NCBI GenBank assembly: GCA_900546715.1
Contig: UREA01000002.1
Location: 20,050 to 84,049 of the forward strand
Length of the DNA: 64,000 nt
DNA from: an uncultured Mycoplasmatota bacterium
GTDB lineage: Bacteria > Bacillota_I > Bacilli_A > RF39 > UBA660
Direction of reading: 5' to 3'
Position 1 is the first letter of the stretch. The number at the start of each line of letters is the position of its first letter. The translations under genes were made by a program, and so were the position numbers. This document shows, piece after piece, positions 1 to 64,000 of the stretch. The notes beneath the pieces were generated by a model, which worked only from the letters and a program-made list of their open reading frames with translations, was not told the DNA's origin and ran no database searches.

Positions 1-94
1 GCCATAAATTTAATTTCTAATTCATCTTTACTTTTAGTATTAAACTTATTATTTTTAATTAAAAAATAGTTTCAATGTACTAATGCATATAAAA

Positions 95-1111
95 CTATTT
101 TCTTTCTCTAGTTATTAAATCTGGATAATCTCTAGCAAGTACTTTTATATCTATATAATTATTGTCCATTGCATATTCAATATTCATTTTCTTATTACAA
201 GTAACAAAAGTTATTAATACACCATCACTATTTGCACAATTTAAATAATAATTATAAGAATTATCAGAATATATTAAATATGTTTCATCCTCACAATTAT
301 CAGAAAACTCAACTATATTATAAAATTTATAATCTATACCATATTCAATAACTTTTCTTAAATCCTCATCTGTAACATAATAATCAGTATTATTATTTAA
401 TGATGATACTCTTTTTCCATCTGCCCACAAACCAATTGTATCAACTAAATCATCATCACTATAAAGTTCAAGTTTATAAATATAATTATCAGCTAAAAAA
501 TCATTACCATATCTTTTGCTATTTACAACAACATCTAAAATTTCATCTATTACATCAATACTAGTTATTGTACCAAGTTCATAACCATCATATTTAACAA
601 TTATTTTATCAGTATTACTTATCTCATCAGAAATATCCTCTGGAAAAACTTGAGTGGCATCTTTTTTATCACTTATACAAGCCTTTTTTAATTCTTCAAA
701 ATCTATATCATTAAAATCATTATGAATATAAATTGAAATGCCTTCAGAAGATATGCTATATTCTTGATATTCATCATATTTAGAATAAAAATATTCTTCT
801 ACTTCTTTTATTTCATCAAAGCTGTATATTTTATCTTTCCAAACAATTAAAATATATAAATTATCAGAATTTTGACTAGCTCTATATCCTTTGTAATAAC
901 TAATTGATTCATCACTATCTTTAATATCACTTAAAGGTATTTCTTCTAAATCATCTTGTTCACTTAGAATATGAGCACCAAGTTGATTTTCTAAACAACT
1001 CACTAATTCTTCATTGTATTCCTCTTCTTGAATGTTGTTTTCTTCCTTATCACAACCAGTTACCCCTATAAGTGTAATACAAAGTAGTAAAAATAATAAA
1101 ATCTTTTTCAT
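95..1111 (-). CDS. putative lipoprotein, function unknown
   Basis: 338-aa ORF. N-terminal signal peptide ends in a lipobox (LIGVTG-C). GGAGGG Shine-Dalgarno lies upstream. Shares a duplicated promoter/5'UTR block with the next two genes. Confidence 0.6.
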   Translation of the reverse strand: MKKILLFLLLCITLIGVTGCDKEENNIQEEEYNEELVSCLENQLGAHILSEQDDLEEIPLSDIKDSDESISYYKGYRASQNSDNLYILIVWKDKIYSFDEIKEVEEYFYSKYDEYQEYSISSEGISIYIHNDFNDIDFEELKKACISDKKDATQVFPEDISDEISNTDKIIVKYDGYELGTITSIDVIDEILDVVVNSKRYGNDFLADNYIYKLELYSDDDLVDTIGLWADGKRVSSLNNNTDYYVTDEDLRKVIEYGIDYKFYNIVEFSDNCEDETYLIYSDNSYNYYLNCANSDGVLITFVTCNKKMNIEYAMDNNYIDIKVLARDYPDLITRERK

Positions 1112-1194
1112 TAACCCTCCATATAAAATATCTTTGTTAAGTTAATTATATCATTACTTAATTTGATAGTAAAGAAAAAAGAGAATACATCTCT

Positions 1195-2469
1195 TTAATA
1201 AGTTATAACATCAGATGCCTTATAACTGCAATCTACTAAATTTAATTTATTTAATGGTAAGACATGATAATCATAGCCGTACATCATAGCTTCTCCTAAA
1301 TCGTAGTCATCTAACTGTATTACTGCCCCATCAGCAGTTGTACTCGCATTACCAGAGCCATCAACACTTATTGAATTAGATGAGATACTTATATTTCCCC
1401 AACTACGATAAGCACCGTTAACATATATTTGATCTAATGTTATTTTATCTAGACCAACAACTTCCGCACCTTCAATTCCTGAAGTAGTGTATTGTATATT
1501 AAATTTATCTAAAAGAGCCATAAAATTTATAACTTTATCAAATTGTAATAACATCTCATTAAGAGAAATTGTATCTCTGCTTAATTCTTGATAAAAATCT
1601 TCTGTAATGTAACATGCTAAATCATTATTTTCAATACTACAAGTATAAATAGAACCATAAGCACTATCTGATTTATATACTTCTAATAATTCTTCATTAT
1701 AATTGAGTTTATTATCAGAATTACTAATACTGGTATTATCAATAACCTCATTCATTAATTCTTTTTCTTCTTCTTTATTAATATTTTGATAAGTACTATA
1801 TTCTATATTTGCCACTTTTTCTTCAATACTTGGATTAGCTGAAGATATTGTGACATTACTAGTATCAAAGCCACTATCTTTAGCTTGGTTATATAAAATA
1901 TCTATAGTTTCATTAATGTTCTTATTTTCTAAATCTAAATCATTAAAAGTAGTTATGCAATCTTCATTTAAACAAGATTTATTAATTACTTTATCTCCTT
2001 CTAATTCTAAAACTATTTTAGGATTTATTTCTACAAATACATAAGATATTTCATTTTCTTTTACAGTATTTATTTCTTCAATTAATTTATTAGTATTATA
2101 ATTACTTATTTTTATTTTAATTAAATTAAGCATTAACAACATAAATATTACTAGTAATATACCTAAAAATATAAAAATAAACATATTAATTTTTCTTTTA
2201 AATTCAATAGCATATACTAAATTGTTATTATCTATATCACTTGGATACAAATATTTAACTTTTTTACCTAATTTTTCTTTTAATTCCGTTATATTTTTAG
2301 CTTCATATGTTCTTTTTACTTTTCCTTTTTGATTTTTATTTTCTGTAACAAGTAAAACTTTATTATTTGAATTAATATAATCAGTAATATTATCATTTGT
2401 TACATAAATACACTTTTTCTTTTTCTTAATATTTTTAAAGTTTTCTAAATCTAGTTTAATTTCTTGCAT
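1195..2469 (-). CDS. hypothetical single-pass membrane protein
   Basis: 424-aa ORF with one strongly hydrophobic helix (MFIFIFLGILLVIFMLLMLNLI) after a ~95-aa Lys-rich N-terminus. GGAGGA SD. No recognisable catalytic motif. Confidence 0.55.
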   Translation of the reverse strand: MQEIKLDLENFKNIKKKKKCIYVTNDNITDYINSNNKVLLVTENKNQKGKVKRTYEAKNITELKEKLGKKVKYLYPSDIDNNNLVYAIEFKRKINMFIFIFLGILLVIFMLLMLNLIKIKISNYNTNKLIEEINTVKENEISYVFVEINPKIVLELEGDKVINKSCLNEDCITTFNDLDLENKNINETIDILYNQAKDSGFDTSNVTISSANPSIEEKVANIEYSTYQNINKEEEKELMNEVIDNTSISNSDNKLNYNEELLEVYKSDSAYGSIYTCSIENNDLACYITEDFYQELSRDTISLNEMLLQFDKVINFMALLDKFNIQYTTSGIEGAEVVGLDKITLDQIYVNGAYRSWGNISISSNSISVDGSGNASTTADGAVIQLDDYDLGEAMMYGYDYHVLPLNKLNLVDCSYKASDVITY

Positions 2470-2517
2470 AAATCCTCCATATAAATTATCTTTGTTAAGA
2501 TAATTATAACATTTGTA

Positions 2518-4169
2518 TTATTTAATATTCAATACTTTGTTAAATTCATCTTTCATAGCTGGTCTCTTTGTTAAATAAAGACAACTTATTTCTTCTATTA
2601 AATTAGTAACACTTTTATCAGAACCTTTTATTTTAGATATATGACTAATGTTATATGCAAGAGCACGATAATCACTTCGATCACTCACAAATTTTGCTTT
2701 ATTTAGACATTCATCAATATATATTTCGATTAATTCTTTATTATATTTCGGTTGTAAATAGTGATCATAGATTTTTATAACTTCCATTCCCTTATCTTTT
2801 ATAGCTAAAAATAAATCATCAAACATTTTTTCTTCTACATAAATATTATATATAATACTTCCGGCATTAGCTTTTTTCAATTTATCTATAATATTTAATT
2901 TTTCTTTATCCCAATCTTGTTTATCATATAATTTTTTTATTTTATTATAAGTTTCTAAATCATAAATTTGATATTGAAAAAACATTTTATATAATTGCTC
3001 TTTATAATCTTTTATCATATTATTATCATAATAAATATTCATCAAATATTCTTCTAAATCTCTAACCCGATAATCTTTAGCATCTTTTATAATCCTTTCT
3101 TTTAATAGCTTTATAGCTTCATCTACACAATGTTCATTTATTAATAAATCAATATATTTTAAAAATATAGATTTTTCTTTAGAATATTTTTTAATAAATC
3201 TTTAATATTATTTTGTTCTTTTTTTAATTTATAAATATCAATTAAATAATCAACATAATATTTTGCTTTATAATAATAATCTTTATCTATGTTTTCATCT
3301 AAAACTTCCAATAATGAATTTTCTATTTCATTTATAAATAGTTTATTTTCTACAAAATAAGAAACAAGACGATATAACTCAATTCCATAATTAGATAAAT
3401 CTTCAGTTTTAATTTCGGTAATTACAAATTCTAATATTTTATGTGTAAGTTCTTTATCTTTATTAGCATTATTATTTAAAATATCATAAATTACTTTTAT
3501 ACAATCATTAGCAACCTCACTAGTAGAACCATTGGAATCATCAATTTCCGTATCAGGAATTGATTCCAATATAACTGATACTATATCAAAAGCTAAATTA
3601 TAGTTCCCTTTTTGGGTAAGTTTTTCCGCTTCATTTGTAAATTCGTACATATTATGGGTATATTCCCATGCATTTTCGTAATCTATATAACCATATTTGC
3701 CTTCACAGTTTTTTATACTGTCATAAATTTTTATTCTATATTCTTCTTTAGTTAAAGGATTGAAATATTCAATAAATTCTACTCGAAATTTATCATATAA
3801 CTTTGGGTTTGCTGATACTTCATTAATTAAAAATTCTTTTAAAAGATTGATAGGTATTTCATTCACTATAGTAGATAAATCACTTTCAGTAGTGATTGTT
3901 TCTAAAGTGTTTTCATTACTTAAATAATATAATAATGCTGCGATATGTTTGCAGTTATAGCGTCCCTCGGAATACGGGCAACTACACCCACCGTGCAAAA
4001 ATTGGTTATTGACAATTTCAACATGCACACTGTATTTAGATGATCCATAAACAACTGCAGTTATTATATCTCCATCTTTTTTAACGTTTGTTACATTTCC
4101 CTTTGCATAAATGCTAAAGCCACGCATTAAAATAATAGATTCAAATTCTTTTTCAAAATCAATATTCAT
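2518..4169 (-). pseudogene. SWIM zinc-finger protein, split into two frames at an A6 run
   Basis: The N-terminal 336-aa ORF (3159..4169) carries a SWIM signature (C-S-C-P...C-K-H). The second frame is open from 3201 down to 2518 and overlaps the end of the first. The two frames can be joined by a 1-nt slip in the homopolymer at 3187-3192. Confidence 0.6.
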
Positions 4170-4220
4170 AATTACCTCATTTAATTAAGATAATTATATC
4201 ATTAATTAGTATTTATGCAA

Positions 4221-4325
4221 ACAAAAAGACCGGCCATTCGGCCGATCATCAGGGGGTTTTGGTTGATCTCTTCACATTGAGATTCGTAAGAGAGATCAGG
4301 TTATCAGCATGATGAAGTATCATGC
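4221..4325 (-). ncRNA. candidate small RNA (promoter-to-terminator unit, ~105 nt), family unknown
   Basis: Minus-strand TTGACA (4356-4361), 17-nt spacer, TAAGAT (4333-4338). Two hairpins follow (GCATGAT..ATCATGC and GATCTCTC..GAGAGATC), then an unpaired CAACCAAAACCCCC. A GC-rich stem CGGCC-GAAT-GGCCG plus U-run acts as terminator. The region is locally GC-rich in an AT-rich genome. Confidence 0.4.
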
Positions 4326-4375
4326 TAGTATAATCTTAATATTTTTTTTGTAGTTTGTCAATACAATTTTTTAAA

Positions 4376-6370
4376 TTAATCTAAAAAATTTATTTTTTCT
4401 AATTCTTTTTCGTAAAGCAAATTTCCCTTATATAGGGACTTTTTTAGGTAAATTCCCGAATCTTTTTTTGCTTGTAATAAAATTTTATAGTCTCTTTTGA
4501 AATCAGCAATTTTAAGTGTTTCTTCCCCGCTTTGTTTAACTCCAAATAAGTCTCCATGACCGCGTTGTTCAAAGTCTTTTTCACTTATATAAAAGCCATC
4601 ATTACTTTCTTCCATTACTTTTAACCTTGCATTATCACTTACATTAGTAACTAAATAGCAATAACTTTGAATATCACTTCTACCAACACGGCCCCGAAGT
4701 TGATGAAGAGTTGCTAAGCCAAATCTCTCAGCATTAAAAATAACCATCATTGATGCATTAGGAATATCAATACCTACTTCAATAACTGTAGTTGAAATTA
4801 ATATTCTTATTTCTCCCTTTTGAAATTTTAACATCAGTTCATCTTTTTCTTTTTGTTTTAACTTACCATGAAGTATTTCTATTTTGATTACATCACTATT
4901 AAAAGCTTTACTAAGTTTTTCTTTTAATTCATAAACACTATTTAAATTAATTTCATCATTTTGTTCAATTAAGGGAGATACTACAAATATTTGATGACCT
5001 AATTTTAATTCTTCATACATTTTAAGTAATACTTCTCTAATATTTTTTTCAAGCACTACCTTAGTTATAATTTCTTTTCTTAAATTTGGTTTAGTTTTAA
5101 TTTGCGATAAATCTAGATCACCATAAATAGTTAGAGCATAAGTTCTAGGAATTGGAGTTGCTGATAAATACAAAACATCCGCATTTTTTTTATAACCTTT
5201 ATTTTGCAGGGTATTTCTTTGATTTACCCCAAAACGATGTTGTTCATCTGTTATAACTAATCCTAAGTTTTTAAACTCTGCTCCCGCATTTAATAGAGCA
5301 TGAGTTCCAATTATTAAATCAATTTCTCCCTGTTCTAATCTTTCATATATTTTTTCTTTTTGCTTTTTAGTTAAACTACCAGTTAATAATTCTACTTTTA
5401 TATCATAATCACTAAAATAATTTTTCACTTGTTCATAGTGTTGTTTAGCAAGTATTTCTGTTGGAGCCATAAAAGCACTTTGGTATCCACTTAAAAAACA
5501 CGCATAAATAGCTGTTATAGCTACAATTGTTTTACCACTACCAACATCTCCTAAAACTAAACGATTCATTCTCTTATCACTTTTTAAATCATTTAAAATA
5601 TCACTTATTGTTGTTTCTTGATCTGTAGTTAATTTAAAACTTAAGTTACTTAAAAATTCATTTAACTCATCTTCTCTAAAATATTTCGGAGTGCCAAGAG
5701 CCTCTTTATTAATAGTACTTAAATAATTTATTTTAAACATATATAAAAATAATTCTTCATATATTAATTTTAATTCACTTTTTTTAATATCTTCAACACT
5801 ATTAGGTTGATGAATTAATCTTATAGCATCTTTTTTAGATAACAATTTATAATGGATATTAAACATTTCTGGGACATAATCTGGTATATCATAATCAAGT
5901 TTTAAAGCTTCTCCAATTAATTTTTCTAAAGTATTATTTTTAATCCCTTCAGTTAAGTGATATTTAACTTCTATTTTGTTATCTTCAACACTAAATTTTA
6001 TATCACTTGCTACAAAATTATTTTTTAATTTATTATATTTACCAATTAATACTACTTCTTTATTAATAGTTAAATTATTCTTTAAAAAAGCTCTATTAAA
6101 TATTGTTACTTTAAAGTTTATATTATTACTTGATGCAATAAAATCTAATTTATTAAAATTTCTCCTGATATAAAAAACTTTACAAGCACTCAAAATAGTG
6201 GCGGGTACAAAACACACTTCGCCATCAGTTACTTCATCAATATTTTTTAACTTAATAATATTATATCTATAGGGGTAAAATGTTAGTAAATCTTCTACAG
6301 TATAAATATTTAATTTATTAAGTAAATTTTCGGTTTTTGGTCCAATATTTTTAATTAAATTCAAATTCAT
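4376..6370 (-). CDS. recG: ATP-dependent DNA helicase RecG
   Basis: 664 aa. Walker A GDVGSGKT, DEQHRFG box and RGRVGR motif. An N-terminal wedge-like region precedes the helicase core. Confidence 0.9.
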   Translation of the reverse strand: MNLNLIKNIGPKTENLLNKLNIYTVEDLLTFYPYRYNIIKLKNIDEVTDGEVCFVPATILSACKVFYIRRNFNKLDFIASSNNINFKVTIFNRAFLKNNLTINKEVVLIGKYNKLKNNFVASDIKFSVEDNKIEVKYHLTEGIKNNTLEKLIGEALKLDYDIPDYVPEMFNIHYKLLSKKDAIRLIHQPNSVEDIKKSELKLIYEELFLYMFKINYLSTINKEALGTPKYFREDELNEFLSNLSFKLTTDQETTISDILNDLKSDKRMNRLVLGDVGSGKTIVAITAIYACFLSGYQSAFMAPTEILAKQHYEQVKNYFSDYDIKVELLTGSLTKKQKEKIYERLEQGEIDLIIGTHALLNAGAEFKNLGLVITDEQHRFGVNQRNTLQNKGYKKNADVLYLSATPIPRTYALTIYGDLDLSQIKTKPNLRKEIITKVVLEKNIREVLLKMYEELKLGHQIFVVSPLIEQNDEINLNSVYELKEKLSKAFNSDVIKIEILHGKLKQKEKDELMLKFQKGEIRILISTTVIEVGIDIPNASMMVIFNAERFGLATLHQLRGRVGRSDIQSYCYLVTNVSDNARLKVMEESNDGFYISEKDFEQRGHGDLFGVKQSGEETLKIADFKRDYKILLQAKKDSGIYLKKSLYKGNLLYEKELEKINFLD

Positions 6371-6448
6371 AATGTGCTCCTAAAAATATTATAACAAAAT
6401 TATCAAAAAAGTGTTGACAAACTTACAAAAATCGGTTAGGATATTAAT

Positions 6449-6544
6449 CACCAATTCACTTAAAGGCGAATTGGTGCTAGTATCACACTAGTCAACCCCT
6501 TTTTATTCTTTTGAAGCACTCGAATGAGTGCTTCGTATTTTTTT
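6449..6544 (+). ncRNA. candidate small RNA (~95 nt), family unknown
   Basis: Plus-strand TTGACA (6414-6419), 17 nt, TAGGAT (6437-6442). Perfect 9-bp hairpin CACCAATTC..GAATTGGTG and hairpin CTAGT..ACTAG, then unpaired CAACCCCUUUUU. Terminator GAAGCACTC-GAAT-GAGTGCTTC plus T-run (6513-6544). Divergent from the recG promoter. Confidence 0.4.
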
Positions 6545-6560
6545 GTGTAAAAATAACAAC

Positions 6561-7676
6561 TTATTGTAAGTTGTTATTTTCATTGTCAGTTTTATTACCA
6601 TGAGTATAATCTGCCGCAGCATTATTATTAGGATTATCAAAACTAAATTGTGGTGGATTAGGATTTTCTTTATCAACTGGAGATTTAGTTTCTTTAAATG
6701 TCTCAACCATTGCTAAACTCTCAACATCTTCAGTATTACCAACTGGAGTATTTAAAGAATCTACTAATTTTGCATCGATATTTAAAGTTTCTAAACTTTC
6801 AACGTTAGCATTATTGGTTTGATTGTTAGTAACATTTAAGTTTTCAACATTATTATTTATATTTTGATTGTTAATAACTTCCAAGTTATCAACATTATTA
6901 TTTGGTACATCAACAACATTACTAGTACCAGCAACGCTTTTAGGCATATGTTTAACATCAATTTTACCTTTTTTCTTGATTAGATTTGATGCTAAAAGCA
7001 AGAAAACTAAAGCAATAAATATACCGCCACCAATTAAGATGTAATTCCAAGGTATAGGGTTTAATTTAAAATCTAAAGTTATTTCATTTGTTTTAGTTAA
7101 ATCCCAAGTTAATGTTCTACCATCTTCTGATACACTAGTTGCATTGTGATTTTCTGGTTTATTTGGTAGTCTTACAACAAATAGCGCATCGATATAATCA
7201 CTATATTCGCTATTTTCTTCTGAACTATAATCACTTTCGCTATCTATATAAATCTTTAGAGAATATACACCACCGCTATAAGTAAATATTTTTAAATCTT
7301 CTGTAGTCAACATCTCTTGAAGATTTTGGTTAGCATCAACACTCACCAAGGAAGAAATATTACTAAAAGTTTTAGAAAAACTTAAACCTTTGTAAGTATC
7401 ATCACTATAATGTTCTTTAACATATCCGTAATCTACCGGATTGTCTTCAGATTCATTATACATTGTATCAATTGCTTCCCATCGTTGTTCATCAGTATAA
7501 CCAGTTGCTAAATCTATTTCATCAAGCATAACATTATCAATAAATTCATCATCAAAAGCTGCAATACCTGTAATTACAACTGTTTCATCATCATTAATTG
7601 TAATATTAAATTCTTCCTTTACTGCACAACCACTAGTTAAAAGTAAAACTATAATTAAACATATAAACTTCTTCAT
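6561..7676 (-). CDS. putative lipoprotein with C-terminal transmembrane helix and Asn-rich tail
   Basis: 371 aa. Lipobox LLTSG-C. A second hydrophobic helix (WNYILIGGGIFIALVFLLLASNLI) is followed by a low-complexity repeat tail (NVxNLxV / VESLxx). Confidence 0.6.
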   Translation of the reverse strand: MKKFICLIIVLLLTSGCAVKEEFNITINDDETVVITGIAAFDDEFIDNVMLDEIDLATGYTDEQRWEAIDTMYNESEDNPVDYGYVKEHYSDDTYKGLSFSKTFSNISSLVSVDANQNLQEMLTTEDLKIFTYSGGVYSLKIYIDSESDYSSEENSEYSDYIDALFVVRLPNKPENHNATSVSEDGRTLTWDLTKTNEITLDFKLNPIPWNYILIGGGIFIALVFLLLASNLIKKKGKIDVKHMPKSVAGTSNVVDVPNNNVDNLEVINNQNINNNVENLNVTNNQTNNANVESLETLNIDAKLVDSLNTPVGNTEDVESLAMVETFKETKSPVDKENPNPPQFSFDNPNNNAAADYTHGNKTDNENNNLQ

Positions 7677-7682
7677 TAACTC

Positions 7683-10600
7683 TTACTCCTTATTTAACAT
7701 TTTTTGATAATCTTCATATCTTTTTATAGCATTTTCTTTTTGTTCTGCTAATATTTCTTTGGCTAACTCTGGATTTTTTAGTTTTAGAGCATTAAATCTA
7801 ACTTCATTATCTAAAAATTCTTCATATTTATCAAAGTTTGGTTTAGCAGAATCAATTTTTAAACCATTATCATAACGCATTAAAATATTATATCCGCATT
7901 CAACACTTAATTTTTCTTCTAATATGCTTGTACCCATTCCTGTTTTAATACCTTGTTCAATACATGGTGAGTAAGCAATAATTATTGCTGGACCTTGATG
8001 TTCTTCTGCTTCCTTAAAGGCATTAATTGCTTGTTGCATATTAGCACCAAGTGAGATACTTGCAACATAACAATTTGGAACACATGTGGCAATCTTAAAT
8101 AAATCTTTTTTGCTAGTTCTCTTACCCATGTTAGCAAATTCCGCGATAGCTCCAAGTTTTGTTGCTTTACTTGCTTGACCACCAGTATTAGAATATACTT
8201 CGGTATCTAAAACCAAAACTTTAATATTTTCATTAGAATGAAGAACATGATCTAGTCCACCATAACCAATATCATAAGCCCAGCCATCACCACCAATTGC
8301 CCAAACACTGCGAGCAGGAATATAATCAAGTAAATCTACTAATTCTTTAGGAATAGTTTTATTCTTTAATTTTTCTTTTATTTCTAAAGTTTTTTCAAAA
8401 TCTTCTCTATTTTCTAACCAATCCTTAAATAATTCCTGTTCTCCCTTTTCTACAGAATCTATTGCTTCTTCCATAATGTGAGCAATTCGATCTCTTTTTT
8501 GTTTGTAAGAAGTATAAATACCTAAAGCAAATTCAGCATTATCTTCAAATAGGGAATTGGCCCATGGAATACTATATGGTGTTGATGGAGTTGAACCACC
8601 ATAAATACTTGAACAACCCGTAGCATTGGCAATAACTAATTTTTCTCCGAATAGTTGGGTTAATAATTTAATATAAGGAGTTTCCCCACAACCAGCACAA
8701 GCACCACTAAATTCAAATAATGGCCTTTCAAGTTGCGAGCCTTTAACTGTAAATTTATTTAATGGATTTTTAAACGGATAGAAATCTTCAAAATTCAATT
8801 TTTCTTTTTCAGTCTTTTCTTCCATTACTAAAGCTTTATTACCCATTTTACCAGGACAAACATTTGCACATACTCCACATCCTGTACAATCTTCTTCACT
8901 TATCAATATTTCATAATATAAGCCATCTTGTCCCATAAATGGAATCCCTTTTGCTTCATCAATAGTTGTAATACTACGAATAACCGCATGAGGACAAGAT
9001 AAAGCACACATTCCGCATTGGATACAATTTTCTTTATGCCAAACAGGAATGATATTAGAAATATTTCTTTTTTCATCTTTAGTTGAACCACCAGGAAATC
9101 TTCCATTTTCATAAGAAACAAGACTACTCACCGGAAGAGTATCACCAAGTCTTCTATTAATTAAATCGATTAAATTATCATCAACTATTTCAATACCAGT
9201 TGTAAAATCTCCATCTACTTCTAGACTTTCTAATTTATTTTCGGCATCACGCATAGCGTTAATATTATTATTTACAACATCTTCACCTTTTGATGCAAAA
9301 GCTTTTTCCACACTATTTTTTATATAATCAAAAGCATTTTCCACATCTAATAGTTTTAATATCAATAATTCCATGATTTTACTAATCTTACCAGGAATAT
9401 GATTTTTCATAGCTATATCTTCAGCATTAATAAAATAAACTTTTATATTTTTACTATTTATTGCATTCTTTACTTTATTTGGTAATAATTTTAATAGTTC
9501 ATCTTTATTTTTAATTGTATTAATAAGTAATGTTCCACCATTTTTTAAATTACTTATCACATCAAACATTTTAAAGTAAACATCTTTGGTAACAACTGTT
9601 ATTTCTGGATGAGTTACATAATATGGTTCATCAATTGGGGAATCGCCATATCTTAAATTAGATACTGTTACTCCTCCACTTTTCTTAGAATCATATTGAA
9701 AATATCCTTGAACATATTTATCAAGTGATTCATGAACTATTTTTAAAATATCTTTACTAGCACTAACCATACCATCAGAGCCAAAACCATAAATTTGAAT
9801 TTCTTTAAAATCATTATCAATAGTTATTGGGCAAGGTTTGATACTTAAATTAGTGACATCATCAGTTATACCAATTGTAAAGTTATGATGAGGATTTTCT
9901 GCAAGCATTCTAAATACTCCACAAATATCACTTGGAGTTGTGTTTTTACTTGATAAACCATATCTTCCACCATAAATTTCTATATCTTCATTCTTTAATA
10001 CACTACAAACATCTAAGTATAGAGGTTCACCAACAGAACCATTTTCTTTAGTTCTGTCAAGCACTGCAATCCTCTTGACACTTTTAGGTAGTACTTCCCT
10101 AAAATATTTAGCACTAAATGGACGATATAAATGAACTTCAATTAAACCAACATCCCCAAGTTTTTTTACTACTTCTTTAATAGTTGATGTTACACTACCC
10201 ATTGCAACAATTATATTTTCGGCATTTTCACTACCATAATAATTAAATGGTTTATAATCAGTATGCATTATTTCATTAATCTTAGTCATATAATCATTTA
10301 CAATATCAGGCATAGCATCATAATATTTATTTCTAGCTTCCATTGTTTGAAAATAAATATCTTCAGTTTCACTCATTCCATATTGATACTTCTTACCAAC
10401 ATTTAAACATCTATCTTTAAATTCATTTATTTTATCATAATCAACTAAAGAAAGGAGCTTTTCTTCAGGAATTTCTTCAACTGTATTTAGTTCATGACTA
10501 GTTCTAAAACCATCAAAGAAATGTAAGAAAGGTAGACTTCCTTTAATTGCTGAAAGGTGAGCTACTGCTGAGAGATTCTGAGCATCATTTACACTAGATG

Positions 10601-11018
10601 ATGCTAGCATACAAAATCCTGTTGCTCTCGTTGCATAAATATCTTGATGATCTCCAAAAATGGATAAGGCATGAGTTGCAAGAGAACGCGATGCAACATG
10701 TATTACACCTGGAAGCATTTCCCCAGCCATTTTATACATATTTGGAATCATTAAAAGTAAGCCTTGAGAAGCTGTAAATGTTGAAGCTAGGCTACCTGAT
10801 AATAATGCTCCATGCATAGCTCCAGCTGCTCCGGCTTCCGATTCCATTTCTAAAACTTTCGGTTTATCATTAAATATATTAAGTAAATTTGTCCCAGTTA
10901 ATGAATCAATATTTGCTGCCATAGGACTTGATGGCGTTATAGGATAAATACTACATACTTCACTAAAATAATAAGCTACTTTACTACATGCAGCATTTCC
11001 ATCAACTATTTTTTTCAT
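7683..11018 (-). CDS. nifJ: pyruvate:ferredoxin (flavodoxin) oxidoreductase
   Basis: About 1111 aa, single-polypeptide PFOR architecture. Two ferredoxin-type CxxCxxCxxxCP motifs mid-protein and a TPP-binding GDGW region. Start moved to the ATG 8 nt after GGAGA (MKKIVDG). Confidence 0.9.
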   Translation of the reverse strand: MKKIVDGNAACSKVAYYFSEVCSIYPITPSSPMAANIDSLTGTNLLNIFNDKPKVLEMESEAGAAGAMHGALLSGSLASTFTASQGLLLMIPNMYKMAGEMLPGVIHVASRSLATHALSIFGDHQDIYATRATGFCMLASSSVNDAQNLSAVAHLSAIKGSLPFLHFFDGFRTSHELNTVEEIPEEKLLSLVDYDKINEFKDRCLNVGKKYQYGMSETEDIYFQTMEARNKYYDAMPDIVNDYMTKINEIMHTDYKPFNYYGSENAENIIVAMGSVTSTIKEVVKKLGDVGLIEVHLYRPFSAKYFREVLPKSVKRIAVLDRTKENGSVGEPLYLDVCSVLKNEDIEIYGGRYGLSSKNTTPSDICGVFRMLAENPHHNFTIGITDDVTNLSIKPCPITIDNDFKEIQIYGFGSDGMVSASKDILKIVHESLDKYVQGYFQYDSKKSGGVTVSNLRYGDSPIDEPYYVTHPEITVVTKDVYFKMFDVISNLKNGGTLLINTIKNKDELLKLLPNKVKNAINSKNIKVYFINAEDIAMKNHIPGKISKIMELLILKLLDVENAFDYIKNSVEKAFASKGEDVVNNNINAMRDAENKLESLEVDGDFTTGIEIVDDNLIDLINRRLGDTLPVSSLVSYENGRFPGGSTKDEKRNISNIIPVWHKENCIQCGMCALSCPHAVIRSITTIDEAKGIPFMGQDGLYYEILISEEDCTGCGVCANVCPGKMGNKALVMEEKTEKEKLNFEDFYPFKNPLNKFTVKGSQLERPLFEFSGACAGCGETPYIKLLTQLFGEKLVIANATGCSSIYGGSTPSTPYSIPWANSLFEDNAEFALGIYTSYKQKRDRIAHIMEEAIDSVEKGEQELFKDWLENREDFEKTLEIKEKLKNKTIPKELVDLLDYIPARSVWAIGGDGWAYDIGYGGLDHVLHSNENIKVLVLDTEVYSNTGGQASKATKLGAIAEFANMGKRTSKKDLFKIATCVPNCYVASISLGANMQQAINAFKEAEEHQGPAIIIAYSPCIEQGIKTGMGTSILEEKLSVECGYNILMRYDNGLKIDSAKPNFDKYEEFLDNEVRFNALKLKNPELAKEILAEQKENAIKRYEDYQKMLNKE

Positions 11019-11193
11019 GTTTATCATCTCCGTACTATATTAATTATACCTTAAAATTGCGAAATTGAAAATAAAACATGCAAAAAAAATTAAAATGTGA
11101 AGTGAAAAAATTAAAAAACGACAATTTACTATTGATTAATTTTTTATTTATGATAAACTATATTTAGAAAGGACTTTTATGGTGCAGGGGGTA

Positions 11194-11222
11194 TTGACAT
11201 CGATACTAATTTATAGTACAAT
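11194..11222 (+). promoter_or_regulatory. near-consensus sigma-A type promoter upstream of the abi leader
   Basis: TTGACA (11194-11199), exactly 17 nt, TACAAT (11217-11222). Confidence 0.6.
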
Positions 11223-11228
11223 AATTAT

Positions 11229-11271
11229 GTATTGATCTTCGGTATCCCGTGTGGACCGAAGACGTTTTTTT
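11229..11271 (+). ncRNA. short leader RNA / intrinsic-terminator hairpin immediately upstream of the abi ORF
   Basis: Hairpin CTTCGGT-ATCCCGTGTGG-ACCGAAG (11237-11261), followed by ACG and T7 (11265-11271), ending 1 nt before the ATG. No Shine-Dalgarno is visible. Confidence 0.45.
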
Positions 11272-12237
11272 ATGAAAGATTTTAAATTAGTAACTGAACA
11301 AGTCGATTTATTAAAATCAAGAGGTATGTTATTTGAAGATGAACAAGATGCTATATGTAAGTTATTAAGTGATAACTATTATAATATAATTAATGGATAT
11401 AAAGACTTGTTTTTAGATACTACTAACAATCAAGAGGTGTTTAAAACCGGTACAACTTTTAATGAGATATATGCATTATATGAATTTGATAATCAATTAA
11501 AAAATATTTTTTTAGAATATATTTTAAAAATTGAAAACATTTTAAGAACTCAAGTAGCATATCATTTTTCAAGCTTTCACGGAAATGATAATTATTTAAA
11601 AATTGATAACTTTGATACTTTTTCATATAATACTTTTATCAACCCTAATCTAAAAGAAAAACAAATTAAACATATACAATTGTTAATCAGCAATTTAAAC
11701 AAAAAAATTGCTGATTCGATAAGTAGTACTAAATATATTAATCATTATATCATGAATTACGGTTTTATACCTTTATGGGTACTAGTTAATATTTTATCTT
11801 TCGGAGATATTTGCAATTTTTATAAATTAATGAATCAAAATGAAAGAATTCATATAACAATGTTTTGGGGAATTAGCGATAATGACTTAAAGAGTTTTTT
11901 AGGAATCCTATGTCACACAAGAAATTTATGCGCACACAATGAAAGACTTTTTAATTATAGCTTTCCTACTAGAGAAACTATAAATGATACAAATTATCAC
12001 AATTTATTAAATATTCCATCAATAAATAATAGATTTCAATATGGAAAAAATGATTTATTTGCTGTAATGATTGTGTTAAAAACATTACTTACTAAAGAAG
12101 ACTATCAAAAATTTCATTCAAAGATTTACAGCCGATTAAAAAGTATTGAATCAAAAATTAAAACGATTTCTTTGAATGACATTCTGGTAGCAATGAATTT
12201 CCCGTATAACTGGCATAGTTTATTAAAAATGTCCTAA
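11272..12237 (+). CDS. Abi_2 / AbiD-AbiF family abortive-infection protein (double HEPN-like)
   Basis: About 321 aa from the ATG at 11272; the track GTG at 11251 lies inside the hairpin. Family-typical NYYNIINGYKDLF and HTRNLCAHNERLFN (Rx4H), plus an upstream RTQVAYH (Rx5H) motif. Confidence 0.8.
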   Translation: MKDFKLVTEQVDLLKSRGMLFEDEQDAICKLLSDNYYNIINGYKDLFLDTTNNQEVFKTGTTFNEIYALYEFDNQLKNIFLEYILKIENILRTQVAYHFSSFHGNDNYLKIDNFDTFSYNTFINPNLKEKQIKHIQLLISNLNKKIADSISSTKYINHYIMNYGFIPLWVLVNILSFGDICNFYKLMNQNERIHITMFWGISDNDLKSFLGILCHTRNLCAHNERLFNYSFPTRETINDTNYHNLLNIPSINNRFQYGKNDLFAVMIVLKTLLTKEDYQKFHSKIYSRLKSIESKIKTISLNDILVAMNFPYNWHSLLKMS

Positions 12238-12258
12238 GTCCACACGGGATACTTAGGA
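12232..12258 (+). other. hairpin spanning the abi stop codon; loop complementary to the leader-hairpin loop
   Basis: TCCTAAGT-CCACACGGGAT-ACTTAGGA. TAA (12235-12237) lies in the 5' arm. The 15-nt core GTCCACACGGGATAC (12238-12252) is the exact reverse complement of GTATCCCGTGTGGAC (11242-11256). Confidence 0.7.
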
Positions 12259-12322
12259 TCATTATAAGTATATACAAAATAAATACTATTATTACCAAAA
12301 CTATATTCCAACCATTTTATAT

Positions 12323-12357
12323 AAAAAGTAGGTTAATTTTCAAACCTACTTATTTTT
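12323..12357. terminator. bidirectional intrinsic terminator (abi and eno)
   Basis: A-run, GTAGGTT, 8-nt loop, AACCTAC, T-run. The right arm overlaps the eno stop codon. Confidence 0.6.
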
Positions 12358-13581
12358 ATTTAGTTTTTCTTCAATTCGAAGTAATTGATTGTATTTAGCA
12401 ATTCTCTCTCCTCTACACATCGAACCGGTTTTAATAAATGGAATTGCTAAACCTACCGCTAAATCGGCAATAAATGTATCTTCAGTTTCCCCACTTCTGT
12501 GAGATATAATAGTTTTATAATTATTCTTTTTAGCAAGTAGTATTGTTTTAGTCATTTCAGTAATTGTACCTACTTGATTAGCTTTAAGTAGTATTGCATT
12601 ACCAGCTTTCATATCAATACCCTTTTGTAAATATTTAACATTCGTTACAAAATAATCATCACCAACAATCATTATTTTGTCTCCAACTTCTGCCGTAAAT
12701 TTTTGAAGTGTTTCAAAATCATCTTCATAAAATGGATCTTCAATACTTAATATTGGATATCTTTTAATTAAACTTTTATAATACTCTATTAATTCATCAC
12801 TATTTAATTTCTTGCCATCAATACTATAGTTTTTAGTATCTTTATCATACATTTCACTAGCAGCAACATCTAGAGCGATAAATACTTCTTCTCCTGGTTT
12901 ATATCCGGCTTTTTTTATAGCTTCAACAATAAATTCTAAAGCCATAGCATTATTTTCTAAATCTGGAGCAAAACCACCTTCATCACCAACACCAACACTA
13001 TAGTTATTTTTAACAAGTAACTTCTTTAATTCATGAAATATTTCCGAACCCGCTCTAACCCGTTCTTTTATTGTTTTAACTACTGGTACAATCATAAATT
13101 CTTGAATGTCGATATTATTTACAGCATGAGCTCCGCCATTAATAATATTAATCATTGGAATTGGCATAGAAACATTTTTACTAGAAACATATTCAAACAA
13201 ATCTTTTTTTTCAGATTCCGCTAAACATTTAAGACATGCAAGGGATACTCCTAAGATGGCATTAGCTCCTAAATTGCTTTTATTTTCGGTTCCATCAAGT
13301 TCAATTAATATTTTATCTACATCTGCTTGATTAGCCTTTTTACCAAGAAGAGCTGGAGCAATAATTTTATTAACATTTTCAACAGCCTTTAGAACTCCTT
13401 TACCACCATATCTAGCTTCATCTTTGTCTCTTAGTTCCAAAGCTTCACGTGATCCAGTTGATGCTCCACTAGGTACACTTGCTCGCATTTTTACATTATT
13501 ATCTAGAGTCATTTCTACTTCAACTGTAGGATTTCCTCTACTATCTAAAATTTCTCTTGCTTTAACATCTTTAATTAACAT
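12346..13581 (-). CDS. eno: enolase (phosphopyruvate hydratase)
   Basis: Canonical N-terminus [22 protein letters not shown] and conserved SHRSGETED. Start set at the ATG preceded by GAGGTGAT; the track ORF carries an 18-codon upstream extension. Confidence 0.95.
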
Positions 13582-13648
13582 TTTTTTATCACCTCGTATA
13601 ACAAGTATATCACAAATTAAAAAAATCTGCATCACTGCAGACTTAATT

Positions 13649-14227
13649 TTACCAAAATATATCCATTATTTCTTTGCTACTAATTTTAAATGTAATTGCA
13701 TCACTTAAATTAAGTATTCCAGAAATTATTAGGAAAGCTCCAGCAATTTGAGTTAATGCAAACGCCGTAAATGGATTAAATACTATCATTATACCTAAAA
13801 TAACTAACAATATTCCCGCAACAAGTGTAACTAACCAAGCTTTACTATTACCTCTTTTTAACCATAAGCCATAATTTATCTTAGTTGCACCATTAACAAC
13901 TAAAAATAAACCTAAACAAACAGTTACAAATTCTATAACGCTAAATGGAAATATAATAATTACTAAACCTAATATTAAATAAAGAATAGCAAAAACTAAA
14001 TTTAACGAATAAATCTTTGCTCCATCTCTCTTTAAATACTTATATGCGGTCGTTAACCCAAAGATAATAAAAATTACACCAGTAATTATACCTACAACCT
14101 TATTAGATAAATTAGGTAAAAATAATAACACTGCACCAACAATAATTGTTATAACTGATGCAATAATTGAAAATATAACCATTCTGTTATAAACGCGTTC
14201 AATACTCTTTTTAAATGGAGTAGCCAT
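13649..14227 (-). CDS. DUF308/HdeD-like multi-pass membrane protein
   Basis: About 192 aa with six hydrophobic helices in repeated pairs, typical of the HdeD-like family. Family call is from memory of the general pattern. Confidence 0.5.
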
Positions 14228-14322
14228 ATACATCACCCTAATATAATTGTAAATGTTTATTTAAAAGTTGTCAATCACTTTTATTTATGATATAATTTAC
14301 TCTTAAAAAGAGGGAGGTAAAT

Positions 14323-15543
14323 ATGTATTTACGTGAATTATCTTTAGATGATTTTAAAAGCTTTGTAGAAAACAATATTATTGGCAATGCCTATCAAACA
14401 GTTAGTTATGCTATGCTTAAAGCCGAAGAAGGATATGACTATGAATTTATTGGTTTAATTAGTGATAATTCCATTATTGCAGCAGCTTTAATATTGTACA
14501 AAAAAATTGGCAATCATTATTATGGCTATTCTCACCGTGGTTTTTTAGTAGATTATTCTAATATCTTTATTTTAGAAACATTTACTAGAGAAATAAAAGA
14601 ATATTACAAAAAGAAAAATTTTGTCTTTATTAAAATAAATCCGGAGATTGCTATTGGTAAGTTAAATAAAAAAACAGGTAATTTTGAATATAATGAAAAC
14701 TATAATATAATTAGTAATTTAAATAAATGCGGTTATAAAAAGTTAAAAAGTAACACCAATTTTGAGGCATTACTTCCAAGAATTAATGCTATAGTTAATT
14801 TAGAAAATTTTGATTTAGAAACTATAAGTAAAAACACTAGAAATAAAGTTAAGAAAGCAATTAGAAAAGGACTTATCCTTGAAAAAGCAGACATATCTAA
14901 AGTAAATATCTTTTATGAATTTATAAAAGATAAAATAAATAAAAATGAATTTCATTATAATGATTTATATAATGTATTTAATAAACAAAATGATATAGAT
15001 TTCTTTTTAGTTAAAGTAGATTATAAATATTATTTAATTAATTCTCAAAATTATTATGAACATGAACTTAAGAAAAACAATAATTTTACTGAAAAAATTA
15101 TAAGAAAAAATACTCCAACAGTTATTAATGCTAAAATGAATTCTGATAGAGCTCTACTTTCTTATAAAAATGATATAACTGAAGCATCTAAACACTTAAA
15201 TACCAATGAAGATATATATGTTGCTGGAGCAATGGTTATCAAATTTAATAATAGAATTACAATTTATATTAGCGGATATGATAAAGAATTAAAAAGATAT
15301 CCATCAAATTATTTTCTATATTATGCAATACTTTATTTTTACAAAGATAAGTACAAATACGCTGATTTAAACGGTGTTACAGTAGATTCTATAGATAATC
15401 CTTATCATGGCTTAAATCGCTTTAAAAACGGCTTTAATCCAGATATATATGAATATATTGGAGAATTTGATTTAGTTATTGATGAACATCAATACAATCA
15501 TCTACTTAAAAGTGGAATGCTTGCTAAAGAATTTAATAAATAA
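14323..15543 (+). CDS. FemAB-family peptidoglycan interpeptide-bridge aminoacyltransferase
   Basis: 406 aa. N- and C-terminal GNAT-like halves separated by a Lys-rich helical insert. C-terminal motif GLNRFKNGFNP. Strong SD GAGGGAGG. Confidence 0.7.
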   Translation: MYLRELSLDDFKSFVENNIIGNAYQTVSYAMLKAEEGYDYEFIGLISDNSIIAAALILYKKIGNHYYGYSHRGFLVDYSNIFILETFTREIKEYYKKKNFVFIKINPEIAIGKLNKKTGNFEYNENYNIISNLNKCGYKKLKSNTNFEALLPRINAIVNLENFDLETISKNTRNKVKKAIRKGLILEKADISKVNIFYEFIKDKINKNEFHYNDLYNVFNKQNDIDFFLVKVDYKYYLINSQNYYEHELKKNNNFTEKIIRKNTPTVINAKMNSDRALLSYKNDITEASKHLNTNEDIYVAGAMVIKFNNRITIYISGYDKELKRYPSNYFLYYAILYFYKDKYKYADLNGVTVDSIDNPYHGLNRFKNGFNPDIYEYIGEFDLVIDEHQYNHLLKSGMLAKEFNK

Positions 15544-15570
15544 TAGAACAGTTCGGTTGAACTGTTCTAT
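15544..15570 (+). terminator. intrinsic terminator after the FemAB-like gene
   Basis: ATAGAACAGTTC-GGT-TGAACTGTTCTAT followed by a T-rich tract. Confidence 0.55.
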
Positions 15571-15578
15571 TAATTTAT

Positions 15579-15962
15579 GCGAATTTATCGGATATATCCG
15601 ATAAATTCGCTTATCGTAGAAAATATTTTATCGGATAATTTGTGATTAGTTGTAGTAAATAAGGCAAAAATTAATGTTAAATGTCCGATAAAACCAATAT
15701 ATTAATCTTATGGCAATGATACTAGTAGTAATTTAAAAATTATGAACAATCATAAAATATACTTTCAAAATAGTAAATTTTTATAAAAAATAGGTTTTTT
15801 TTAATAAAAAATTAAAATTTTAAAGAATTTGCATTTACCATAAATACCAGATACGGTTAAAATCCATATATGTTTTATCGGACAAATATATTTGTGTTTT
15901 TCCATAAATACGGATACATTCTCTAATTTGTCCGATAATATTCGTTCTACGATAAGCGAATT
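15579..15962. repeat. complex inverted-repeat element: 32-bp perfect palindrome, ~91-bp imperfect inverted arms, six TTATCGGAYA boxes
   Basis: Palindrome GCGAATTTATCGGATA|TATCCGATAAATTCGC (15579-15610). AATTCGCTTATCGTAGAA (15604-15621) is mirrored exactly at 15945-15962. Inner boxes TATCGGAYAA and TGTCCGATAAAAC sit at identical offsets in both arms. Confidence 0.7.
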
Positions 15963-17596
15963 GGGTCAGATTCCGTTCCGGATCCAGAGACATATTGAGT
16001 TGTTGAGGTTAGATAAAAGACTGGCCGCACGCCGAACGAACTGAACACGGTATAGCTATCGACATCGCCTGTGGAAAGCACTCGAAAGGCACCAAACGAA
16101 GTGTTCGAAGTGCGGGAAATAGTCCATTCGTTAATACTAATATTCATCCAATTGCTACTTTTTGACGGTTCGTAATTATACAACTCCGTTGTCCAATAAT
16201 CTGGGCTTGCTGCAAATCCATAATCTGACACATACATTAGTCCTATTTTTGCACTGTATGTTGTACTACTTGAACTACTTCCTATTTCTGTTTCATAACA
16301 TTGTTTTGCTGTTGCTGAAGTATTTAGAATCATTCCTCCTACTTTCCAGCTATGATTTGCTATTAAGTTACTCCATGCGCTTCCCAAATTATTTAAGTAT
16401 GTTCCATTTAATGTACTTGTATTTAGTGTACTGCTACTCCATGTATTACCTCTGTTTGTGCTTGATCCACTCCAATAGTAGTTTCCTATACTTGTGTTTT
16501 TGGTTAGTTTTACTTGATTGCCAAATACTCCAATTATACGATATAGGTTATCACTTGGGCATGTGTTTGCGTTTGATCCAAAGCATACATAATTATTTGG
16601 ATTTGCTCCAGCATAGCGGTAACTATTATCTGCTGCACTATTGGCTAGTGAACTTGTATGATAATACAAACCATTTGCTACTTGGCTTGTATACAATCCT
16701 TTTATGTAATCAGCAAGTAATACAGAATTTTCTGTTTCGGCATTTATTGTATATACATTTGAATCTACTCCATTTGTATCTGTTACATATACTCTTATAC
16801 TATAACTTTGTCCTGCAGAAAGTCCACTAAATGTATATGTATTTGTATTACTACTTGTGTAACTTCCATTATTTATTGAATAATAATAGTTTTGAATTTT
16901 ATTTGTTCCACCATTCGCATTTACACTTACTGTTATTGAATCATTACTTACATTTGTTGCTGTTACACTATTAACAACAGGATTTACATAATTATCTGTT
17001 GTTACTTCTATTGTTTCCTCATTTGATTCATATCCTGCAGTATCTACTGCATATACTTGGAATGTATATGTTGTATTATCTGTTAAATTACTAAAAGTAT
17101 AACTTGATGTATTACTTGTTTGATAACTATTTCCTCCATCCATACTAAAATAGTATGTTGCAACTGGATTTGCTCCAGCATCTACTGTTACTGTTAATGT
17201 TACACTATTTGTAGTCTTAGTTGCTGATACATTTGTAATAGTTACTACATTATATAAATCAAAATATACATAGCAAGCATCTGATTTATTAGATAGTAAT
17301 TCTACTATACCTTGTTCTCTATTCCATCTTAGTTCTCCCCCATTTTCGCATCTACTAAGTTCACTATTAAAGGCATAATTCCCACTTGGCCATGTATTTG
17401 ATGTACTTTCTTGATATGTTCCATCTTCTTGTTCTAACATTAATGTCAGAAATGAATTGTTAATTAATTTTTCACCATCATCTTGCATAACTATTTCATT
17501 ATTAGCATTACTTTTATAAATAATAAAAACAGAACTAATTATAATTATTAATGTTAATAAAACACTACTTATCAACAAAACTTTTTTCTTTTGCAT
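15947..17596 (-). CDS. membrane-anchored surface protein with two fibronectin-III-like repeats and a Ser/Thr/Asn/Tyr-rich C-terminal domain
   Basis: 549 aa. N-terminal signal-anchor helix. Two ~90-aa repeats with FN3-like pattern (SVTLTV..YYFS..YTFSxL..TYxFxVYAVD). The C-terminal domain ends GVRPVFYL...DPIRLS. Paralog at 36806..37929. Confidence 0.7.
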   Translation of the reverse strand: MQKKKVLLISSVLLTLIIIISSVFIIYKSNANNEIVMQDDGEKLINNSFLTLMLEQEDGTYQESTSNTWPSGNYAFNSELSRCENGGELRWNREQGIVELLSNKSDACYVYFDLYNVVTITNVSATKTTNSVTLTVTVDAGANPVATYYFSMDGGNSYQTSNTSSYTFSNLTDNTTYTFQVYAVDTAGYESNEETIEVTTDNYVNPVVNSVTATNVSNDSITVSVNANGGTNKIQNYYYSINNGSYTSSNTNTYTFSGLSAGQSYSIRVYVTDTNGVDSNVYTINAETENSVLLADYIKGLYTSQVANGLYYHTSSLANSAADNSYRYAGANPNNYVCFGSNANTCPSDNLYRIIGVFGNQVKLTKNTSIGNYYWSGSSTNRGNTWSSSTLNTSTLNGTYLNNLGSAWSNLIANHSWKVGGMILNTSATAKQCYETEIGSSSSSTTYSAKIGLMYVSDYGFAASPDYWTTELYNYEPSKSSNWMNISINEWTISRTSNTSFGAFRVLSTGDVDSYTVFSSFGVRPVFYLTSTTQYVSGSGTESDPIRLS

Positions 17597-17713
17597 AATT
17601 TATACTCCTTTATACAAAATATCTATTGTATACAACATAATTATACAAAACATCTTTTGTAAAATCAATACAAAATATGTTTTGTTTGACAAAATAATAT
17701 TAGGTGATAAATT

Positions 17714-17953
17714 ATGGATATTTTAAGGTTAAAAGAAATTAGAGAAGACAAAGACCTAAAACAAAGTGATGTTGCTAAAGCATTAGGAATCAAACAACAA
17801 CAATATAGCGAATATGAAATAGGGAAAAGATTAATACCAATTAATTATTTATATGAATTAGCATTATTCTATAATACGTCTATTGATTATCTAATTGGTA
17901 AAACCGATGTTAGTAAACCATATCCTAAATCTATATTAGAAAAAAAACGATAA
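17714..17953 (+). CDS. XRE-family helix-turn-helix transcriptional regulator
   Basis: 79 aa. LKQSDVAKALGIKQQQYSEYEIGKR HTH pattern. SD AGGTGA. Divergent from the FN3 gene, with palindromic boxes in the shared intergenic region. Confidence 0.8.
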   Translation: MDILRLKEIREDKDLKQSDVAKALGIKQQQYSEYEIGKRLIPINYLYELALFYNTSIDYLIGKTDVSKPYPKSILEKKR

Positions 17954-17980
17954 ATTGCTAGTTTAAAACTAGCAATTTTC
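17953..17980. terminator. bidirectional terminator between convergent HTH genes
   Basis: AATTGCTAGT-TTAAA-ACTAGCAATT flanked by A- and T-runs. Confidence 0.55.
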
Positions 17981-17981
17981 A

Positions 17982-18218
17982 TTAATCTTTCCTATATTTC
18001 AGTATATCTGTTATATCACAATCTAGTACATAACACATTCTTGCTATTATATCTATATCTACTCTAATAACTAAGTTATTATAATATCTATTAACGAGAT
18101 CATAATTAACAGCAATCATAATACTTAATTTATTTCTACTAATACCTTTCTTTTCTAAAACTTCTTTTAAAGTTATTTCTACTTTACCATAGTTTTTAAA
18201 GATATAAATATTATTCAT
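17982..18218 (-). CDS. small Cro/C1-type (HTH_26-like) DNA-binding protein
   Basis: 78 aa. The pattern ITLKEVLEKKGISRNKLS...RVDIDIIARMCYVLDCDITDILKY resembles YozG-like HTH proteins. SD AGGAGG. Confidence 0.65.
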   Translation of the reverse strand: MNNIYIFKNYGKVEITLKEVLEKKGISRNKLSIMIAVNYDLVNRYYNNLVIRVDIDIIARMCYVLDCDITDILKYRKD

Positions 18219-18277
18219 TTTATAATAAAACCTCCTGGTAGTTATTATAAAATGAATAATAAAAAAACATAAAACTA

Positions 18278-19279
18278 TTAAACTTTATGTTCATCTTTAT
18301 CATATATGCCTTTTATATCTAAAGCATAATCGTAACTTATTAATTCATTCATATTTGTTTTAATATAAGCATCTTCCTTATGAGAATAATCACTTATTTC
18401 TTGGTCACTAAAGTCTTTAAAATACTCTTTTACTTTATTTATTATCAATAACTCTTGTTCTGATAAATACTTATTTTTAATAGGCACCTTACTAATTATC
18501 AATTCATGTTCTTTGCCATCTACATATTCTGTTACATAATCTATTAAACCTTTCCTATATAAATCATCTAATAATATTTCAAAATGATTTGGAACAGGAC
18601 CTTTAGCATATTTAACATATTCTAAACCAGTTATACCTGCAGCAGTATTTTTGTAATTTACAAAATCACTATAAAATAATTCTTTAAATAACTTCATTTT
18701 GCTAATGGCACTATTAGTTAAATTAGATATTATTTCTTCTAGCTTATTTATATTAAATTCTGTATAACCATTATAATCTGCTATATCTTCTTCATTATCA
18801 AAGAATGCTTGTAATATAATATTATTTGGTTCTTTACCTATCTTTTCTTTTATTTTCTTTAAATCTTTATCAGTTAAATATTGTTCATTTGCTAAAACAA
18901 GATTATTAATAATACTAGGATCATTTAATAACATTTTTAATATAATATAAAAGTTATCATTAGGTATAGAAGTTCCATTTTCATAACTAATTAATGTTTT
19001 TCTAGCACAACCAATTATTTTAGCAAATAGTTCTTTAGAAAAACCATAACTTTCTCTTAAGGCTGTTATTTCTTCTGGTCTAATACCATATAAATAATTA
19101 TATTTATCGAATGCTTTTAATAAAGCCTCGTCGTCTAAAATGTCATCAATTACTAATGAATTACATTTAGAACAAAATCTTCTTTTAGATTCTATTTCTA
19201 TAGGCACTCCTTTAAGAAATGTATGTTTATATAATTTCACATAAGTATCTGTACTTCCACAAATATCACATTTATACAT
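18278..19279 (-). CDS. fusion protein: zinc ribbon + HTH (MqsA-like) N-terminus and DUF4065/Panacea (SocA-like antitoxin) C-terminal domain
   Basis: CxxC...CxxC ribbon (CDICGS...CSKCNS), then an HTH (FSKELFAKIIGCARKTLISYENG), then a DUF4065-like segment (KLFKELFYSDF...GLEYVKYAKGPVP). Start set at MYKCDICGS after GAGG. Confidence 0.65.
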   Translation of the reverse strand: MYKCDICGSTDTYVKLYKHTFLKGVPIEIESKRRFCSKCNSLVIDDILDDEALLKAFDKYNYLYGIRPEEITALRESYGFSKELFAKIIGCARKTLISYENGTSIPNDNFYIILKMLLNDPSIINNLVLANEQYLTDKDLKKIKEKIGKEPNNIILQAFFDNEEDIADYNGYTEFNINKLEEIISNLTNSAISKMKLFKELFYSDFVNYKNTAAGITGLEYVKYAKGPVPNHFEILLDDLYRKGLIDYVTEYVDGKEHELIISKVPIKNKYLSEQELLIINKVKEYFKDFSDQEISDYSHKEDAYIKTNMNELISYDYALDIKGIYDKDEHKV

Positions 19280-19405
19280 ATTAGCCTCACTATTATGTTT
19301 TGTTTGTGTAAACATTATATCATTAGTTTAATTATTTGTCTAGTATTTTTTGACAGAAAAAAACTATTGGCAAAACCAATAGTTTAATCTGTGTATATAC
19401 TTAAA

Positions 19406-20572
19406 TTATTTAATAATTTCAGATACTACACCAGCACCAACAGTTCTACCGCCTTCACGGATAGAGAATTTAGTTCCGTTTTCAAGAGCAACTGGAGCGA
19501 TTAGTTCAACAGTCATGTCAACATTATCACCAGGCATAACCATTTCAACTCCTTCAGGAAGTTCAATTACACCAGTAACGTCAGTTGTTCTGAAATAGAA
19601 TTGTGGTCTGTAATTTGAGAAGAATGGAGTATGACGTCCGCCTTCTTCTTTAGATAATACGTATACACTTGCTTTAAATTTAGTATGAGGTGTAACAGTT
19701 CCAGGTTTAGCTAAAACTTGTCCACGTTCTACTTCATCACGAGCAATACCACGTAGTAGAACACCAGCATTATCACCAGCTTGAGCAAAGTCTAGAGATT
19801 TTCTAAACATTTCAATACCAGTAACAACTGTTTTCTTAGTAGGTCTTAAACCAACAATTTCAACTTCTTCATTTAGACTAACTTTACCTCTTTCAACACG
19901 TCCTGTAACAACAGTACCACGTCCTGAAATAGTAAATACGTCTTCAATGCTCATTAAGAATGGTTTGTCAGTATCACGAACAGGTGCATCGATATAAGAA
20001 TCAACAGCAGCCATTAAATCACGGATACTTTGAGCAGCAGCTTCATCTCCTTCAAGAGCTTTTAAAGCACTACCACGGATAATAGGACATTCTGAATCAA
20101 ATCCATATTCTCCTAATAATTCTCTGATTTCCATTTCTACTAAATCTAGTAATTCTGGATCATCAACTTGGTCACATTTATTCATGTAAACCACGATCTT
20201 AGGCACACCAACTTGACGAGATAATAAAATATGTTCTCTAGTTTGTGGCATTGGACCGTCTGCAGCAGATACAACAAGGATTGCTCCGTCCATTTGAGCT
20301 GCACCTGTAATCATGTTTTTAACATAATCGGCATGTCCTGGACAGTCAACATGTGCATAGTGACGTTTGTCAGTTTCATATTCAACGTGTGCAGTGTTGA
20401 TTGTTATACCTCTTTCTCTTTCTTCTGGAGCTTTGTCGATATCAGCATAATCAACGAAAGTACCAAAATATTTAGTGATCGCAGCAGTTAATGTTGTTTT
20501 ACCATGGTCAACGTGTCCGATGGTACCAATATTAACGTGTTCTTTTGAACGATCAAATTTTTCTCTTGCCAT
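19406..20572 (-). CDS. tuf: elongation factor Tu
   Basis: [17 protein letters not shown] and NKCD motifs, with full-length EF-Tu similarity. Confidence 0.97.
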
Positions 20573-20644
20573 AATAATATTTCCTCCTTTTTTCTATTAC
20601 TATTATATTTTATCTAATGCTTGAAAATTTTTCAAGTATTATTC

Positions 20645-22726
20645 TTAATTTATGCTGTTTTTCTTAATAATTTCTTCAGCAATTCCTTTTGGAACTTCTT
20701 CATAATGATCTAATGTCATTGTAAAGTTTCCACGACCTTGAGTATTTGAACGAAGACTAGTTGCATAACCAAACATTTCAGCAAGTGGAACCATTGCTAT
20801 AATTGATAATGCATTTCCTCTTGATTCATTACCCATAGGTTTTCCACGACGGCTTGTTAAATCACCCATAACATTACCCATATATTCATCAGGTATTACA
20901 ACTTCAACCTTCATAATTGGTTCAAGTAAAACAGGTTTACATTTATTCTTAGCTTCTTTTAAAGCCATAGAAGCCGCAATTTTGAAAGCCATTTCTGATG
21001 AGTCAACATCATGGTATGATCCATCAAACAATGTTGCTTTTACATCTACCATTGGATAACCTGCAAGAATTCCACCAGCCATAGCTTCTTGTAATCCTTT
21101 ATCAGTTACTGGAATATATTCTCTTGGAACTACCCCACCAACGATAGCATCAACAAATTCATATCCCTTTTCAGGATTTGGTTCAAATTTAACCCAAACG
21201 TGACCATATTGTCCACGTCCACCTGATTGTTTGATATATTTACCTTCACATTCAGCTGCTTGAGTGATTGTTTCACGATAAGCAACTTGTGGACGACCAA
21301 TATTTGCTTCAACGCCAAATTCACGGCGCATTCTATCAACTTGAATATCTAAGTGAAGTTCGCCCATACCACTTATAACTGTTTGACCTGTTTCAGGATC
21401 AGTTTTATATTTAAATGTTGGGTCTTCTTCAGCAAGTTTTTGTAATGCAACAGCCATTTTTTCTTGATCAGCCTTTGATTTTGGTTCAATAGCTTCATCA
21501 ATAACAGGAAGTGGGAATTCCATTCCTTTCATGATACATGGATTTTTTTCATCACATAATGTATCAGCAGTAGTAGTTGATTTTAAACCAACTGCTGCAG
21601 CAATTTCACCGCAATATACTTCACTAATTTCCTTACGATGGTTTGCATGCATTTGTAAAATTCTTCCAACTCTTTCTTTTTCTTTCTTACCAGCTGCATT
21701 TGTACAAAGTACATATGAACCACTTTGTAAGTGTCCTGAATAAACTCTGAAGAATGCAAGTCTACCAACATATGGGTCAGTTGCTATTTTAAATGCTAAA
21801 GCTGTAAATGGTTCAGAATCACTTGGATGTCTTAAAACATCTTTACCATCTTTATCCATACATTCAATAGCAGGTACATCAAGTGGACTTGGCATATAAT
21901 CTATTACTGCATCAAGTGCAAGCTTAACACCCATGTTAGATAAAGCACTACCACACATTACTGGGAAGAATTCAGCAGCTAAAACACCTTTACGAATAGC
22001 TTTTTTAATATCTTCAACAGCAAGTTCTTCACCTTCAAGATATTTTTCCATTAATTCATCATCGAATTCAACAGCTTTTTCAATTAATTCAGTTCTTTTT
22101 TGTTCAACTATATCAACTAAGTCAGCTGGTATTTCGATTTCTTCAGCTTCTTCATGTTGTTCACCATTATAATGATATGCTTTACGAGTAAGTAAATCTA
22201 CTACACCGTTAAATTCAGATTCAGCACCAATAGGCCATTGAATTGGAGCATAATTTACACCAAGTCTTGATTTAATTGTACCTAATGTAAATTCAAAGTC
22301 AGCACCAATTTTGTCCATTTTATTAGCAAATATCATTCTTGGAACTTTATATTCAGTTGCTTGACGCCATACAGTTTCTGATTGTGGTTCAACCCCAGCA
22401 TTAGCATCAAGTAAGCAAATTGCACCATCAAGTACTCTAAGTGAACGTTGAACTTCAACAGTAAAGTCTACGTGACCTGGGGTATCGATGATATTTAGTC
22501 GGTATCCTTTCCAGTGAGCAGTTGTTGCTGCCGAAGTAATTGTAATACCTCTTTCTTTTTCTTGTTCCATCCAGTCCATTTGAGATTCTCCATCATGAGT
22601 TTCTCCAATTTTATGAGTTATACCTGTATGAAACAATACTCTTTCAGTAAATGTAGTTTTTCCGGCATCGATGTGCGCCATGATACCTATATTTCTTAAT
22701 TTATCTAATGATACATCTCTAGCCAT
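20645..22726 (-). CDS. fusA: elongation factor G
   Basis: [17 protein letters not shown] and NKMD motifs. Start at MARDVSL, 5 nt after the rpsG TGA stop. Confidence 0.97.
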
Positions 22727-22731
22727 TAGCT

Positions 22732-23199
22732 TCACCATCTGTAGTGAGCAAATGCTTTATTTGCTTCAGCCATTTTGTGTGTATCTTCACGTTTTTTAAC
22801 AGCTCCACCAGTGCCATTTGCGGCATCCATGATTTCGTTTGCTAAATTAATGGCCATACCCTTTCCATTTCTTAATCTTGCATAGTTAACTAACCAACGT
22901 AGTGCTAAAGTTTGAGCTCTATCATCTTTAACTTCAACAGGAACTTGATAATTAGAACCTCCAACACGACGTGATTTAACTTCTAATGCTGGTTTAATAT
23001 TTTCTAAAGCAGCATTATATACTTCAAGAGCTGGTTTTCCAGTTTGCTTTTCTACTATTTCAAAAGCTTCATATAAAATCTTTTGAGCTGTTCCTTTTTT
23101 ACCATCAGTCATAATTTGATTAACTAATTTAGTAACAACTTTAGAGTTATATATTGGATCTGGAAGCACATCTCTTTTTATAGCTCTTCTTTTACGCAT
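22732..23199 (-). CDS. rpsG: 30S ribosomal protein S7
   Basis: 155 aa with canonical S7 sequence, ending HYRW-TGA. Confidence 0.95.
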
Positions 23200-23210
23200 T
23201 ATTTATCCTC

Positions 23211-23624
23211 CTATTTCTTTTCTTTTTTAGTTCCGTATTTACTACGTCCTTGTTTTCTGTCTTGTACGCCGTGAGTATCAAGTGTACCACGAACAATGTG
23301 ATAACGAACACCGATTAAATCTTTAACACGTCCACCTCTTACTAAAACAACGCTGTGTTCTTGTAAGTTGTGTCCTTCACCTGGAATATATGCATCGATT
23401 TCTTTTCCATTAGAAAGTCTAACACGAGCATATTTTCTTAAAGCTGAATTTGGTTTCTTTGGTGTTCTAGTAGCAACTTTAACACAAACCCCTCTTTTTT
23501 GTGGGCTTTTAGCATCAGTTTGCTTCTTTTCCAAAGTATTATATCCAACATTTAATACTGGACTCTTACTCTTTCTTCTCTTCTTACCACGATTCTTTTT
23601 TACAAGTTGATTAATTGTAGGCAT
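23211..23624 (-). CDS. rpsL: 30S ribosomal protein S12
   Basis: 137 aa. MPTINQL... and [10 protein letters not shown] motif. Confidence 0.95.
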
Positions 23625-23718
23625 AAGTCCTCCCTTCCATTAACACACACCCTGGTGTATCCAAAATTGCTTTTTACAAGGTTCCACCTAAGTAGAACCC
23701 GTCTTAAAATGCACTATT

Positions 23719-23747
23719 AATATACATTAATATTCTATGTTTGTCAA
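23719..23747 (-). promoter_or_regulatory. promoter of the rpsL-rpsG-fusA-tuf operon
   Basis: Minus-strand TTGACA (23742-23747), 17 nt, TATATT (23719-23724). Leaves a ~95-nt 5'UTR. Confidence 0.55.
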
Positions 23748-23773
23748 GTAAAAATTGCAAACTTTTTTATAAT

Positions 23774-23899
23774 TTATAATCCTATACTTTGATACAATTT
23801 ATAAATTAAATATGCAGCAATAAACAAAGCTATTAATAATATTGCACAAAACACTAACATCTCTGTTAAACCCCAACCATTATTATTTAGTTTTTTCAT
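23774..23899 (-). CDS. 41-aa small hydrophobic peptide (not in supplied ORF track)
   Basis: Own translation: MKKLNNNGWGLTEMLVFCAILLIALFIAAYLIYKLYQSIGL. SD GAGGCGA lies 5 nt upstream. One transmembrane helix. Confidence 0.4.
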   Translation of the reverse strand: MKKLNNNGWGLTEMLVFCAILLIALFIAAYLIYKLYQSIGL

Positions 23900-23946
23900 T
23901 TAATCGCCTCAAATAAATTATATTATAGCAGGTCATTTAAAGTCAA

Positions 23947-24408
23947 TTATTTTTTATAAAAGCATACTTTTTCTTTAGTTAAAACTTGTTTATCAACTTC
24001 ACTTAAGCTTTTAGAAAAATCATCTTTAATTGCTTTTAAAGTCCCATAATCATCTCTTAAAATACTGCCATTATATATATCTGCACACATACTATAATCT
24101 TTATAATCCTGTAAACTAGTTAATGAAAAATCTACAAGTATAGAATCTTCATTCCTTTTAGCATTACCCAAAAATTCCTTACTTTCTGGCAATACACCTG
24201 TAAATGGTCCATTTGTTACAATAGTCATTCGCATTAATATCTTATCTTCATAAACATCATCACTATTTGGCACTAATTCTTTTTTTAAATTAACATAAAC
24301 TCCAACAATATTTTCTTTGGAAATTTCAGCCTCACTTTCATGAATATACCTTACAACCATGTTTTTTGTTTTTGTTGAAACATTAGCAACTTCTTTTTCA
24401 TCTACCAT
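23947..24408 (-). CDS. hypothetical protein occupying the position where rpoB-rpoC usually lie
   Basis: About 153 aa from the ATG preceded by GGAGG. Own TATAAT-type promoter after the rplL terminator. No recognisable motif. Confidence 0.5.
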   Translation of the reverse strand: MVDEKEVANVSTKTKNMVVRYIHESEAEISKENIVGVYVNLKKELVPNSDDVYEDKILMRMTIVTNGPFTGVLPESKEFLGNAKRNEDSILVDFSLTSLQDYKDYSMCADIYNGSILRDDYGTLKAIKDDFSKSLSEVDKQVLTKEKVCFYKK

Positions 24409-24496
24409 AATATCCTCCATTTAAATTTATGTATTATTATACCAAAGAAAGAAAAAAAATCAACCCAAAGGTTGATTTTTTCAAGTATTTTAGTAA

Positions 24497-24865
24497 TTAA
24501 ACTAATTCTACTTCAGCACCAGCTTCAGTTAATTGAGTCTTAATAGCTTCAGCTTCTTCAGCAGGAATATTTTCTTTAATATTTCCACCATTGTCAGCTA
24601 CAGCTTTAGCTTCAACTAATCCTAAACCAGTAATTTCTTTAATGATTTTAATAACTGCAATTTTGTTTCCACCAGCTGATTTTAATACAACAGTCTTAGT
24701 AGATGGTCCTTCATCTACTGCACCAGCAGCTGGAGCTGCAGCAACTGCAACAGCCATTGGATCAACACCAAATTCTTCTTTCATTGCATCAACTAATTCT
24801 TTTACTTCAAGAATAGTCATTTCTTTTAATGCACTTATAAAATCTTCTTTGTTTAATTTTGCCAT
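24497..24865 (-). CDS. rplL: 50S ribosomal protein L7/L12
   Basis: 122 aa. Ala-rich hinge and conserved C-terminal domain (GLGLVEAK). Confidence 0.95.
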   Translation of the reverse strand: MAKLNKEDFISALKEMTILEVKELVDAMKEEFGVDPMAVAVAAAPAAGAVDEGPSTKTVVLKSAGGNKIAVIKIIKEITGLGLVEAKAVADNGGNIKENIPAEEAEAIKTQLTEAGAEVELV

Positions 24866-24868
24866 AAA

Positions 24869-25366
24869 TTATTCCTTCCCTTCCATTTTTTCGGCATATA
24901 AGTTTAAACTTATTGCTAAATCTTTAACATATTGCATCATACCACCTGCAAGCATTGTAAGTAGTCCTTCTCTTGAAGGAATTGATGCGTATTCTTTAAT
25001 TACAGAAATATCTGCAACATCACCACTAATGATGCCAACACGAATGTCTAACTTATCATTACTTTTAGCAAATTCTGATATGATCTTAATTGGTTCAAGC
25101 AATGTCTTACCAAATAAAATTGCATTTGGACCAGCTAGAAAATCATCTAGATTAATGTTTAGTTCATCAGCAGCTCTTTTTAGTAAAGTGTTCTTATATA
25201 CTTTTACCTCAGCTTGGGCTTCTTTAAGTTTTCTTCTTAAGTCACTTAATTCTGCAACACTCATGCCTTGATATTGGAATATAATAACAGATTCACTATT
25301 CTTAAGCTTGTCAACAATTTCATCAACAGTCTTCTTCTTTTGTTCAAGAATCTTTGTGCTTGCCAT
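24869..25366 (-). CDS. rplJ: 50S ribosomal protein L10
   Basis: 165 aa, positioned directly upstream of rplL, with L10-like sequence. Confidence 0.9.
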   Translation of the reverse strand: MASTKILEQKKKTVDEIVDKLKNSESVIIFQYQGMSVAELSDLRRKLKEAQAEVKVYKNTLLKRAADELNINLDDFLAGPNAILFGKTLLEPIKIISEFAKSNDKLDIRVGIISGDVADISVIKEYASIPSREGLLTMLAGGMMQYVKDLAISLNLYAEKMEGKE

Positions 25367-25500
25367 ACATCCTCCTTTTATATTAGAAAAGCTTCCCTAG
25401 GGAAGCTCAAAATAAAAGTATTTAAGTTCCCCTCGGTAGGACTTATTTGATGCCTACTGTCTTTGGATTCGCTTTTTCTAACTCGTATTATAATATATTT
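25367..25500 (-). promoter_or_regulatory. probable ribosomal protein L10 leader (autoregulatory 5'UTR)
   Basis: About 130-nt structured, GC-enriched leader between rplA and rplJ. Hairpins GTAGG..CCTAC and AGCTTCCC-TA-GGGAAGCT. Position matches the Firmicute L10 leader; the fold was not verified. Confidence 0.45.
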
Positions 25501-25504
25501 TTAA

Positions 25505-26203
25505 CTAAATGTCAAAACTATTTTTATCGACCTTTATACCAGGTCCCATAGTTGTTGAAATAGAAATATTTTCTATAAAGTTACCTTTTACTGTACTTGG
25601 TTTTACTTTAGCAATACTTGTAACAACATATTCTAAGTTTTCTTTTAACTTAGCATCATCAAAAGATACTTTTCCAATGATAGTATGAACATTACCAAAC
25701 TTATCATTCTTATACATTACCATACCTTTTTTAAGTTCTTCAACTATTGCTCCAACTTTTGTAGTAACTGTACCAGTCTTAGGATTTGGCATTAAATTTC
25801 TTGGGCCAAGAATATTACCAATTTTACCTACTTCTGGCATCATATCTGGAGTAGCTACAACTACATCAAAATCAAACCAATTTTCATTTTTAATCTTATC
25901 AAGTAAATCTTTATCTCCAACAAAGTCAGCTCCAGCAGCCTTAGCTTCATCAGCAAATGAGCCTTTAGCAATAACTAAAACTTTCTTAGTTTTACCAGTA
26001 CCATGTGGTAGTGATAAAGAGCCTTTAAGTTGTTGATCTGATTTTTTAGAATCAATATTTAACTTAATAGCTACTTCAACAGTACTATCAAATTTAGTAA
26101 CTGAAGTACTCTTTACTAATTTGATTGCATCTTCTAAACTATATAGAGTATTTTTATCTACATTCTTAGATGCTTCCACATATTTCTTTCCATGTTTTTT
26201 CAT
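25505..26203 (-). CDS. rplA: 50S ribosomal protein L1
   Basis: 232 aa with canonical L1 sequence. Confidence 0.95.
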   Translation of the reverse strand: MKKHGKKYVEASKNVDKNTLYSLEDAIKLVKSTSVTKFDSTVEVAIKLNIDSKKSDQQLKGSLSLPHGTGKTKKVLVIAKGSFADEAKAAGADFVGDKDLLDKIKNENWFDFDVVVATPDMMPEVGKIGNILGPRNLMPNPKTGTVTTKVGAIVEELKKGMVMYKNDKFGNVHTIIGKVSFDDAKLKENLEYVVTSIAKVKPSTVKGNFIENISISTTMGPGIKVDKNSFDI

Positions 26204-26254
26204 TTTCTTCCTCCTTAACTGTGGTATTTTAAGCGGACAAAATATTTATTAAAA

Positions 26255-26857
26255 TTAATTTTCTTCAGTTGTTTCTTCTTCGTCTTCACCATGAACTGGA
26301 ACATCAACATTTGCTGCTTCTGCCATTTCTTTAGCTTCAGCTTCAAGTTCTGCAAGTTCTGCATCACGTTTTGCTTGTTCTTTTTCTTCTTCTGCGGCTT
26401 CTGCAGCTTGCTTTTCAAGTTCAGCATCATTAACGCCTTCAACTGCAATACCCATGTTTCTAGCTGTACCAGCAATTTGCTTCATAGCAGCTTCAACATC
26501 ATAAGCATTTAAATCAGGCATTTTAGTCTCAGCAATTTCTCTTAAATCTTTCTCTGAAATAGTAGCAACAATTTCATTTGCTCCTTTTTTACTACCCTTA
26601 TTTATTTTAGCAACTTTTTTAAGTAAAAATGCTGCTGGGGCAGTTTTTAGTACAAAATCGAAACTTCTATCATCATAGATAGTAATTTCACAAGGAACTA
26701 CATCACCCATTTTGTCACGAGTTGCTTCATTAAACTTTGTACAAAATTCACCTAGATTAATTCCTGCAGGTCCAAGTACTGTACCAACTGGTGGTGCAGG
26801 TGTTGCTTTACCAGCTTCGATTTGCAATTTAATTTTCTTTACGACTTCTTTAGCCAC
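26255..26857 (-). CDS. rplK: 50S ribosomal protein L11 with ~59-aa acidic C-terminal extension
   Basis: GTG start 5 nt after AGGAGGTG gives VAKEVVKKIKLQIEAGKATPAPPVG. The canonical L11 body ends near GIAVEG. An Ala/Glu-rich tail follows in frame (26258-26434). Confidence 0.85.
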   Translation of the reverse strand: MAKEVVKKIKLQIEAGKATPAPPVGTVLGPAGINLGEFCTKFNEATRDKMGDVVPCEITIYDDRSFDFVLKTAPAAFLLKKVAKINKGSKKGANEIVATISEKDLREIAETKMPDLNAYDVEAAMKQIAGTARNMGIAVEGVNDAELEKQAAEAAEEEKEQAKRDAELAELEAEAKEMAEAANVDVPVHGEDEEETTEEN

Positions 26858-27099
26858 GAAAACACCTCCTATAAAATTTTTTCGCGTAAGTGGTAATGGG
26901 CAAGTCCGCCAAATTATCCCCGCCACTTAACAAATTATATTAAAAATATAAATCTGCAATTACGATAATACCACAAATTTACTGATTTTACAACAATTTT
27001 ACGTCTATTTTCAAGAAAATTTTACTTATAATTAGATTTACATATTGGAAGTATAACAAAAATATGATAATATTATTATATAAATAAGGAGGAATTACT

Positions 27100-28122
27100 T
27101 TGGCTGGGAAATTTTTTAATCAAAGAGTAAAAGGTTCTTCTAACAACAATATGAAAGCATATATGATTGTTGGAGGCTGTATTTTAATAATATTTATAGT
27201 AGTAATAATAATTGTTAGTGTTGGAGGGGATGATAATTCACCAGATGCTGTAATTGAAGTACAAGATTCTATATCCGTAGAAATAAACGGAGATTTACCA
27301 GATAACACTGATTTCTTCTCTGAACTGCAAAATGTTAAAGAAGATGATATCGATGTTGATTATTCTGGTGTTGATATGAGTAAGCTTGGAAGCTATGATG
27401 TTACAATTACAGTTAATAATCACGAATATACTTCAACATTAAATGTAATAGATGAAACCGCACCTGAATTAACAACTAAAGATTTAACTATAAATATTGG
27501 ACAAACATATAATGCTGAAGATTTTGTAGATACTTGCACTGATAACAGTGGTGAAGAATGTGTTATAGAATTTTATGAAAATGGACGAGATCAAGATGGT
27601 AATTTAATAGATTATGGTTCATATTTGGCTGAAGGAACATATCAAATTCAAATCATAGCCAGCGATTCTTCCGAAAATGCAACACAACCACAAACCGCAA
27701 CTCTAATTATTGGTGAAGGCGGCGGCACAGTAGATCCTTCAACCTGTCGTTATGGTGGTTCAGAATACGATTCAAACACTTATATACTTGGAGTTAATGT
27801 TACAAATAATGGTTGTGCTCTTGACTTAAACTTATATCATGAAGAATCTACTCAACAAGCAGCTAAAGATTTAGCAGAAACTGATACAGAAAAGTTACAA
27901 AAAGAAATTTACAATTTAAATATTGATAAAAATATAATTAAAAATTTAACCCAAAGAATTAATCCAGTATTAAATACAACAGGAACTGGTCTAGTAGGTT
28001 ATTCAGTTGAAATGATTTTAACACTAGAATATACCGATGGTACTACTGAAGTTGTTGAAAGATATTTCTTAGACCAAAATGGCAAAAGAACTTACTCAAT
28101 CAACAAATATAATTTAAGTTAA
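27100..28122 (+). CDS. membrane-anchored extracellular protein with Ig-like (DUF5011-type?) segment
   Basis: 340 aa. TTG start after AAGGAGGA. N-terminal anchor helix. Central beta-rich segment (TAPELTTKDLTINIGQTYNAEDF...IIASDSSEN). Terminator hairpin at 28125-28150. Confidence 0.55.
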   Translation: MAGKFFNQRVKGSSNNNMKAYMIVGGCILIIFIVVIIIVSVGGDDNSPDAVIEVQDSISVEINGDLPDNTDFFSELQNVKEDDIDVDYSGVDMSKLGSYDVTITVNNHEYTSTLNVIDETAPELTTKDLTINIGQTYNAEDFVDTCTDNSGEECVIEFYENGRDQDGNLIDYGSYLAEGTYQIQIIASDSSENATQPQTATLIIGEGGGTVDPSTCRYGGSEYDSNTYILGVNVTNNGCALDLNLYHEESTQQAAKDLAETDTEKLQKEIYNLNIDKNIIKNLTQRINPVLNTTGTGLVGYSVEMILTLEYTDGTTEVVERYFLDQNGKRTYSINKYNLS

Positions 28123-28187
28123 CAAAAACCTCATCATATGATGAGGTTTTCTTATATTAAAAAAGAACTGAAATTAATCAATTCATT

Positions 28188-28796
28188 TTAGTTCTTTTTT
28201 TGTTGTCTTGAAAATAATACCAAAGATCCAAAACCAACAATAATTACTGTAAATATAATAGCAACAATAGCTCCATCACTTATTCCAGCGCTTTCAACAG
28301 CTCCTCCTTCAGTATAACCAATATCTTCAGCAGCACATGCTTCAGCAAATGTTTCTGCATCAACATCATAACCTTCAGATTCAATCAAATTAGCTACTAA
28401 ATCAGTATATGATTCATCTTGATATGCTCTTAATGCTTCTTCGATTACAGTTTCACCATTATATCCAAGCGAATGATAACTATCACCTATTACGATAAAT
28501 GGTACACTACTATCAGCTTCTTCACCAAAGTATTCTTTTGCATCTAACATTAATGATTGGTTTTCTGAATTATTCCATGATTCATAAGCAACTATTTCAA
28601 AGTAATCAGTATAATCATCATAGACTTCACTAAAATAAGTTAAAAAACTTTGACAAACATGGCAACCATTACCTCGAAACAAATAAACAGTAACTTTTTC
28701 GTGATCTGTAACTTCTGGTAAGTCTGCAGCTTTAACGCTTGGAGCAACTACCAAACTTAATGCTACAAGCACACCAACTAATAATTTTTTCAACAT
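28188..28796 (-). CDS. secreted thioredoxin-fold protein (CxxC) with C-terminal membrane anchor
   Basis: 202 aa. Signal peptide, GNGCHVCQSF redox motif, and C-terminal helix plus basic tail. Start overlaps the hydrogenase stop. Confidence 0.6.
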   Translation of the reverse strand: MLKKLLVGVLVALSLVVAPSVKAADLPEVTDHEKVTVYLFRGNGCHVCQSFLTYFSEVYDDYTDYFEIVAYESWNNSENQSLMLDAKEYFGEEADSSVPFIVIGDSYHSLGYNGETVIEEALRAYQDESYTDLVANLIESEGYDVDAETFAEACAAEDIGYTEGGAVESAGISDGAIVAIIFTVIIVGFGSLVLFSRQQKKN

Positions 28797-30073
28797 ACTT
28801 CCTCCCTATCGTCAATTATACTTTTTTTATCGTTATTTGTAAAGATATTTTGATGATTTGTATGTAAATTTACCTTACCTTTATTTATAGAATAATCATA
28901 AGCATCTCTTATCTCTGGATTCAAATAACTTTCTTTTATTTTTAGACGACTATCTTCATTATACATACTTTTAATTCTTTCTTTTCGAATATTATCCATA
29001 TCTTTAATGGCCACCATTGGTTGGCCGCCACCACCAATACATCCTCCAGGACAAGCCATAACTTCAACAAAATCATATTTTCTCAAATCATCATAATGCT
29101 CACTAACTGTTTTTACTTTGCTAATTGAAGCAACATGCAATTTATATTTTTTCATATCCACATAAGTTTCTTTAAATTCATTATCTCCCCGAATTGATTC
29201 CAATTTATAAAATTCTTCTGGTGCCTTCTCTTTATTAATCATATAATATGCAGTTCTTAAAACTGATTCTGTCACTCCCCCAGAAGCTCCGAAAATTAAA
29301 CCTCCACCAGATCCTTTTCCTAACAATTTATCAAATTCACTATCCCTTAAGTTTTTAAAATCAATACCCAATTCTTTGATCATAAATACAAGTTCACTTG
29401 TTGTAATTACAAAATCAGTATCAGGATAAATTACTCTTTCACTCTTTTTAGAAACACATGGAGTTAAAGAAACAGACACTATATTATCTTTATCTATTTC
29501 ATACATTTCTGCAAAATATGTTTTAATCATCGCTGCTTGCATTGCTATTGGACTTTTACAAGTGCTAAGTTTTGGTATATCTTCCTCATGATATTTATGC
29601 ATATATAATACCCATGAAGGGCAACAACTAGTAAACATTGGAGTATTTTTATTTTTTAATCTTTCTACTAATTCCGTTGCTTCTTCCATAATTGTTAAAT
29701 CAGCTCCAAAAGTAACATCGAATACAAAATCAAAGCCAATCTTTTTTAAAGCACTAACCAGTTTTCCTTCCAAAAATGATCCTGGAGCAAATCCAAATGC
29801 ATCACCAATAGCAACTCTTACTGCGGGGGCCACAAAAACAACTACTGTTTTATCAGTATCATTAATATAATTTAAAACTTCTCGATAATTATATTTAGGA
29901 ATCAATGCTCCAGTTGGACAAGTCATTATACACTGCCCACAATTAATACAATCATCACCTATATGATTAATACTTTCACATGTTCTTTTGCACATACCAC
30001 AGTTGATGCATCTCTCTTCAATTCTATCTATACTAACATTTTCCTTACTTATTTCAATTCTATTACTCATCAT
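28790..30073 (-). CDS. hydA: [FeFe]-hydrogenase catalytic subunit (short, 2x[4Fe-4S] + H-cluster domain)
   Basis: Two CxxCxxCxxxC ferredoxin motifs. H-cluster signatures FTSCCPSW, TPCVSKK and EVMACPGGCIGGGGQP. Confidence 0.85.
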   Translation of the reverse strand: MMSNRIEISKENVSIDRIEERCINCGMCKRTCESINHIGDDCINCGQCIMTCPTGALIPKYNYREVLNYINDTDKTVVVFVAPAVRVAIGDAFGFAPGSFLEGKLVSALKKIGFDFVFDVTFGADLTIMEEATELVERLKNKNTPMFTSCCPSWVLYMHKYHEEDIPKLSTCKSPIAMQAAMIKTYFAEMYEIDKDNIVSVSLTPCVSKKSERVIYPDTDFVITTSELVFMIKELGIDFKNLRDSEFDKLLGKGSGGGLIFGASGGVTESVLRTAYYMINKEKAPEEFYKLESIRGDNEFKETYVDMKKYKLHVASISKVKTVSEHYDDLRKYDFVEVMACPGGCIGGGGQPMVAIKDMDNIRKERIKSMYNEDSRLKIKESYLNPEIRDAYDYSINKGKVNLHTNHQNIFTNNDKKSIIDDREEVC

Positions 30074-30624
30074 TCATTCTTAGCAAAGACCTTATAAGCT
30101 TTAACCAGTCTTACTAATATCTCCTTCTCATCCACTATTAATTCATTGGTAGCAATTAAAGTTGCTAAACCATTTGCATAAAGCCATAAATTCATAAACA
30201 ATGTTTTAGCCTCATCAAAACTATATCCATGTTTATTAACTAAATTTATAATCGTTGATTGATTCCATTTTTCATCTAATACATTTTCAAAACTTTTCCA
30301 TTTTAAATTATTACTTAAAAATAAACTAATAAACAAATTCTTATATTCTTGAGCAAATTCAACATAAGCAATACATAATGTTATTAATGCTTTTTTATTA
30401 TCTACTCTACTTGTTATAAATTCATCATATTGTCTAGATATCTCTTTATATATATCACTTTTAATCTCATCCATATTATTATAAATACGGTACAAAGGTT
30501 TAGTTGAAACCCCTAATTTTTTGGCAAGACTTCGAGCATTAACGCTATCCCATCCATCATCGTTTACCATTTTTACTGCAACCTTTACAATGACATCTTT
30601 ACTTAACTCAATCGTAGCAGGCAT
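30070..30624 (-). CDS. TetR/AcrR-family transcriptional regulator
   Basis: 184 aa with an N-terminal TetR-type HTH (SVNARSLAKKLGVSTKPLYRIY). Its stop overlaps the hydA start (ATGA). Confidence 0.75.
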   Translation of the reverse strand: MPATIELSKDVIVKVAVKMVNDDGWDSVNARSLAKKLGVSTKPLYRIYNNMDEIKSDIYKEISRQYDEFITSRVDNKKALITLCIAYVEFAQEYKNLFISLFLSNNLKWKSFENVLDEKWNQSTIINLVNKHGYSFDEAKTLFMNLWLYANGLATLIATNELIVDEKEILVRLVKAYKVFAKNE

Positions 30625-30781
30625 ATAATCACTCTCCTAACTATTGGTAACTTATGTTTCTATTATATCACATTTATTTTTAAGATAAAAGTAGTTTAAA
30701 AAAATTTAAAGAAAAAATAAATTAAATTTATTGACTTATAAATAAATAAACAGTAATATAATATTTAAGGAGTAGTGATAT

Positions 30782-31636
30782 ATGAAAAGATTACTTAAAT
30801 TATTTAGTATTGGTATTTGTTTTATACCTATGGTTGCTAATGCAACTTTAGAGGCACCCGACTATGAAATATTGTGGGGATATATTGAAGATAATACTTG
30901 TGGAATTGGTTCAGTGTCTGGTAAAATTGAACTTACTAGTTACTCTTGTGTTAATAAACCAAGTGGAGAGGAAGAATTAATTGCTACATTTACCAGAGAT
31001 GATAATACTTTAATATTTGAAAATAATAAGAGCACTTATAACTATGGTGGTCCAGGTGAAGAAAGTACAATAACTACTAATGGTAATAATGAAATTGCAG
31101 TATTATATAGTGATAAGTATATTATTAATGGTAATGGTTCTTTAAAAATTGATGGACTTTATAGTAGTGAAAATACATTAGATGAAAATAATAATCAATT
31201 ATATTATGTGGTATTTAATGATATTGATGGTAAACAATATGTTGTTCTAAATGAAGATGGAACTAAATTCTTAGTTACATCAAAAGAAGATTTTGAATCA
31301 AAATTTGAAAGTGTTAAAGAATATAATGAAGCATTAGAAAATATAGAATATGATGAAAATGCCTACTTTATAAATCCTCATTATCATGTTGTTCCTTTAG
31401 CAATTACAGAAGATTGGGTAAATAATAATATAACTACTGATTTAAAAGTTACTTATAATGATGATGGTTCTGTATTAATTGGAGAAATTCAAACAAATAT
31501 AGATAATGAAACAAGTAAAAATACTAACGATGAAGAAAAAGAAAGTAATAGTAATTTAAATATTCCAATAGCTATTGGTGTTGGAGCCATAATTGGTATT
31601 GGAATAACAGTAATTTTATTTAAGAAAAGAAAATAG
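30782..31636 (+). CDS. secreted hypothetical protein with C-terminal membrane anchor
   Basis: 284 aa. Signal peptide, Asn/Asp/Glu-rich body, and terminal helix followed by KKRK. Confidence 0.55.
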   Translation: MKRLLKLFSIGICFIPMVANATLEAPDYEILWGYIEDNTCGIGSVSGKIELTSYSCVNKPSGEEELIATFTRDDNTLIFENNKSTYNYGGPGEESTITTNGNNEIAVLYSDKYIINGNGSLKIDGLYSSENTLDENNNQLYYVVFNDIDGKQYVVLNEDGTKFLVTSKEDFESKFESVKEYNEALENIEYDENAYFINPHYHVVPLAITEDWVNNNITTDLKVTYNDDGSVLIGEIQTNIDNETSKNTNDEEKESNSNLNIPIAIGVGAIIGIGITVILFKKRK

Positions 31637-31644
31637 AAAACACA

Positions 31645-34299
31645 TTAACTGCGTTTTCTATTTTTTATAGCTTTAAATATTTCCATAACAAGTATTATTA
31701 TAGTAGATGCTAGGAATAATACAATCATATGAGGTATTGGAACAGTTGTAGTATTTAAAAAATCACTTAAGAATGGAACTTCCATAACTATAACTTGTAA
31801 AATTATAGCTCCGATGATTGTTGCAATAATTAACGGATTAGTTTTAATATGCATTTTAAATACACTTGTTTTTTCACTACGACAATTAAGAACATGCATA
31901 TTTTGTAAAAATACCATAAGTACCATGATATAACCGCGTGCTAAGTGGATTTCAACATTCATTACATTGATTAAATAGTACCATGTTATAAAGACTATTA
32001 AACCAATAAATAAGCCCGCAACTAAAACTTCTTGCATTAATTCTTTATTAAATATAGATTCTTTAGGACTTCTTGGTTTTTCCTTCATTGTTCCTTCTTC
32101 GGTTTTCTCAAAAGATAAGGCAAAGTCTTGAAGACCATCAGTAACTATATTTAACCATAAAAGTTGAATTGCAACCAGAGGCATTGGTAAATTAAATATT
32201 ATTGATAAACAGAAGAATAACACTTCAGCAAGACCACAAGAAAGTAACATATAACTTACTTTTCTAATGTTCGCATAAGCAGTTCTTCCTTCTTCAATTC
32301 CACTTACTATAGAAGTGAAGTTATCATTTAAAATGATCATATTGGCAGTTTCTTTAGCAACATCAGTACCACTACCCATAGCAATACCAATATTAGCACT
32401 TTTAATAGCTGGTGCATCATTTACGCCATCCCCTGTAACAGCTACAAATTCCCCTTGCTTCTTTAATGAATCAATAATAGCTAATTTATCTAAAGGTGTA
32501 ACTCTGGCAAATACTTTTTTATCCTTAATAAATTCTGCAAAACTTTTTTCGCCTTTTTTAAGTTCTCTTTCTACTTCTTCACCTGTTGCTACTTCAAATT
32601 CACTAGTAACAAGTTCTAAATCTTTGGCAATTTTTAAAGCTGTTAGAGGATGATCTCCAGTAATCATAATAACTTTTATACCGGCATTATGACAATCTTT
32701 TATAGATTCTTTTGCTTCTTCTCTAATTGGGTCAATAAAACCAACTAAACCTAGAACTGTCATGTTTTTTAAATATTCTTCATCATAATTATCTTTTTTA
32801 GAAAAATTAAATACTTCGCCATCACAAATTGCTATAACGCGGTAGCCATCCTTAGCTAAGCTCTCATTTTGTTCTTGTAGCAAGGATTCATCTAATTTTT
32901 CCCTTTTACCATCAACTAGCATATATTTAGAAAATTCTAGTATTTTTTCTAATGATCCTTTAACTGTACAATAAACAGACTCCTCTTTTTCATAAAACAC
33001 TGCTGAATATTTGTTTTGAGACTCATAAGGTATTCGGTCAATTGCTTTGATGCTATCTACATTTACTTGAGCTTTTTTGCTTAAAGCCAGAAATGCTATA
33101 TCGATAGAATCTCCAAAACTTATCCATTTGCCATCTTCAAATTTTAATTCTGCTTCGGTATTTAAGGCTCCAAGTAAGGCAATATTATTTGTCTCATTAT
33201 TACTATTATTTATTTCTCCTTTATCACTATAACCAATACCAGTTATATCAAATTCCTTTTTATTTGGTGTAACTATTTTTTTAGCAGTTTGCTTATTAAT
33301 TGTTAAAGTTCCCGTTTTATCACTTGCTATAACAGTACAACTACCAAGTGATTCAACAGAATTTAATTTTTTAACAACAACATTTTTCTTAGCCATTTTA
33401 TTGGATGCTATAGTAAGAGCCATAGTTAAGGCTAAAGGTAATCCCTCAGGCATTGCTGAAACTGCTAAAGCGATTACAGATAAAAATATTTCTGTGCCAG
33501 ACACACCTTTTGTAAATAATATTAAAGCTATTATAATAGCAATTATTATAACTAGTAAACTTATTTGTTTTGAAAATTTATTCATTCTAATAGTTAGTGG
33601 AGATGCTTCATCTTTAGACTTAGATACACTATCAGCAATTTTTCCAATTTCAGTGTTAAGAGCAATACCTACTACTACTCCTTTAGCTCTACCTGTTGTT
33701 ACTGTAGAACCAGCAAAAACCATGTTTTTTTGATCTGATAAACCAGTTTCACCTTCTAATTTAGCTGTTGTTTTAGTAACGCTAACACTTTCACCAGTAA
33801 GTATCGATTCATCAATTTGTAAATTATGAGCTTCAATTAATCTTAAATCAGCACTAACTTGATCTCCGGATTCAAGTAGGACAATATCCCCAATAGTTAC
33901 TTCACTAGAATCAATTTCAACTTCCTCATTATCTCTTAATACTATTACTCTATCTTTAATTAAGTTTTGCAAACTTTCTGCAGTTTTTTCTGCTTTCCAT
34001 TCTTGAAAAGTTCCTAAAATTAAATCTACTAAAATAATAAATATAATAGCACAAGCATCAACTATTTCTCCAATAATAAAGGAAAAAACAACAGTTACTA
34101 CCAATAATAAAACAATAGGGTCTGTAAGTTGCCTAAATAATATTTTAAATATACTATCACTTTTTTTCTTAGGCAAAATATTTAAACCATATTGTTTTTG
34201 TCTTTTTTTAGCTTCTTTGCTACTCAAACCATTTATATTACTATTTAATGCTTTTATTACTTCTTTAGAATCTTTCAAATACCATATATCTTCTTGCAT
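31645..34299 (-). CDS. P-type cation-transporting ATPase (P2, Ca2+-type)
   Basis: 884 aa. DKTGTLT phosphorylation site, TGDHPLTA, GDGVNDAPA, and PEGLP in TM4. Confidence 0.9.
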   Translation of the reverse strand: MQEDIWYLKDSKEVIKALNSNINGLSSKEAKKRQKQYGLNILPKKKSDSIFKILFRQLTDPIVLLLVVTVVFSFIIGEIVDACAIIFIILVDLILGTFQEWKAEKTAESLQNLIKDRVIVLRDNEEVEIDSSEVTIGDIVLLESGDQVSADLRLIEAHNLQIDESILTGESVSVTKTTAKLEGETGLSDQKNMVFAGSTVTTGRAKGVVVGIALNTEIGKIADSVSKSKDEASPLTIRMNKFSKQISLLVIIIAIIIALILFTKGVSGTEIFLSVIALAVSAMPEGLPLALTMALTIASNKMAKKNVVVKKLNSVESLGSCTVIASDKTGTLTINKQTAKKIVTPNKKEFDITGIGYSDKGEINNSNNETNNIALLGALNTEAELKFEDGKWISFGDSIDIAFLALSKKAQVNVDSIKAIDRIPYESQNKYSAVFYEKEESVYCTVKGSLEKILEFSKYMLVDGKREKLDESLLQEQNESLAKDGYRVIAICDGEVFNFSKKDNYDEEYLKNMTVLGLVGFIDPIREEAKESIKDCHNAGIKVIMITGDHPLTALKIAKDLELVTSEFEVATGEEVERELKKGEKSFAEFIKDKKVFARVTPLDKLAIIDSLKKQGEFVAVTGDGVNDAPAIKSANIGIAMGSGTDVAKETANMIILNDNFTSIVSGIEEGRTAYANIRKVSYMLLSCGLAEVLFFCLSIIFNLPMPLVAIQLLWLNIVTDGLQDFALSFEKTEEGTMKEKPRSPKESIFNKELMQEVLVAGLFIGLIVFITWYYLINVMNVEIHLARGYIMVLMVFLQNMHVLNCRSEKTSVFKMHIKTNPLIIATIIGAIILQVIVMEVPFLSDFLNTTTVPIPHMIVLFLASTIIILVMEIFKAIKNRKRS

Positions 34300-34463
34300 T
34301 TATTACCTCGTCATTCTATCTTAATCGTATCATATAATGTGCATTTGTGTAAAGATTTATACATTACATTGACACTTAATTGTCATATTTGTTAAGAAGT
34401 TTTATCGGTAATTACCCAAAAGTTTACAAACAACAAAATAGCTTTTATCATATAGAAATAAAC

Positions 34464-34488
34464 AAAATGCCATTTTTTCGAGGGAAAA
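34464..34488. repeat. single copy of 25-bp repeat AAAATGCCATTTTTTCGAGGGAAAA
   Basis: Perfectly identical to 36675-36699, in the same orientation. Lies 10 nt downstream of the ttcA-like stop codon. Confidence 0.85.
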
Positions 34489-34498
34489 CTATAAAACA

Positions 34499-35296
34499 CT
34501 AATCATAATCATCATAATAATTATGTCTTTTATCATAATCATAATAACCCATTACTTGATTAATATTAATATTTTCTACACTTTTAAATATATTATATTC
34601 AATATATTTATTTGTCTTTCTTAAGTTTTTAATTAATTCTTTTATCTCAGCTCTTTTAGAGTCTTCAATCTTTAATGGACAAGCACAATTAATAAACTTA
34701 AGTTCATTATAATTTACCCAATTAATTATACTTGCTTCTCTTACTAAATATAATGGTCTAATAAGTTCCATTCCTGGAAAGTTTTTACTTTTAATCTTAG
34801 GTAACATACTAACTATTTCCCCATTATAAAACATTCCAAGTAATATTGTTTCAATAACATCATTATAATGATGACCTAAAGCTATTTTATTACAACCTAA
34901 ATCCCCAGCAATTTTATAAAGATGACCTCTTCGCATTCTCGCACACATGTAACATGGTGATTTTAAATCCATATTTTTTAGAGATTCAAATATATTACTA
35001 TTATATACTTTAATTGGTACACCAAGAATATCGGCATTCTTTTTTACTATTTCAATATTTTTGTCACTATAACCAGGATCCATAACAATAAATTCTAATT
35101 CAAATTTAATCTTGCCATGTTTCTTTATTTCTTGCATACATTTAGCCAGTAAAAATGAATCTTTACCACCACTTATGCATACTGCTATTTTATCGCCATC
35201 CTTAATTAAATTATATTCTGTAACAGCTTTAGTAAATTTACGCCATATATCTTTACGATATGTTTTTATAATACTTCTTTCAATATCACTTTGCAT
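34499..35296 (-). CDS. ttcA: TtcA-family PP-loop ATPase (tRNA 2-thiocytidine synthetase-like)
   Basis: SGGKDS PP-loop, PCYMCARMRRG, LGHHYNDVIET and C-terminal NCACP. Start set at the ATG after AGGTGG, which overlaps the upstream gene's stop. Confidence 0.75.
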   Translation of the reverse strand: MQSDIERSIIKTYRKDIWRKFTKAVTEYNLIKDGDKIAVCISGGKDSFLLAKCMQEIKKHGKIKFELEFIVMDPGYSDKNIEIVKKNADILGVPIKVYNSNIFESLKNMDLKSPCYMCARMRRGHLYKIAGDLGCNKIALGHHYNDVIETILLGMFYNGEIVSMLPKIKSKNFPGMELIRPLYLVREASIINWVNYNELKFINCACPLKIEDSKRAEIKELIKNLRKTNKYIEYNIFKSVENININQVMGYYDYDKRHNYYDDYD

Positions 35297-35305
35297 TAAA
35301 ACCAC

Positions 35306-36610
35306 CTATTTTACACAAAAAACCGCATAAAGAGGAATAGATTTTATATTGTTTTCAAAACCAAAATTTCTAGTTGAAAATCTTATAGCATATTTAGGTT
35401 TATTTTGCTCAATATATACATTTAAGCTTTTTGATTTATTATTAATTCCACTTTTTACTTCAATAGGTATGATACCTTCATCATTAGTAGATAATAAAAA
35501 ATCAACCTCAGCATTTCCATCGGATTCCCAATAATATAAAGAAATCTCTTTACTAGCAAATTCTTGGGCTATATAATTTTCTGTAAGAACACCTTTAAAA
35601 ATATAATCTTCATCAAGTATTATTTGATTTAATTTAATTTCACTAATATTAGTAAGCAACCCAACATCACTTAAATATAACTTAAATGTATTTTTATCTA
35701 TAAAATATTTCATTGGATCTTGAACTTTGCTTATTTTATTAGCCATTAAAACTAATTTAGAAGCAATTAACCATTCTATAGCACTTTTATATTTTCTTCC
35801 TCTAGCATTTTCTTCCAAAACTGTGTATTGAAAATTTTTATTTTCTTTTGCTAGTTGTTCAGGGATACTGTTATATACAGTTTCAATTTTCACTGATTCA
35901 TTTTTATTTTCTAAATATTTATTCATATCTGCCATATAAGCAATTTTAATATCTGATAAAATATTTTGATTAAATTTTAATATATCTAATTCATTATTTA
36001 CAAAATTATTTATAGCTTCAGGCATACCACCAACACAAAGATACTCATGATATAATCTTATTGCCTCATCATGACCAAATTTTGGCATCGGAGACATTGT
36101 TTTATAACACTCTACTATTTTATCTCTCAACATTTCCTTACCAACAGCTATTAAAAATTCTTCAAAATTAAGAGGATACATATATTTAATTTCAACTTTA
36201 CCAACAGGAAAAGAACTATTAAATCTCTTTAATTTAACTCCAAGTAAAGAACCGGCACAAATTATTTTATAAGGTTTAGAAGATTCACAAAAATATTTTA
36301 AAGAAGTAATTAACCTTTCACTTTCTTGTACTTCATCAAAAAAAATTATCGTTTTATCTAAATCAATCTTTTTATTAAGATACAATTCTAGTTCTCTAAC
36401 TACTTCTTCATCATCAATAGATTTTTCAAAAATATTTTTAACAGCTTCTTCTTTTTCAACATTAAACATCAAATGTTCTTCAAAATTTTCATTAATAAAT
36501 TTTTCTATTGTATAGGTTTTCCCTATTTGTCTTGCTCCAATAACCATTAATGGCTTTTTCATACCATTATTTTTCCATTCCATTAATTTTTCTTCAAATT
36601 GTCTTTTCAT
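35306..36610 (-). CDS. AAA+ ATPase of the AAA_14/DUF4143 (COG1373-like) type
   Basis: About 434 aa. Walker A GARQIGKT and Walker B IIFFDEVQ. The C-terminal region has the restriction-endonuclease-like ending typical of this family (EVDFLL...IPIEVK). Start at MKRQFEE after GGAGGA. Confidence 0.7.
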   Translation of the reverse strand: MKRQFEEKLMEWKNNGMKKPLMVIGARQIGKTYTIEKFINENFEEHLMFNVEKEEAVKNIFEKSIDDEEVVRELELYLNKKIDLDKTIIFFDEVQESERLITSLKYFCESSKPYKIICAGSLLGVKLKRFNSSFPVGKVEIKYMYPLNFEEFLIAVGKEMLRDKIVECYKTMSPMPKFGHDEAIRLYHEYLCVGGMPEAINNFVNNELDILKFNQNILSDIKIAYMADMNKYLENKNESVKIETVYNSIPEQLAKENKNFQYTVLEENARGRKYKSAIEWLIASKLVLMANKISKVQDPMKYFIDKNTFKLYLSDVGLLTNISEIKLNQIILDEDYIFKGVLTENYIAQEFASKEISLYYWESDGNAEVDFLLSTNDEGIIPIEVKSGINNKSKSLNVYIEQNKPKYAIRFSTRNFGFENNIKSIPLYAVFCVK

Positions 36611-36674
36611 ACAGTTTTTCCTCCATATATCAAATTTTAGCATAAATAAGCCAAAAATTCAATGTTTTTTTGAA

Positions 36675-36806
36675 AAAATGCCATTTTTTCGAGGGAAAAT
36701 TATATCGAAAATGCCATTTTTTTGATGGAACTTTATATCAAAAATGCCATTTTTTTGAGGGAACTTTATATCAAAAATGCCATTTTTTTAGACGAAACAT
36801 ACAAAT
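36675..36806. repeat. tandem array, 4 x 33 bp (AAAATGCCATTTTTTYGAGGGAAMWTTATATCR)
   Basis: Unit starts at 36675, 36708, 36741 and 36774. The fourth unit is degenerate. No spacers, so this is not a CRISPR array. Confidence 0.85.
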
Positions 36807-37929
36807 TAGCCATCGACATAATAAGCTCCACCATCAATTATAATGTCCTCTGCACCTTGCATATCATAATTTCCAACAAATATAAAAATATTATCATAAC
36901 TTGGATAAAAAGGATCTCTAAAAGTTAATCCAATATAGTTTGCACTTACACGATTATCAACATTATATTCAGAATCTATAAAATCAAACCAATACATTCC
37001 CGGCTCTGCTTTATATTCATAAATAGTAGAATTAAGCCCTCTGATAGTAAATTCAATCAAATCCTGAGAGGTCGAAGTAGTAAAACTTTTTTCTATAGAT
37101 CTTACATTATTAACATCACTTACATATACTTTTATTGTATAAGATGTTGATGGATTTAATCCGCTAAAAGTATATATATTACTACTTGAACTTGTATATA
37201 CTCCATTATTTATTGAATAATAGTATGTTTGAATATTATTTGTTCCTCCTGTTGCTGATACGCTTACTGTTATTGAATCACTACTTACATTTGTTGCGGT
37301 TACACTATTAACGACCGGATTTACATATATATCTGTCGTTACATTTAATGTATATTCATTTGATTCATAACCTTGTGAATCTACTACATACACTTTAAAT
37401 TTATATGTTGTATTGTCACTTAAGTCGCTAAATGTATAACTAGATGTTGTACTTGTTTCATAACTCAAACCATCATCTTTACTAAAGTAATATGTAGCAA
37501 CAGGATTTTCTCCAGCATCTACTGTTACTGTTAATGTTACACTATTTGTTGTTTTAGTAGCAGTTACATTTGTAATAGTTACTACATTATATAAATCAAA
37601 ATAAACATAACAAGCATCTGATTTATTAGATAAAAGATTTACTATACCTTCTTCTCTATTCCACCTAAGTTCTCCACCATTTTCACATCTGCTTAAAGAC
37701 TCATTAAATGCATAATTTCCACTTGCCATGTATTTGATGTACTTTCTTGATATGTTCCATCTTCTTGTTCTAACATTAATGTTAAAAATGAATTGTTAAC
37801 TATTTTTTTGTTATTTTCCTTCATTACTACTTCATTATTTTGTTTATTTTGACTAATAATTAAAATAATACTACCTATAATAATTAATGTTAATAACACA
37901 CCACTTATCAACAAAATTTTCTTTTTCAT
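36806..37929 (-). pseudogene. frameshifted paralog of the FN3 surface protein with a different C-terminal domain
   Basis: About 85% nucleotide identity by eye to 16700-17596 over ~900 nt. A single-base deletion is present (TGGCAAGTGG vs TGGCCAAGTGGG in the paralog) near 37725. This splits the gene into 97-aa and 307-aa ORFs. Confidence 0.7.
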
Positions 37930-38030
37930 AACTTCACTCCATATACTTATATATATCATTTCAAAACAATTTGTTTTAAAAATCAATAAAACATTTTGTT
38001 TTATTTTAAAATTTAATTGGAGTGAATAAA

Positions 38031-38270
38031 ATGCGAATTAGAGAAATAAGAGAAGATAAAGATTTAACTCAAACAGAAGTTGCTAAAATACTTAATGTAT
38101 CTCAGGTAGCCTATAGTATTTATGAAATAGGAAAAAGACAATTACCAATTGACTTATTAATCAAACTTGCAGAATACTATAACACTTCTACTGATTATTT
38201 ATTAGAATTAACAGATATTAGAGAACCATATCCTGATTCGTTAAAGAAAAAAGAAAACAAAAAGCATTAA
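38031..38270 (+). CDS. XRE-family HTH regulator (paralog of 17714..17953)
   Basis: 79 aa from the ATG after GGAGTGA. MRIREIREDKDLTQTEVAKILNVSQVAYSIYEIGKR. Confidence 0.8.
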   Translation: MRIREIREDKDLTQTEVAKILNVSQVAYSIYEIGKRQLPIDLLIKLAEYYNTSTDYLLELTDIREPYPDSLKKKENKKH

Positions 38271-38307
38271 TCAACTAATCAATGCTTTCTTTATTATCTA
38301 AATATAA

Positions 38308-38475
38308 TTTTGGAGCCAAACCAGATATTCTAAATACGAAGTAGAAACTAATGATATACCAACTGAAGTATTAAAGAAACTAGCTAGGTTTTATAATACT
38401 TCCATTGATTATTTATTATACATGACTGATAATAGATTACCTTATGATAAATCTTTAGTAGAAAAAGAAAAGTAA
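38308..38475 (+). pseudogene. 5'-truncated third copy of the XRE regulator
   Basis: In-frame remnant ...QTRYSKYEVETNDIPTEVLKKLARFYNTSIDYLLYMTDNRLPYDKSLVEKEK-stop. No start codon and no N-terminal HTH half. Confidence 0.6.
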
Positions 38476-38478
38476 TGC

Positions 38479-38820
38479 TTAACCAACATTACTTTTCTTT
38501 TTCAAATATAACCTTTCTTTATCTCTAGCATTTTCTTCTCTTATATCTATATTTTCAACATATACACAACCAAGTTCATTAAATAACTCATAAGCGTGAT
38601 AATATTCATGAATATTTATAAGTAGACACTTTTCATTAAGAAATTCCGGAACAATAATTCTGATATCTTTAATAATTTCGTTATCATCAAGTATTGTAAT
38701 ACAAGCCCAAGGAAAATCTTCTACAGGATATCTATGAACTTTGCCTTTAATGAATGAGAAGAATTCACTACTTCCAAAGTTTAAACTTAATAAGAGCTCT
38801 TGAAAAGTTTCTTCATTCAT
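38479..38820 (-). CDS. hypothetical small protein with HExxH motif, translationally coupled to pheT
   Basis: 113 aa. Its ATG shares one base with the pheT TAA (TAATG). Contains IHEYYHAYE. Confidence 0.5.
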   Translation of the reverse strand: MNEETFQELLLSLNFGSSEFFSFIKGKVHRYPVEDFPWACITILDDNEIIKDIRIIVPEFLNEKCLLINIHEYYHAYELFNELGCVYVENIDIREENARDKERLYLKKKSNVG

Positions 38821-41147
38821 TATTCAGCAATATTTAAATTATTATCATTTAAATGTTTAATAAATCTATCTTTAAATGTTGTAATATCTTTTTGTTCTAG
38901 AGTTTTATTATTGCTTCCTAAGATATATCTTATAGTATATTTATTTTCATAAATGTTTATTAAAGAATATTTCTTAATTAAATTACTCTTAAATGTATCA
39001 AGAATTTCTTTTAGGTCTTGATATTTCTTGTCATCTGGTAGAATAATTGTATAATCTAGTTGAACAGTTGGATATTTACTTACTTCAATTGCTAAAATAT
39101 CTTCTTTTTGGATATTTACATATTTATCAAAATCTATATCTATACAGATAATTGATTTTTTCTTAGATATTTTATTAGTAATACCTTTATTTAATATATT
39201 TATTTCACCTAGTTTTTCATTATTAACATTAATCACTTTACCGAAAGATGAATCATAATATTCTAATTCATTGACATTATTAGTAAATGTAACATCTTTA
39301 TTTTTAAGAACTTTAAAGATATATTTGACTATTTCTTTGGCTTTATTGTAATTACTTTCTAACATTTTTTCTTCATCTGCTAGAATAATTGATAATACTC
39401 TTTTATTTTCATTATTTTTAATAATTGTACCAATTTCAAATATATCAAATTTAGAATAATTTTTGAAATTTAAATTAACTATATTCATAAGAGAGAAACT
39501 TAAATCATCTCTTAAAATATTATTTTCAGTTTTACCAAGTAATTTAACACCGTTTTTTTCAATGCCAAATTCTTTTAACATAACTGAATCATACCAAAGA
39601 TAACTATTTACTTCATGCATATCATATTTTGTAGCAAGTAATTCTTTTACATCATACTCTTGATTAAATATTGTTTCGTGTTCAATACCATCAGATTCGA
39701 TTTTTAATGGTGTTGCACTAAAGTTTTCAAGGCCATACATTCTTGCTACTTCTTCAATTATATCTTCAGCAATATTTACATCTTTACTGTGTCTATAAGT
39801 TGGCACTACTATTTCATAAGTATCTTTTTTTGTTGTAACTTCAAAACCTAAAGGAGTAAGCATATCTTCAACAGTTTTATCATCAAGTGTTAACCCCATG
39901 TATGTAGATAGTAAACTTTTTTTCAAACTTACATGACCAACATCAAGTTTAGTTGGATAGACATCTGTTAAATTAGATGCAATTTCTAACTCAGGATTTT
40001 CCTTCTTTATTAAATATAAAGCTCTTTTTAAGGCAACCGTTGTAATATTTGGGTCTAAAGATTTTTCATATCTTGCTGATGCTTCAGTACGAAGTCCTAG
40101 AGAAACTGCTGTTCTTCTGATAGATCCGGCATTAAATGTTGCGGATTCTAGGAATACTCCAGTAGTATCACTTAAAATTTCACTATCTAAACCACCCATA
40201 ACACCAGCAATACCAAAGTATTTATCGCCATTTTTAATCATTAACATATCTTTAGTTAGATGTCTAGTCGTCCCATCTAAAGTTGTATAAGTATCTCCAT
40301 CATTAGCTCTACCTACTTCAATACTTTTAACAACACGCGAATCAAAAGCATGCATTGGTTGACCTAGTTCTAGCATTATGTAATTTGTTACATCAACAAG
40401 TAATGATATAGAACGCATTCCTACATAATATAAGAATATTTGCATATCAAATGGCACTTTATTGTTGGTTATATTTTCTAACTTTAAAGCTGAATAACGA
40501 TAGCAAAGTTCCGGATCTTTAATTGTTACCTTTAAATCCTCTTTATCATTTGGCACTTCTTCAAGATCTAATGGTTTTAATTCATGTTTAGTAATTGCTG
40601 CAATTTCTCTCGCAATTCCGTAGTGTCCCCAAAGGTCCGGACGGTTAGTTAAACTTTTGTTATCAATTTCCACAAGTATATCTTCAATTGGTAAGTATTT
40701 TTTAATATCCATACCAATTGGAGCATCATCAGGAAGTTCAATAATTCCAGAGTGATCATCACTAATTCCTAGTTCTCTACCACTACAACACATTCCGTTA
40801 GATAATACACCACGAAGTGGTTTAGCTTTAATTTCAAAGCCATCAATATGACCTCCGACCTTAATATATGCGGTTTTTAAACCAACTCGAACATTCGGAG
40901 CTCCGCAGACAACTTGAATAAGTTCATCTTCACCACAATCTACTTTTAAAACATGCATGTGATCACTATCAGGATGTTCTGTGCATTCCTTAATTTCTGC
41001 AATAACTATGCCATCGATTTGGTCACCAATTTTTTTAACACTTTCAACTTCTGCAGTTCTTAAAGTAAATGTATCCCAAATATTCAACCAATCGATGTCT
41101 TCACTATTTTTAATATGACTTTTTAATTTATTACATGATATTAACAT
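38820..41147 (-). CDS. pheT: phenylalanine--tRNA ligase beta subunit
   Basis: 775 aa. N-terminal tRNA-binding domain and B3/4, B5 and FDX-ACB-like regions. Follows pheS. Confidence 0.9.
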   Translation of the reverse strand: MLISCNKLKSHIKNSEDIDWLNIWDTFTLRTAEVESVKKIGDQIDGIVIAEIKECTEHPDSDHMHVLKVDCGEDELIQVVCGAPNVRVGLKTAYIKVGGHIDGFEIKAKPLRGVLSNGMCCSGRELGISDDHSGIIELPDDAPIGMDIKKYLPIEDILVEIDNKSLTNRPDLWGHYGIAREIAAITKHELKPLDLEEVPNDKEDLKVTIKDPELCYRYSALKLENITNNKVPFDMQIFLYYVGMRSISLLVDVTNYIMLELGQPMHAFDSRVVKSIEVGRANDGDTYTTLDGTTRHLTKDMLMIKNGDKYFGIAGVMGGLDSEILSDTTGVFLESATFNAGSIRRTAVSLGLRTEASARYEKSLDPNITTVALKRALYLIKKENPELEIASNLTDVYPTKLDVGHVSLKKSLLSTYMGLTLDDKTVEDMLTPLGFEVTTKKDTYEIVVPTYRHSKDVNIAEDIIEEVARMYGLENFSATPLKIESDGIEHETIFNQEYDVKELLATKYDMHEVNSYLWYDSVMLKEFGIEKNGVKLLGKTENNILRDDLSFSLMNIVNLNFKNYSKFDIFEIGTIIKNNENKRVLSIILADEEKMLESNYNKAKEIVKYIFKVLKNKDVTFTNNVNELEYYDSSFGKVINVNNEKLGEINILNKGITNKISKKKSIICIDIDFDKYVNIQKEDILAIEVSKYPTVQLDYTIILPDDKKYQDLKEILDTFKSNLIKKYSLINIYENKYTIRYILGSNNKTLEQKDITTFKDRFIKHLNDNNLNIAE

Positions 41148-41159
41148 TTTTATACCTCC

Positions 41160-42167
41160 TTAATGAATATCGAATTCTTCAAGTGATCTTAAATCTCCTG
41201 AATTTAGAACCCTTATATCATTTATTTTATATTTCATCATGGCTAGTCTGGTTAAACCTAAACCAAAAGCAAAACCATTATAAACTTCATGATCAACTCC
41301 ACCATATTTATAAACCATTGGATGAGTCATACCACAACCAATAAGTTCAATCCAACCAGAGTTCTTACAAGTAGCACAACCTTTACCACCACAGATTAAA
41401 CAACCCATATCAAGTTCATATGAAGGTTCAGTGAATGGGAAAAATCCTGGTCTTAAACGAACCTTAACATCTGTCTTAAAAATTTCTCTTAAAACATTTT
41501 GCATGATGTATATTAAATTACCAATAGTTACACCTTTATCAATTACCATACCTTCAATTTGAAAGAAAGTATTTTCATGATTGGCATCTAAATCTTCATT
41601 TCTGAATGTTCTACCTGGAGCTGCAATTCTAAGTGGTGCACCGTAGTTCTCCATACTTCTTATTTCCATAGGACTAGTATGCGTACGAAGTAACATGCCA
41701 TTATCTAGATAATAAGTATCTTGCATATCCCTTGCGGGATGATCTTTAGGAATATTTAAACCTTCAAAGTTATAATATTCTGATTCCATTTCTGGCCCCA
41801 TTACTACTGTAAATCCCATTCTTTTTAATATATCTGTTACTTCTTTAGCAACAATTGTTACTGGATGCAAAGATCCTTTTTTAATATCAAAATCCAAGGT
41901 ATCATCAAAAGAAATATCACTTTTATTATCTATTTCTTGAGTAGCTTTAGTAACCATTCCTTCCATTTCTTTTTTAGTATTGTTAATAAGAGAACCATAT
42001 TTTCTTTTTTCATCAACACTCATATCTTTTAGTCCTGATAAAATTTCCATAATCCGGCTTTTCTTACCAACATATTTTGATTTGACATTTAATATGTCTG
42101 CTTCCTTATTGCAAGTCTTAAGTTCTCCACTTAAACTTGCTACTATTTGTTTTAATTCTTCTTCCAT
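41160..42167 (-). CDS. pheS: phenylalanine--tRNA ligase alpha subunit
   Basis: Class II motifs (HPARDMQDTYY, FRNE, GFAFGLGLTRL). Start at MEEELKQ, 9 nt after AGGAAGG. Confidence 0.92.
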   Translation of the reverse strand: MEEELKQIVASLSGELKTCNKEADILNVKSKYVGKKSRIMEILSGLKDMSVDEKRKYGSLINNTKKEMEGMVTKATQEIDNKSDISFDDTLDFDIKKGSLHPVTIVAKEVTDILKRMGFTVVMGPEMESEYYNFEGLNIPKDHPARDMQDTYYLDNGMLLRTHTSPMEIRSMENYGAPLRIAAPGRTFRNEDLDANHENTFFQIEGMVIDKGVTIGNLIYIMQNVLREIFKTDVKVRLRPGFFPFTEPSYELDMGCLICGGKGCATCKNSGWIELIGCGMTHPMVYKYGGVDHEVYNGFAFGLGLTRLAMMKYKINDIRVLNSGDLRSLEEFDIH

Positions 42168-42183
42168 AAATTCCATCCTTCCT

Positions 42184-42362
42184 AAAAAAACAAGTTCATA
42201 AACTAATTAAGGACGAGCTAACCCGCGGTACCACCTTAGTTTATGAACTTGTTCATACACTTTAAATTATAAGGGATTTCTCCCAAAAGCATTCATCAAC
42301 TGAAATTTCATTTTATTCCTTCTTTAAAATATTCTCAGCTCTATATTTTATCTCTGTTAAGA
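42184..42362 (-). promoter_or_regulatory. T-box riboswitch leader (Phe, specifier UUC)
   Basis: Minus-strand AAGGTGGTACCGCGGG T-box sequence (42221-42237). Terminator AAGTTCATAAACTA..TAGTTTATGAACTT plus T7. Stem I AGAGA element. UUC followed by A at 42302-42304 in the predicted specifier loop. Confidence 0.85.
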
Positions 42363-42392
42363 ATTATGAATAAAACTACTATGTTTGAATCA

Positions 42393-43634
42393 CTATGCTT
42401 TTTCTAACCAATTTTTACCTTCAACGCTTCTTGTTACTAACATTGCACAAGATGTATCACCTACAACATTAAGCAAAGTTGCTGGTGCATCTATTATTGT
42501 AGCAATAATTGTTAAAATTGGCAAGGCTGAAGTTGAATATCCCATCATCGAAATGATTAACATTTCAGATATTGTTCCACCACCGATAGGTACTGCTGTA
42601 ACTAATAATGTTGCAAGTAAGGCAACACCTAGTACTTCAAAAACACTACCAACAGTATTTAAACTAGTACCAAAAAGTGATACTAAAAACATTATTTTAA
42701 ATACACTACCGATTGCTGAACCATCTTTATGAAAACTCGTTCCTAGAGAAACTGTTGTATCAGCAATATCATCAGGAATACCAATTTTTTTAGCACATTC
42801 AATATTTACTGGAACGCTTGCAGCAGATGAACATGTACCTAATGCTGTAAGACCTGCAGGAATAATGTTTTTCCAAAAAACTTTAATTCCCTTAGTACCT
42901 GCCGAAATATAAGCATATAACGTATAAATTATAAACATAAACAGTATACTAACAATTAGATACATTACAAACGTTTTTAAAAATCCTACTGCTATAATAC
43001 TTCCCATTGTTCCAACCAAGGCCGCAAAGTAACAACCAAGACCAATTGGGGCATAATACATAATAAGCCCAATTAATTTATACATCACTTCACAAAAAGA
43101 GTCAAGTATTTCTGCAACTTTTTTTCCTTTTTCGCCACTTTTATTAACTGCTATACCAAAAAGAATCGAAATAACTATTAAAGCAATCAAATTATCTGTA
43201 GAAAGTAAATTAACAAATTGATCTGTCGATAAAACACTAACTGTTCGCTCTAGTAAATTTAAATCTTCCTCTTCCGCTCCTGTATCACTAAATACTTCCC
43301 TAATAGCATCTGTATCACTATCTTTAACTAAATCAGTAACACTTGTTGCTCCGAAAGAAACTACTACCGCAATAACTGAACTCACTAAAAATACAACTAT
43401 AGTACTAATTAGTATTTTACTAAGACGTTTTGGTTGATACATCTTAGCAATAGATGATGTAACTGTAAAAAATATAAGAGGTATAATAATTACCAATAAT
43501 AGATTTAAAAATAAATCTCCAAGAGGCTTAACTACCACTGCATCCTCTTTAAAAATAATTCCACAAACCGAACCGATGACTACACAACCCAAGAGAATTA
43601 AAGTGCTTTTATAGCTTTTTAATATTTTTTTCAC
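42393..43634 (-). CDS. dicarboxylate/amino acid:cation symporter (DAACS family)
   Basis: 413 aa, multi-pass. Family motifs GTCSSAASVPV and AxxxDxxRT-like VVGDTSCAMLV. Confidence 0.8.
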   Translation of the reverse strand: MKKILKSYKSTLILLGCVVIGSVCGIIFKEDAVVVKPLGDLFLNLLLVIIIPLIFFTVTSSIAKMYQPKRLSKILISTIVVFLVSSVIAVVVSFGATSVTDLVKDSDTDAIREVFSDTGAEEEDLNLLERTVSVLSTDQFVNLLSTDNLIALIVISILFGIAVNKSGEKGKKVAEILDSFCEVMYKLIGLIMYYAPIGLGCYFAALVGTMGSIIAVGFLKTFVMYLIVSILFMFIIYTLYAYISAGTKGIKVFWKNIIPAGLTALGTCSSAASVPVNIECAKKIGIPDDIADTTVSLGTSFHKDGSAIGSVFKIMFLVSLFGTSLNTVGSVFEVLGVALLATLLVTAVPIGGGTISEMLIISMMGYSTSALPILTIIATIIDAPATLLNVVGDTSCAMLVTRSVEGKNWLEKA

Positions 43635-43695
43635 TTAGTTCCTCCTTTATAAGCACATCATACCATATTATATTTTTTTAGTCAAATGAATATGC

Positions 43696-44571
43696 TTATT
43701 TTAACTTAGGTAAATCGTCTATTTCAAAATCATCATCACTATCAAATATTGCTTTAGGTAACTCAGTTTTATTATTATCAAATATTGGACTTTGCAATTC
43801 TTTTTCATTACTTGCAAAAAGATCCGATACATCTATACTAGTTTTCGTTGAAACATTAACTCCCGCCGGAGCTGGTGTATATGTTAAAAGTTTTGGTTCT
43901 ACCTTTTTTGTTCCAAAAATAGGTCGATTTAAAAACTCTCTAATTTTAACAAAATACTTAGGTTCCTTTTTAACATAACCCTTTTGTTCTTGTTTTAGTT
44001 TATATAATTTTCTAAAGCTATTAAATATAACAAGTAGAGCAATAACCATTATAATAGTTAGCCAACCCATACTACTAGCAAGGAAAAATTGAATCCTTCC
44101 CAACTGAGGTATTCTTAACGCTACTTTACCAACTATATCATTAAAAGCAACTAAATTTTCATCTTCAATTAAATTATAATCCCCCTTAGTTTGATAACTA
44201 TATTCACCATTTTCCTCTTTAACTATAGAAATAACTCTATGAGTTATTGTTCCTCCCCCAACTTGAGGATCATCTGAATAAAAGGTTATAACATCCCCAA
44301 TCTCTATATCTTCAGGATTATCAACCCGAACATCAACTACAACATCATAAACATTAATATTTGGAGTCATACTACCACTAATAATAGTATATAAACCAAA
44401 TTTAGGCTCATAACCTTCTCCTTTACTAGCATAAATCCTAGTAGCCACAAAATAATATAGTAAAAGTGCCGCAACAATTAAAAGCAACACAAAAACAGTC
44501 CAACTAATAATTGTTGAAATAAGTTTTAAAACATCCCGAAATGTTACATTGCTCTTAATCTCGGTATTCAT
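43696..44571 (-). CDS. signal peptidase I, SipW (archaeal/ER) type, with long C-terminal extension
   Basis: SGSMTP catalytic-Ser box, GDVITF and THRVISI. Followed by a second TM helix and a ~110-aa tail. Start chosen at MNTEIKS; the track ORF is 37 codons longer. Confidence 0.65.
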   Translation of the reverse strand: MNTEIKSNVTFRDVLKLISTIISWTVFVLLLIVAALLLYYFVATRIYASKGEGYEPKFGLYTIISGSMTPNINVYDVVVDVRVDNPEDIEIGDVITFYSDDPQVGGGTITHRVISIVKEENGEYSYQTKGDYNLIEDENLVAFNDIVGKVALRIPQLGRIQFFLASSMGWLTIIMVIALLVIFNSFRKLYKLKQEQKGYVKKEPKYFVKIREFLNRPIFGTKKVEPKLLTYTPAPAGVNVSTKTSIDVSDLFASNEKELQSPIFDNNKTELPKAIFDSDDDFEIDDLPKLK

Positions 44572-44717
44572 TTCACACTTCCCTATTCTCTTTTTATTAT
44601 AACCAAATATTCGACAAATAGCAACAATTCTTGTCAAAATATATGTAAAGAAAGAGACAATTATTACCAAAAAAGATAGCAAATTTTGCTATCCAATTAA
44701 ATAAATTCTAAAATATC

Positions 44718-44966
44718 TCAACCAATAAAGAAAAATATCACACCAACAACTATAATAATATTAATGACCTTAATAATGTTTATATATTTTTGAAACTTGC
44801 CTTTCATTGCCTCTTTAAGCAAAACATTGGCATAAGCTTCAGCAAAAATCATTAATAAAATAACCAATAAGCCTATCCACAAATTTTCAATATTTAATGT
44901 AAACAATAATACTATTATAATTAACTCAATTAAATAAGCTAAAACCAATTTCCATTTACTATTCAT
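44718..44966 (-). CDS. small three-helix membrane protein
   Basis: 82 aa. Similar layout and weak sequence similarity to 45423..45689. Confidence 0.45.
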   Translation of the reverse strand: MNSKWKLVLAYLIELIIIVLLFTLNIENLWIGLLVILLMIFAEAYANVLLKEAMKGKFQKYINIIKVINIIIVVGVIFFFIG

Positions 44967-44983
44967 TTTCTCACCCTAAATAA

Positions 44984-45232
44984 TCAATGGTTAAAAATTA
45001 TGACCATTACTAAGACAATACTTAAAATCAGGCCCATTAAAGCGCTAATATTTAAATAAATACTTAATTTAAATTTATTTTTAATAGCTAAAAATAAACC
45101 AAATATTGCCATTACTATACCTATTGCATCAAATACTATAAACCATTTTATGGTATTTACACTAATAAATATAGGTATAAAAATTGTTAATATTGCTAAT
45201 ATAAATAATATAACAGACAATTTTTTAGTCAT
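44984..45232 (-). CDS. small three-helix membrane protein
   Basis: 82 aa, entirely hydrophobic helices with short basic loops. Confidence 0.45.
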   Translation of the reverse strand: MTKKLSVILFILAILTIFIPIFISVNTIKWFIVFDAIGIVMAIFGLFLAIKNKFKLSIYLNISALMGLILSIVLVMVIIFNH

Positions 45233-45422
45233 AATACCTAGTACATATAAATCTATATATATATTAAAGAAGAATTAGCTAAAAAGATAGAACAAATAGC
45301 TAAAGATAATGATACTTCATTTATAATGTAGTTATTAGTATGATAGAAGAATGTTTAAAAGACGATAAAGATTATAAAGAACAATAAAATAGGCTACTAG
45401 AATTTATAGTAACCTATTTTAA

Positions 45423-45689
45423 TTAAATAAATAGAGAAATAATTACTGATATAGTTAATATTACAATAGCAACAATATTAGCTATTCTAACTATTTTATA
45501 TAATTTTTCATCCTCATCTGTTGCCCCTCTTACTAAATATGAAGATGCTATTAAACTAATTACTAATATTATAAATATAGCCCAATTTAACCAGCCATCA
45601 AATATCGGAAATATACAAAATAATATAGTTAATACTTCAATTGCTATGTAAATAATAACTTTAAGTTTATTACTCACAACTAATCCCAC
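45423..45689 (-). CDS. small three-helix membrane protein
   Basis: 88 aa, with the same architecture as the two downstream genes. Confidence 0.45.
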   Translation of the reverse strand: MGLVVSNKLKVIIYIAIEVLTILFCIFPIFDGWLNWAIFIILVISLIASSYLVRGATDEDEKLYKIVRIANIVAIVILTISVIISLFI

Positions 45690-45804
45690 CTTTCCTCTCT
45701 AATAATAGCAGATAGGATGTAATTTTGCAACAAAAAGTTAACAAAAAGTTAATTTATTGTTTTAAAAAAGACAAATTATAAAAATTCGTCTTTTAGTTAT
45801 TTAA

Positions 45805-45878
45805 TGGAGGGCCTAGTCGGATTTGAACCAACGATCAGGGATTTGCAATCCCGTGCCTTACCACTTGGCTATAGACCC
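45805..45878 (-). tRNA. tRNA-Cys (GCA)
   Basis: Minus-strand GGGTCTATAGCCAAGTGGTAAGGCACGGGATTGCAAATCCCTGATCGTTGGTTCAAATCCGACTAGGCCCTCCA. 7-bp acceptor stem, anticodon loop TTGCAAA, GGTTCAAATCC T-arm and encoded CCA. Confidence 0.9.
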
Positions 45879-45894
45879 GCGTTCTTGTAATATA

Positions 45895-45923
45895 ATTTTA
45901 CAATACATCTTCATATTTGTCAA
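45895..45923 (-). promoter_or_regulatory. promoter of tRNA-Cys
   Basis: Minus-strand TTGACA (45918-45923), 17 nt, TAAAAT (45895-45900). Confidence 0.55.
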
Positions 45924-46075
45924 TTACTATATTCTATGCAGGATTACAAAAAATGCACTATATTTTACAATACACTTTAGAATATACTTACACTATACTT
46001 TACTGTCTACTTTATATAATATTCTAAAAAATTCCATACATAATTTATTGAAATATAACCATATTAAAAAGGGAG

Positions 46076-46513
46076 ATGATTAAAATAGAAAATGTTAATG
46101 CTTTAGATGAAATAAATAAAGGAGCATCAATGGGATGTGTTGCTATAAAATACATCATAGATAAAGTTGAAGATAATGCTCTACGAGATTTATTAGAACA
46201 CCAATATGATTTATATAATAATATTAAGAAAAAAGTAAATGATTTATATCCTAAATATAACGATGAAAAAGAGCCCCATGAAACTAATACTATGACAAAA
46301 GCTATGACTTGGTATGGAATAAACATGAAAACTATAAAAGACCATAGCAATTCTAAAATAGCTGAAATATTAATACAAGGAACAAACATGGGAATAATTG
46401 AAGGAAGAAAAATATTAAACAATAAAAACATCTCTAAAGATGTTCATAATATAATCGAAGATTTTGTTAATAGTCAAGAAAAACTAATAGAAGATTTAAA
46501 AGAATACCTTTAA
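46076..46513 (+). CDS. hypothetical helical protein
   Basis: 145 aa, predicted all-helical and charged. Start uncertain because the ATG abuts GGGAG. Confidence 0.45.
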   Translation: MIKIENVNALDEINKGASMGCVAIKYIIDKVEDNALRDLLEHQYDLYNNIKKKVNDLYPKYNDEKEPHETNTMTKAMTWYGINMKTIKDHSNSKIAEILIQGTNMGIIEGRKILNNKNISKDVHNIIEDFVNSQEKLIEDLKEYL

Positions 46514-46528
46514 ATTTCTATTAGTTTT

Positions 46529-48124
46529 TTAAATTAATTTAATTATATAACAACGATTACGAATAGTAATTCTTAAATTTAGACTATCTGCAGTACTTGC
46601 AGCAGCTGGAATTTGAAATACCAATCTATTTTCACCGAGTTCATTTGGAGTAACATTATTAATACTAGATGTATATTTCTTGTCCCCGACTGTATATTCA
46701 ATAGTAGCAAAAGTATTAATAAATGTCTTTATATTTTGAATACTTTTATAGGATTCAGTTGTATTATCAATTACAAAATCATAATCTAAAAGCATTAATG
46801 TCTCTTGAACTGATGAAGTTCCTTGAATTAACACTAAACCATTATAATTTCTACATTCTTCGTTATAGCATTGTTCATAAGTATATTCAAATCTATTAGT
46901 AAATTCCACATTTGTAATATTTAATGAAGTATTTCCAAGCATTGTACTAGAAAAAGAAACATTTTCTCCTAAATTGGCATTACGAACTACTTCCACTCCA
47001 ATTAATCTAGTAGGTTTTATTTTAATAGTAATAGTTCTTGATCTTTCACTCTTAGTTGCTTGACCATTATATAAAGTCAATTTATAATTATTTTTCACTT
47101 GATTAGAATTAAGTATATAAGGCATTACATAAGTTCTTGTAGCTCCAGCATCAATTTCATAATTCATATAAGGATACCCAAAATCTATAAAATAATTACC
47201 AATATCTAATGTCGGATAAATAAAATTATTACCAAAATATAATTTAAAATTAGTATAATCTAGTTTTTTTCTAGCATGAGTATTATTGGTAATACTAAAT
47301 TTAATAACTAAATAATATTGATCATTATATATACTTTCACCCGCCATATCAATATCTGTCAAAATACTATCTTCAACATTTATACTAAATCCATTATATG
47401 AAAAAGTATCATTTTCACCATATGTATAACTTATTTTTTCATAATTTCTCACAACTACAAATATCAAAACAACTGCAAGCACTCCTCCGATAATATAAAA
47501 TATCATCTTATTTTCGAGAAAATAATAATATAGTTCTCTAAAAGTTCTATGTACAGCCCTTTTAGCTTTATAAGTTTGAAAATTAATATTTAATTCCACT
47601 TCTTCACTGTCGGCATCAGTTATTTCTAACATGTCTTTTTTAAAATCAAACTGTTTAACATTAAAACCAATAGCTCTAATTGCTAAAACAACTACAAATA
47701 CAAACTGTGGATAATAAACTATCTGGGCAATATCTCGGTATGTTCTAGCAGAAGCAGTTTCCCATAAAGCCTCATTTAAACCATTAATTAGCATATGTGA
47801 TATTAACAAAGCTACCAATAATATAATATAATATATAATTGCAATCAAATAAAATTTATTGGGCTTATTTTTACTTTTTAATAATACAAACATAGTAATT
47901 AAAGTAGTTATTACTAAAATAATTACTAAAAACAACAAAGGTCTTACAGTATCTGATGCTATTGTCTCATAAACAGTTACTGTATAACCATTAGAAATAA
48001 AATCACGAAAAAAAGTTAAGACAGTACCACTTCTTACAGCGATATAAACCGTTAATAAAGTTAATACTAAATGGATTAACTTAAAGTGTTTGATTAAAAA
48101 GCCATATGGTTTTTTGAAAATCAT
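46529..48124 (-). CDS. hypothetical membrane protein with large extracytoplasmic beta-rich C-terminal half
   Basis: 531 aa with five or six N-terminal helices followed by a ~300-aa soluble region. Confidence 0.55.
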   Translation of the reverse strand: MIFKKPYGFLIKHFKLIHLVLTLLTVYIAVRSGTVLTFFRDFISNGYTVTVYETIASDTVRPLLFLVIILVITTLITMFVLLKSKNKPNKFYLIAIIYYIILLVALLISHMLINGLNEALWETASARTYRDIAQIVYYPQFVFVVVLAIRAIGFNVKQFDFKKDMLEITDADSEEVELNINFQTYKAKRAVHRTFRELYYYFLENKMIFYIIGGVLAVVLIFVVVRNYEKISYTYGENDTFSYNGFSINVEDSILTDIDMAGESIYNDQYYLVIKFSITNNTHARKKLDYTNFKLYFGNNFIYPTLDIGNYFIDFGYPYMNYEIDAGATRTYVMPYILNSNQVKNNYKLTLYNGQATKSERSRTITIKIKPTRLIGVEVVRNANLGENVSFSSTMLGNTSLNITNVEFTNRFEYTYEQCYNEECRNYNGLVLIQGTSSVQETLMLLDYDFVIDNTTESYKSIQNIKTFINTFATIEYTVGDKKYTSSINNVTPNELGENRLVFQIPAAASTADSLNLRITIRNRCYIIKLI

Positions 48125-48190
48125 ACTATCGCACCCTTTTCCCTATATCATTATTTTACCACAAAAAAAATATGGTGCCTAGCCATATTT

Positions 48191-48640
48191 TCATCTTTTA
48201 GTTACTAATACTTGGTCTTTTAATAAATATATCGTCTCATTTTGATTTAACAAATCTAATTTTGATATCTTAAACATATTAGCAACCGTATCAAGTGTAT
48301 CTCCCTCAGCAGTAATATAATAACTATATCCGCTCTTAGGTATTAAAATTTCTTGATTTGGATATATATAATCTTCCATATTAAGACCATTAAGACTAGC
48401 AAGTAGTGTTGGATTAATATTATACTTCTTAGCAATCTTATAAAGCGAATCTCCAGCTTCTATAGTATAATAATTGAAATATTGTTCTTTATTTTTAGGT
48501 ACAACTATATCCATACCAACTCTAAATTCATCAGGAAAATAAATATTATTAATATCCATTAAAATCTGTGGTTTAGTATTAAATCTATCAGCAATACTTT
48601 TTAATGTATCCCCCGGTATTATAGTATATTTATCAAACAT
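48191..48640 (-). CDS. triple LysM-domain peptidoglycan-binding protein
   Basis: Three repeats of Y-x-I/V-x-x-G-D-T/S-L-x-x-I-A. Confidence 0.8.
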   Translation of the reverse strand: MFDKYTIIPGDTLKSIADRFNTKPQILMDINNIYFPDEFRVGMDIVVPKNKEQYFNYYTIEAGDSLYKIAKKYNINPTLLASLNGLNMEDYIYPNQEILIPKSGYSYYITAEGDTLDTVANMFKISKLDLLNQNETIYLLKDQVLVTKR

Positions 48641-48682
48641 TTTATCACTCCTAATATAGGATATGAATTATATTTTATTTGG

Positions 48683-49774
48683 TTAAAAGATAAATACCAT
48701 ATTTTGATAATTAAAATTCCACTCAGAATACTTAAGCAATGCTACTTCACCATCATATGGATTATATTTATATAAAGTATCATCTGAAATATAATAAACA
48801 TCCATTCCATTAACTTTAACTAAAACACTAACAAAACGATTAGATACTAAATTATTATCTTCAGCATTTAGAATACTTTGATAAAGCGAATTATTTAAAA
48901 GAACATAATTAACACTAGATTTTTCACTAAATGTTGGTTTTTCTGATTGTATAGTTTGATTACTTACATTTTGCCAATTGCCATCAACTAATATTTCCCT
49001 ATCAGTTTTATATATTTCTTCTTTTTTCATATCGATATAATATTCTTGATTTTCTCTTAAATCATATAAATATACTCTATTTTTATAATCTCCCATAAAA
49101 TAACTATTAAAATATACTTCAAATCTTAATTTAATGTTATTAATTTTGCCATTATTAGTATTTATTACATCAACATTATCATATATAAAATCTTGTTCAT
49201 AATCAGGAATAATTAAATAATTATCATATGCATATGTTAAAGATAAATTATAAATATCAGTATTAAACAAAGTTATTTTTTTATGATCACCTTTATTTAA
49301 ATAAATAAAATCATGATAATTCCAAAGCATATATGTTGCATCATCAATATCTCCAATACTTATATTTTCATAAGTATCTTTTATATTAAGTTCACTAGTT
49401 TGATTTATATTTTCTAAATAATAACCATCATCATTAGAACAAATATCATATAAATTAATATCAGTTGTTTTAAAACTTAAACATGTATCTTCATTATTTT
49501 CTGTTACTGTAATTTCTTCAATTAATCTTCTTTTATTACTATATTTATCTAAAGATACTAAATTATAAGTTTTATCTTTATAAAAAACACTAAAATAATA
49601 TGTTTCTAATTCTTTATCGTATTTTTCTAAAACTTTAAAATCATCAATAGTGTATTCAAGTTCATAACTTGTTTTTCTTAAATAAAAGTAAATAAACAAA
49701 GAAAACAATAAAATTATAATAACTACTAAAATAATATGTTTATACTGTTTTACTTGCTTCATTACTACTTCCAT
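48683..49774 (-). CDS. hypothetical membrane-anchored protein
   Basis: 363 aa with one N-terminal helix and a Tyr/Asn/Asp-rich ectodomain. Overlaps the end of the upstream PH-domain gene. Confidence 0.5.
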   Translation of the reverse strand: MEVVMKQVKQYKHIILVVIIILLFSLFIYFYLRKTSYELEYTIDDFKVLEKYDKELETYYFSVFYKDKTYNLVSLDKYSNKRRLIEEITVTENNEDTCLSFKTTDINLYDICSNDDGYYLENINQTSELNIKDTYENISIGDIDDATYMLWNYHDFIYLNKGDHKKITLFNTDIYNLSLTYAYDNYLIIPDYEQDFIYDNVDVINTNNGKINNIKLRFEVYFNSYFMGDYKNRVYLYDLRENQEYYIDMKKEEIYKTDREILVDGNWQNVSNQTIQSEKPTFSEKSSVNYVLLNNSLYQSILNAEDNNLVSNRFVSVLVKVNGMDVYYISDDTLYKYNPYDGEVALLKYSEWNFNYQNMVFIF

Positions 49775-50192
49775 ATAACTTCTTTTCTTGCATCATAAAT
49801 TCACTAACATTTGTTTCTATTTCATCCAATCCTGATTTAGGTAAATTAGAAATAACTACTTCTTCTTTAACCGTATCAATTGTTACTTTACCAAAGATTA
49901 ATCCTTGATAAACTTGTAAATCATTATACATATCTGGAGTAATTGAACTTAAGAAATAACCCCAAACAACTCTTTTTTGACCAATTAATAACCTTTTATT
50001 AGTAAGTACTACAACACAACTAGTAAATATCTCATAAAATGTATTATTTTTTTGTCCCATAAAAACAAATATTGGTTCTTCCCCAGGATTCAAATGTTTT
50101 TCTACTACATCACAATGCTTTTTAAGTCTCCACGCTATTCCTCCGGGATGCTTACTCTTAAATTCTAAAGCTTTTTCATATACAGTACTCAT
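49740..50192 (-). CDS. bacterial PH-domain (YokE-like) protein
   Basis: About 150 aa from the ATG after AGGTGGT. Pattern EPIFVFMG...VVVLTNKRLLIGQK...GKVTIDT. Confidence 0.5.
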   Translation of the reverse strand: MSTVYEKALEFKSKHPGGIAWRLKKHCDVVEKHLNPGEEPIFVFMGQKNNTFYEIFTSCVVVLTNKRLLIGQKRVVWGYFLSSITPDMYNDLQVYQGLIFGKVTIDTVKEEVVISNLPKSGLDEIETNVSEFMMQEKKLYGSSNEASKTV

Positions 50193-50237
50193 ATTACCAC
50201 CTAAATATATTGTATAATAAAATTTGATTATTCGCAA

Positions 50238-51185
50238 CTAAATTAGATAATCAGTATAAACCCAACGATTAGAATTTATTTTGGTCCAACCATTTTTCTC
50301 TTCCATTATAGCTACTGTTGTTCCTTTAGGAAGTGGTGCTTTAACTTTTAAAATAGTTCCTGCTGGTTTACTTCTAACATTTAAAAAATTTGCTGTTGTT
50401 TTTTTGGTTTCATAATATTTACTAGGAACTATTTTGGTAACAAAATTACCGGCGACATATTCTTTATCACTTATTTTTGCCCAATTATTAACAAATTCCA
50501 AAACTTTAACCTTAGTATTTTGAGGCAAAGTATTTATAGCATTATAATTTGTACTAGGCCCCAATCTTATGTTTAGTGATTCGGCAGTTGTATAATAATA
50601 TTCATCTTCTATATCAGGTATATACAAATCTAAAAAGTTTAATCCTGCACTATTTTTAATTGTTGTAAATGTATTATCAATAAAAAAAGCATCTTCTGGT
50701 TTAACCGATCCACCAGTTGTATTAATTACCCAAATATTATTGGTATTTTTAACCCAACCAGAACCCGCAAATTTACCTTTTCCTACAACAATATGAAAAT
50801 GTTCTCCAGTGGCATTTCCATCACGACCTTCAATAGCAATAGATTCTTTTCTTCTAAATTTTTGCCCAATACTTAGTTTATTTAATTCACTATCTTCAAT
50901 ATGACCAATCATAATTGTTACATAATCATTAAATGTTGGAGCAATGACTTTAGTAGTAGATTCTAACCACAAAACATTTGTTGAACTAGTACCAACACCA
51001 TATATTTTTTTAACTATCATTTCATCACAAGGACAATAAAAGTAACCATTAGCACCAGGCTCACCACAATTATCATCAATTGGATAATCCTTTGGAGTTC
51101 CAACAGTATGACGCGAGTGCGAAAAGTCATTTTCATATGTTTGCGTAATATTCATTACTTTAATTGGATAAATTAAATAATTCAT
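50238..51185 (-). CDS. endolysin-like peptidoglycan hydrolase: N-terminal metallopeptidase-like domain (M23-like, tentative) plus two SH3b domains
   Basis: 315 aa. GEHFHIVVG His cluster. Two C-terminal repeats with the SH3b pattern (LNIRLGPST...VKVLEFVNNWAKI and LNVRSKPAG...VAIMEEKNGWTKI). Directly follows a holin-like gene. Confidence 0.6.
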   Translation of the reverse strand: MNYLIYPIKVMNITQTYENDFSHSRHTVGTPKDYPIDDNCGEPGANGYFYCPCDEMIVKKIYGVGTSSTNVLWLESTTKVIAPTFNDYVTIMIGHIEDSELNKLSIGQKFRRKESIAIEGRDGNATGEHFHIVVGKGKFAGSGWVKNTNNIWVINTTGGSVKPEDAFFIDNTFTTIKNSAGLNFLDLYIPDIEDEYYYTTAESLNIRLGPSTNYNAINTLPQNTKVKVLEFVNNWAKISDKEYVAGNFVTKIVPSKYYETKKTTANFLNVRSKPAGTILKVKAPLPKGTTVAIMEEKNGWTKINSNRWVYTDYLI

Positions 51186-51460
51186 TAGCCCGACACCTCC
51201 TCAGGTGAAGTTTTTTCTTCTACTAATTCTTTTAAATTCTTTACTAAATCATAAGCACCACCAGTCATTATTCCTGCACTAACTATAGCAATAGATATAT
51301 CCTTTGTAATAAAAAAATATATCAAAGCCATAATCACACCAATAACTAAATTTTGTAAAGGAATTAAATTATTAGAAATCCAAGTTACTTTTTTAGCAAC
51401 AAGTCCCAAAATAAAAGTTACTACAATTACAACTACACTTAAAATAATTTCTAAATTCAT
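51185..51460 (-). CDS. phage-type holin-like protein
   Basis: About 91 aa from MNLEII after GGAGGTGA. Three hydrophobic helices and a charged C-terminus. Its stop overlaps the endolysin start. Confidence 0.55.
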   Translation of the reverse strand: MNLEIILSVVVIVVTFILGLVAKKVTWISNNLIPLQNLVIGVIMALIYFFITKDISIAIVSAGIMTGGAYDLVKNLKELVEEKTSPEEVSG

Positions 51461-51525
51461 TATTTTCACCTCCATTATATCTTATGTCGCCATAAAAAAA
51501 AGGAAGCGATGAATGTCTTGCTTCC

Positions 51526-53496
51526 TTAACTAACTTTTTCAAATTGTGAATTATAAAGACTCGCATAAAAGCCATTTTGCTTCATTAATTCATCGTGACT
51601 ACCTTGTTCAATAATGTTTCCTTCATTCATAACAAGGATTAAATCAGCATTTTTAATTGTTGAAAGTCGATGAGCTATAATAAATGATGTTCTACCTTCC
51701 ATTAATTTATCCATAGCTTTTTGAACTAATTCTTCCGTTCTCGTATCAACATTACTTGTTGCTTCATCCAGTATCAAGAATGGAGCATTATCAAGCATAC
51801 CACGAGCAATAGTCATAAGTTGTTTTTGACCACTAGATATAGAATCATTATCTTCAATTATTGTATCATAAGAATTTGGTAGGGACTTTATAAAGTGATC
51901 TACTCCAACAACTTTACATACTTGTTTTAATTCATAATCTGATACATTTTCCCTATTATAAACTATATTTTCTCTTACTGTACCATTAAAAACCCATGTA
52001 TCTTGTAATACCATTGTAAATAAATCATGAACATTTTCGCGGGTTAATTCATTTATAGATACACCATCAATTTTAATATCTCCGGAATTTATTTCATAGA
52101 ATTTCATCAGTAAATTAACCATAGTTGTTTTACCAGCTCCAGTTGGACCAACGATAGCAATCTTCTCTCCAGGTTTTACTTTAGCACTAAAGTCTTTTAT
52201 AATCATTCTATCACTATCATAACCAAATTTAACATGGTCAAAAGTAATATTTCCTTTTACTTTATCTCTATCTAAATGTTTAGTTAAAGCTGATTCATCA
52301 CTCATTTCTTCCGCTTCAATGAATTCGAATATTCTTTCACTTGCGGCTGCTGCTGATTGTAAAGAAGTCATAGCTTGAGCAATTTGAGATAATGGATTAG
52401 TAAATAATCTAACATAAACAATAAATGCAACGATTACCCCAAAAGTTATATAACCATTCATTGCAAGAAGAGCCCCAACAACACAGACAACTACATAACT
52501 AAAGTTTCCAATAAAAGCCATAATTGGTTGCATTAAACCTGATAAAAATTGACTCTTACGAATAGCATCAAATACTTTTTCATTTAATGTATCAAATTTT
52601 TCATCAGCTTGTTTTTTACCATTATATACTTTAACAACATTATGTCCTGAATAAATTTCTTCAATATGACCATTCATATTACCAAGTTCTACTTGTCTTT
52701 GAATAAAGTATTTTTGTGATTTCTTTAAAATTATAGCCATAATTGAAAAACCTAATAAGCTTGATACAATTGCACAAATTGCCATAATCCAGTTTGTTAC
52801 AAACATCATTATTACACTACCAATAAGTAAAGTTATGGCTCCAACTAAAGAACCAATACTTTGAGACATTGTTTGAGCTACTGTATCAACATCGTTGGTT
52901 ATTCTTGATAATATATCTCCAGTTGAATTACGATCAAAGTATCTTAAAGGTAATTTATTTATTTTAGTAATTATTTTACTTCTTAAATCCTTAGCAAAAT
53001 TATTAGAAACTGTTGCCATTATATAGTGCCCAAAGAAACTAAATATAGCACTAGCAATATAAATAATAGCTAAGAATAAAGCAATATTTTTAATAGCGGT
53101 AAAATCCATTTTAGGTTCTACTATTTCTTGAACAGACTCTGGCATAGTATCAATAGCTGCAAAAATTTCACTTGATGATGAATCTTCACTAATACCAGAC
53201 ATAATACTCATAAATTCTTGTTTATCTTCAAAAGATATCGTATCAGATGACATAATCTCATTAATTGTTGTCTCACTAATATTAGGAGTCAAACCATCAG
53301 ATATAATATCAGTTAAATTGCTTAAATGATCTGGAGCAATAATTGATAGAATTGAACTTACTGCCGAAAGAACAAAAGCAATAATTATTAAAGTATGAAA
53401 TTTATTTAAATAATGAACTAATTTCTTCATTGCTCCCCGGAAGTCATTAGCTTTATCAAAGTTATTTGATCCCGGTTTTCCCATTGGTTTAGGCAT
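51526..53496 (-). CDS. ABC exporter, fused permease/ATP-binding subunit
   Basis: Walker A GPTGAGKTT, signature ISSGQKQ and Walker B FLILDEATS. Start at MPKPMGK after GAGGAGG. Confidence 0.85.
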   Translation of the reverse strand: MPKPMGKPGSNNFDKANDFRGAMKKLVHYLNKFHTLIIIAFVLSAVSSILSIIAPDHLSNLTDIISDGLTPNISETTINEIMSSDTISFEDKQEFMSIMSGISEDSSSSEIFAAIDTMPESVQEIVEPKMDFTAIKNIALFLAIIYIASAIFSFFGHYIMATVSNNFAKDLRSKIITKINKLPLRYFDRNSTGDILSRITNDVDTVAQTMSQSIGSLVGAITLLIGSVIMMFVTNWIMAICAIVSSLLGFSIMAIILKKSQKYFIQRQVELGNMNGHIEEIYSGHNVVKVYNGKKQADEKFDTLNEKVFDAIRKSQFLSGLMQPIMAFIGNFSYVVVCVVGALLAMNGYITFGVIVAFIVYVRLFTNPLSQIAQAMTSLQSAAAASERIFEFIEAEEMSDESALTKHLDRDKVKGNITFDHVKFGYDSDRMIIKDFSAKVKPGEKIAIVGPTGAGKTTMVNLLMKFYEINSGDIKIDGVSINELTRENVHDLFTMVLQDTWVFNGTVRENIVYNRENVSDYELKQVCKVVGVDHFIKSLPNSYDTIIEDNDSISSGQKQLMTIARGMLDNAPFLILDEATSNVDTRTEELVQKAMDKLMEGRTSFIIAHRLSTIKNADLILVMNEGNIIEQGSHDELMKQNGFYASLYNSQFEKVS

Positions 53497-55255
53497 TTCT
53501 AAGTTCCTCCTCACTTAATTGTGATAATGCAATTTCTTTGTAGACATCACAACTTTTTAGTAATTCTTCATGTGTTCCCATACCAACACATGTTCCTTTA
53601 TCTAAAACAATTATTTTATCGGCATTCATAATTGTTCCAATTCTTTGAGCAACTATAAATGTTGTAGCATCTTTAGTATATTTCTTTAATTCGCGTCTTA
53701 AAGTAAAATCAGTTTTATAGTCAAGTGCTGAAAATGAATCATCAAATATATATATTTCTGGCTTACGAGCAATAGCTCTAGCAATAGAAATTCTTTGTTT
53801 TTGTCCTCCAGAAATATTAGTTCCTCTTTGCGCTAAATAAGCATCATACTTATCAGGCATACTCTCCACAAATTCTTTTCCTTGGGCTACTTCAATAGCT
53901 TTTACTACATCTTCTTTAGTAATTTTCTTATCACTTTCTCCATAAGAAACATTTTCACTAACAGATCCACTAAATATTACAGCTTTCTGAGGTATATAAC
54001 CAATTTTATTATGTAAATATTCTAATTTGTAATCTTTAACATTAACGCCATCAATTATTATTTCGCCATCAGTTACATCATAAAATCTTGGAATTAAATT
54101 AATAAGAGTTGATTTACCACTACCAGTTGAACCAATAAAAGCTATCGTTTCGCCTTTTTCAGCTTTAAAAGTAATATCTTTTAAGATATATTCATCAGCA
54201 TCGGGATACTTAAATGATACATCCTTAAATTCAACAGTACCAGTAAGTTTAGGATCACTCTTTGTAACACTACCATCTTTGATTGCAAAATCTTCATCTA
54301 ATACTTCATTAATACGATCGGCAGATATTGCAGCTCTTGGATACATGATAAATATCATAGCAAGCATCAAGAATGACATAATAACTTGCATTCCATAAGA
54401 TGAGAATACTACCATATCACCAAAGATACCAACTTTTTCACTCATTAGGGATGCATCAATCATATAAGCACCAATGAAATATATAGCTAATGTTGAAAAA
54501 TACATTATCAAATACATGATGGGTTGCATAATACCAAATGTTCTTTGGTTAAATAATTGAATTTTAGTTAATTTACTATTTGTTTCTTCAAATTTCTTTT
54601 CTTGATAATCATCAGCATTAAATGCTCTAACTACTCGAATACCAGTTAAGTTTTCTCTAGTTATACCATTGATTTTATCAAGTAATTTTTGCACAATTTT
54701 AAATTTAGGTAAAACAACTATCATTAAGAATGTAAGGGTTAGTAAAAGTATTAATACTCCACCACCAATTACGGCACTCCATGTAAAGCTTTTACCAAGT
54801 ATTTTACTAACAGCCCATATTGCTGTAATTGGAGCTTTAATTATAAGTTGAAGACCCATAGCAACAAGCATTTCAATTTGCGATACATCGTTAGTAGTTC
54901 TCGTAATTAAACTACTTGTTGAAAATTTCTTAACTTCACCTTCACTAAAGTTTTCTACTTTTTCAAAAATATCTTTTCTAATTATCTTAGAAAATGTTGC
55001 AGCAATATATGATGCAAAAAATCCAACAATAACTGCTGATGCTAAACTACCAAAGGCACATAAAAGCATCTTACCTCCAGCAGTTAGGATTTCTGACATA
55101 GTATTTCCTTCAGTTTGAACAAGTTGTGTAATCTCTGACATATAGTCTGGTAATTTTAAATCAAGCCAAACTTGAAAAACTATTAATCCTGCACAAACTA
55201 ATATTAATAAAAAATCTTTTTTTCTTAATTTCTTTAATAATTTAAACATACTCAT
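53489..55255 (-). CDS. ABC exporter, fused permease/ATP-binding subunit (heterodimer partner)
   Basis: Walker A GSTGSGKST, signature ISGGQKQR and Walker B IYIFDDSFS. Confidence 0.85.
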   Translation of the reverse strand: MSMFKLLKKLRKKDFLLILVCAGLIVFQVWLDLKLPDYMSEITQLVQTEGNTMSEILTAGGKMLLCAFGSLASAVIVGFFASYIAATFSKIIRKDIFEKVENFSEGEVKKFSTSSLITRTTNDVSQIEMLVAMGLQLIIKAPITAIWAVSKILGKSFTWSAVIGGGVLILLLTLTFLMIVVLPKFKIVQKLLDKINGITRENLTGIRVVRAFNADDYQEKKFEETNSKLTKIQLFNQRTFGIMQPIMYLIMYFSTLAIYFIGAYMIDASLMSEKVGIFGDMVVFSSYGMQVIMSFLMLAMIFIMYPRAAISADRINEVLDEDFAIKDGSVTKSDPKLTGTVEFKDVSFKYPDADEYILKDITFKAEKGETIAFIGSTGSGKSTLINLIPRFYDVTDGEIIIDGVNVKDYKLEYLHNKIGYIPQKAVIFSGSVSENVSYGESDKKITKEDVVKAIEVAQGKEFVESMPDKYDAYLAQRGTNISGGQKQRISIARAIARKPEIYIFDDSFSALDYKTDFTLRRELKKYTKDATTFIVAQRIGTIMNADKIIVLDKGTCVGMGTHEELLKSCDVYKEIALSQLSEEELRNA

Positions 55256-55683
55256 TTCCTTTCTTCTATATTATTCTTAATTTTTTTAATAACAGATGTT
55301 ACCACATCTCTTTCTTCATCAGTTATCCCTTTAGATAACTTATCAGTAACATATTTATGCTTTTCACGCAATTTAGCAATAATATCATTGGCATCAGCAT
55401 TTATTATTATATGCTGACACCTATGATCAGATTCATCAAGTGCTAAAGAAATAAACCCGCGATCAAGCAATTTAGCTACAGCTTTAGAAACATAAGACTT
55501 AGAAAAACCTTTTAATTTAGCTACATCTCTTCCTTGATTAATATCCTTATTTAAGGTTATTGCAATTAAGACATCCGCCTCAGGTTTTGTAATACCAATT
55601 TCTTTAGCACATGCATCAATTTCGCTATCAATATAATCTCTAATTTTTTTAAAACATACTAATGTTTCTTCATCTTTAAACAT
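55252..55683 (-). CDS. MarR-family transcriptional regulator
   Basis: 143 aa with a winged-helix pattern. First gene of the ABC exporter operon, with an ATGA overlap. Confidence 0.7.
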   Translation of the reverse strand: MFKDEETLVCFKKIRDYIDSEIDACAKEIGITKPEADVLIAITLNKDINQGRDVAKLKGFSKSYVSKAVAKLLDRGFISLALDESDHRCQHIIINADANDIIAKLREKHKYVTDKLSKGITDEERDVVTSVIKKIKNNIEERK

Positions 55684-55799
55684 AATTTCACTTCCTAAAA
55701 ATTAGTTTATGCATCAACCATTATATAGATTTTTATTTTTTTAGTCAATAAAAAAATATGAATTTCACAAAACATTCATATTTTTACTTATTTTGTGTG

Positions 55800-55907
55800 G
55801 ATAACTCCCTACTTATCCACAACATAATAATATTTACTATATATTCTTGCTCATTTTCAGTTAATTCTTTATTTTGTTTTATATGATGCCACCTATAAAG
55901 GAAACCT
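55800..55907 (-). pseudogene. orphan 3'-terminal fragment of a DUF4186-like gene (left copy of 108-bp direct repeat)
   Basis: 101/108 identical, without gaps, to 58562-58669. Minus-strand translation ..FLYRWHHIKQNKELTENEQEYIVNIIMLWISRELSTQNK-stop matches the C-terminus of the intact gene. Confidence 0.75.
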
Positions 55908-56074
55908 TTGCCGATAATTGAAGGAATAACTAGAAAACTTAAGGTTAATATAAATTATAAAACACAAATCCGTTAAAAATTGAAAAATAAACCATAATCA
56001 AAATAAATTGATAAAGAAATATAAAATATTCAATTTGTTTATGTTATAATTAAGTAAATCGTGAGGTGGTATAT

Positions 56075-57436
56075 TTGAAAAAATATGATATTTGTATTAT
56101 CGGTTCTGGCCCCTGCGGATTAACATCTGCCTTAGAATTAAGCAAAAAATTTAAAATATGTATAATAGATGCAGGAAGAAACTTTGAAGGTAGAAAATGT
56201 CCTCTTGATGAAACTGGAAAATGCATTCAAAACTGTAACCCATGCAATATAATAACTGGTTATGGCGGTTGTCAATTTATCGATGGTACTAAAGCTTGTT
56301 TTTTCCCCGCCGGATCAGGATTATTCAATTTTGGCAGTAAAGATGAAATAATTAATTATTATAATTATGTTGAAAACTTATTAAATTTTTTTGGTAAACC
56401 CATTAGGCAAAAGGTAAATAAAGATAAAATTCAAAAAATAATAAAAAAGTTTAATAATCAAAATATTGATGTTAAGTATTATAATGCTCAAAAAGTTGAT
56501 AGAGAAATAATGAAACATATAGGTGAAAATATAAGAAAACGATTATTAGAAAATCATGTTGATTTTTATTATAATGAATTAGTAAAAGATATTCAAAAAA
56601 ACAATATTTTCATTATTACTACAAATAATATGCAATTTCAAGCAAACAAAGTAATAATAGCTACTGGCAGATATGGTAAATTCTTTTTGAATAACTTAAC
56701 TAAAAAATTAAATATCGACTATGATATGAATAATTTTGAAGGTGAGTTAGGAATAAGAATCGAAATGCCATATAGTTACTTTAACAAAATAAATGATATA
56801 TTTAATGATATTAAACTCAAGAGAAGAATAGATGATAATAATGAAATAAGAACATTTTGTCAAAATTATAAGGGCACCATAAGAAAATGTGTTTTTGACA
56901 CTGATATTGGTAAAATAACATCATTAGATGGCTGTATTCTAGGATTAGATAATAATACTAATAGCATCAACATAGCTATTCACCATAGAAAAAGCAAAAT
57001 AAAAGAAGCCGAAAAATTTAGGAATATTATTATAAAAACAAATATAGATAACAAGCCTATCGCACAAAATATGAAATCATTTTTAAATAATAATAAGGAT
57101 TGCGAGATTAACGAGACATATTGCACTATGCCTGATTATTCAATAGGAAATATAAATGACTATTTACCGATTGATACTCTAAATTATATAAAAAAAATGA
57201 TAATCGATATAGATAAGGTTATCCCTGGATTTGCATCAGAAGATAATATAGTATATGCTCCATCGTTTGAGTTGGGGGAAAATAAATATAAATTATCAAA
57301 ATCGTTTGAAACAAATGTTGAAGGCTTATATATAGGTGGTGATGCAAGTGGTTATTTTAGGGGGCTTATGCAAGCGATGATTTCTGGAAAAATAATTAGT
57401 AAAGATATTTTACAAAAGAGTGGAGGTATAAATTAA
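56075..57436 (+). CDS. FAD-dependent protein of the COG2509-like type, with N-terminal Cys cluster
   Basis: Start at the TTG after GAGGTGG. Dinucleotide fold ICIIGSGPCGL. Cys cluster CPLDETGKCIQNCNPC, followed by GYGGCQFIDG. C-terminal GLYIGGDASGYFRGLMQAMISG. Own extended -10 promoter (TGTTATAAT). Confidence 0.65.
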   Translation: MKKYDICIIGSGPCGLTSALELSKKFKICIIDAGRNFEGRKCPLDETGKCIQNCNPCNIITGYGGCQFIDGTKACFFPAGSGLFNFGSKDEIINYYNYVENLLNFFGKPIRQKVNKDKIQKIIKKFNNQNIDVKYYNAQKVDREIMKHIGENIRKRLLENHVDFYYNELVKDIQKNNIFIITTNNMQFQANKVIIATGRYGKFFLNNLTKKLNIDYDMNNFEGELGIRIEMPYSYFNKINDIFNDIKLKRRIDDNNEIRTFCQNYKGTIRKCVFDTDIGKITSLDGCILGLDNNTNSINIAIHHRKSKIKEAEKFRNIIIKTNIDNKPIAQNMKSFLNNNKDCEINETYCTMPDYSIGNINDYLPIDTLNYIKKMIIDIDKVIPGFASEDNIVYAPSFELGENKYKLSKSFETNVEGLYIGGDASGYFRGLMQAMISGKIISKDILQKSGGIN

Positions 57437-58279
57437 ATGATAGAAAATTCAGAAGTTAAAATTAGAGATATTGCATATTCTAAAGATACAATATCAAGGA
57501 AATATGTACAAACAACAGCTGATGATTATAGAATAGAGACTTTATATGTTGATTATAAAAACAAGTATATTATTTGTTTTTCAACACAAGTTGGTTGCAA
57601 TTTAAGATGCAAATTTTGCTATAATGGAATAAGACACAATTTTAAGAGAAATTTAACAAGTAAAGAAATATGTAATCAAATTGAAAATGTGATGAACGAA
57701 GAAAAACCAAATAAAGATAAGCCAATTTTATTTAGTGCAATGGGAATTGGAGAGCCTTTATTAAATTATGATAATTTAATAAAAGCATTCCATATTTTAA
57801 ATAAAAAATATCCTAATAATAAATTTGCTTTAGCAACTACTGGTGTAAATTTAAAAAACATTTTAAATTTAGCAAAAGATTTAAAAGATATAAATAAATT
57901 TAAACTGACAATTTCTTTGCATTCTGCCGACGAAGAAAAAAGAAAATATTTAATGCCAATTAGTAATGATTTAATTTCGCTAGTTAAAACGGTAAAAAAA
58001 TATAAGGCGATATCTGGCCGCGAAGTGGAATGGAATTATGTGTTATTTAATAATATTAACGATTCAATTGAAGATGCAAAAAAGTTATTTGAAATACTGG
58101 GAAAAGATGAATATATTAAAATAAATAAATTTAATAATGTTAAAATTAGTGTATTATCAGAAAGTAAAAATAAAGATATATTTATTTCAACTCTGGAAAA
58201 TTTAGGAATGCAAGTTGAATATTATGAAACTAATGGTGTTGATATAGATGGTGCTTGCGGTCAAATGATTTCCGATTAA
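57437..58279 (+). CDS. compact RlmN/Cfr-family radical SAM methyl-synthase homolog
   Basis: 280 aa. ICFSTQVGCNLRCKFC (CxxxCxxC plus the upstream Cys), MGIGEPLLN, LATTG, LTISLHS and C-terminal GVDIDGACGQM. ATG abuts the FAD gene's TAA. Confidence 0.75.
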   Translation: MIENSEVKIRDIAYSKDTISRKYVQTTADDYRIETLYVDYKNKYIICFSTQVGCNLRCKFCYNGIRHNFKRNLTSKEICNQIENVMNEEKPNKDKPILFSAMGIGEPLLNYDNLIKAFHILNKKYPNNKFALATTGVNLKNILNLAKDLKDINKFKLTISLHSADEEKRKYLMPISNDLISLVKTVKKYKAISGREVEWNYVLFNNINDSIEDAKKLFEILGKDEYIKINKFNNVKISVLSESKNKDIFISTLENLGMQVEYYETNGVDIDGACGQMISD

Positions 58280-58548
58280 TTAATGCTTTTATTTAAACAA
58301 AAATTAGAAAGAAATATCATAACTACCGAAATTCTTCTTTATTAACTATTTTTTATATAAAAATAATCTTAATAACCAATCTAACGAAATGGTAAAAAGA
58401 TTATTTTTATTTTGCTAAAGCAAGTGATAATATAAATATAAAACTGTAAGTTTTTCTACAAAATTATATTAGCAGTATCGTTAATTTCAAAGCACTGATT
58501 TAATATTTTATCAAAATATTAGTTATTTCTTACATTGAAATTAATATT

Positions 58549-58905
58549 TTATGAATTTGTTGATAACTCTTTATTTATCCACATCATAATAATATTTACT
58601 ATATATTCTTGCTCATTTTCAGTTAATTCTTTATTTTGCTTTATATGATGCCACTTATAAAGGCAACCTCTACAACAAGTTGCTGTTGCATGCTGAGCAA
58701 TAAACACTGGATGATTTTTCATTGGTGTTTGTTTACCGTCATTTGGTATATATGCTGGAGCAAGTCTCGTTTTAATGAAATCTTCAGCATGCTTTCTTAT
58801 TACATCTATTCCTTTATCATTAATATACTTTATATCTTTATTACTTAAATGAAAACTACTTCTAAATTTTGATTTAGCAAGTTTTTCTAATATATTATTA
58901 TACAT
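58549..58905 (-). CDS. DUF4186-family protein
   Basis: 118 aa. The pattern KFRSSF.L...D..YI..KG...IR.HAEDFI..RLAP....NDGKQTPM..HPVFIAQHATATCCRGCL.KWH is recalled as DUF4186. Confidence 0.65.
   Translation of the reverse strand: MYNNILEKLAKSKFRSSFHLSNKDIKYINDKGIDVIRKHAEDFIKTRLAPAYIPNDGKQTPMKNHPVFIAQHATATCCRGCLYKWHHIKQNKELTENEQEYIVNIIMMWINKELSTNS
58562..58669. repeat. right copy of the 108-bp direct repeat (inside intact DUF4186 gene)
   Basis: See 55800-55907. The constant offset is 2762 bp. Confidence 0.8.
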
Positions 58906-60631
58906 AATCTTCCTTTAATAATTCTTCTAATTTTTCAATATCCTCTTTTAGTATGTTAAAGCCTTTATTAAAGATATTTATATTAGATATATTAATTCCT
59001 AAATCTTTTAATAGATCAAGTGAATATTTACTACTTCCAGACTTTAAAAATGTAATATAACTATCTAATTTAATAGTATTATCTAAAATTCCATTTACTA
59101 CAATACTTGCTAACATTAGTCCTGTTGCATATTTATAGGAATAAAAAGCATATCTATACAAATGGCCTAATCTCATCCATTCATATTTTGCTAAACTATC
59201 ATATGCAACTTGATTTCCATAATATCTTTTAATTAAGTTATAATATATATTTGATATATTATTACTAGTTAATCTATTATCATTCTTTAAAACATATAAT
59301 CTTAATTCTAATTCTGTATATAAAGTTTGTTTAAATACAGTAGTAAAATAATTTTCTATTTCTTTACTCAAATAAAATATTTTTTCTTCTTTAGTTTTAG
59401 CATTATTATATAAATATCTATTTAATAATATTTCATTAGTAATTGATGCTATTTCTCCAACAAAGATGGTACTATCCTCATATATAAATGGTTGATTTTG
59501 TTTAGATAAGTAATAATTAACTATATGACCTAATTCATGAATCAAGTTTTTTAAATCATTATATGTACCTTTATAATTTAAAAATGAATATGTGTTCCAA
59601 GAAAAGGTAATCGATTGATGTTTTTTATTATCAAAACTAGCATCAATATGTCCATCAAGTAATATATCAACTGCTTTTAAATATTCATCCCCGAGAGGTT
59701 TTAAGGATTCTTTTATAATTTTTATAGCATCTTCTAAACTATATTTTGGAATATTTTCGCTTAAATTAACTCCGAAATCATATAGGTGTGGTTTCTTTAT
59801 TTTTAACTTATTAGCTTTAATATTCAAATAATTTTGGATTAAAAATAAATGATTATTCACACTAAGTATTAAATTATCAACTATTTTTGAATCTATTTTT
59901 TCTTCAAATAGTACCTTTTCTAAAACAGAATTATATTTTTCTAATTTTATATTTTTTATTCTTAAATTATAAATATTATCTAGTATAGTAAAATATTCCT
60001 TTGCTTTTTCTTTATAAGCACTATCTACATTAATAAAAGTTTGTTTTCTAATATCTCTATTTTTAGAATTTAAATATTTGCCATAATTACTAATATTTAA
60101 ATCTATTTTTTCATTATCAATTACAATATTATTAAATTGCATATTATGTAGCAATTTATTATAATCCGTTAAATATTTATTAATTAAATTATTGTTATTT
60201 ATTAGTTCATCACTTTTTATAATATGTTCTTGCTTTCTAAATAAATTATCAATATATAATTTATATTTTTCTAATTTCTTATTTTCTTGATACATTTCGT
60301 TTATTTTATCATTACCGAAATTTAAAATAATATTATCCACAAATTGTAATTTATAATTAATTTCGTTATTAAAATTTTCAACTTTTTCTTTTATTTTAAT
60401 AGTATCTTCATTATTCACATCTTTATAATATTTAAATGAACCATAAATTAAAATATTATTTGTTACCTCTTTTATTTGCCATGCTTTTTCTAATAAATTA
60501 AATAAACTAAAAGAATTATTTACTTTAATTTTATTTAATTTATCAACTTGTTTTGTGATTTTTTCAATTTCATGACAACAATCTTTTTCACTTTTAAACA
60601 AATCATCTAAATTCCATATTAAATTTGCCAT
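58898..60631 (-). CDS. pepF: M3B oligoendopeptidase F-like metallopeptidase
   Basis: HELGH zinc motif (IHELGHIV). About 577 aa from MANLIWN after GGAGA. The longer track ORF would overlap the tmRNA and its terminator. Confidence 0.75.
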   Translation of the reverse strand: MANLIWNLDDLFKSEKDCCHEIEKITKQVDKLNKIKVNNSFSLFNLLEKAWQIKEVTNNILIYGSFKYYKDVNNEDTIKIKEKVENFNNEINYKLQFVDNIILNFGNDKINEMYQENKKLEKYKLYIDNLFRKQEHIIKSDELINNNNLINKYLTDYNKLLHNMQFNNIVIDNEKIDLNISNYGKYLNSKNRDIRKQTFINVDSAYKEKAKEYFTILDNIYNLRIKNIKLEKYNSVLEKVLFEEKIDSKIVDNLILSVNNHLFLIQNYLNIKANKLKIKKPHLYDFGVNLSENIPKYSLEDAIKIIKESLKPLGDEYLKAVDILLDGHIDASFDNKKHQSITFSWNTYSFLNYKGTYNDLKNLIHELGHIVNYYLSKQNQPFIYEDSTIFVGEIASITNEILLNRYLYNNAKTKEEKIFYLSKEIENYFTTVFKQTLYTELELRLYVLKNDNRLTSNNISNIYYNLIKRYYGNQVAYDSLAKYEWMRLGHLYRYAFYSYKYATGLMLASIVVNGILDNTIKLDSYITFLKSGSSKYSLDLLKDLGINISNINIFNKGFNILKEDIEKLEELLKEDYV

Positions 60632-60687
60632 AATATTCTCCATTTCATAAAATAAAAATCCCGTACTTACGGGAGTTATAAACCTTA

Positions 60688-61044
60688 TGGTGGAGTAGAG
60701 GAGAGTCGAACTCCTGTCCAATATGTTCTATTATACAATATCTACAAGTTTAGGTAGATTTTGTTTGTCCTAATTAAATGGCTCTACACCAACCTCATAA
60801 TTAGTAAGTTTAGTAAATTTCGATATACTATCCTAAACAAATAATATATTATATCTTATATTTATGAACCCCTAGCTAAACCTATAAGAGAAATTTAGTA
60901 GAAGTGCTCCCTTACCTACTAATTAGGCAAAAGCAGGAGCGAAACTGTAATTAGTTTCGTCATTTAATTTTAGGTTTGCACTTAAGGTATGCCGACCACT
61001 TGCAATCATATCTAGTTACATATGTCGAAACCATGAACTACCCC
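60688..61044 (-). ncRNA. ssrA: tmRNA (SsrA)
   Basis: 5' GGGGTAGTTCATGGTTTCGAC and 3' GGACAGGAGTTCGACTCTCCTCTACTCCACCA tRNA-like ends. Internal tag reading frame GAC GAA ACT AAT TAC AGT TTC GCT CCT GCT TTT GCC TAA. Promoter TAGACA-17-TATAAT (61055-61083). Terminator CCCGTA-AGT-TACGGG plus U-run. Confidence 0.9.
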
Positions 61045-61089
61045 ATACAACATAATTATAACAAAAAATTCTCAATTTGTCTACTGTTT

Positions 61090-62094
61090 TTAACAAATGT
61101 TCGCACTTGATTCAGCATTTAATGAATAATCCGCAAAGTCATGTTTTAAATATAGAGGATATGCAGCAGCACCAATCATGGCAGCATTATCTGTACAATA
61201 AATAAATTCAGGAATAGAAAGTTTAGCATTATTTTCTTCAGCTATTCTTTTTATTTCGCCCCTTAAATATTTGTTAGCAGATACTCCTCCTGCTACTATT
61301 ATATGCTTTATACCCGTATTTTTAAGGGCTAAATCAACTTTCCTTGCCAGTTCATCTACGGCAGTAACCTGAAAACTACATGCAAGATCTGCTTGTCTTA
61401 TTTCATTACCTCTCTGCGTCTCATTATGAACTAAATTAATTATATAACTTTTTAAACCACTATAACTAAAGTTATAAGTATGATCCATTACAGGTTTTGG
61501 CAAATCATATGTAGGTTTACCTTGCAAAGCTAATTTTTCAATTCCAGGTCCTCCTGGATAAGGAATATTTAGAATTCTAGCTACTTTATCATAAGCTTCT
61601 CCAATTGCATCATCTAGGGTTGAACCTAAAAGTTCAAAATCATAATCATCTTTCATAATTACAAGTTCGGTATGTCCACCACTTACAACTAGGGCAAGTA
61701 GTGGAAACTCTAATTTATTATTTATGGCATTAGCATAAATATGGCCAATTAAGTGATTCACTTTAATTAAAGGCTTATTATAAATGAATGATAATACTTT
61801 AGCAAATTCAATACCAACAAGTAAGGAACCAAGTAAACCTGGTTTATAAGTTACAGCAATAGCATCAACATCAGCTACACTCATATGAGCTTTGTTTAAA
61901 GTATCTTCTAAAACCATTGTAATATTTTCAGTATGCATTCTTGATGCAATTTCTGGTACTACACCCCCAAATTTAGCATGTGTATCCATTTGGGTTAAAA
62001 TAGTTATTGCTATAACCTCACTACCATTTTTAACAATAGCAATACTTGTTTCATCACAACTTGTTTCTATCGCTAATATATATACATCTTTCAT
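61090..62094 (-). CDS. tsaD: tRNA N6-adenosine threonylcarbamoyltransferase
   Basis: 334 aa. ILAIETSCDETS N-terminus and GHIY / GGVSAN motifs. Confidence 0.93.
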   Translation of the reverse strand: MKDVYILAIETSCDETSIAIVKNGSEVIAITILTQMDTHAKFGGVVPEIASRMHTENITMVLEDTLNKAHMSVADVDAIAVTYKPGLLGSLLVGIEFAKVLSFIYNKPLIKVNHLIGHIYANAINNKLEFPLLALVVSGGHTELVIMKDDYDFELLGSTLDDAIGEAYDKVARILNIPYPGGPGIEKLALQGKPTYDLPKPVMDHTYNFSYSGLKSYIINLVHNETQRGNEIRQADLACSFQVTAVDELARKVDLALKNTGIKHIIVAGGVSANKYLRGEIKRIAEENNAKLSIPEFIYCTDNAAMIGAAAYPLYLKHDFADYSLNAESSANIC

Positions 62095-62520
62095 TTAACC
62101 GCCCCATTTCATTAAATAAGCATCAGCATTATTATAATACTTTCTTCTCACATTTACTACTTTAAAATCTAATTTTTTATACATATTATACGCCGGAAAA
62201 TTATCAGTAGATACCTCTAAAGTAATTGTTTTATTTTCTGCTAGTTTTATTAAATATTTAATTAAATTTGTTCCAACATGTTTACATCTATCACTTTCAC
62301 TTACATAAATACTTAATAAATCTATGTTATCCCCAAAATCAAGAGCATATAAATAGCCATTAACCCCATATGCACTAACACTTACCAAAACTATTGCTAA
62401 AGCACTATCTATTTCTGTTTCAATATGAAATGTTTTAACAAAATTTTCGTGTAACTTACTACCTAAATTATTTATGGCTGAAATATCTTCTTTAGTTGCT
62501 CTTCTTATCAAGTTCCACAC
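62095..62520 (-). CDS. rimI: GNAT acetyltransferase, RimI-like
   Basis: 141 aa, in the conserved position between tsaB and tsaD. Confidence 0.7.
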   Translation of the reverse strand: MWNLIRRATKEDISAINNLGSKLHENFVKTFHIETEIDSALAIVLVSVSAYGVNGYLYALDFGDNIDLLSIYVSESDRCKHVGTNLIKYLIKLAENKTITLEVSTDNFPAYNMYKKLDFKVVNVRRKYYNNADAYLMKWGG

Positions 62521-63052
62521 CTATTTTTTTGATATATACTGGTTTTACTTGGTGAGCATTTTCAGGTTCTCTAGTCTTTAAAAACTCATATATTTTTTCA
62601 GCATCAACATTATAATCTAAAGAATATGTATTATCTTTATTAAGTTTAGCAAATTCTTCATCGGAAACATAACTATAATCACCAATTAGAGTTTTATTAT
62701 CATCAAATACTCCAACATAGTAACCATTGTTATCACTAAATGCTACATGATTTTTTTTATTACTTACTGCCATAACTTCTAAAGCTGTAATAGTCTTTAT
62801 CGGAATATTTAGAGTATAAGCTAAAGTTTTAGCAATCGTTACTCCCAGACGAACTCCCGTAAATGATCCTGGTCCATTAACAACTATTACTTCATCTAAA
62901 TTTATGTCATCAATCACTTTAACAATGCTTGGAAATATGTATTCACTATTATTTTTTTTGTTTTTAATCTCTTCTTTTTTAACAACTAATCCGTCATGCA
63001 ACAAAACAATTATTATATCCCATAAATGTGTATCAATAAATAATGTATTCAT
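62492..63052 (-). CDS. tsaB: tRNA threonylcarbamoyladenosine biosynthesis protein TsaB
   Basis: 186 aa. GPGSFTGVRLG motif. Confidence 0.85.
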   Translation of the reverse strand: MNTLFIDTHLWDIIIVLLHDGLVVKKEEIKNKKNNSEYIFPSIVKVIDDINLDEVIVVNGPGSFTGVRLGVTIAKTLAYTLNIPIKTITALEVMAVSNKKNHVAFSDNNGYYVGVFDDNKTLIGDYSYVSDEEFAKLNKDNTYSLDYNVDAEKIYEFLKTREPENAHQVKPVYIKKIGVELDKKSN

Positions 63053-63504
63053 TATAATACCGCACTACAAAGTTCTTCGTATTCTTCACCATATGGCGTA
63101 AATACTAACACTCTAGTATCTTCATCAATTACTTTAAATTTAATTTCTAATCTTTTCTTAGGAAGTTGTTTTTCAATGAGGTCCGCCCATTCGATAATTG
63201 TAACTCCCCCTTTATTAAAGTAATCTTTAAACCCAATTCCTTCAACACTATCTTCTAGTCGATATACATCCATGTGATAAAGAGGTAATTCTCCACTATC
63301 ATATTCTTTTATAATTGTAAATGTTGGACTAGTTATTGTATCTTTTATTCCTAGGGAAGCTGCAAATCCTTTAGTAAATACAGTCTTACCACTACCAAGT
63401 TCCCCAATAAGGCAAATTACCATATTAGGAAATTTTTCACTTTCAATATTTTGGGCAATTGTTAAAGTATCTTCAACTGACCTTGATGTAAATTTATAAT
63501 CCAT
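63052..63504 (-). CDS. tsaE: tRNA threonylcarbamoyladenosine biosynthesis ATPase TsaE
   Basis: 150 aa. GELGSGKT Walker A and HMDVYRL motif. Confidence 0.88.
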   Translation of the reverse strand: MDYKFTSRSVEDTLTIAQNIESEKFPNMVICLIGELGSGKTVFTKGFAASLGIKDTITSPTFTIIKEYDSGELPLYHMDVYRLEDSVEGIGFKDYFNKGGVTIIEWADLIEKQLPKKRLEIKFKVIDEDTRVLVFTPYGEEYEELCSAVL

Positions 63505-63603
63505 TTTTAATCACCTGTATTCATTATAAATTAAAAAAATTAGTTATACAAGACAAAGATAACTATTTTACATATATTTTAAAAGATTTCAAAGCAAAAA
63601 AAA

Positions 63604-63712
63604 ATAGGCAACTTCCTATCTTAGCATTACACTATTGTCGGCGTATTAGGTCTTAACTTCTCTGTTCGGGATGGGAAGAGGTGTATCACCTAAGCTATCG
63701 TCACCTATAAAG
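63604..63712 (-). rRNA. rrf: 5S ribosomal RNA
   Basis: Minus strand contains GGTGACGATAGC...CCCATCCCGAACAGAGAAGTTAAG. The terminal helix ATAGGTGAC/GTTGCCTAT fixes the ends to within a few nt. Confidence 0.85.
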
Positions 63713-63765
63713 GATTTTGTCCTTTAAAAAACAGATAATGCACACATCAAATAGAAATATATAAA

Positions 63766-64000
<235 letters not shown>

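Follow-up and report, generated by a model that had tools for sequence, protein, structure and literature searches.

The abi locus described here is very probably a self-contained type III toxin-antitoxin (abortive infection) module of the AbiF/AbiD type, in which a predicted RNase toxin gene is preceded by a promoter and a small hairpin unit (U). A second hairpin unit (D) lies in inverted orientation over the stop codon and, with even or marginally better chances, duplicates the antitoxin RNA minigene in a convergent arrangement with abi. The combination of the two, a toxin-antitoxin module with D as a second antitoxin minigene, was considered the best overall explanation and is modestly favoured. 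Since the AbiF family is already established as type III toxin-antitoxin or abortive infection systems with an upstream RNA antitoxin, the core of the module is known; the inverted second copy at the stop codon, kept across the whole subfamily, is the unusual part. When the window, i.e., the whole 64-kb stretch of DNA analysed, was checked, all the sequence features described in an earlier sequence-only reading were present where that reading had placed them. The features are collected in Table 1.

Table 1. Features of the abi locus, with positions counted in the window.
Feature	Position	Strand	Basis
SigA/sigma-70-type promoter, leader RNA and abi	11194..11222	+	TTGACA 11194-11199, 17-nt spacer, TACAAT 11217-11222
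Unit U, predicted ~42-nt antitoxin/attenuator RNA	11228..11272	+	Covariance model, covariation, T-run
abi, 321-aa Abi_2 / AbiD-AbiF HEPN RNase toxin (predicted)	11272..12237	+	Pfam, PADLOC, and PDB matches
HEPN catalytic motif RNLCAH (R217-H222)	11920..11937	+	Invariant in alignment A1
Unit D, inverted copy of U	12222..12266	-	R1 match; encloses TAA stop 12235-12237
D promoter-like stretch, weak/ambiguous in the window	12261..12298	-	TATAAT 12266-12261, TATACT 12272-12267, TATATA 12274-12269, TTGGTA 12298-12293
Bidirectional intrinsic terminator	12326..12351	.	Common to abi (+) and eno (-); terminator-like hairpin on both strands

The abi product had been taken for an AbiD/AbiF-type HEPN toxin, and this assignment was borne out by matches to Pfam Abi_2 PF07751 (8.7e-45, residues 33-228), PADLOC AbiD (3e-59, residues 1-319), and PDB 8VZ6 (PbAbiF, 2.3e-15). 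A total of 1255 homologues were found. Because all homologues begin with MKEFK or MKDFK at the position matching ATG 11272, this ATG is the true start; the GTG at 11251, which opens the longest ORF and is used in database entry P0001 (328 aa), lies within the U loop and is a gene-calling artefact, i.e., gene callers place the abi ORF start inside the hairpin loop. The protein had also been described as double-HEPN on account of two Rx4-6H motifs. Both strings exist (RTQVAYH, R92..H98; RNLCAH, R217..H222), but only the second is conserved: R217, N218, C220, A221, and H222 were invariant in alignment A1, while most homologues have Y, N, or F in place of H98. RNLCAH aligns to R210/H215 of PbAbiF (8VZ6), which is a single-HEPN homodimer whose R210A+H215A double mutant is inactive (PMC12373285). 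The double-HEPN description was thus not upheld.

The TTGACA-17-TACAAT promoter agrees with the consensus at 11 of 12 positions and is the best promoter-like site of the region, so that its description as near-consensus held, and its TTGACA and -10 box keep the same place in homologous loci despite diverged surroundings. The hairpin of U (TCTTCGGT-ATCCCGTGTGG-ACCGAAGA, 11236-11262; -11.3 kcal/mol) consists of an 8-bp stem (11236-11243/11255-11262), a 5' bulge, an inner CC/GG helix (11246-47/11253-54), and an apical loop, and is followed by CG and then T7 (11265-11271) directly abutting the ATG. The leader had been described as one hairpin plus T7 ending at the start codon, which was correct except that the stem is 1 bp longer than reported; likewise, no GGAGG-like Shine-Dalgarno sequence is present before the abi ATG, as had been remarked. 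With a loop of more than 8 nt, this hairpin escaped a simple terminator scan.

A covariance model (R1), trained on the upstream hairpin copies only, scored U in the window at 54.2 bits (E 3.6e-11). Across 33 diverse homologues the U structure was 95.4% paired, six of the ten pairs changed on both sides, and the T-run was invariant; a hairpin of this class precedes nearly all of 80 homologous abi genes. In a strand test, the U stems contained 60 G-U pairs against a single A-C mismatch, indicating that U works as a plus-strand RNA. A covariance model over homologous Abi_2 loci, suggested as a check in the sequence-only reading, thus bore out the conservation of U, and it also placed D in 37 other loci. 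Three reports (Saunier et al. 2025, PMC12373285; PMC12737573 and PMC13064643, which summarise Zilberzwige-Tal et al. 2025) describe the upstream ncRNAs RCd22 and AbiFr, which come with a promoter and a terminator and neutralise AbiF by binding it, a PbAbiF dimer that binds two ncRNAs, and two motifs in RCd22, both of which are needed. Cas13 is proposed to descend from AbiF, and the crRNA repeat from the AbiF hairpin RNA, in agreement with the sequence-only reading, which had named both an AbiF ncRNA and the Cas13 ancestry. Its proposal that the promoter-driven hairpin leader may be an RNA antitoxin fits the antitoxin/attenuator RNAs shown experimentally for AbiF in these reports.

By analogy with these systems, it is hypothesised that the module would work as described below. 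The promoter would give rise to a ~42-nt RNA, nearly all of it one hairpin, and the U7 tail would turn this hairpin into an intrinsic terminator, with most transcripts ending as free hairpin RNA and a few reading through into abi. Translation of abi would be poor because the ATG follows the hairpin by 9 nt and has no Shine-Dalgarno sequence. The protein would be a single-HEPN RNase, active and presumably toxic as a homodimer, and the free hairpin RNA would block the dimer, to which two RNA molecules would bind as they do for PbAbiF. Upon phage infection, the labile RNA would be lost or titrated and the RNase set free.

The second hairpin (TCCTAAGT-CCACACGGGAT-ACTTAGGA, 12232-12258; stem 12232-12239/12251-12258) surrounds the TAA stop as had been noticed, with its loop (12240-12250) in the non-coding sequence past the stop, and a plus-strand A-run (12225-12229) gives it a T-run on the minus strand. 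R1, in spite of its upstream-only training, recognised the minus strand of D in the window (44.0 bits, E 2.4e-8). It gave 38 minus-strand matches in 548 kb, one in the window and the others in 37 further loci, all at abi 3' ends and none elsewhere. The window holds one plus-strand and one minus-strand copy of the hairpin and no direct repeats of it. On its minus strand, D retains the bases that are invariant in the U family (G7, C10, G15, C19, C20, G24, G27, G28, C30, G35, and C37) together with the T-run. The T-run falls on the last Lys/Met codons of abi and the stem holds the Ser and stop codons; in this AT-rich genome, a T-run over Lys codons could be present for coding reasons. The D-bearing loci form one protein clade, reaching down to ~43% identity, with two nested losses (L028 and L034/L036). 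In four loci (L016, L030, L032, and L035), the inner helix CC/GG is replaced by CG/CG, a compensatory double change which implies selection on D's own fold.

D could instead be a mere terminator or insulator against convergent transcription, e.g., from eno, or a decaying inverted duplicate of the leader whose likeness to U is kept by gene conversion. Its minus-strand hairpin and T-run do face the highly expressed eno, inverted repeats ~1 kb apart are able to undergo conversion, and D has drifted from U in ca. one quarter of the loci, in addition to the losses mentioned above. However, terminators need no set loop, yet the loop core and the family-invariant bases are kept among proteins ~43-66% identical, while the adjoining intergenic DNA of the same loci cannot be aligned. 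Conversion would homogenise the stems, but the U and D stems of a locus are just 0.59 alike and differ by compensatory pairs. Given these differences and the selection on the fold of the inner helix, a terminator or relic appears a poor candidate, even less probable than the plus-strand role considered below.

The sequence-only reading had pointed out that 11242-11256 and 12238-12252 are exact reverse complements (15 nt) in hairpins whose stems differ and still pair. This was confirmed: the inverted repeat can be followed over 40 nt at 80% (11230-11269 vs 12225-12264) and includes three compensatory stem base pairs, and no further copy of the 15-nt repeat was found in the 64-kb window when up to 3 mismatches were allowed (0.09 expected by chance). 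Kissing between the two loops had been offered as its meaning. If D acted on the plus strand within the abi mRNA, it would pair or kiss with the leader RNA or with the 5' hairpin of the mRNA; such pairing could affect how stable the toxin mRNA is or how its translation terminates, make the mRNA an antitoxin sponge, or constitute a primitive AbiF-RNA guide-target pair. Along with the 15-nt match in this locus, such a role is consistent with complementarity reaching 20-24 nt in L024 and with predicted U x D(+) duplexes of down to -34 to -48 kcal/mol, compared to ca. -10 kcal/mol per single hairpin. The loop cores of U and D covary, being more alike within the same locus (0.82) than across loci (0.68; 0 of 10000 permutations). 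Besides, the stop codon occupies an identical position in the D stem in 31 of 37 loci, which could reflect an mRNA role rather than mere compaction. In the strand test, D stems had few wobble pairs (6 G-U vs 4 A-C); they are nearly all Watson-Crick and so fold equally on both strands, which fits a plus-strand or dual role.

On the other hand, the complementarity follows from U and D being one unit in opposite orientation alone. The complementary run is 5 nt or shorter in 8 of 30 distinct loci, where a stable D hairpin is nevertheless kept, partly via compensatory changes. Among 56 loop-region differences between U and D, 40 break the pairing, and the transitions (16 wobble-compatible vs 12 mismatching) show no bias toward wobble-compatible changes. 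The compensatory change of the inner helix points to a hairpin read by its shape and not to an open pairing loop. The conserved -10-like box and the T-run exist on the minus strand only, and the loci whose two strands fold unequally favour the minus strand (L023, -9.5 vs -3.8 kcal/mol; L032, -9.6 vs -6.1 kcal/mol), folding poorly on the plus strand. Complementary loops are thus real in this locus, and the covariation of loop cores within loci, which the sequence-only reading had asked about, was found; obligatory kissing is not supported, and kissing as the reason for the complementarity is weakened. Action of D on the plus strand was considered unlikely.

Reading D as a minigene on the minus strand accords with the sequence upstream of it, and the likeness of the loop cores within loci speaks for this reading as well. 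At the abi 3' end, the minus strand carries a conserved -10-like box, the hairpin, and the T-run, with a weak -35 element. The D upstream consensus over 35 diverged loci was tttGtATT..(spacer)..cATAAT-7 nt-GATCC; a (C/T)ATAAT-like box stands 8-9 nt ahead of the D hairpin base in 28 of 37 loci, and a TTG-like element lies ~18 nt further upstream of it, the intervening sequence being diverged. The D promoter score averaged 7.8/12 as compared with 6.2 in AT-matched controls, the -35 element being poor (2-3/6) and single scores of 7-9/12 being common in AT-rich DNA.

As another alternative, the 15-bp inverted repeats had been suggested to be recombination sites that invert the whole ORF. Perfect 15-bp inverted repeats do bracket a single gene, and the module occurs in unrelated genomic contexts across different MAGs, which would suit DNA sites, whether for ORF flipping or as the terminal inverted repeats of a cassette. 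Nevertheless, the order promoter-U-abi-D relative to eno was constant in the 37 other D loci and in 16 conspecific contigs, and none of the mismatched chimeric stems that inversion through the loops would produce was seen in them. No recombinase or transposase adjoins the locus, whose neighbours are a nifJ-type pyruvate:ferredoxin oxidoreductase (PFOR) gene and the enolase gene (eno), with DUF308 and FemAB genes nearby. The repeats are not terminal either, the conserved promoters being located beyond them, and the compensatory stem changes indicate a single-stranded fold rather than a duplex site. An invertible switch or terminal inverted repeats are therefore highly improbable. The gene had further been called a single-gene insertion between nifJ and eno. 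The flanks are as described, but the insertion is only putative: abi is present in 16 of 16 conspecific contigs, and no empty nifJ-eno site was found either in these or by a look-up of the 411-aa enolase, which returned abi-bearing contigs only. The conspecific contig L207 departs from the window sequence left of ~11183, which suggests that the left edge of the module is located there.

Units of the U/D type also occur apart from the gene. Promoter-hairpin-T-run units without abi were found in L117/L231, L140, and L151, and L040 lacks the leader copy and has a standalone downstream copy with TTGACT-17-TATCAT. As far as these sequences indicate, the unit behaves as an autonomous minigene, and those standing alone on prophage contigs may act as decoys against the defence. 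An exact 15-mer scan of metagenome contigs gave at least 120 matches; ~107 of those listed were due to chance and had no stem, and among the matches listed real hairpins were rare and mostly beside abi genes.

According to the favoured reading, D would be a promoter-hairpin-terminator minigene on the opposite strand, convergent with abi. Leftward transcription would begin at a weak -10-type promoter immediately beyond abi or result from read-through of eno, which would enter the unit, and the product would be a ~38-nt RNA sharing the protein-contact core of U. Such an RNA would provide a supply of antitoxin uncoupled from the toxin promoter, and D would also halt convergent transcription before it enters abi in the antisense direction. 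Since the D RNA would by necessity be complementary to the abi mRNA around its stop codon, it may also contribute in a type I-like manner. PbAbiF and the D-less clade manage with one ncRNA gene, and thus stoichiometry does not require the second copy.

These observations define an AbiF subfamily that keeps two opposite-orientation hairpin copies bracketing the effector gene, each of which resembles an autonomous minigene. This arrangement implies that the RNA units duplicate and move independently, providing raw material for a repeat array. If D is a real antitoxin gene, the module would be a type III system with an antitoxin independent of the toxin promoter and with an intrinsic antisense component. 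The hairpin class accompanies most Abi_2 genes sampled, yet it is missing from Rfam. A bolder idea, which we regard as improbable, is that the AbiF-hairpin RNP recognises its exact complement within its own mRNA, at the stop-codon hairpin, which would be sequence-specific RNA recognition. If true, this recognition would serve self-targeting autoregulation, or the mRNA would be an antitoxin sponge sensing stalled translation, and it would represent a functional stepping stone from RNA antitoxins to Cas13 guide RNAs.

Among known systems, AbiF-AbiFr and AbiFCd-RCd22 are similar to this locus in having an Abi_2 single-HEPN toxin with RNxxAH and, just upstream, a small structured ncRNA (predicted here) that is driven by a SigA-type promoter of its own and has a terminator limiting read-through. 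The two hairpin motifs per locus here match the two RNAs per toxin dimer. RCd22, however, is ~100-130 nt long, contains its two motifs in tandem, and leaves 168 nt between a separate terminator and the ATG, whereas here the whole predicted antitoxin is a single 27-nt hairpin that doubles as the terminator and reaches the start codon; the hairpin architecture is also unlike that of the RCd22 motifs. A further difference is the second copy here, which lies inverted over the stop codon and is preceded by a promoter-like box of its own. No description of an inverted stop-codon copy was found in the AbiF literature covered, the primary Cell 2025 paper (Zilberzwige-Tal et al.) being outside this scope.

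Rfam contains an abiF RNA motif, RF03085 (Weinberg et al. 2017), whose outer stem of 6 bp and inner stem of 3 bp are accompanied by an A bulge and, on the 3' side, by the internal loop CAAAUC; in the present hairpin the stem has 8 bp, the bulge is on the 5' side, and the inner helix is CC/GG. RF03085 gave no match at E<=10 in the window (71-nt and 1.9-kb scans) and none in 24 related loci (20 genome loci, L058 with a Lachnospiraceae-type leader, and three Streptococcus/Enterococcus phage loci), while phage phiC2, the positive control, scored 37.6 bits; R1 conversely did not match phiC2. Identity of U with RF03085 was ruled out by these searches and by the differing architecture. The sole faint Rfam likeness was to the 5' hairpin of the Streptococcus sRNA SpF44 (E 3.5-9.4, far below threshold), for which a literature search returned nothing relevant. 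AbiD1 belongs to a homologous toxin family, and mRNA structure restrains the initiation of its translation (Bidnenko et al. 2009, PMC2661086), similar to the predicted restraint on expression by RNA structure at the initiation region here. Translation of AbiD1 is activated by the phage protein Orf1 or by cold (PMC2661086), while the sequence of the present locus points to no trigger.

ToxIN/AbiQ shares with the module predicted here an RNA antitoxin upstream of an RNase toxin, a terminator between them, and abortive-infection logic. It differs in that ToxI is a tandem 36-nt repeat array cut by the toxin, while the present locus has no tandem array, an unrelated HEPN fold, and an inverted second copy. 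Phage-borne antitoxin mimics are known for ToxIN, and the solo hairpin units on prophage contigs may parallel them. In the Bacillus type I systems txpA/RatA and bsrG/SR4, a convergent antitoxin RNA overlaps the toxin 3' end; base-pairing is the sole mode of action of these antitoxins, and no RNA encoded ahead of the toxin is related to them. The predicted D RNA resembles them as a small convergent RNA gene overlapping the toxin 3' end, where it would be antisense. Unlike them, D is a paralogue of a hairpin predicted to bind protein, and its overlap with the coding sequence amounts to ~13 nt.

The 321-aa product of abi, which is flanked by the genes for pyruvate:ferredoxin oxidoreductase and enolase (eno), was assigned to the Abi_2 proteins (Pfam, 8.7e-45; PADLOC AbiD, 3e-59), and its sole solved relative was the Prevotellaceae AbiF (PbAbiF; PDB 8VZ6, E 2.3e-15). 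RNLCAH (R217-H222) was invariant in an alignment of 18 homologues and aligned to R210/H215 of PbAbiF, the double mutant of which is reported to be inactive (PMC12373285). In the same alignment, the Arg of the RTQVAYH string was conserved, and in the majority of sequences Tyr, Asn or Phe stood in place of its His. Since only RNLCAH is invariant, the protein described as double-HEPN in the sequence-only reading is instead a single-HEPN, homodimer-type protein; single-HEPN proteins of the AbiF kind form the active site by homodimerisation (PMC12373285; PMC12737573). Public gene calls (database protein P0001, 328 aa) start at GTG 11251 inside the loop of the upstream hairpin unit U rather than at the conserved ATG 11272 (321 aa). 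Because the homologues all begin with MKEFK or MKDFK at the position of the ATG, the 328-aa form is, as judged from this conservation, a gene-calling artefact. Premature stops truncated the abi ORF at several loci with intact hairpin units (L007, 221 aa; L041, 199; L061, 14; L077, 183; L080, 171), which looks like decay of the toxin with the antitoxin kept; at L061, ca. 1.3 kb lay between the upstream hairpin and abi.

The coordinates and sequences reported earlier for the abi locus were re-checked on the window sequence and were correct. The promoter of U (11194-11222) was the top promoter-like site of the region, and no Shine-Dalgarno sequence was visible before the abi ATG. U and D, the hairpin unit at the abi stop codon, folded as hairpins on both strands (-11 to -13 kcal/mol for the four versions). 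The sequence of one conspecific contig (L207, 1-76) was unrelated to that of the window (11107-11182) up to ca. 11183, 11 nt short of the -35 box, where the abi module may have its left boundary, unless the difference is an assembly-end artefact. The hairpin and the following AAGAC (11239-11285, +) weakly and non-significantly resembled the 5' hairpin of the Rfam SpF44 sRNA of Streptococcus, a possible AbiF-type leader RNA in its own right.

Promoter and hairpins of the abi locus (window coordinates)
Feature	Sequence	Position	Strand	Remarks
abi/U promoter	TTGACA + 17-nt spacer + TACAAT	11194-11199, 11217-11222	+	11/12 consensus matches
U hairpin	TCTTCGGT-ATCCCGTGTGG-ACCGAAGA	11236-11262	+	then CG and seven T, up to ATG 11272
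D hairpin	TCCTAAGT-CCACACGGGAT-ACTTAGGA	12232-12258		encloses TAA stop 12235-12237

Eighty genomic loci with abi homologues (35-100% identity) were retrieved, and in nearly all of them a hairpin and T-run stood directly before the start codon. The alignment of 33 distinct upstream units used for the structure test gave a consensus in which an 8-bp outer stem leads past a 2-nt 5' bulge into a 2-bp CC/GG inner helix capped by an apical loop, with 95.4% of cells paired, both-side changes at 6 of 10 pairs and an invariant T-run. Compensatory cells numbered 53 as compared to 14.6 in shuffles (0/500 as high), and the support collapsed in slid controls. The upstream copies held 60 G-U pairs vs 1 A-C mismatch, which matches the expectation for a plus-strand RNA. 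The Rfam abiF RNA motif (RF03085) did not match the window hairpin at E<=10 or any of the 24 related loci scanned. As a control, it found its targets before abiF in phage phiC2 (37.6 and 19.5 bits), where their architecture is unlike that of U, and R1, a covariance model made from the upstream hairpin copies, had no match in phiC2. The conserved hairpin before abi, together with this mutual non-match, indicates that U is an RNA of the AbiF-antitoxin kind, in a structural class absent from Rfam 15.

AbiF is an experimentally characterised type III toxin-antitoxin and a proposed Cas13 ancestor (PMC12373285; PMC12737573; PMC13064643; PMC12165695). The toxin gene is immediately preceded by that of a small ncRNA, which has a promoter of its own and a terminator; when this RNA binds to the dimer of the toxin, the HEPN site is blocked, two ncRNA copies being bound to the PbAbiF dimer (PMC12373285; PMC12737573; PMC13064643). 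C. difficile RCd22 has two 'abiF motifs', both required, and combines premature termination in cis with binding in trans (PMC12373285), and RNA structure at the translation start represses lactococcal abiD1 (PMC2661086). Since an AbiF toxin with an upstream ncRNA has been published, the main interpretation of the leader in the sequence-only reading, an RNA antitoxin, corresponds by analogy to a known system in its upstream ncRNA, promoter and terminator. Very probably, the abi locus is an AbiF-type type III toxin-antitoxin module. From homologous systems throughout, we infer that the leader promoter would mostly yield a ca. 42-nt hairpin RNA ending at U7, with rare read-through giving abi mRNA. 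The abi start codon, 9 nt past the hairpin and without a Shine-Dalgarno sequence, would be poorly used, and bound hairpin RNAs would keep the HEPN dimer inactive until infection upsets the balance.

The 15-mers at 11242-11256 and 12238-12252 were exact reverse complements and occurred nowhere else in the 64 kb, also at <=3 mismatches (chance expectation 0.09). The U/D inverted repeat spans 40 nt at 80%, and 6 of the 8 mismatches form three compensatory stem pairs. When both strands of 548 kb (window and 81 loci) were searched with R1, trained on upstream copies only, 117 matches were obtained, of which all but a few of the 79 on the plus strand stood directly before the abi start and all 38 on the minus strand at the abi 3' end. 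In the window, R1 matched nothing beyond U and D (12222-12266, minus strand, 44 bits, E 2.4e-8). The D-bearing loci form one protein clade (uncultured gut Bacilli and Erysipelotrichaceae-type MAGs, to ca. 43% identity) with two nested losses, and D was found neither in the Lachnospiraceae-type sister clade nor in phage homologues. Minus-strand D keeps all positions invariant in the upstream copies, inner helix and T-run included; in L016, L030, L032 and L035, a compensatory double substitution has turned the inner helix of D from CC/GG into CG/CG. The stop codon occupied one stem position (xCC-TAA/TAG-Gx) in 31/37 loci. Within loci, U and D loop cores were 82% identical as compared to 68% in permuted pairs (0/10000 permutations), and stems just 59%.

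It had been proposed that U and D kiss or pair through their complementary loops. An inverted duplicate yields such complementarity automatically, and the longest complementary run varied between 4 and 20 nt, being <=5 nt in 8/30 distinct loci that keep a stable D hairpin. Among the loop-region differences, 40/56 break pairing, and transitions (16 vs 12) showed no wobble bias. Kissing or antisense pairing appears not to be what selection has conserved; such effects may occur where complementarity is intact, the window included. The suggestion that the 15-bp inverted repeats are sites for inversion of the abi ORF was rejected: order and orientation relative to eno were single in all related loci and 16/16 conspecific contigs, the latter nearly identical (0-1 differences across 11183-12360), and neither chimeric stems nor a nearby recombinase was found among the related loci, the conspecific contigs and the abi neighbourhood. 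Nor are the repeats terminal repeats of a mobile element, because the conserved promoters lie outside them.

The most likely role of D would be to give a second, ca. 38-nt antitoxin-type hairpin RNA from the opposite strand; D would also stop convergent transcription at the abi end, and, as a side effect, its RNA would lie antisense to the stop-codon region. We give this combined role an even chance. On the minus strand before D, tttGtATT...cATAAT-7 nt-GATCC was common to 35 diverged loci, with unconserved sequence between, and a (C/T)ATAAT-like box lay 8-9 nt ahead of the hairpin base in 28/37, which would put the transcription start near a conserved G two bases ahead of the stem. Minus-strand promoter scores averaged 7.8/12 vs 6.2 in AT-matched controls, with a weak -35; upstream-copy promoters of this clade reached 10-12/12. 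Where the strands differ in stability (L023, L032), the minus strand was favoured; D stems are nearly all Watson-Crick (6 G-U vs 4 A-C), with few wobble pairs for a strand test, and the minus-strand T-run coincides with Lys codons. The boxes in the window are ambiguous (TATAAT 12266-12261, TATACT 12272-12267, TTGGTA 12298-12293), and D could alternatively be transcribed by eno read-through beyond the 12326-12351 terminator.

Judged by its distribution, the hairpin unit behaves elsewhere as an autonomous minigene, and solo promoter-hairpin-T-run units were also found without any abi gene.

A Coprobacillus-type locus (L040; 2475-3425, 3425-3460, 3605-3649) has the same parts in an alternative layout: abi without a leader hairpin, a minus-strand copy after the stop and a standalone plus-strand copy 180 nt downstream with the promoter TTGACT-17-TATCAT. 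L231 (7829-7873, +; IMG/VR UViG_3300045988_158699, the L117 contig) carries a solo hairpin with the identical 15-nt core, a 10-bp stem, T7 and a perfect extended -10 (TGTTATAAT) without an abi gene, as also seen in L232 (ca. 1330-1380). The L231 unit is placed between a serine integrase and a CI-like repressor in a temperate phage with an endolysin gene; Streptococcus prophages bear abi in this same slot. By analogy with pseudo-ToxI, the solo hairpin may serve the phage as a decoy antitoxin against AbiF, or it may be a remnant after abi loss. Orphan units in L140 (5636-5680, +; near a PBECR3-family nuclease gene) and L151 (793-837, +) scored 59.6 and 51.6 bits with R1 and had no downstream abi homologue. 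Units that share the core but have a CCTGG/CCAGG stem, lack the T-run and precede a conserved 'aaacaggtaaggtgtaac' occurred in L168 (10636-10680, -), L189 (5489-5533, +), L195 (4839-4883, -) and L266 (ca. 411-455, +), contigs with few long ORFs (table 11). In the Streptococcus prophages L082 (1654-1752, -) and L081 (1812-1894, -), matches to the S. pyogenes small RNA Spy779816 (44.5 and 41.8 bits, below the gathering score of 67) were convergent to abi, that of L082 adjoining the stop codon; in these prophages, too, a convergent small RNA may sit at the abi 3' end.

The toxin with its upstream RNA antitoxin is already known. Subject to possible prior mention in the primary Cell 2025 AbiF paper, what appears new beside it is the compact hairpin-as-terminator leader class without an Rfam entry, the clade-wide inverted second hairpin copy on the stop codon, and the evidence for hairpin units as autonomous, duplicating minigenes.

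Follow-up and report, generated by a model that had tools for sequence, protein, structure and literature searches.

A horizontally acquired cassette pairs a compact RlmN/Cfr-type radical-SAM enzyme with a Cys4 flavoprotein in an uncultured gut bacterium

Within a 64,000-nt stretch of DNA from an uncultured bacterium (the window), a two-gene operon is a true insertion/deletion polymorphism and a horizontally acquired accessory cassette. Judged by its structural model, the first of its two proteins is a flavoprotein that is COG2509-like in fold; the second, by sequence and model, is a 280-aa class A radical-SAM enzyme of the RlmN/Cfr type, with the RlmN fold and complete catalytic machinery. 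Our best explanation, to which we give a probability of roughly 45%, is that the module was recently acquired and that the pair likely acts on a purine nucleotide, nucleoside or base, or on a small or unstructured nucleic acid; we infer the substrate and role of both enzymes only by association. RlmN is a dual-specificity C2-methyltransferase of 23S rRNA A2503 and tRNA A37 and a class A radical-SAM methylsynthase, and Cfr and Cfr(B-E) are C8-methyltransferases of A2503 that confer PhLOPSA resistance.

How is the cassette built? It is framed by the direct repeats described in the original prediction, ungapped and 101/108 identical (55800-55907 and 58562-58669), which extend to 55796-55907 and 58558-58669 at 104/112 identity. 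The right copy is, as claimed, the 3' end of an intact DUF4186 gene (58549-58905, minus strand, 118 aa) that covers the whole PF13811 model (E 2.6e-54). The left copy, on the minus strand, is indeed an orphan DUF4186 3' fragment; it is of the native allele type, keeps the last ~37 codons and the stop, and still encodes ...GFLYRWHHIKQNKELTENEQEYIVNIIMLWISRELSTQNK*. Repeat homology ends abruptly at 55907/55908, the illegitimate, outer junction, beyond which lies insert-specific DNA of unassigned origin that forms the cassette's left end (55908-56021) and has no counterpart in empty sites or in other loci with the FAD and radical-SAM genes. A promoter and ribosome-binding region read from the sequence (56022-56074, plus strand) travels with the gene pair, DNA homology to the pair of another species (L016) beginning at 56022; the extended -10 element previously pointed out is visible there (TG, 56042-43; TATAAT, 56045-50), as is a ribosome-binding site (GAGGTGG, 56063-69). 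Two plus-strand genes follow: one for the FAD-dependent oxidoreductase (56075-57436, 453 aa), assigned from Pfam, AF2, Foldseek and an alignment of homologues, and one for the compact methylase (57437-58279), assigned from HMM, PDB, AF2 and Foldseek matches. The TAA of the first (57434-57436) directly abuts the ATG of the second (57437-57439), as had been noted. The FAD gene starts with TTG at 56075, where the gene callers and all homologues begin (MKKYD/MEKYD), which rules out GTG 56066 as the start. An insert-specific spacer (58280-58548), absent from empty sites and probably donor DNA from downstream of the donor's DUF4186, separates the radical-SAM gene from DUF4186. Neither in the cassette nor next to it did an Rfam scan detect a riboswitch or any other RNA, and a consensus scan, uninformative for promoters and terminators at 25% GC (40 promoter-like sites vs 31 expected), found no terminator-like site, the spacer being included in both.

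The second protein carries the full RlmN/Cfr signature first read from its sequence. Its radical-SAM cluster is C54-x3-C58-x2-C61 (PF04055, E 8e-16), and C47 (ICFSTQVGC) and C274 (GACGQM) align to E. coli RlmN C118 and C355; all five cysteines are invariant in an alignment of 16 family members, as are the MGIGEP and GAC274GQM motifs across the family. The HMM placement of the protein as RlmN/Cfr-type held, with RlmN rather than Cfr as the best match, but assignment to either curated family did not: TIGR00048 (RlmN) scored 181.7 bits over model positions 69-342 of 355, short of its cut-off of 290, PRK11194 scored 133.5 bits vs 633, and the Cfr models fell far below theirs (NF000424, 117.8 vs 530; PRK14453, 112.7 vs 468; TIGR04432, 112.7 vs 550). 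An RlmN in the PDB was matched by sequence at E 4e-29. The AF2 model (pLDDT 90.8) combines a beta extension, a partial TIM barrel and a C-terminal strand, and Foldseek matched it to 6fz6, 5hr7 and 3rfa (E 1e-23 to 1e-21, TMq 0.82-0.88, TMt 0.67-0.72); the structural match to Cfr was weaker (TMq 0.71). Absent, as suspected, is the N-terminal accessory domain (HhH2), in that the HMM match starts at position 69, the model opens with a three-strand beta extension whose strands begin at residue 8, TMt is only 0.67-0.72, and 46 residues precede the first catalytic Cys vs ~105 in RlmN. The HhH2 domain is the rRNA-binding element of Cfr and RlmN, and the N-terminal domain anchors Cfr to H90-H92 (PMC13001441). 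The protein thus shares with RlmN the CxxxCxxC cluster, both mechanistic cysteines, the MGxGEP and GACGQ motifs and the core fold, but at 29-35% identity it lacks the ~60-residue RNA-binding domain, and its gene is accessory and polymorphic at this locus and predicted to be co-transcribed with a flavoprotein gene.

Is this compact form peculiar to the cassette? The number of residues before the catalytic Cys is bimodal in the family (~40 vs ~105), and when each cluster at 50% identity is represented once, about 100 of the ~150 top scorers are compact, with ~46 residues before the first catalytic Cys. By sequence, the methylase falls in a large compact clade, so far undescribed and mostly chromosomal and stand-alone; most members lack the FAD gene, so the compact methylase is not special to the cassette. 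It stands without a conserved neighbor in 18/22 lineages compared, and when all ORFs within 6 kb were compared with one another across these 22 lineages, no neighbor recurred except the FAD gene in 2. Among other contexts are a SpoU-methylase/rimM/trmD/rplS cluster (L012), a likewise translation-related neighborhood (L051), a position near rplU/rpmA (L041) and, in one case, a site adjoining a large serine recombinase. All 253 of 253 PLSDB tblastn matches were below 35% identity, the annotated ones among those listed being canonical rlmN or cfr(B), and PADLOC defense models yielded generic radical-SAM (pVip) similarity only. No canonical or second rlmN occurs within the 64-kb window, and at this locus the radical-SAM gene is absent from conspecific strains. 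The pairing of an RlmN-like enzyme with a COG2509-like protein is real, being found in ~6 lineages, always tightly coupled and in unrelated contexts, but it is a minor arrangement. The literature searched yielded nothing relevant on COG2509, DUF4186, RlmN without its N-terminal domain, or Ham1 with radical SAM and FAD, and no paper describing the pairing, in keeping with the claim that it is undescribed.

The first protein has the FAD dinucleotide fold that had been recognized (GxGxxG as IIGSGPCG; Pyr_redox_2 49 bits, DAO 34 bits and HI0933_like in Pfam), and the cysteine cluster reported with it, C42-x7-C50-x3-C54-x2-C57, is invariant in 18 homologues; C262 is also invariant in the alignment of homologues. 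The proposed likeness to COG2509 is supported at the level of fold: for the AF2 model (pLDDT 84.5), 3NLC (COG2509/VP0956) is the best Foldseek match (E 1e-21, TMq 0.68), and it is also the best sequence match (E 3e-7, C-terminal region), with the FAD-depend_C family (PF21688) at 20 bits vs a cut-off of 27. The two proteins share the three-domain flavoprotein fold, the GxGxxG FAD site and the C-terminal GD motif region. However, ours is only 17% identical and ~90 residues shorter, and it carries the invariant Cys4 motif that 3NLC lacks. Its N- and C-terminal parts also have thioredoxin-reductase/YpdA-like matches.

Which enzymes does this flavoprotein family accompany? Of the genes immediately downstream in the informative loci, 6 encode a compact radical-SAM protein, 4 a class I methyltransferase and 11 Ham1, and a single locus has no such gene; FAD and Ham1 are fused in two loci (L064 and L066). 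The class I methyltransferases are of small-molecule type, and the Ham1 proteins are non-canonical-purine-NTP pyrophosphatases. One FAD protein paired with a radical-SAM enzyme (L084) is 81% identical to one paired with a class I methyltransferase (L059), which means that the partner was swapped recently, although the two methylases are incapable of the same chemistry and the swap may therefore not mean functional equivalence. Overall, these couplings point to a purine or nucleotide substrate.

Since nothing of the class A machinery is missing ([4Fe-4S]/SAM site, Cys274 as methyl carrier, Cys47 as resolving residue), the methylase should methylate an sp2 carbon; this would be a carbon of an adenine or other purine ring, reached via a methyl-cysteine intermediate, and the flavoprotein would act on that substrate in a redox step. 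Given the loss of HhH2 and the ties of the FAD family to Ham1 and small-molecule methyltransferases, the likeliest substrate is a purine base, nucleoside or nucleotide, or else a nucleic acid that is either small or unstructured. The original suggestion of FAD-assisted methylation chemistry finds some indirect support in the same coupling of the FAD family to methyltransferases or Ham1 NTPases. MnmC, in which an FAD oxidoreductase and a SAM methyltransferase act consecutively on one nucleobase, is an analogy only: there too a flavoenzyme is genetically coupled to a methyltransferase working on the same base, but here neither protein shares homology with an MnmC domain, each is encoded by its own gene, and methylation falls to a radical-SAM enzyme. 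Alternatively, the flavoprotein may be no more than an electron donor or the reductase of a Cys47-Cys274 disulfide.

Such a helper role would also suit a different and less probable, though quite conceivable, account, in which the 280-aa protein is a domain-reduced housekeeping RlmN (source of m2A2503 in rRNA, of m2A37 in tRNA, or of both) of a sort typical of gut Clostridia with small genomes, and the FAD gene is a passenger or encodes its electron donor or disulfide reductase. The RlmN cycle ends with a C118-C355 disulfide, and the thioredoxin-reductase/YpdA-like matches of the FAD protein would fit a reductase. The top HMM match to RlmN rather than Cfr, the conserved catalytic residues and fold, and the large, mostly chromosomal and stand-alone clade with its translation-related neighborhoods (L012/L051 and L041) are all in its favor. 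Indeed, the neighborhoods in L012 and L041 and the occurrence without FAD count against a small-molecule substrate; because the compact methylase usually lacks the flavoprotein and sometimes lies near translation genes, an RNA substrate is favored for the family as a whole. Against a housekeeping role at this locus, the gene is dispensable here, missing as it is from 99.5% identical strains, its 181.7 bits lie below the RlmN equivalog cut-off of 290, the RNA-gripping HhH2 domain is absent (PMC13001441), and the partners of the FAD family are Ham1 and small-molecule methyltransferases, not RNA enzymes.

How did the cassette come to occupy this site? Comparing strains with and without it, as the original prediction had proposed, we found empty sites in two conspecific contigs (L037 and L035) that keep a single repeat copy and no cassette; with flanks 99.3-99.6% identical in L037, this is a true insertion/deletion polymorphism. 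The single copy aligns to both window copies, which are themselves chimeric, as expected for a crossover within the repeat. The left part of the left copy equals the empty-site alleles (L035 and L037) and its right part has 3 SNPs vs L037, while the intact DUF4186 gene is native except for its last ~12 codons and stop, which are of foreign type (118 aa ending ...MMWINKELSTNS vs 119 aa ending ...MLWISRELSTQNK in the empty-site allele). The duplication is no assembly artifact, for one MAG and no fewer than 15 independent metagenome assemblies show the filled structure with identical junctions. Strain comparison puts cassette identity at 99.2-100% where the flanks agree at only 88-97%, a divergence 5-10 times lower, which suggests one recent insertion that later spread by recombination; a single event is indicated because the junctions are identical everywhere. 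The presumed recent acquisition is thus borne out by the empty sites and by this uniformity.

A 2762-bp segment (promoter, FAD/Cys4 gene, compact radical-SAM gene and spacer) thus recombined into the native DUF4186 3' end of an uncultured low-GC human-gut Clostridia-like bacterium, without a recombinase or transposase. One crossover fell within a ~50-nt identical core of DUF4186, and the other junction (55907/55908) is non-homologous, leaving a 112-bp direct duplication and an intact DUF4186; the cassette subsequently appears to have spread through diverged conspecific strains via homologous recombination. A transposon- or integron-type cassette is ruled out by the lack of a recombinase or transposase in the cassette, whose two ORFs are its only ones, and by the type of duplication, 112 bp of imperfect homologous gene sequence, unlike the short target-site duplications of such elements; the repeat search reported no terminal inverted repeats of the insert. 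The long imperfect duplication, the chimeric copies, the lack of a recombinase and the one abrupt non-homologous junction resemble Campbell-type or homology-facilitated illegitimate recombination, either of which would fit. A search for the donor genome did not find it.

That the polymorphism reflects gain rather than precise loss via the repeats is pointed to solely by the diversity argument. It is improbable, in our view, that the filled state came first and that precise deletion through the 112-bp repeats later produced the empty alleles, with no recent gain. The empty-site copy does combine the left part of the left copy with the right part of the right copy, exactly the product of a repeat-mediated deletion, and filled and empty cassette states occur in all four combinations with PepF or BLIP. 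However, the cassette's far lower divergence speaks against this, as does the lack of native counterparts for the two spacers and for the end of the right copy nearest the stop, and the duplication itself needs an original insertion anyway.

Beyond this species, nucleotide homology to three loci (L016, L084 and L085) spans only ~56022/56064-58280 at 74.7-83.9% identity; in L084 and L085 nothing beyond the gene pair matches the window at the DNA level. The DNA-homologous pair sits in four unrelated contexts, a decayed copy occurs in L058, and both genes are under purifying selection (dN/dS 0.12-0.16 for FAD, 0.12-0.20 for radical-SAM). Sequence comparison thus shows the pair moving between species as a unit. 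No relatives of either protein were found on viral contigs. A functional link with DUF4186 is rejected: this gene is an insertion target only, and in L016, the other locus with both genes in which it was sought, it does not adjoin the pair. The MarR/ABC exporter operon, whose proximity had been noted, is native flanking DNA: empty-site strains have it next to DUF4186 in identical form, so its adjacency is incidental and a functional link is rejected; the ABC pair beside the cassette in L085 is only 25-33% identical. A low-GC island including PepF was likewise rejected, PepF being native (99.7% identical in an empty strain).

It is very unlikely that the cassette is a Cfr-like resistance determinant (m8A2503 or other PTC methylation) recently selected in gut populations, as had been entertained: the recent acquisition and apparent sweep across strains, the RlmN/Cfr catalytic apparatus, FAD-gene relatives on a Tn4451-like mobilizable element and the serine recombinase adjoining one compact gene would suit it, but Cfr models score 113-118 bits vs cut-offs of 468-550, the fold resembles RlmN more closely than Cfr, the protein has no counterpart of the N-terminal domain by which Cfr is anchored to H90-H92, no relatives were found on viral contigs and none above 35% identity on PLSDB plasmids (the annotated matches among those listed being canonical rlmN or cfr), and a clostridial Cfr-like clade without rRNA-methylating activity is already known (Stojkovic 2016; PMC5062987). 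With Cfr and Cfr(B-E) the enzyme shares its class, catalytic cysteines and horizontal mobility, but it was not found on plasmids or known resistance elements. That clade (Atkinson 2013; Stojkovic 2016), made up of RlmN/Cfr paralogues of Clostridia and with a substrate other than A2503, sets a precedent for other targets within class A, although no flavoprotein partner has been reported for it.

A bolder and rather doubtful version of the purine reading is that the pair is a mobile module that C-methylates and redox-modifies a free purine nucleotide, nucleoside or base, not rRNA or tRNA. It would then be the first small-molecule branch of class A radical-SAM methylases, and the gut sweep would reflect selection, e.g., for drug or antimetabolite tolerance or modified-nucleotide production.

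To our knowledge, only two kinds of class A radical-SAM methylase have been described: the housekeeping m2A enzyme RlmN and Cfr, whose multi-drug resistance is a serious clinical problem. The locus is a clean natural example of gene gain via one-sided homologous recombination, with filled and empty alleles open to comparison. It also draws attention to a large unannotated RlmN/Cfr-type clade that has shed its RNA-binding domain, one branch of which is genetically welded to an uncharacterized flavoprotein family otherwise tied to Ham1 and methyltransferases, and this gene pair is now moving between and within human-gut species. If its substrate is A2503, a resistance mechanism would gain a new relative that no surveillance covers; if it is neither A2503 nor A37, the known range of class A chemistry would be widened.

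How is the two-gene cassette delimited? The direct repeats at its ends are ungapped, as originally noted: 55796-55907 and 58558-58669 agree at 104 of 112 positions (101 of 108 within the limits first drawn). On the right, the copy is part of an intact DUF4186 gene (58549-58905, minus strand, 118 aa, PF13811, E = 2.6e-54); on the left, it is an orphan DUF4186 3' fragment in which the final ~37 codons and the stop can still be read, and similarity ends abruptly at 55907/55908. This layout, with the plus-strand gene pair in between, is the one first described. The true start of the flavoprotein gene (56075-57436, 453 aa) is TTG 56075, preceded by an extended -10 (TGtTATAAT, 56042-56050) and GAGGTGG at the RBS position; the ATG (57437) of the radical-SAM gene (57437-58279, 280 aa) immediately follows the flavoprotein stop codon. 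Identical junctions were recovered in at least 15 independent assemblies, so an assembly artefact is excluded, and a human-gut metagenome scaffold (L001) is identical to the window. The species, whose contigs reach up to 843 kb, is represented by a MAG (L039) that carries the label "uncultured Bacilli bacterium," and its relatives are uncultured gut Clostridia (e.g., Candidatus Onthoplasma and Candidatus Merdicola). Each repeat copy also holds an imperfect palindrome, GTGGATAA...TTATCCAC (55797-55822 and 58559-58584), in the last codons of DUF4186; it sits a few bases inside the stop codon, has no T-run after it, and may form a terminator-like hairpin.

What does the site look like without the cassette? 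Through the neighboring MarR protein we found two cassette-free contigs, L035 and L037, in which DUF4186 (119 aa) abuts MarR. L037 is 99.3% identical to the left flank (55155-55907) and 99.6% identical to the right flank (58540-63706), and the two alignments overlap by 134 bp on L037. The repeat is therefore present only once at the empty site, and the insert measures 2762 bp. A four-way alignment showed the repeat copies of the occupied site to be chimeric. The left copy has a native-allele-like beginning (TTGTGTGGATAA...CACAACAT), and the right copy is native from a shared ~50-nt identical core rightwards; its stop-proximal ~35 nt, together with all DNA up to the radical-SAM gene, have no native counterpart. 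These chimeric copies fit an origin that would involve one homologous crossover within the DUF4186 3' region and one nonhomologous junction at 55907/55908. The route could have been homology-facilitated illegitimate recombination with linear donor DNA carrying the cassette and DUF4186 or Campbell-type integration of a circle with a DUF4186 3' fragment; the donor would be expected to be a genome whose DUF4186 ends in ...MMWINKELSTNS, with the 58280-58548 spacer after it. Because no recombinase, terminal inverted repeat, or short target duplication was found, the insert was rejected as a transposon or integron cassette.

We then asked how old the insertion is and which of its neighbors belong to it. 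The cassette is 99.2-100% identical across strains, whereas in the same comparison identity is 93.6-97.8% in the neighboring MarR and ABC segments and 88-90% in the lysis-gene region. The cassette is therefore younger than the divergence of the strains and has spread by recombination. Together with the empty sites, this bears out the proposal of a recently acquired module: the cassette is a recently acquired, cotransferred, accessory two-gene operon. Some empty alleles may nevertheless be secondary, since precise deletion through the repeats would yield exactly the empty allele observed and would reverse the direction of the polymorphism. The suggested link to the MarR/ABC operon was not borne out; the operon, DUF4186, and PepF are native bystanders, carried almost unaltered by the cassette-free strains. 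In some strains, a BLIP-domain gene and two small ORFs (L008:3181-4530 and L035:354-1700) take the place of the very AT-rich PepF gene (region 58898-60650, GC 0.16-0.21). Strains with and without the cassette were each found with either PepF or BLIP, which makes all four combinations and indicates recombination, or repeated gain and loss, over a span of a few hundred bases. PepF's low GC was considered as a sign of a foreign island and rejected, as it is native. Adjoining the ABC operon, a lysis-like set at 49000-51500 (holin-like, SH3_3, bPH, and LysM proteins) is 88-90% identical between strains whose cassettes are >99% identical; this segment is hypervariable or phage derived.

What kind of enzyme does the radical-SAM gene encode? 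Its product scored 181.7 bits against the RlmN equivalog model (cut-off 290), matching model positions 69-342 of 355, and aligned to Escherichia coli RlmN with E = 4e-29. The RlmN/Cfr-type motifs first read from the sequence are real: C47 and C274 (equivalent to C118 and C355 of E. coli RlmN) and the cluster cysteines C54, C58, and C61 are invariant in 16 family members of 51-100% identity. In RlmN and Cfr, a beta extension joins the N-terminal domain to the core. The AlphaFold model of the compact protein (pLDDT 90.8) begins with three beta strands that correspond to this extension, and its TM-scores, normalized to the query, are 0.82-0.88 with RlmN structures and 0.71 with Cfr; normalized to RlmN, the former drop to 0.67-0.72. 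The HhH2 N-terminal domain is therefore absent, in agreement with the HMM match starting at position 69 and with the missing accessory domain noted at the outset. In Cfr, this domain anchors the enzyme to 23S rRNA helices H90-H92 (2026 cryo-EM study, PMC13001441). The compact protein is a class A radical-SAM methylase with an intact catalytic apparatus and without the RNA-binding domain.

Nor is it a one-off truncation: in an exhaustive search of 50%-identity representatives (7263 matches at E<=0.001), compact 260-300-aa forms took nearly all of the top ~60 places, and canonical 340-360-aa proteins began only at ~141 bits and below. Counted up to the first catalytic Cys, the N-terminal stretch is bimodal in length, with 30-50 residues in ~100 representatives and 100-115 in ~45. 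A neighbor-joining tree largely separates the compact forms from E. coli RlmN and Cfr(B). NCBI sources label the compact proteins merely "radical SAM protein," and we found no published description of compact RlmN-like proteins in the literature searched.

Across 22 lineages, the compact methylase had no conserved neighbor, so the overall picture of the family is that of a chromosomal enzyme encoded on its own. Contexts include a SpoU-methylase/rimM/trmD/rplS cluster (L012), the rplU/rpmA region (L041), and a large serine recombinase just upstream (L021). No relatives were found on viral contigs, and none above 35% identity among PLSDB plasmids. The 64-kb window carries no second RlmN-like gene. 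Flavoprotein-less compact genes (L019, L021, L014, L016, L012, and L011) often, if anecdotally, have nucleotide-handling neighbors: a NUDIX gene directly downstream at L019:7893-8417 and, elsewhere, other NUDIX proteins, dCMP deaminase, HIT proteins, and the RNA 2'-phosphotransferase KptA. Proteins of 327-329 aa annotated as RlmN, with a shortened N terminus (~89 residues before the catalytic Cys), adjoin sigma-70, HTH, and Cys-rich KTR genes in Subdoligranulum and Monoglobus (L082:2860-3843 and L081:460-1449). The Subdoligranulum record is typed as MOBV-mobilisable, and the same assembly holds the canonical Clostridia locus used for comparison, rsmB-rlmN-PP2C-PASTA kinase (L083).

The flavoprotein has only generic dinucleotide-binding modules and a subthreshold FAD-depend_C match in Pfam. 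Its closest solved relative in both sequence and fold is VP0956 (PDB 3NLC), as a COG2509-like assignment had implied; 3NLC is the COG2509 structural-genomics protein of unknown function. Unlike 3NLC, the flavoprotein carries the C-x7-C-x3-C-x2-C motif (C42, C50, C54, and C57) already noticed in the sequence, which, like C262, does not vary among 18 homologues with identities as low as 39%. It is a COG2509 fold with a private Cys4 site.

How general is the pairing? Flavoprotein and radical-SAM genes abut or overlap at four sites with unrelated surroundings, each time in another species: the window, L016-18 (with rpoC/YhcG on one side and cotE on the other), L084, and L085. Nucleotide homology is limited to the gene pair and promoter. 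Both genes are under purifying selection (dN/dS 0.12-0.20). Further traces are a fragment (L076) and a decaying copy (L058:822-2334), the latter with its flavoprotein split into ORFs of 124 and 311 aa and just residues 6-47 of the radical-SAM protein still detectable. Directly downstream of the flavoprotein lies the compact radical-SAM gene at 6 informative loci, a small-molecule-type class I SAM methyltransferase of ~215 aa (UbiG, BioC, TehB, and ArsM match best) at 4, and the non-canonical purine NTP pyrophosphatase Ham1/RdgB at 11, with no such partner at 1; L064 and L066 encode Ham1/RdgB and the flavoprotein as a single fusion. The L084 flavoprotein (radical-SAM partner) and L059 flavoprotein (class I methyltransferase partner) are 81% identical, so one partner has recently been swapped for the other. 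At L059:7989-12323 and L061:604-4929, the neighbors of the flavoprotein–class I methyltransferase pair are genes for a Mob_Pre (MobV) relaxase and TnpV, suggesting that the pair is carried as cargo by a Tn4451-like mobilisable element that inserted after murC. A long codirectional operon (L070:929-11307, L072:2070-11224, and partly L071:1361-7130) combines small radical-SAM genes (two or three) with genes for an unknown protein of 189 aa, a 715-aa fusion of P-loop kinase-like, B12-binding, and radical-SAM domains, the Cys4 flavoprotein, a class I methyltransferase with one Ham1 before and another after it, and, in L070, a nucleotide pyrophosphatase/phosphodiesterase. PADLOC returned generic hits only, and the operon looks like an undescribed nucleotide-modifying pathway.

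What, then, might the pair do? The main rival reading takes the methylase for a domain-reduced RlmN that would have rRNA or tRNA as substrate, and the flavoprotein for a passenger or its reductase. The Cfr-like resistance function first entertained is not supported by any of the tests run; the protein scored 113-118 bits against Cfr models with cut-offs of 468-550. A new chemistry, the other early suggestion, stays open with some circumstantial support. Gene fusion and adjacency appear to link the flavoproteins with methyltransferases and with house-cleaning enzymes for purine NTPs, and, to our knowledge, C-methylation of adenine is the sole chemistry of class A enzymes; together these suggest that the pair would modify a purine substrate or unstructured nucleic acid. 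Its substrate would most plausibly be a purine nucleotide, nucleoside, base, or unstructured nucleic acid, to whose modification the flavoprotein would add a redox step.
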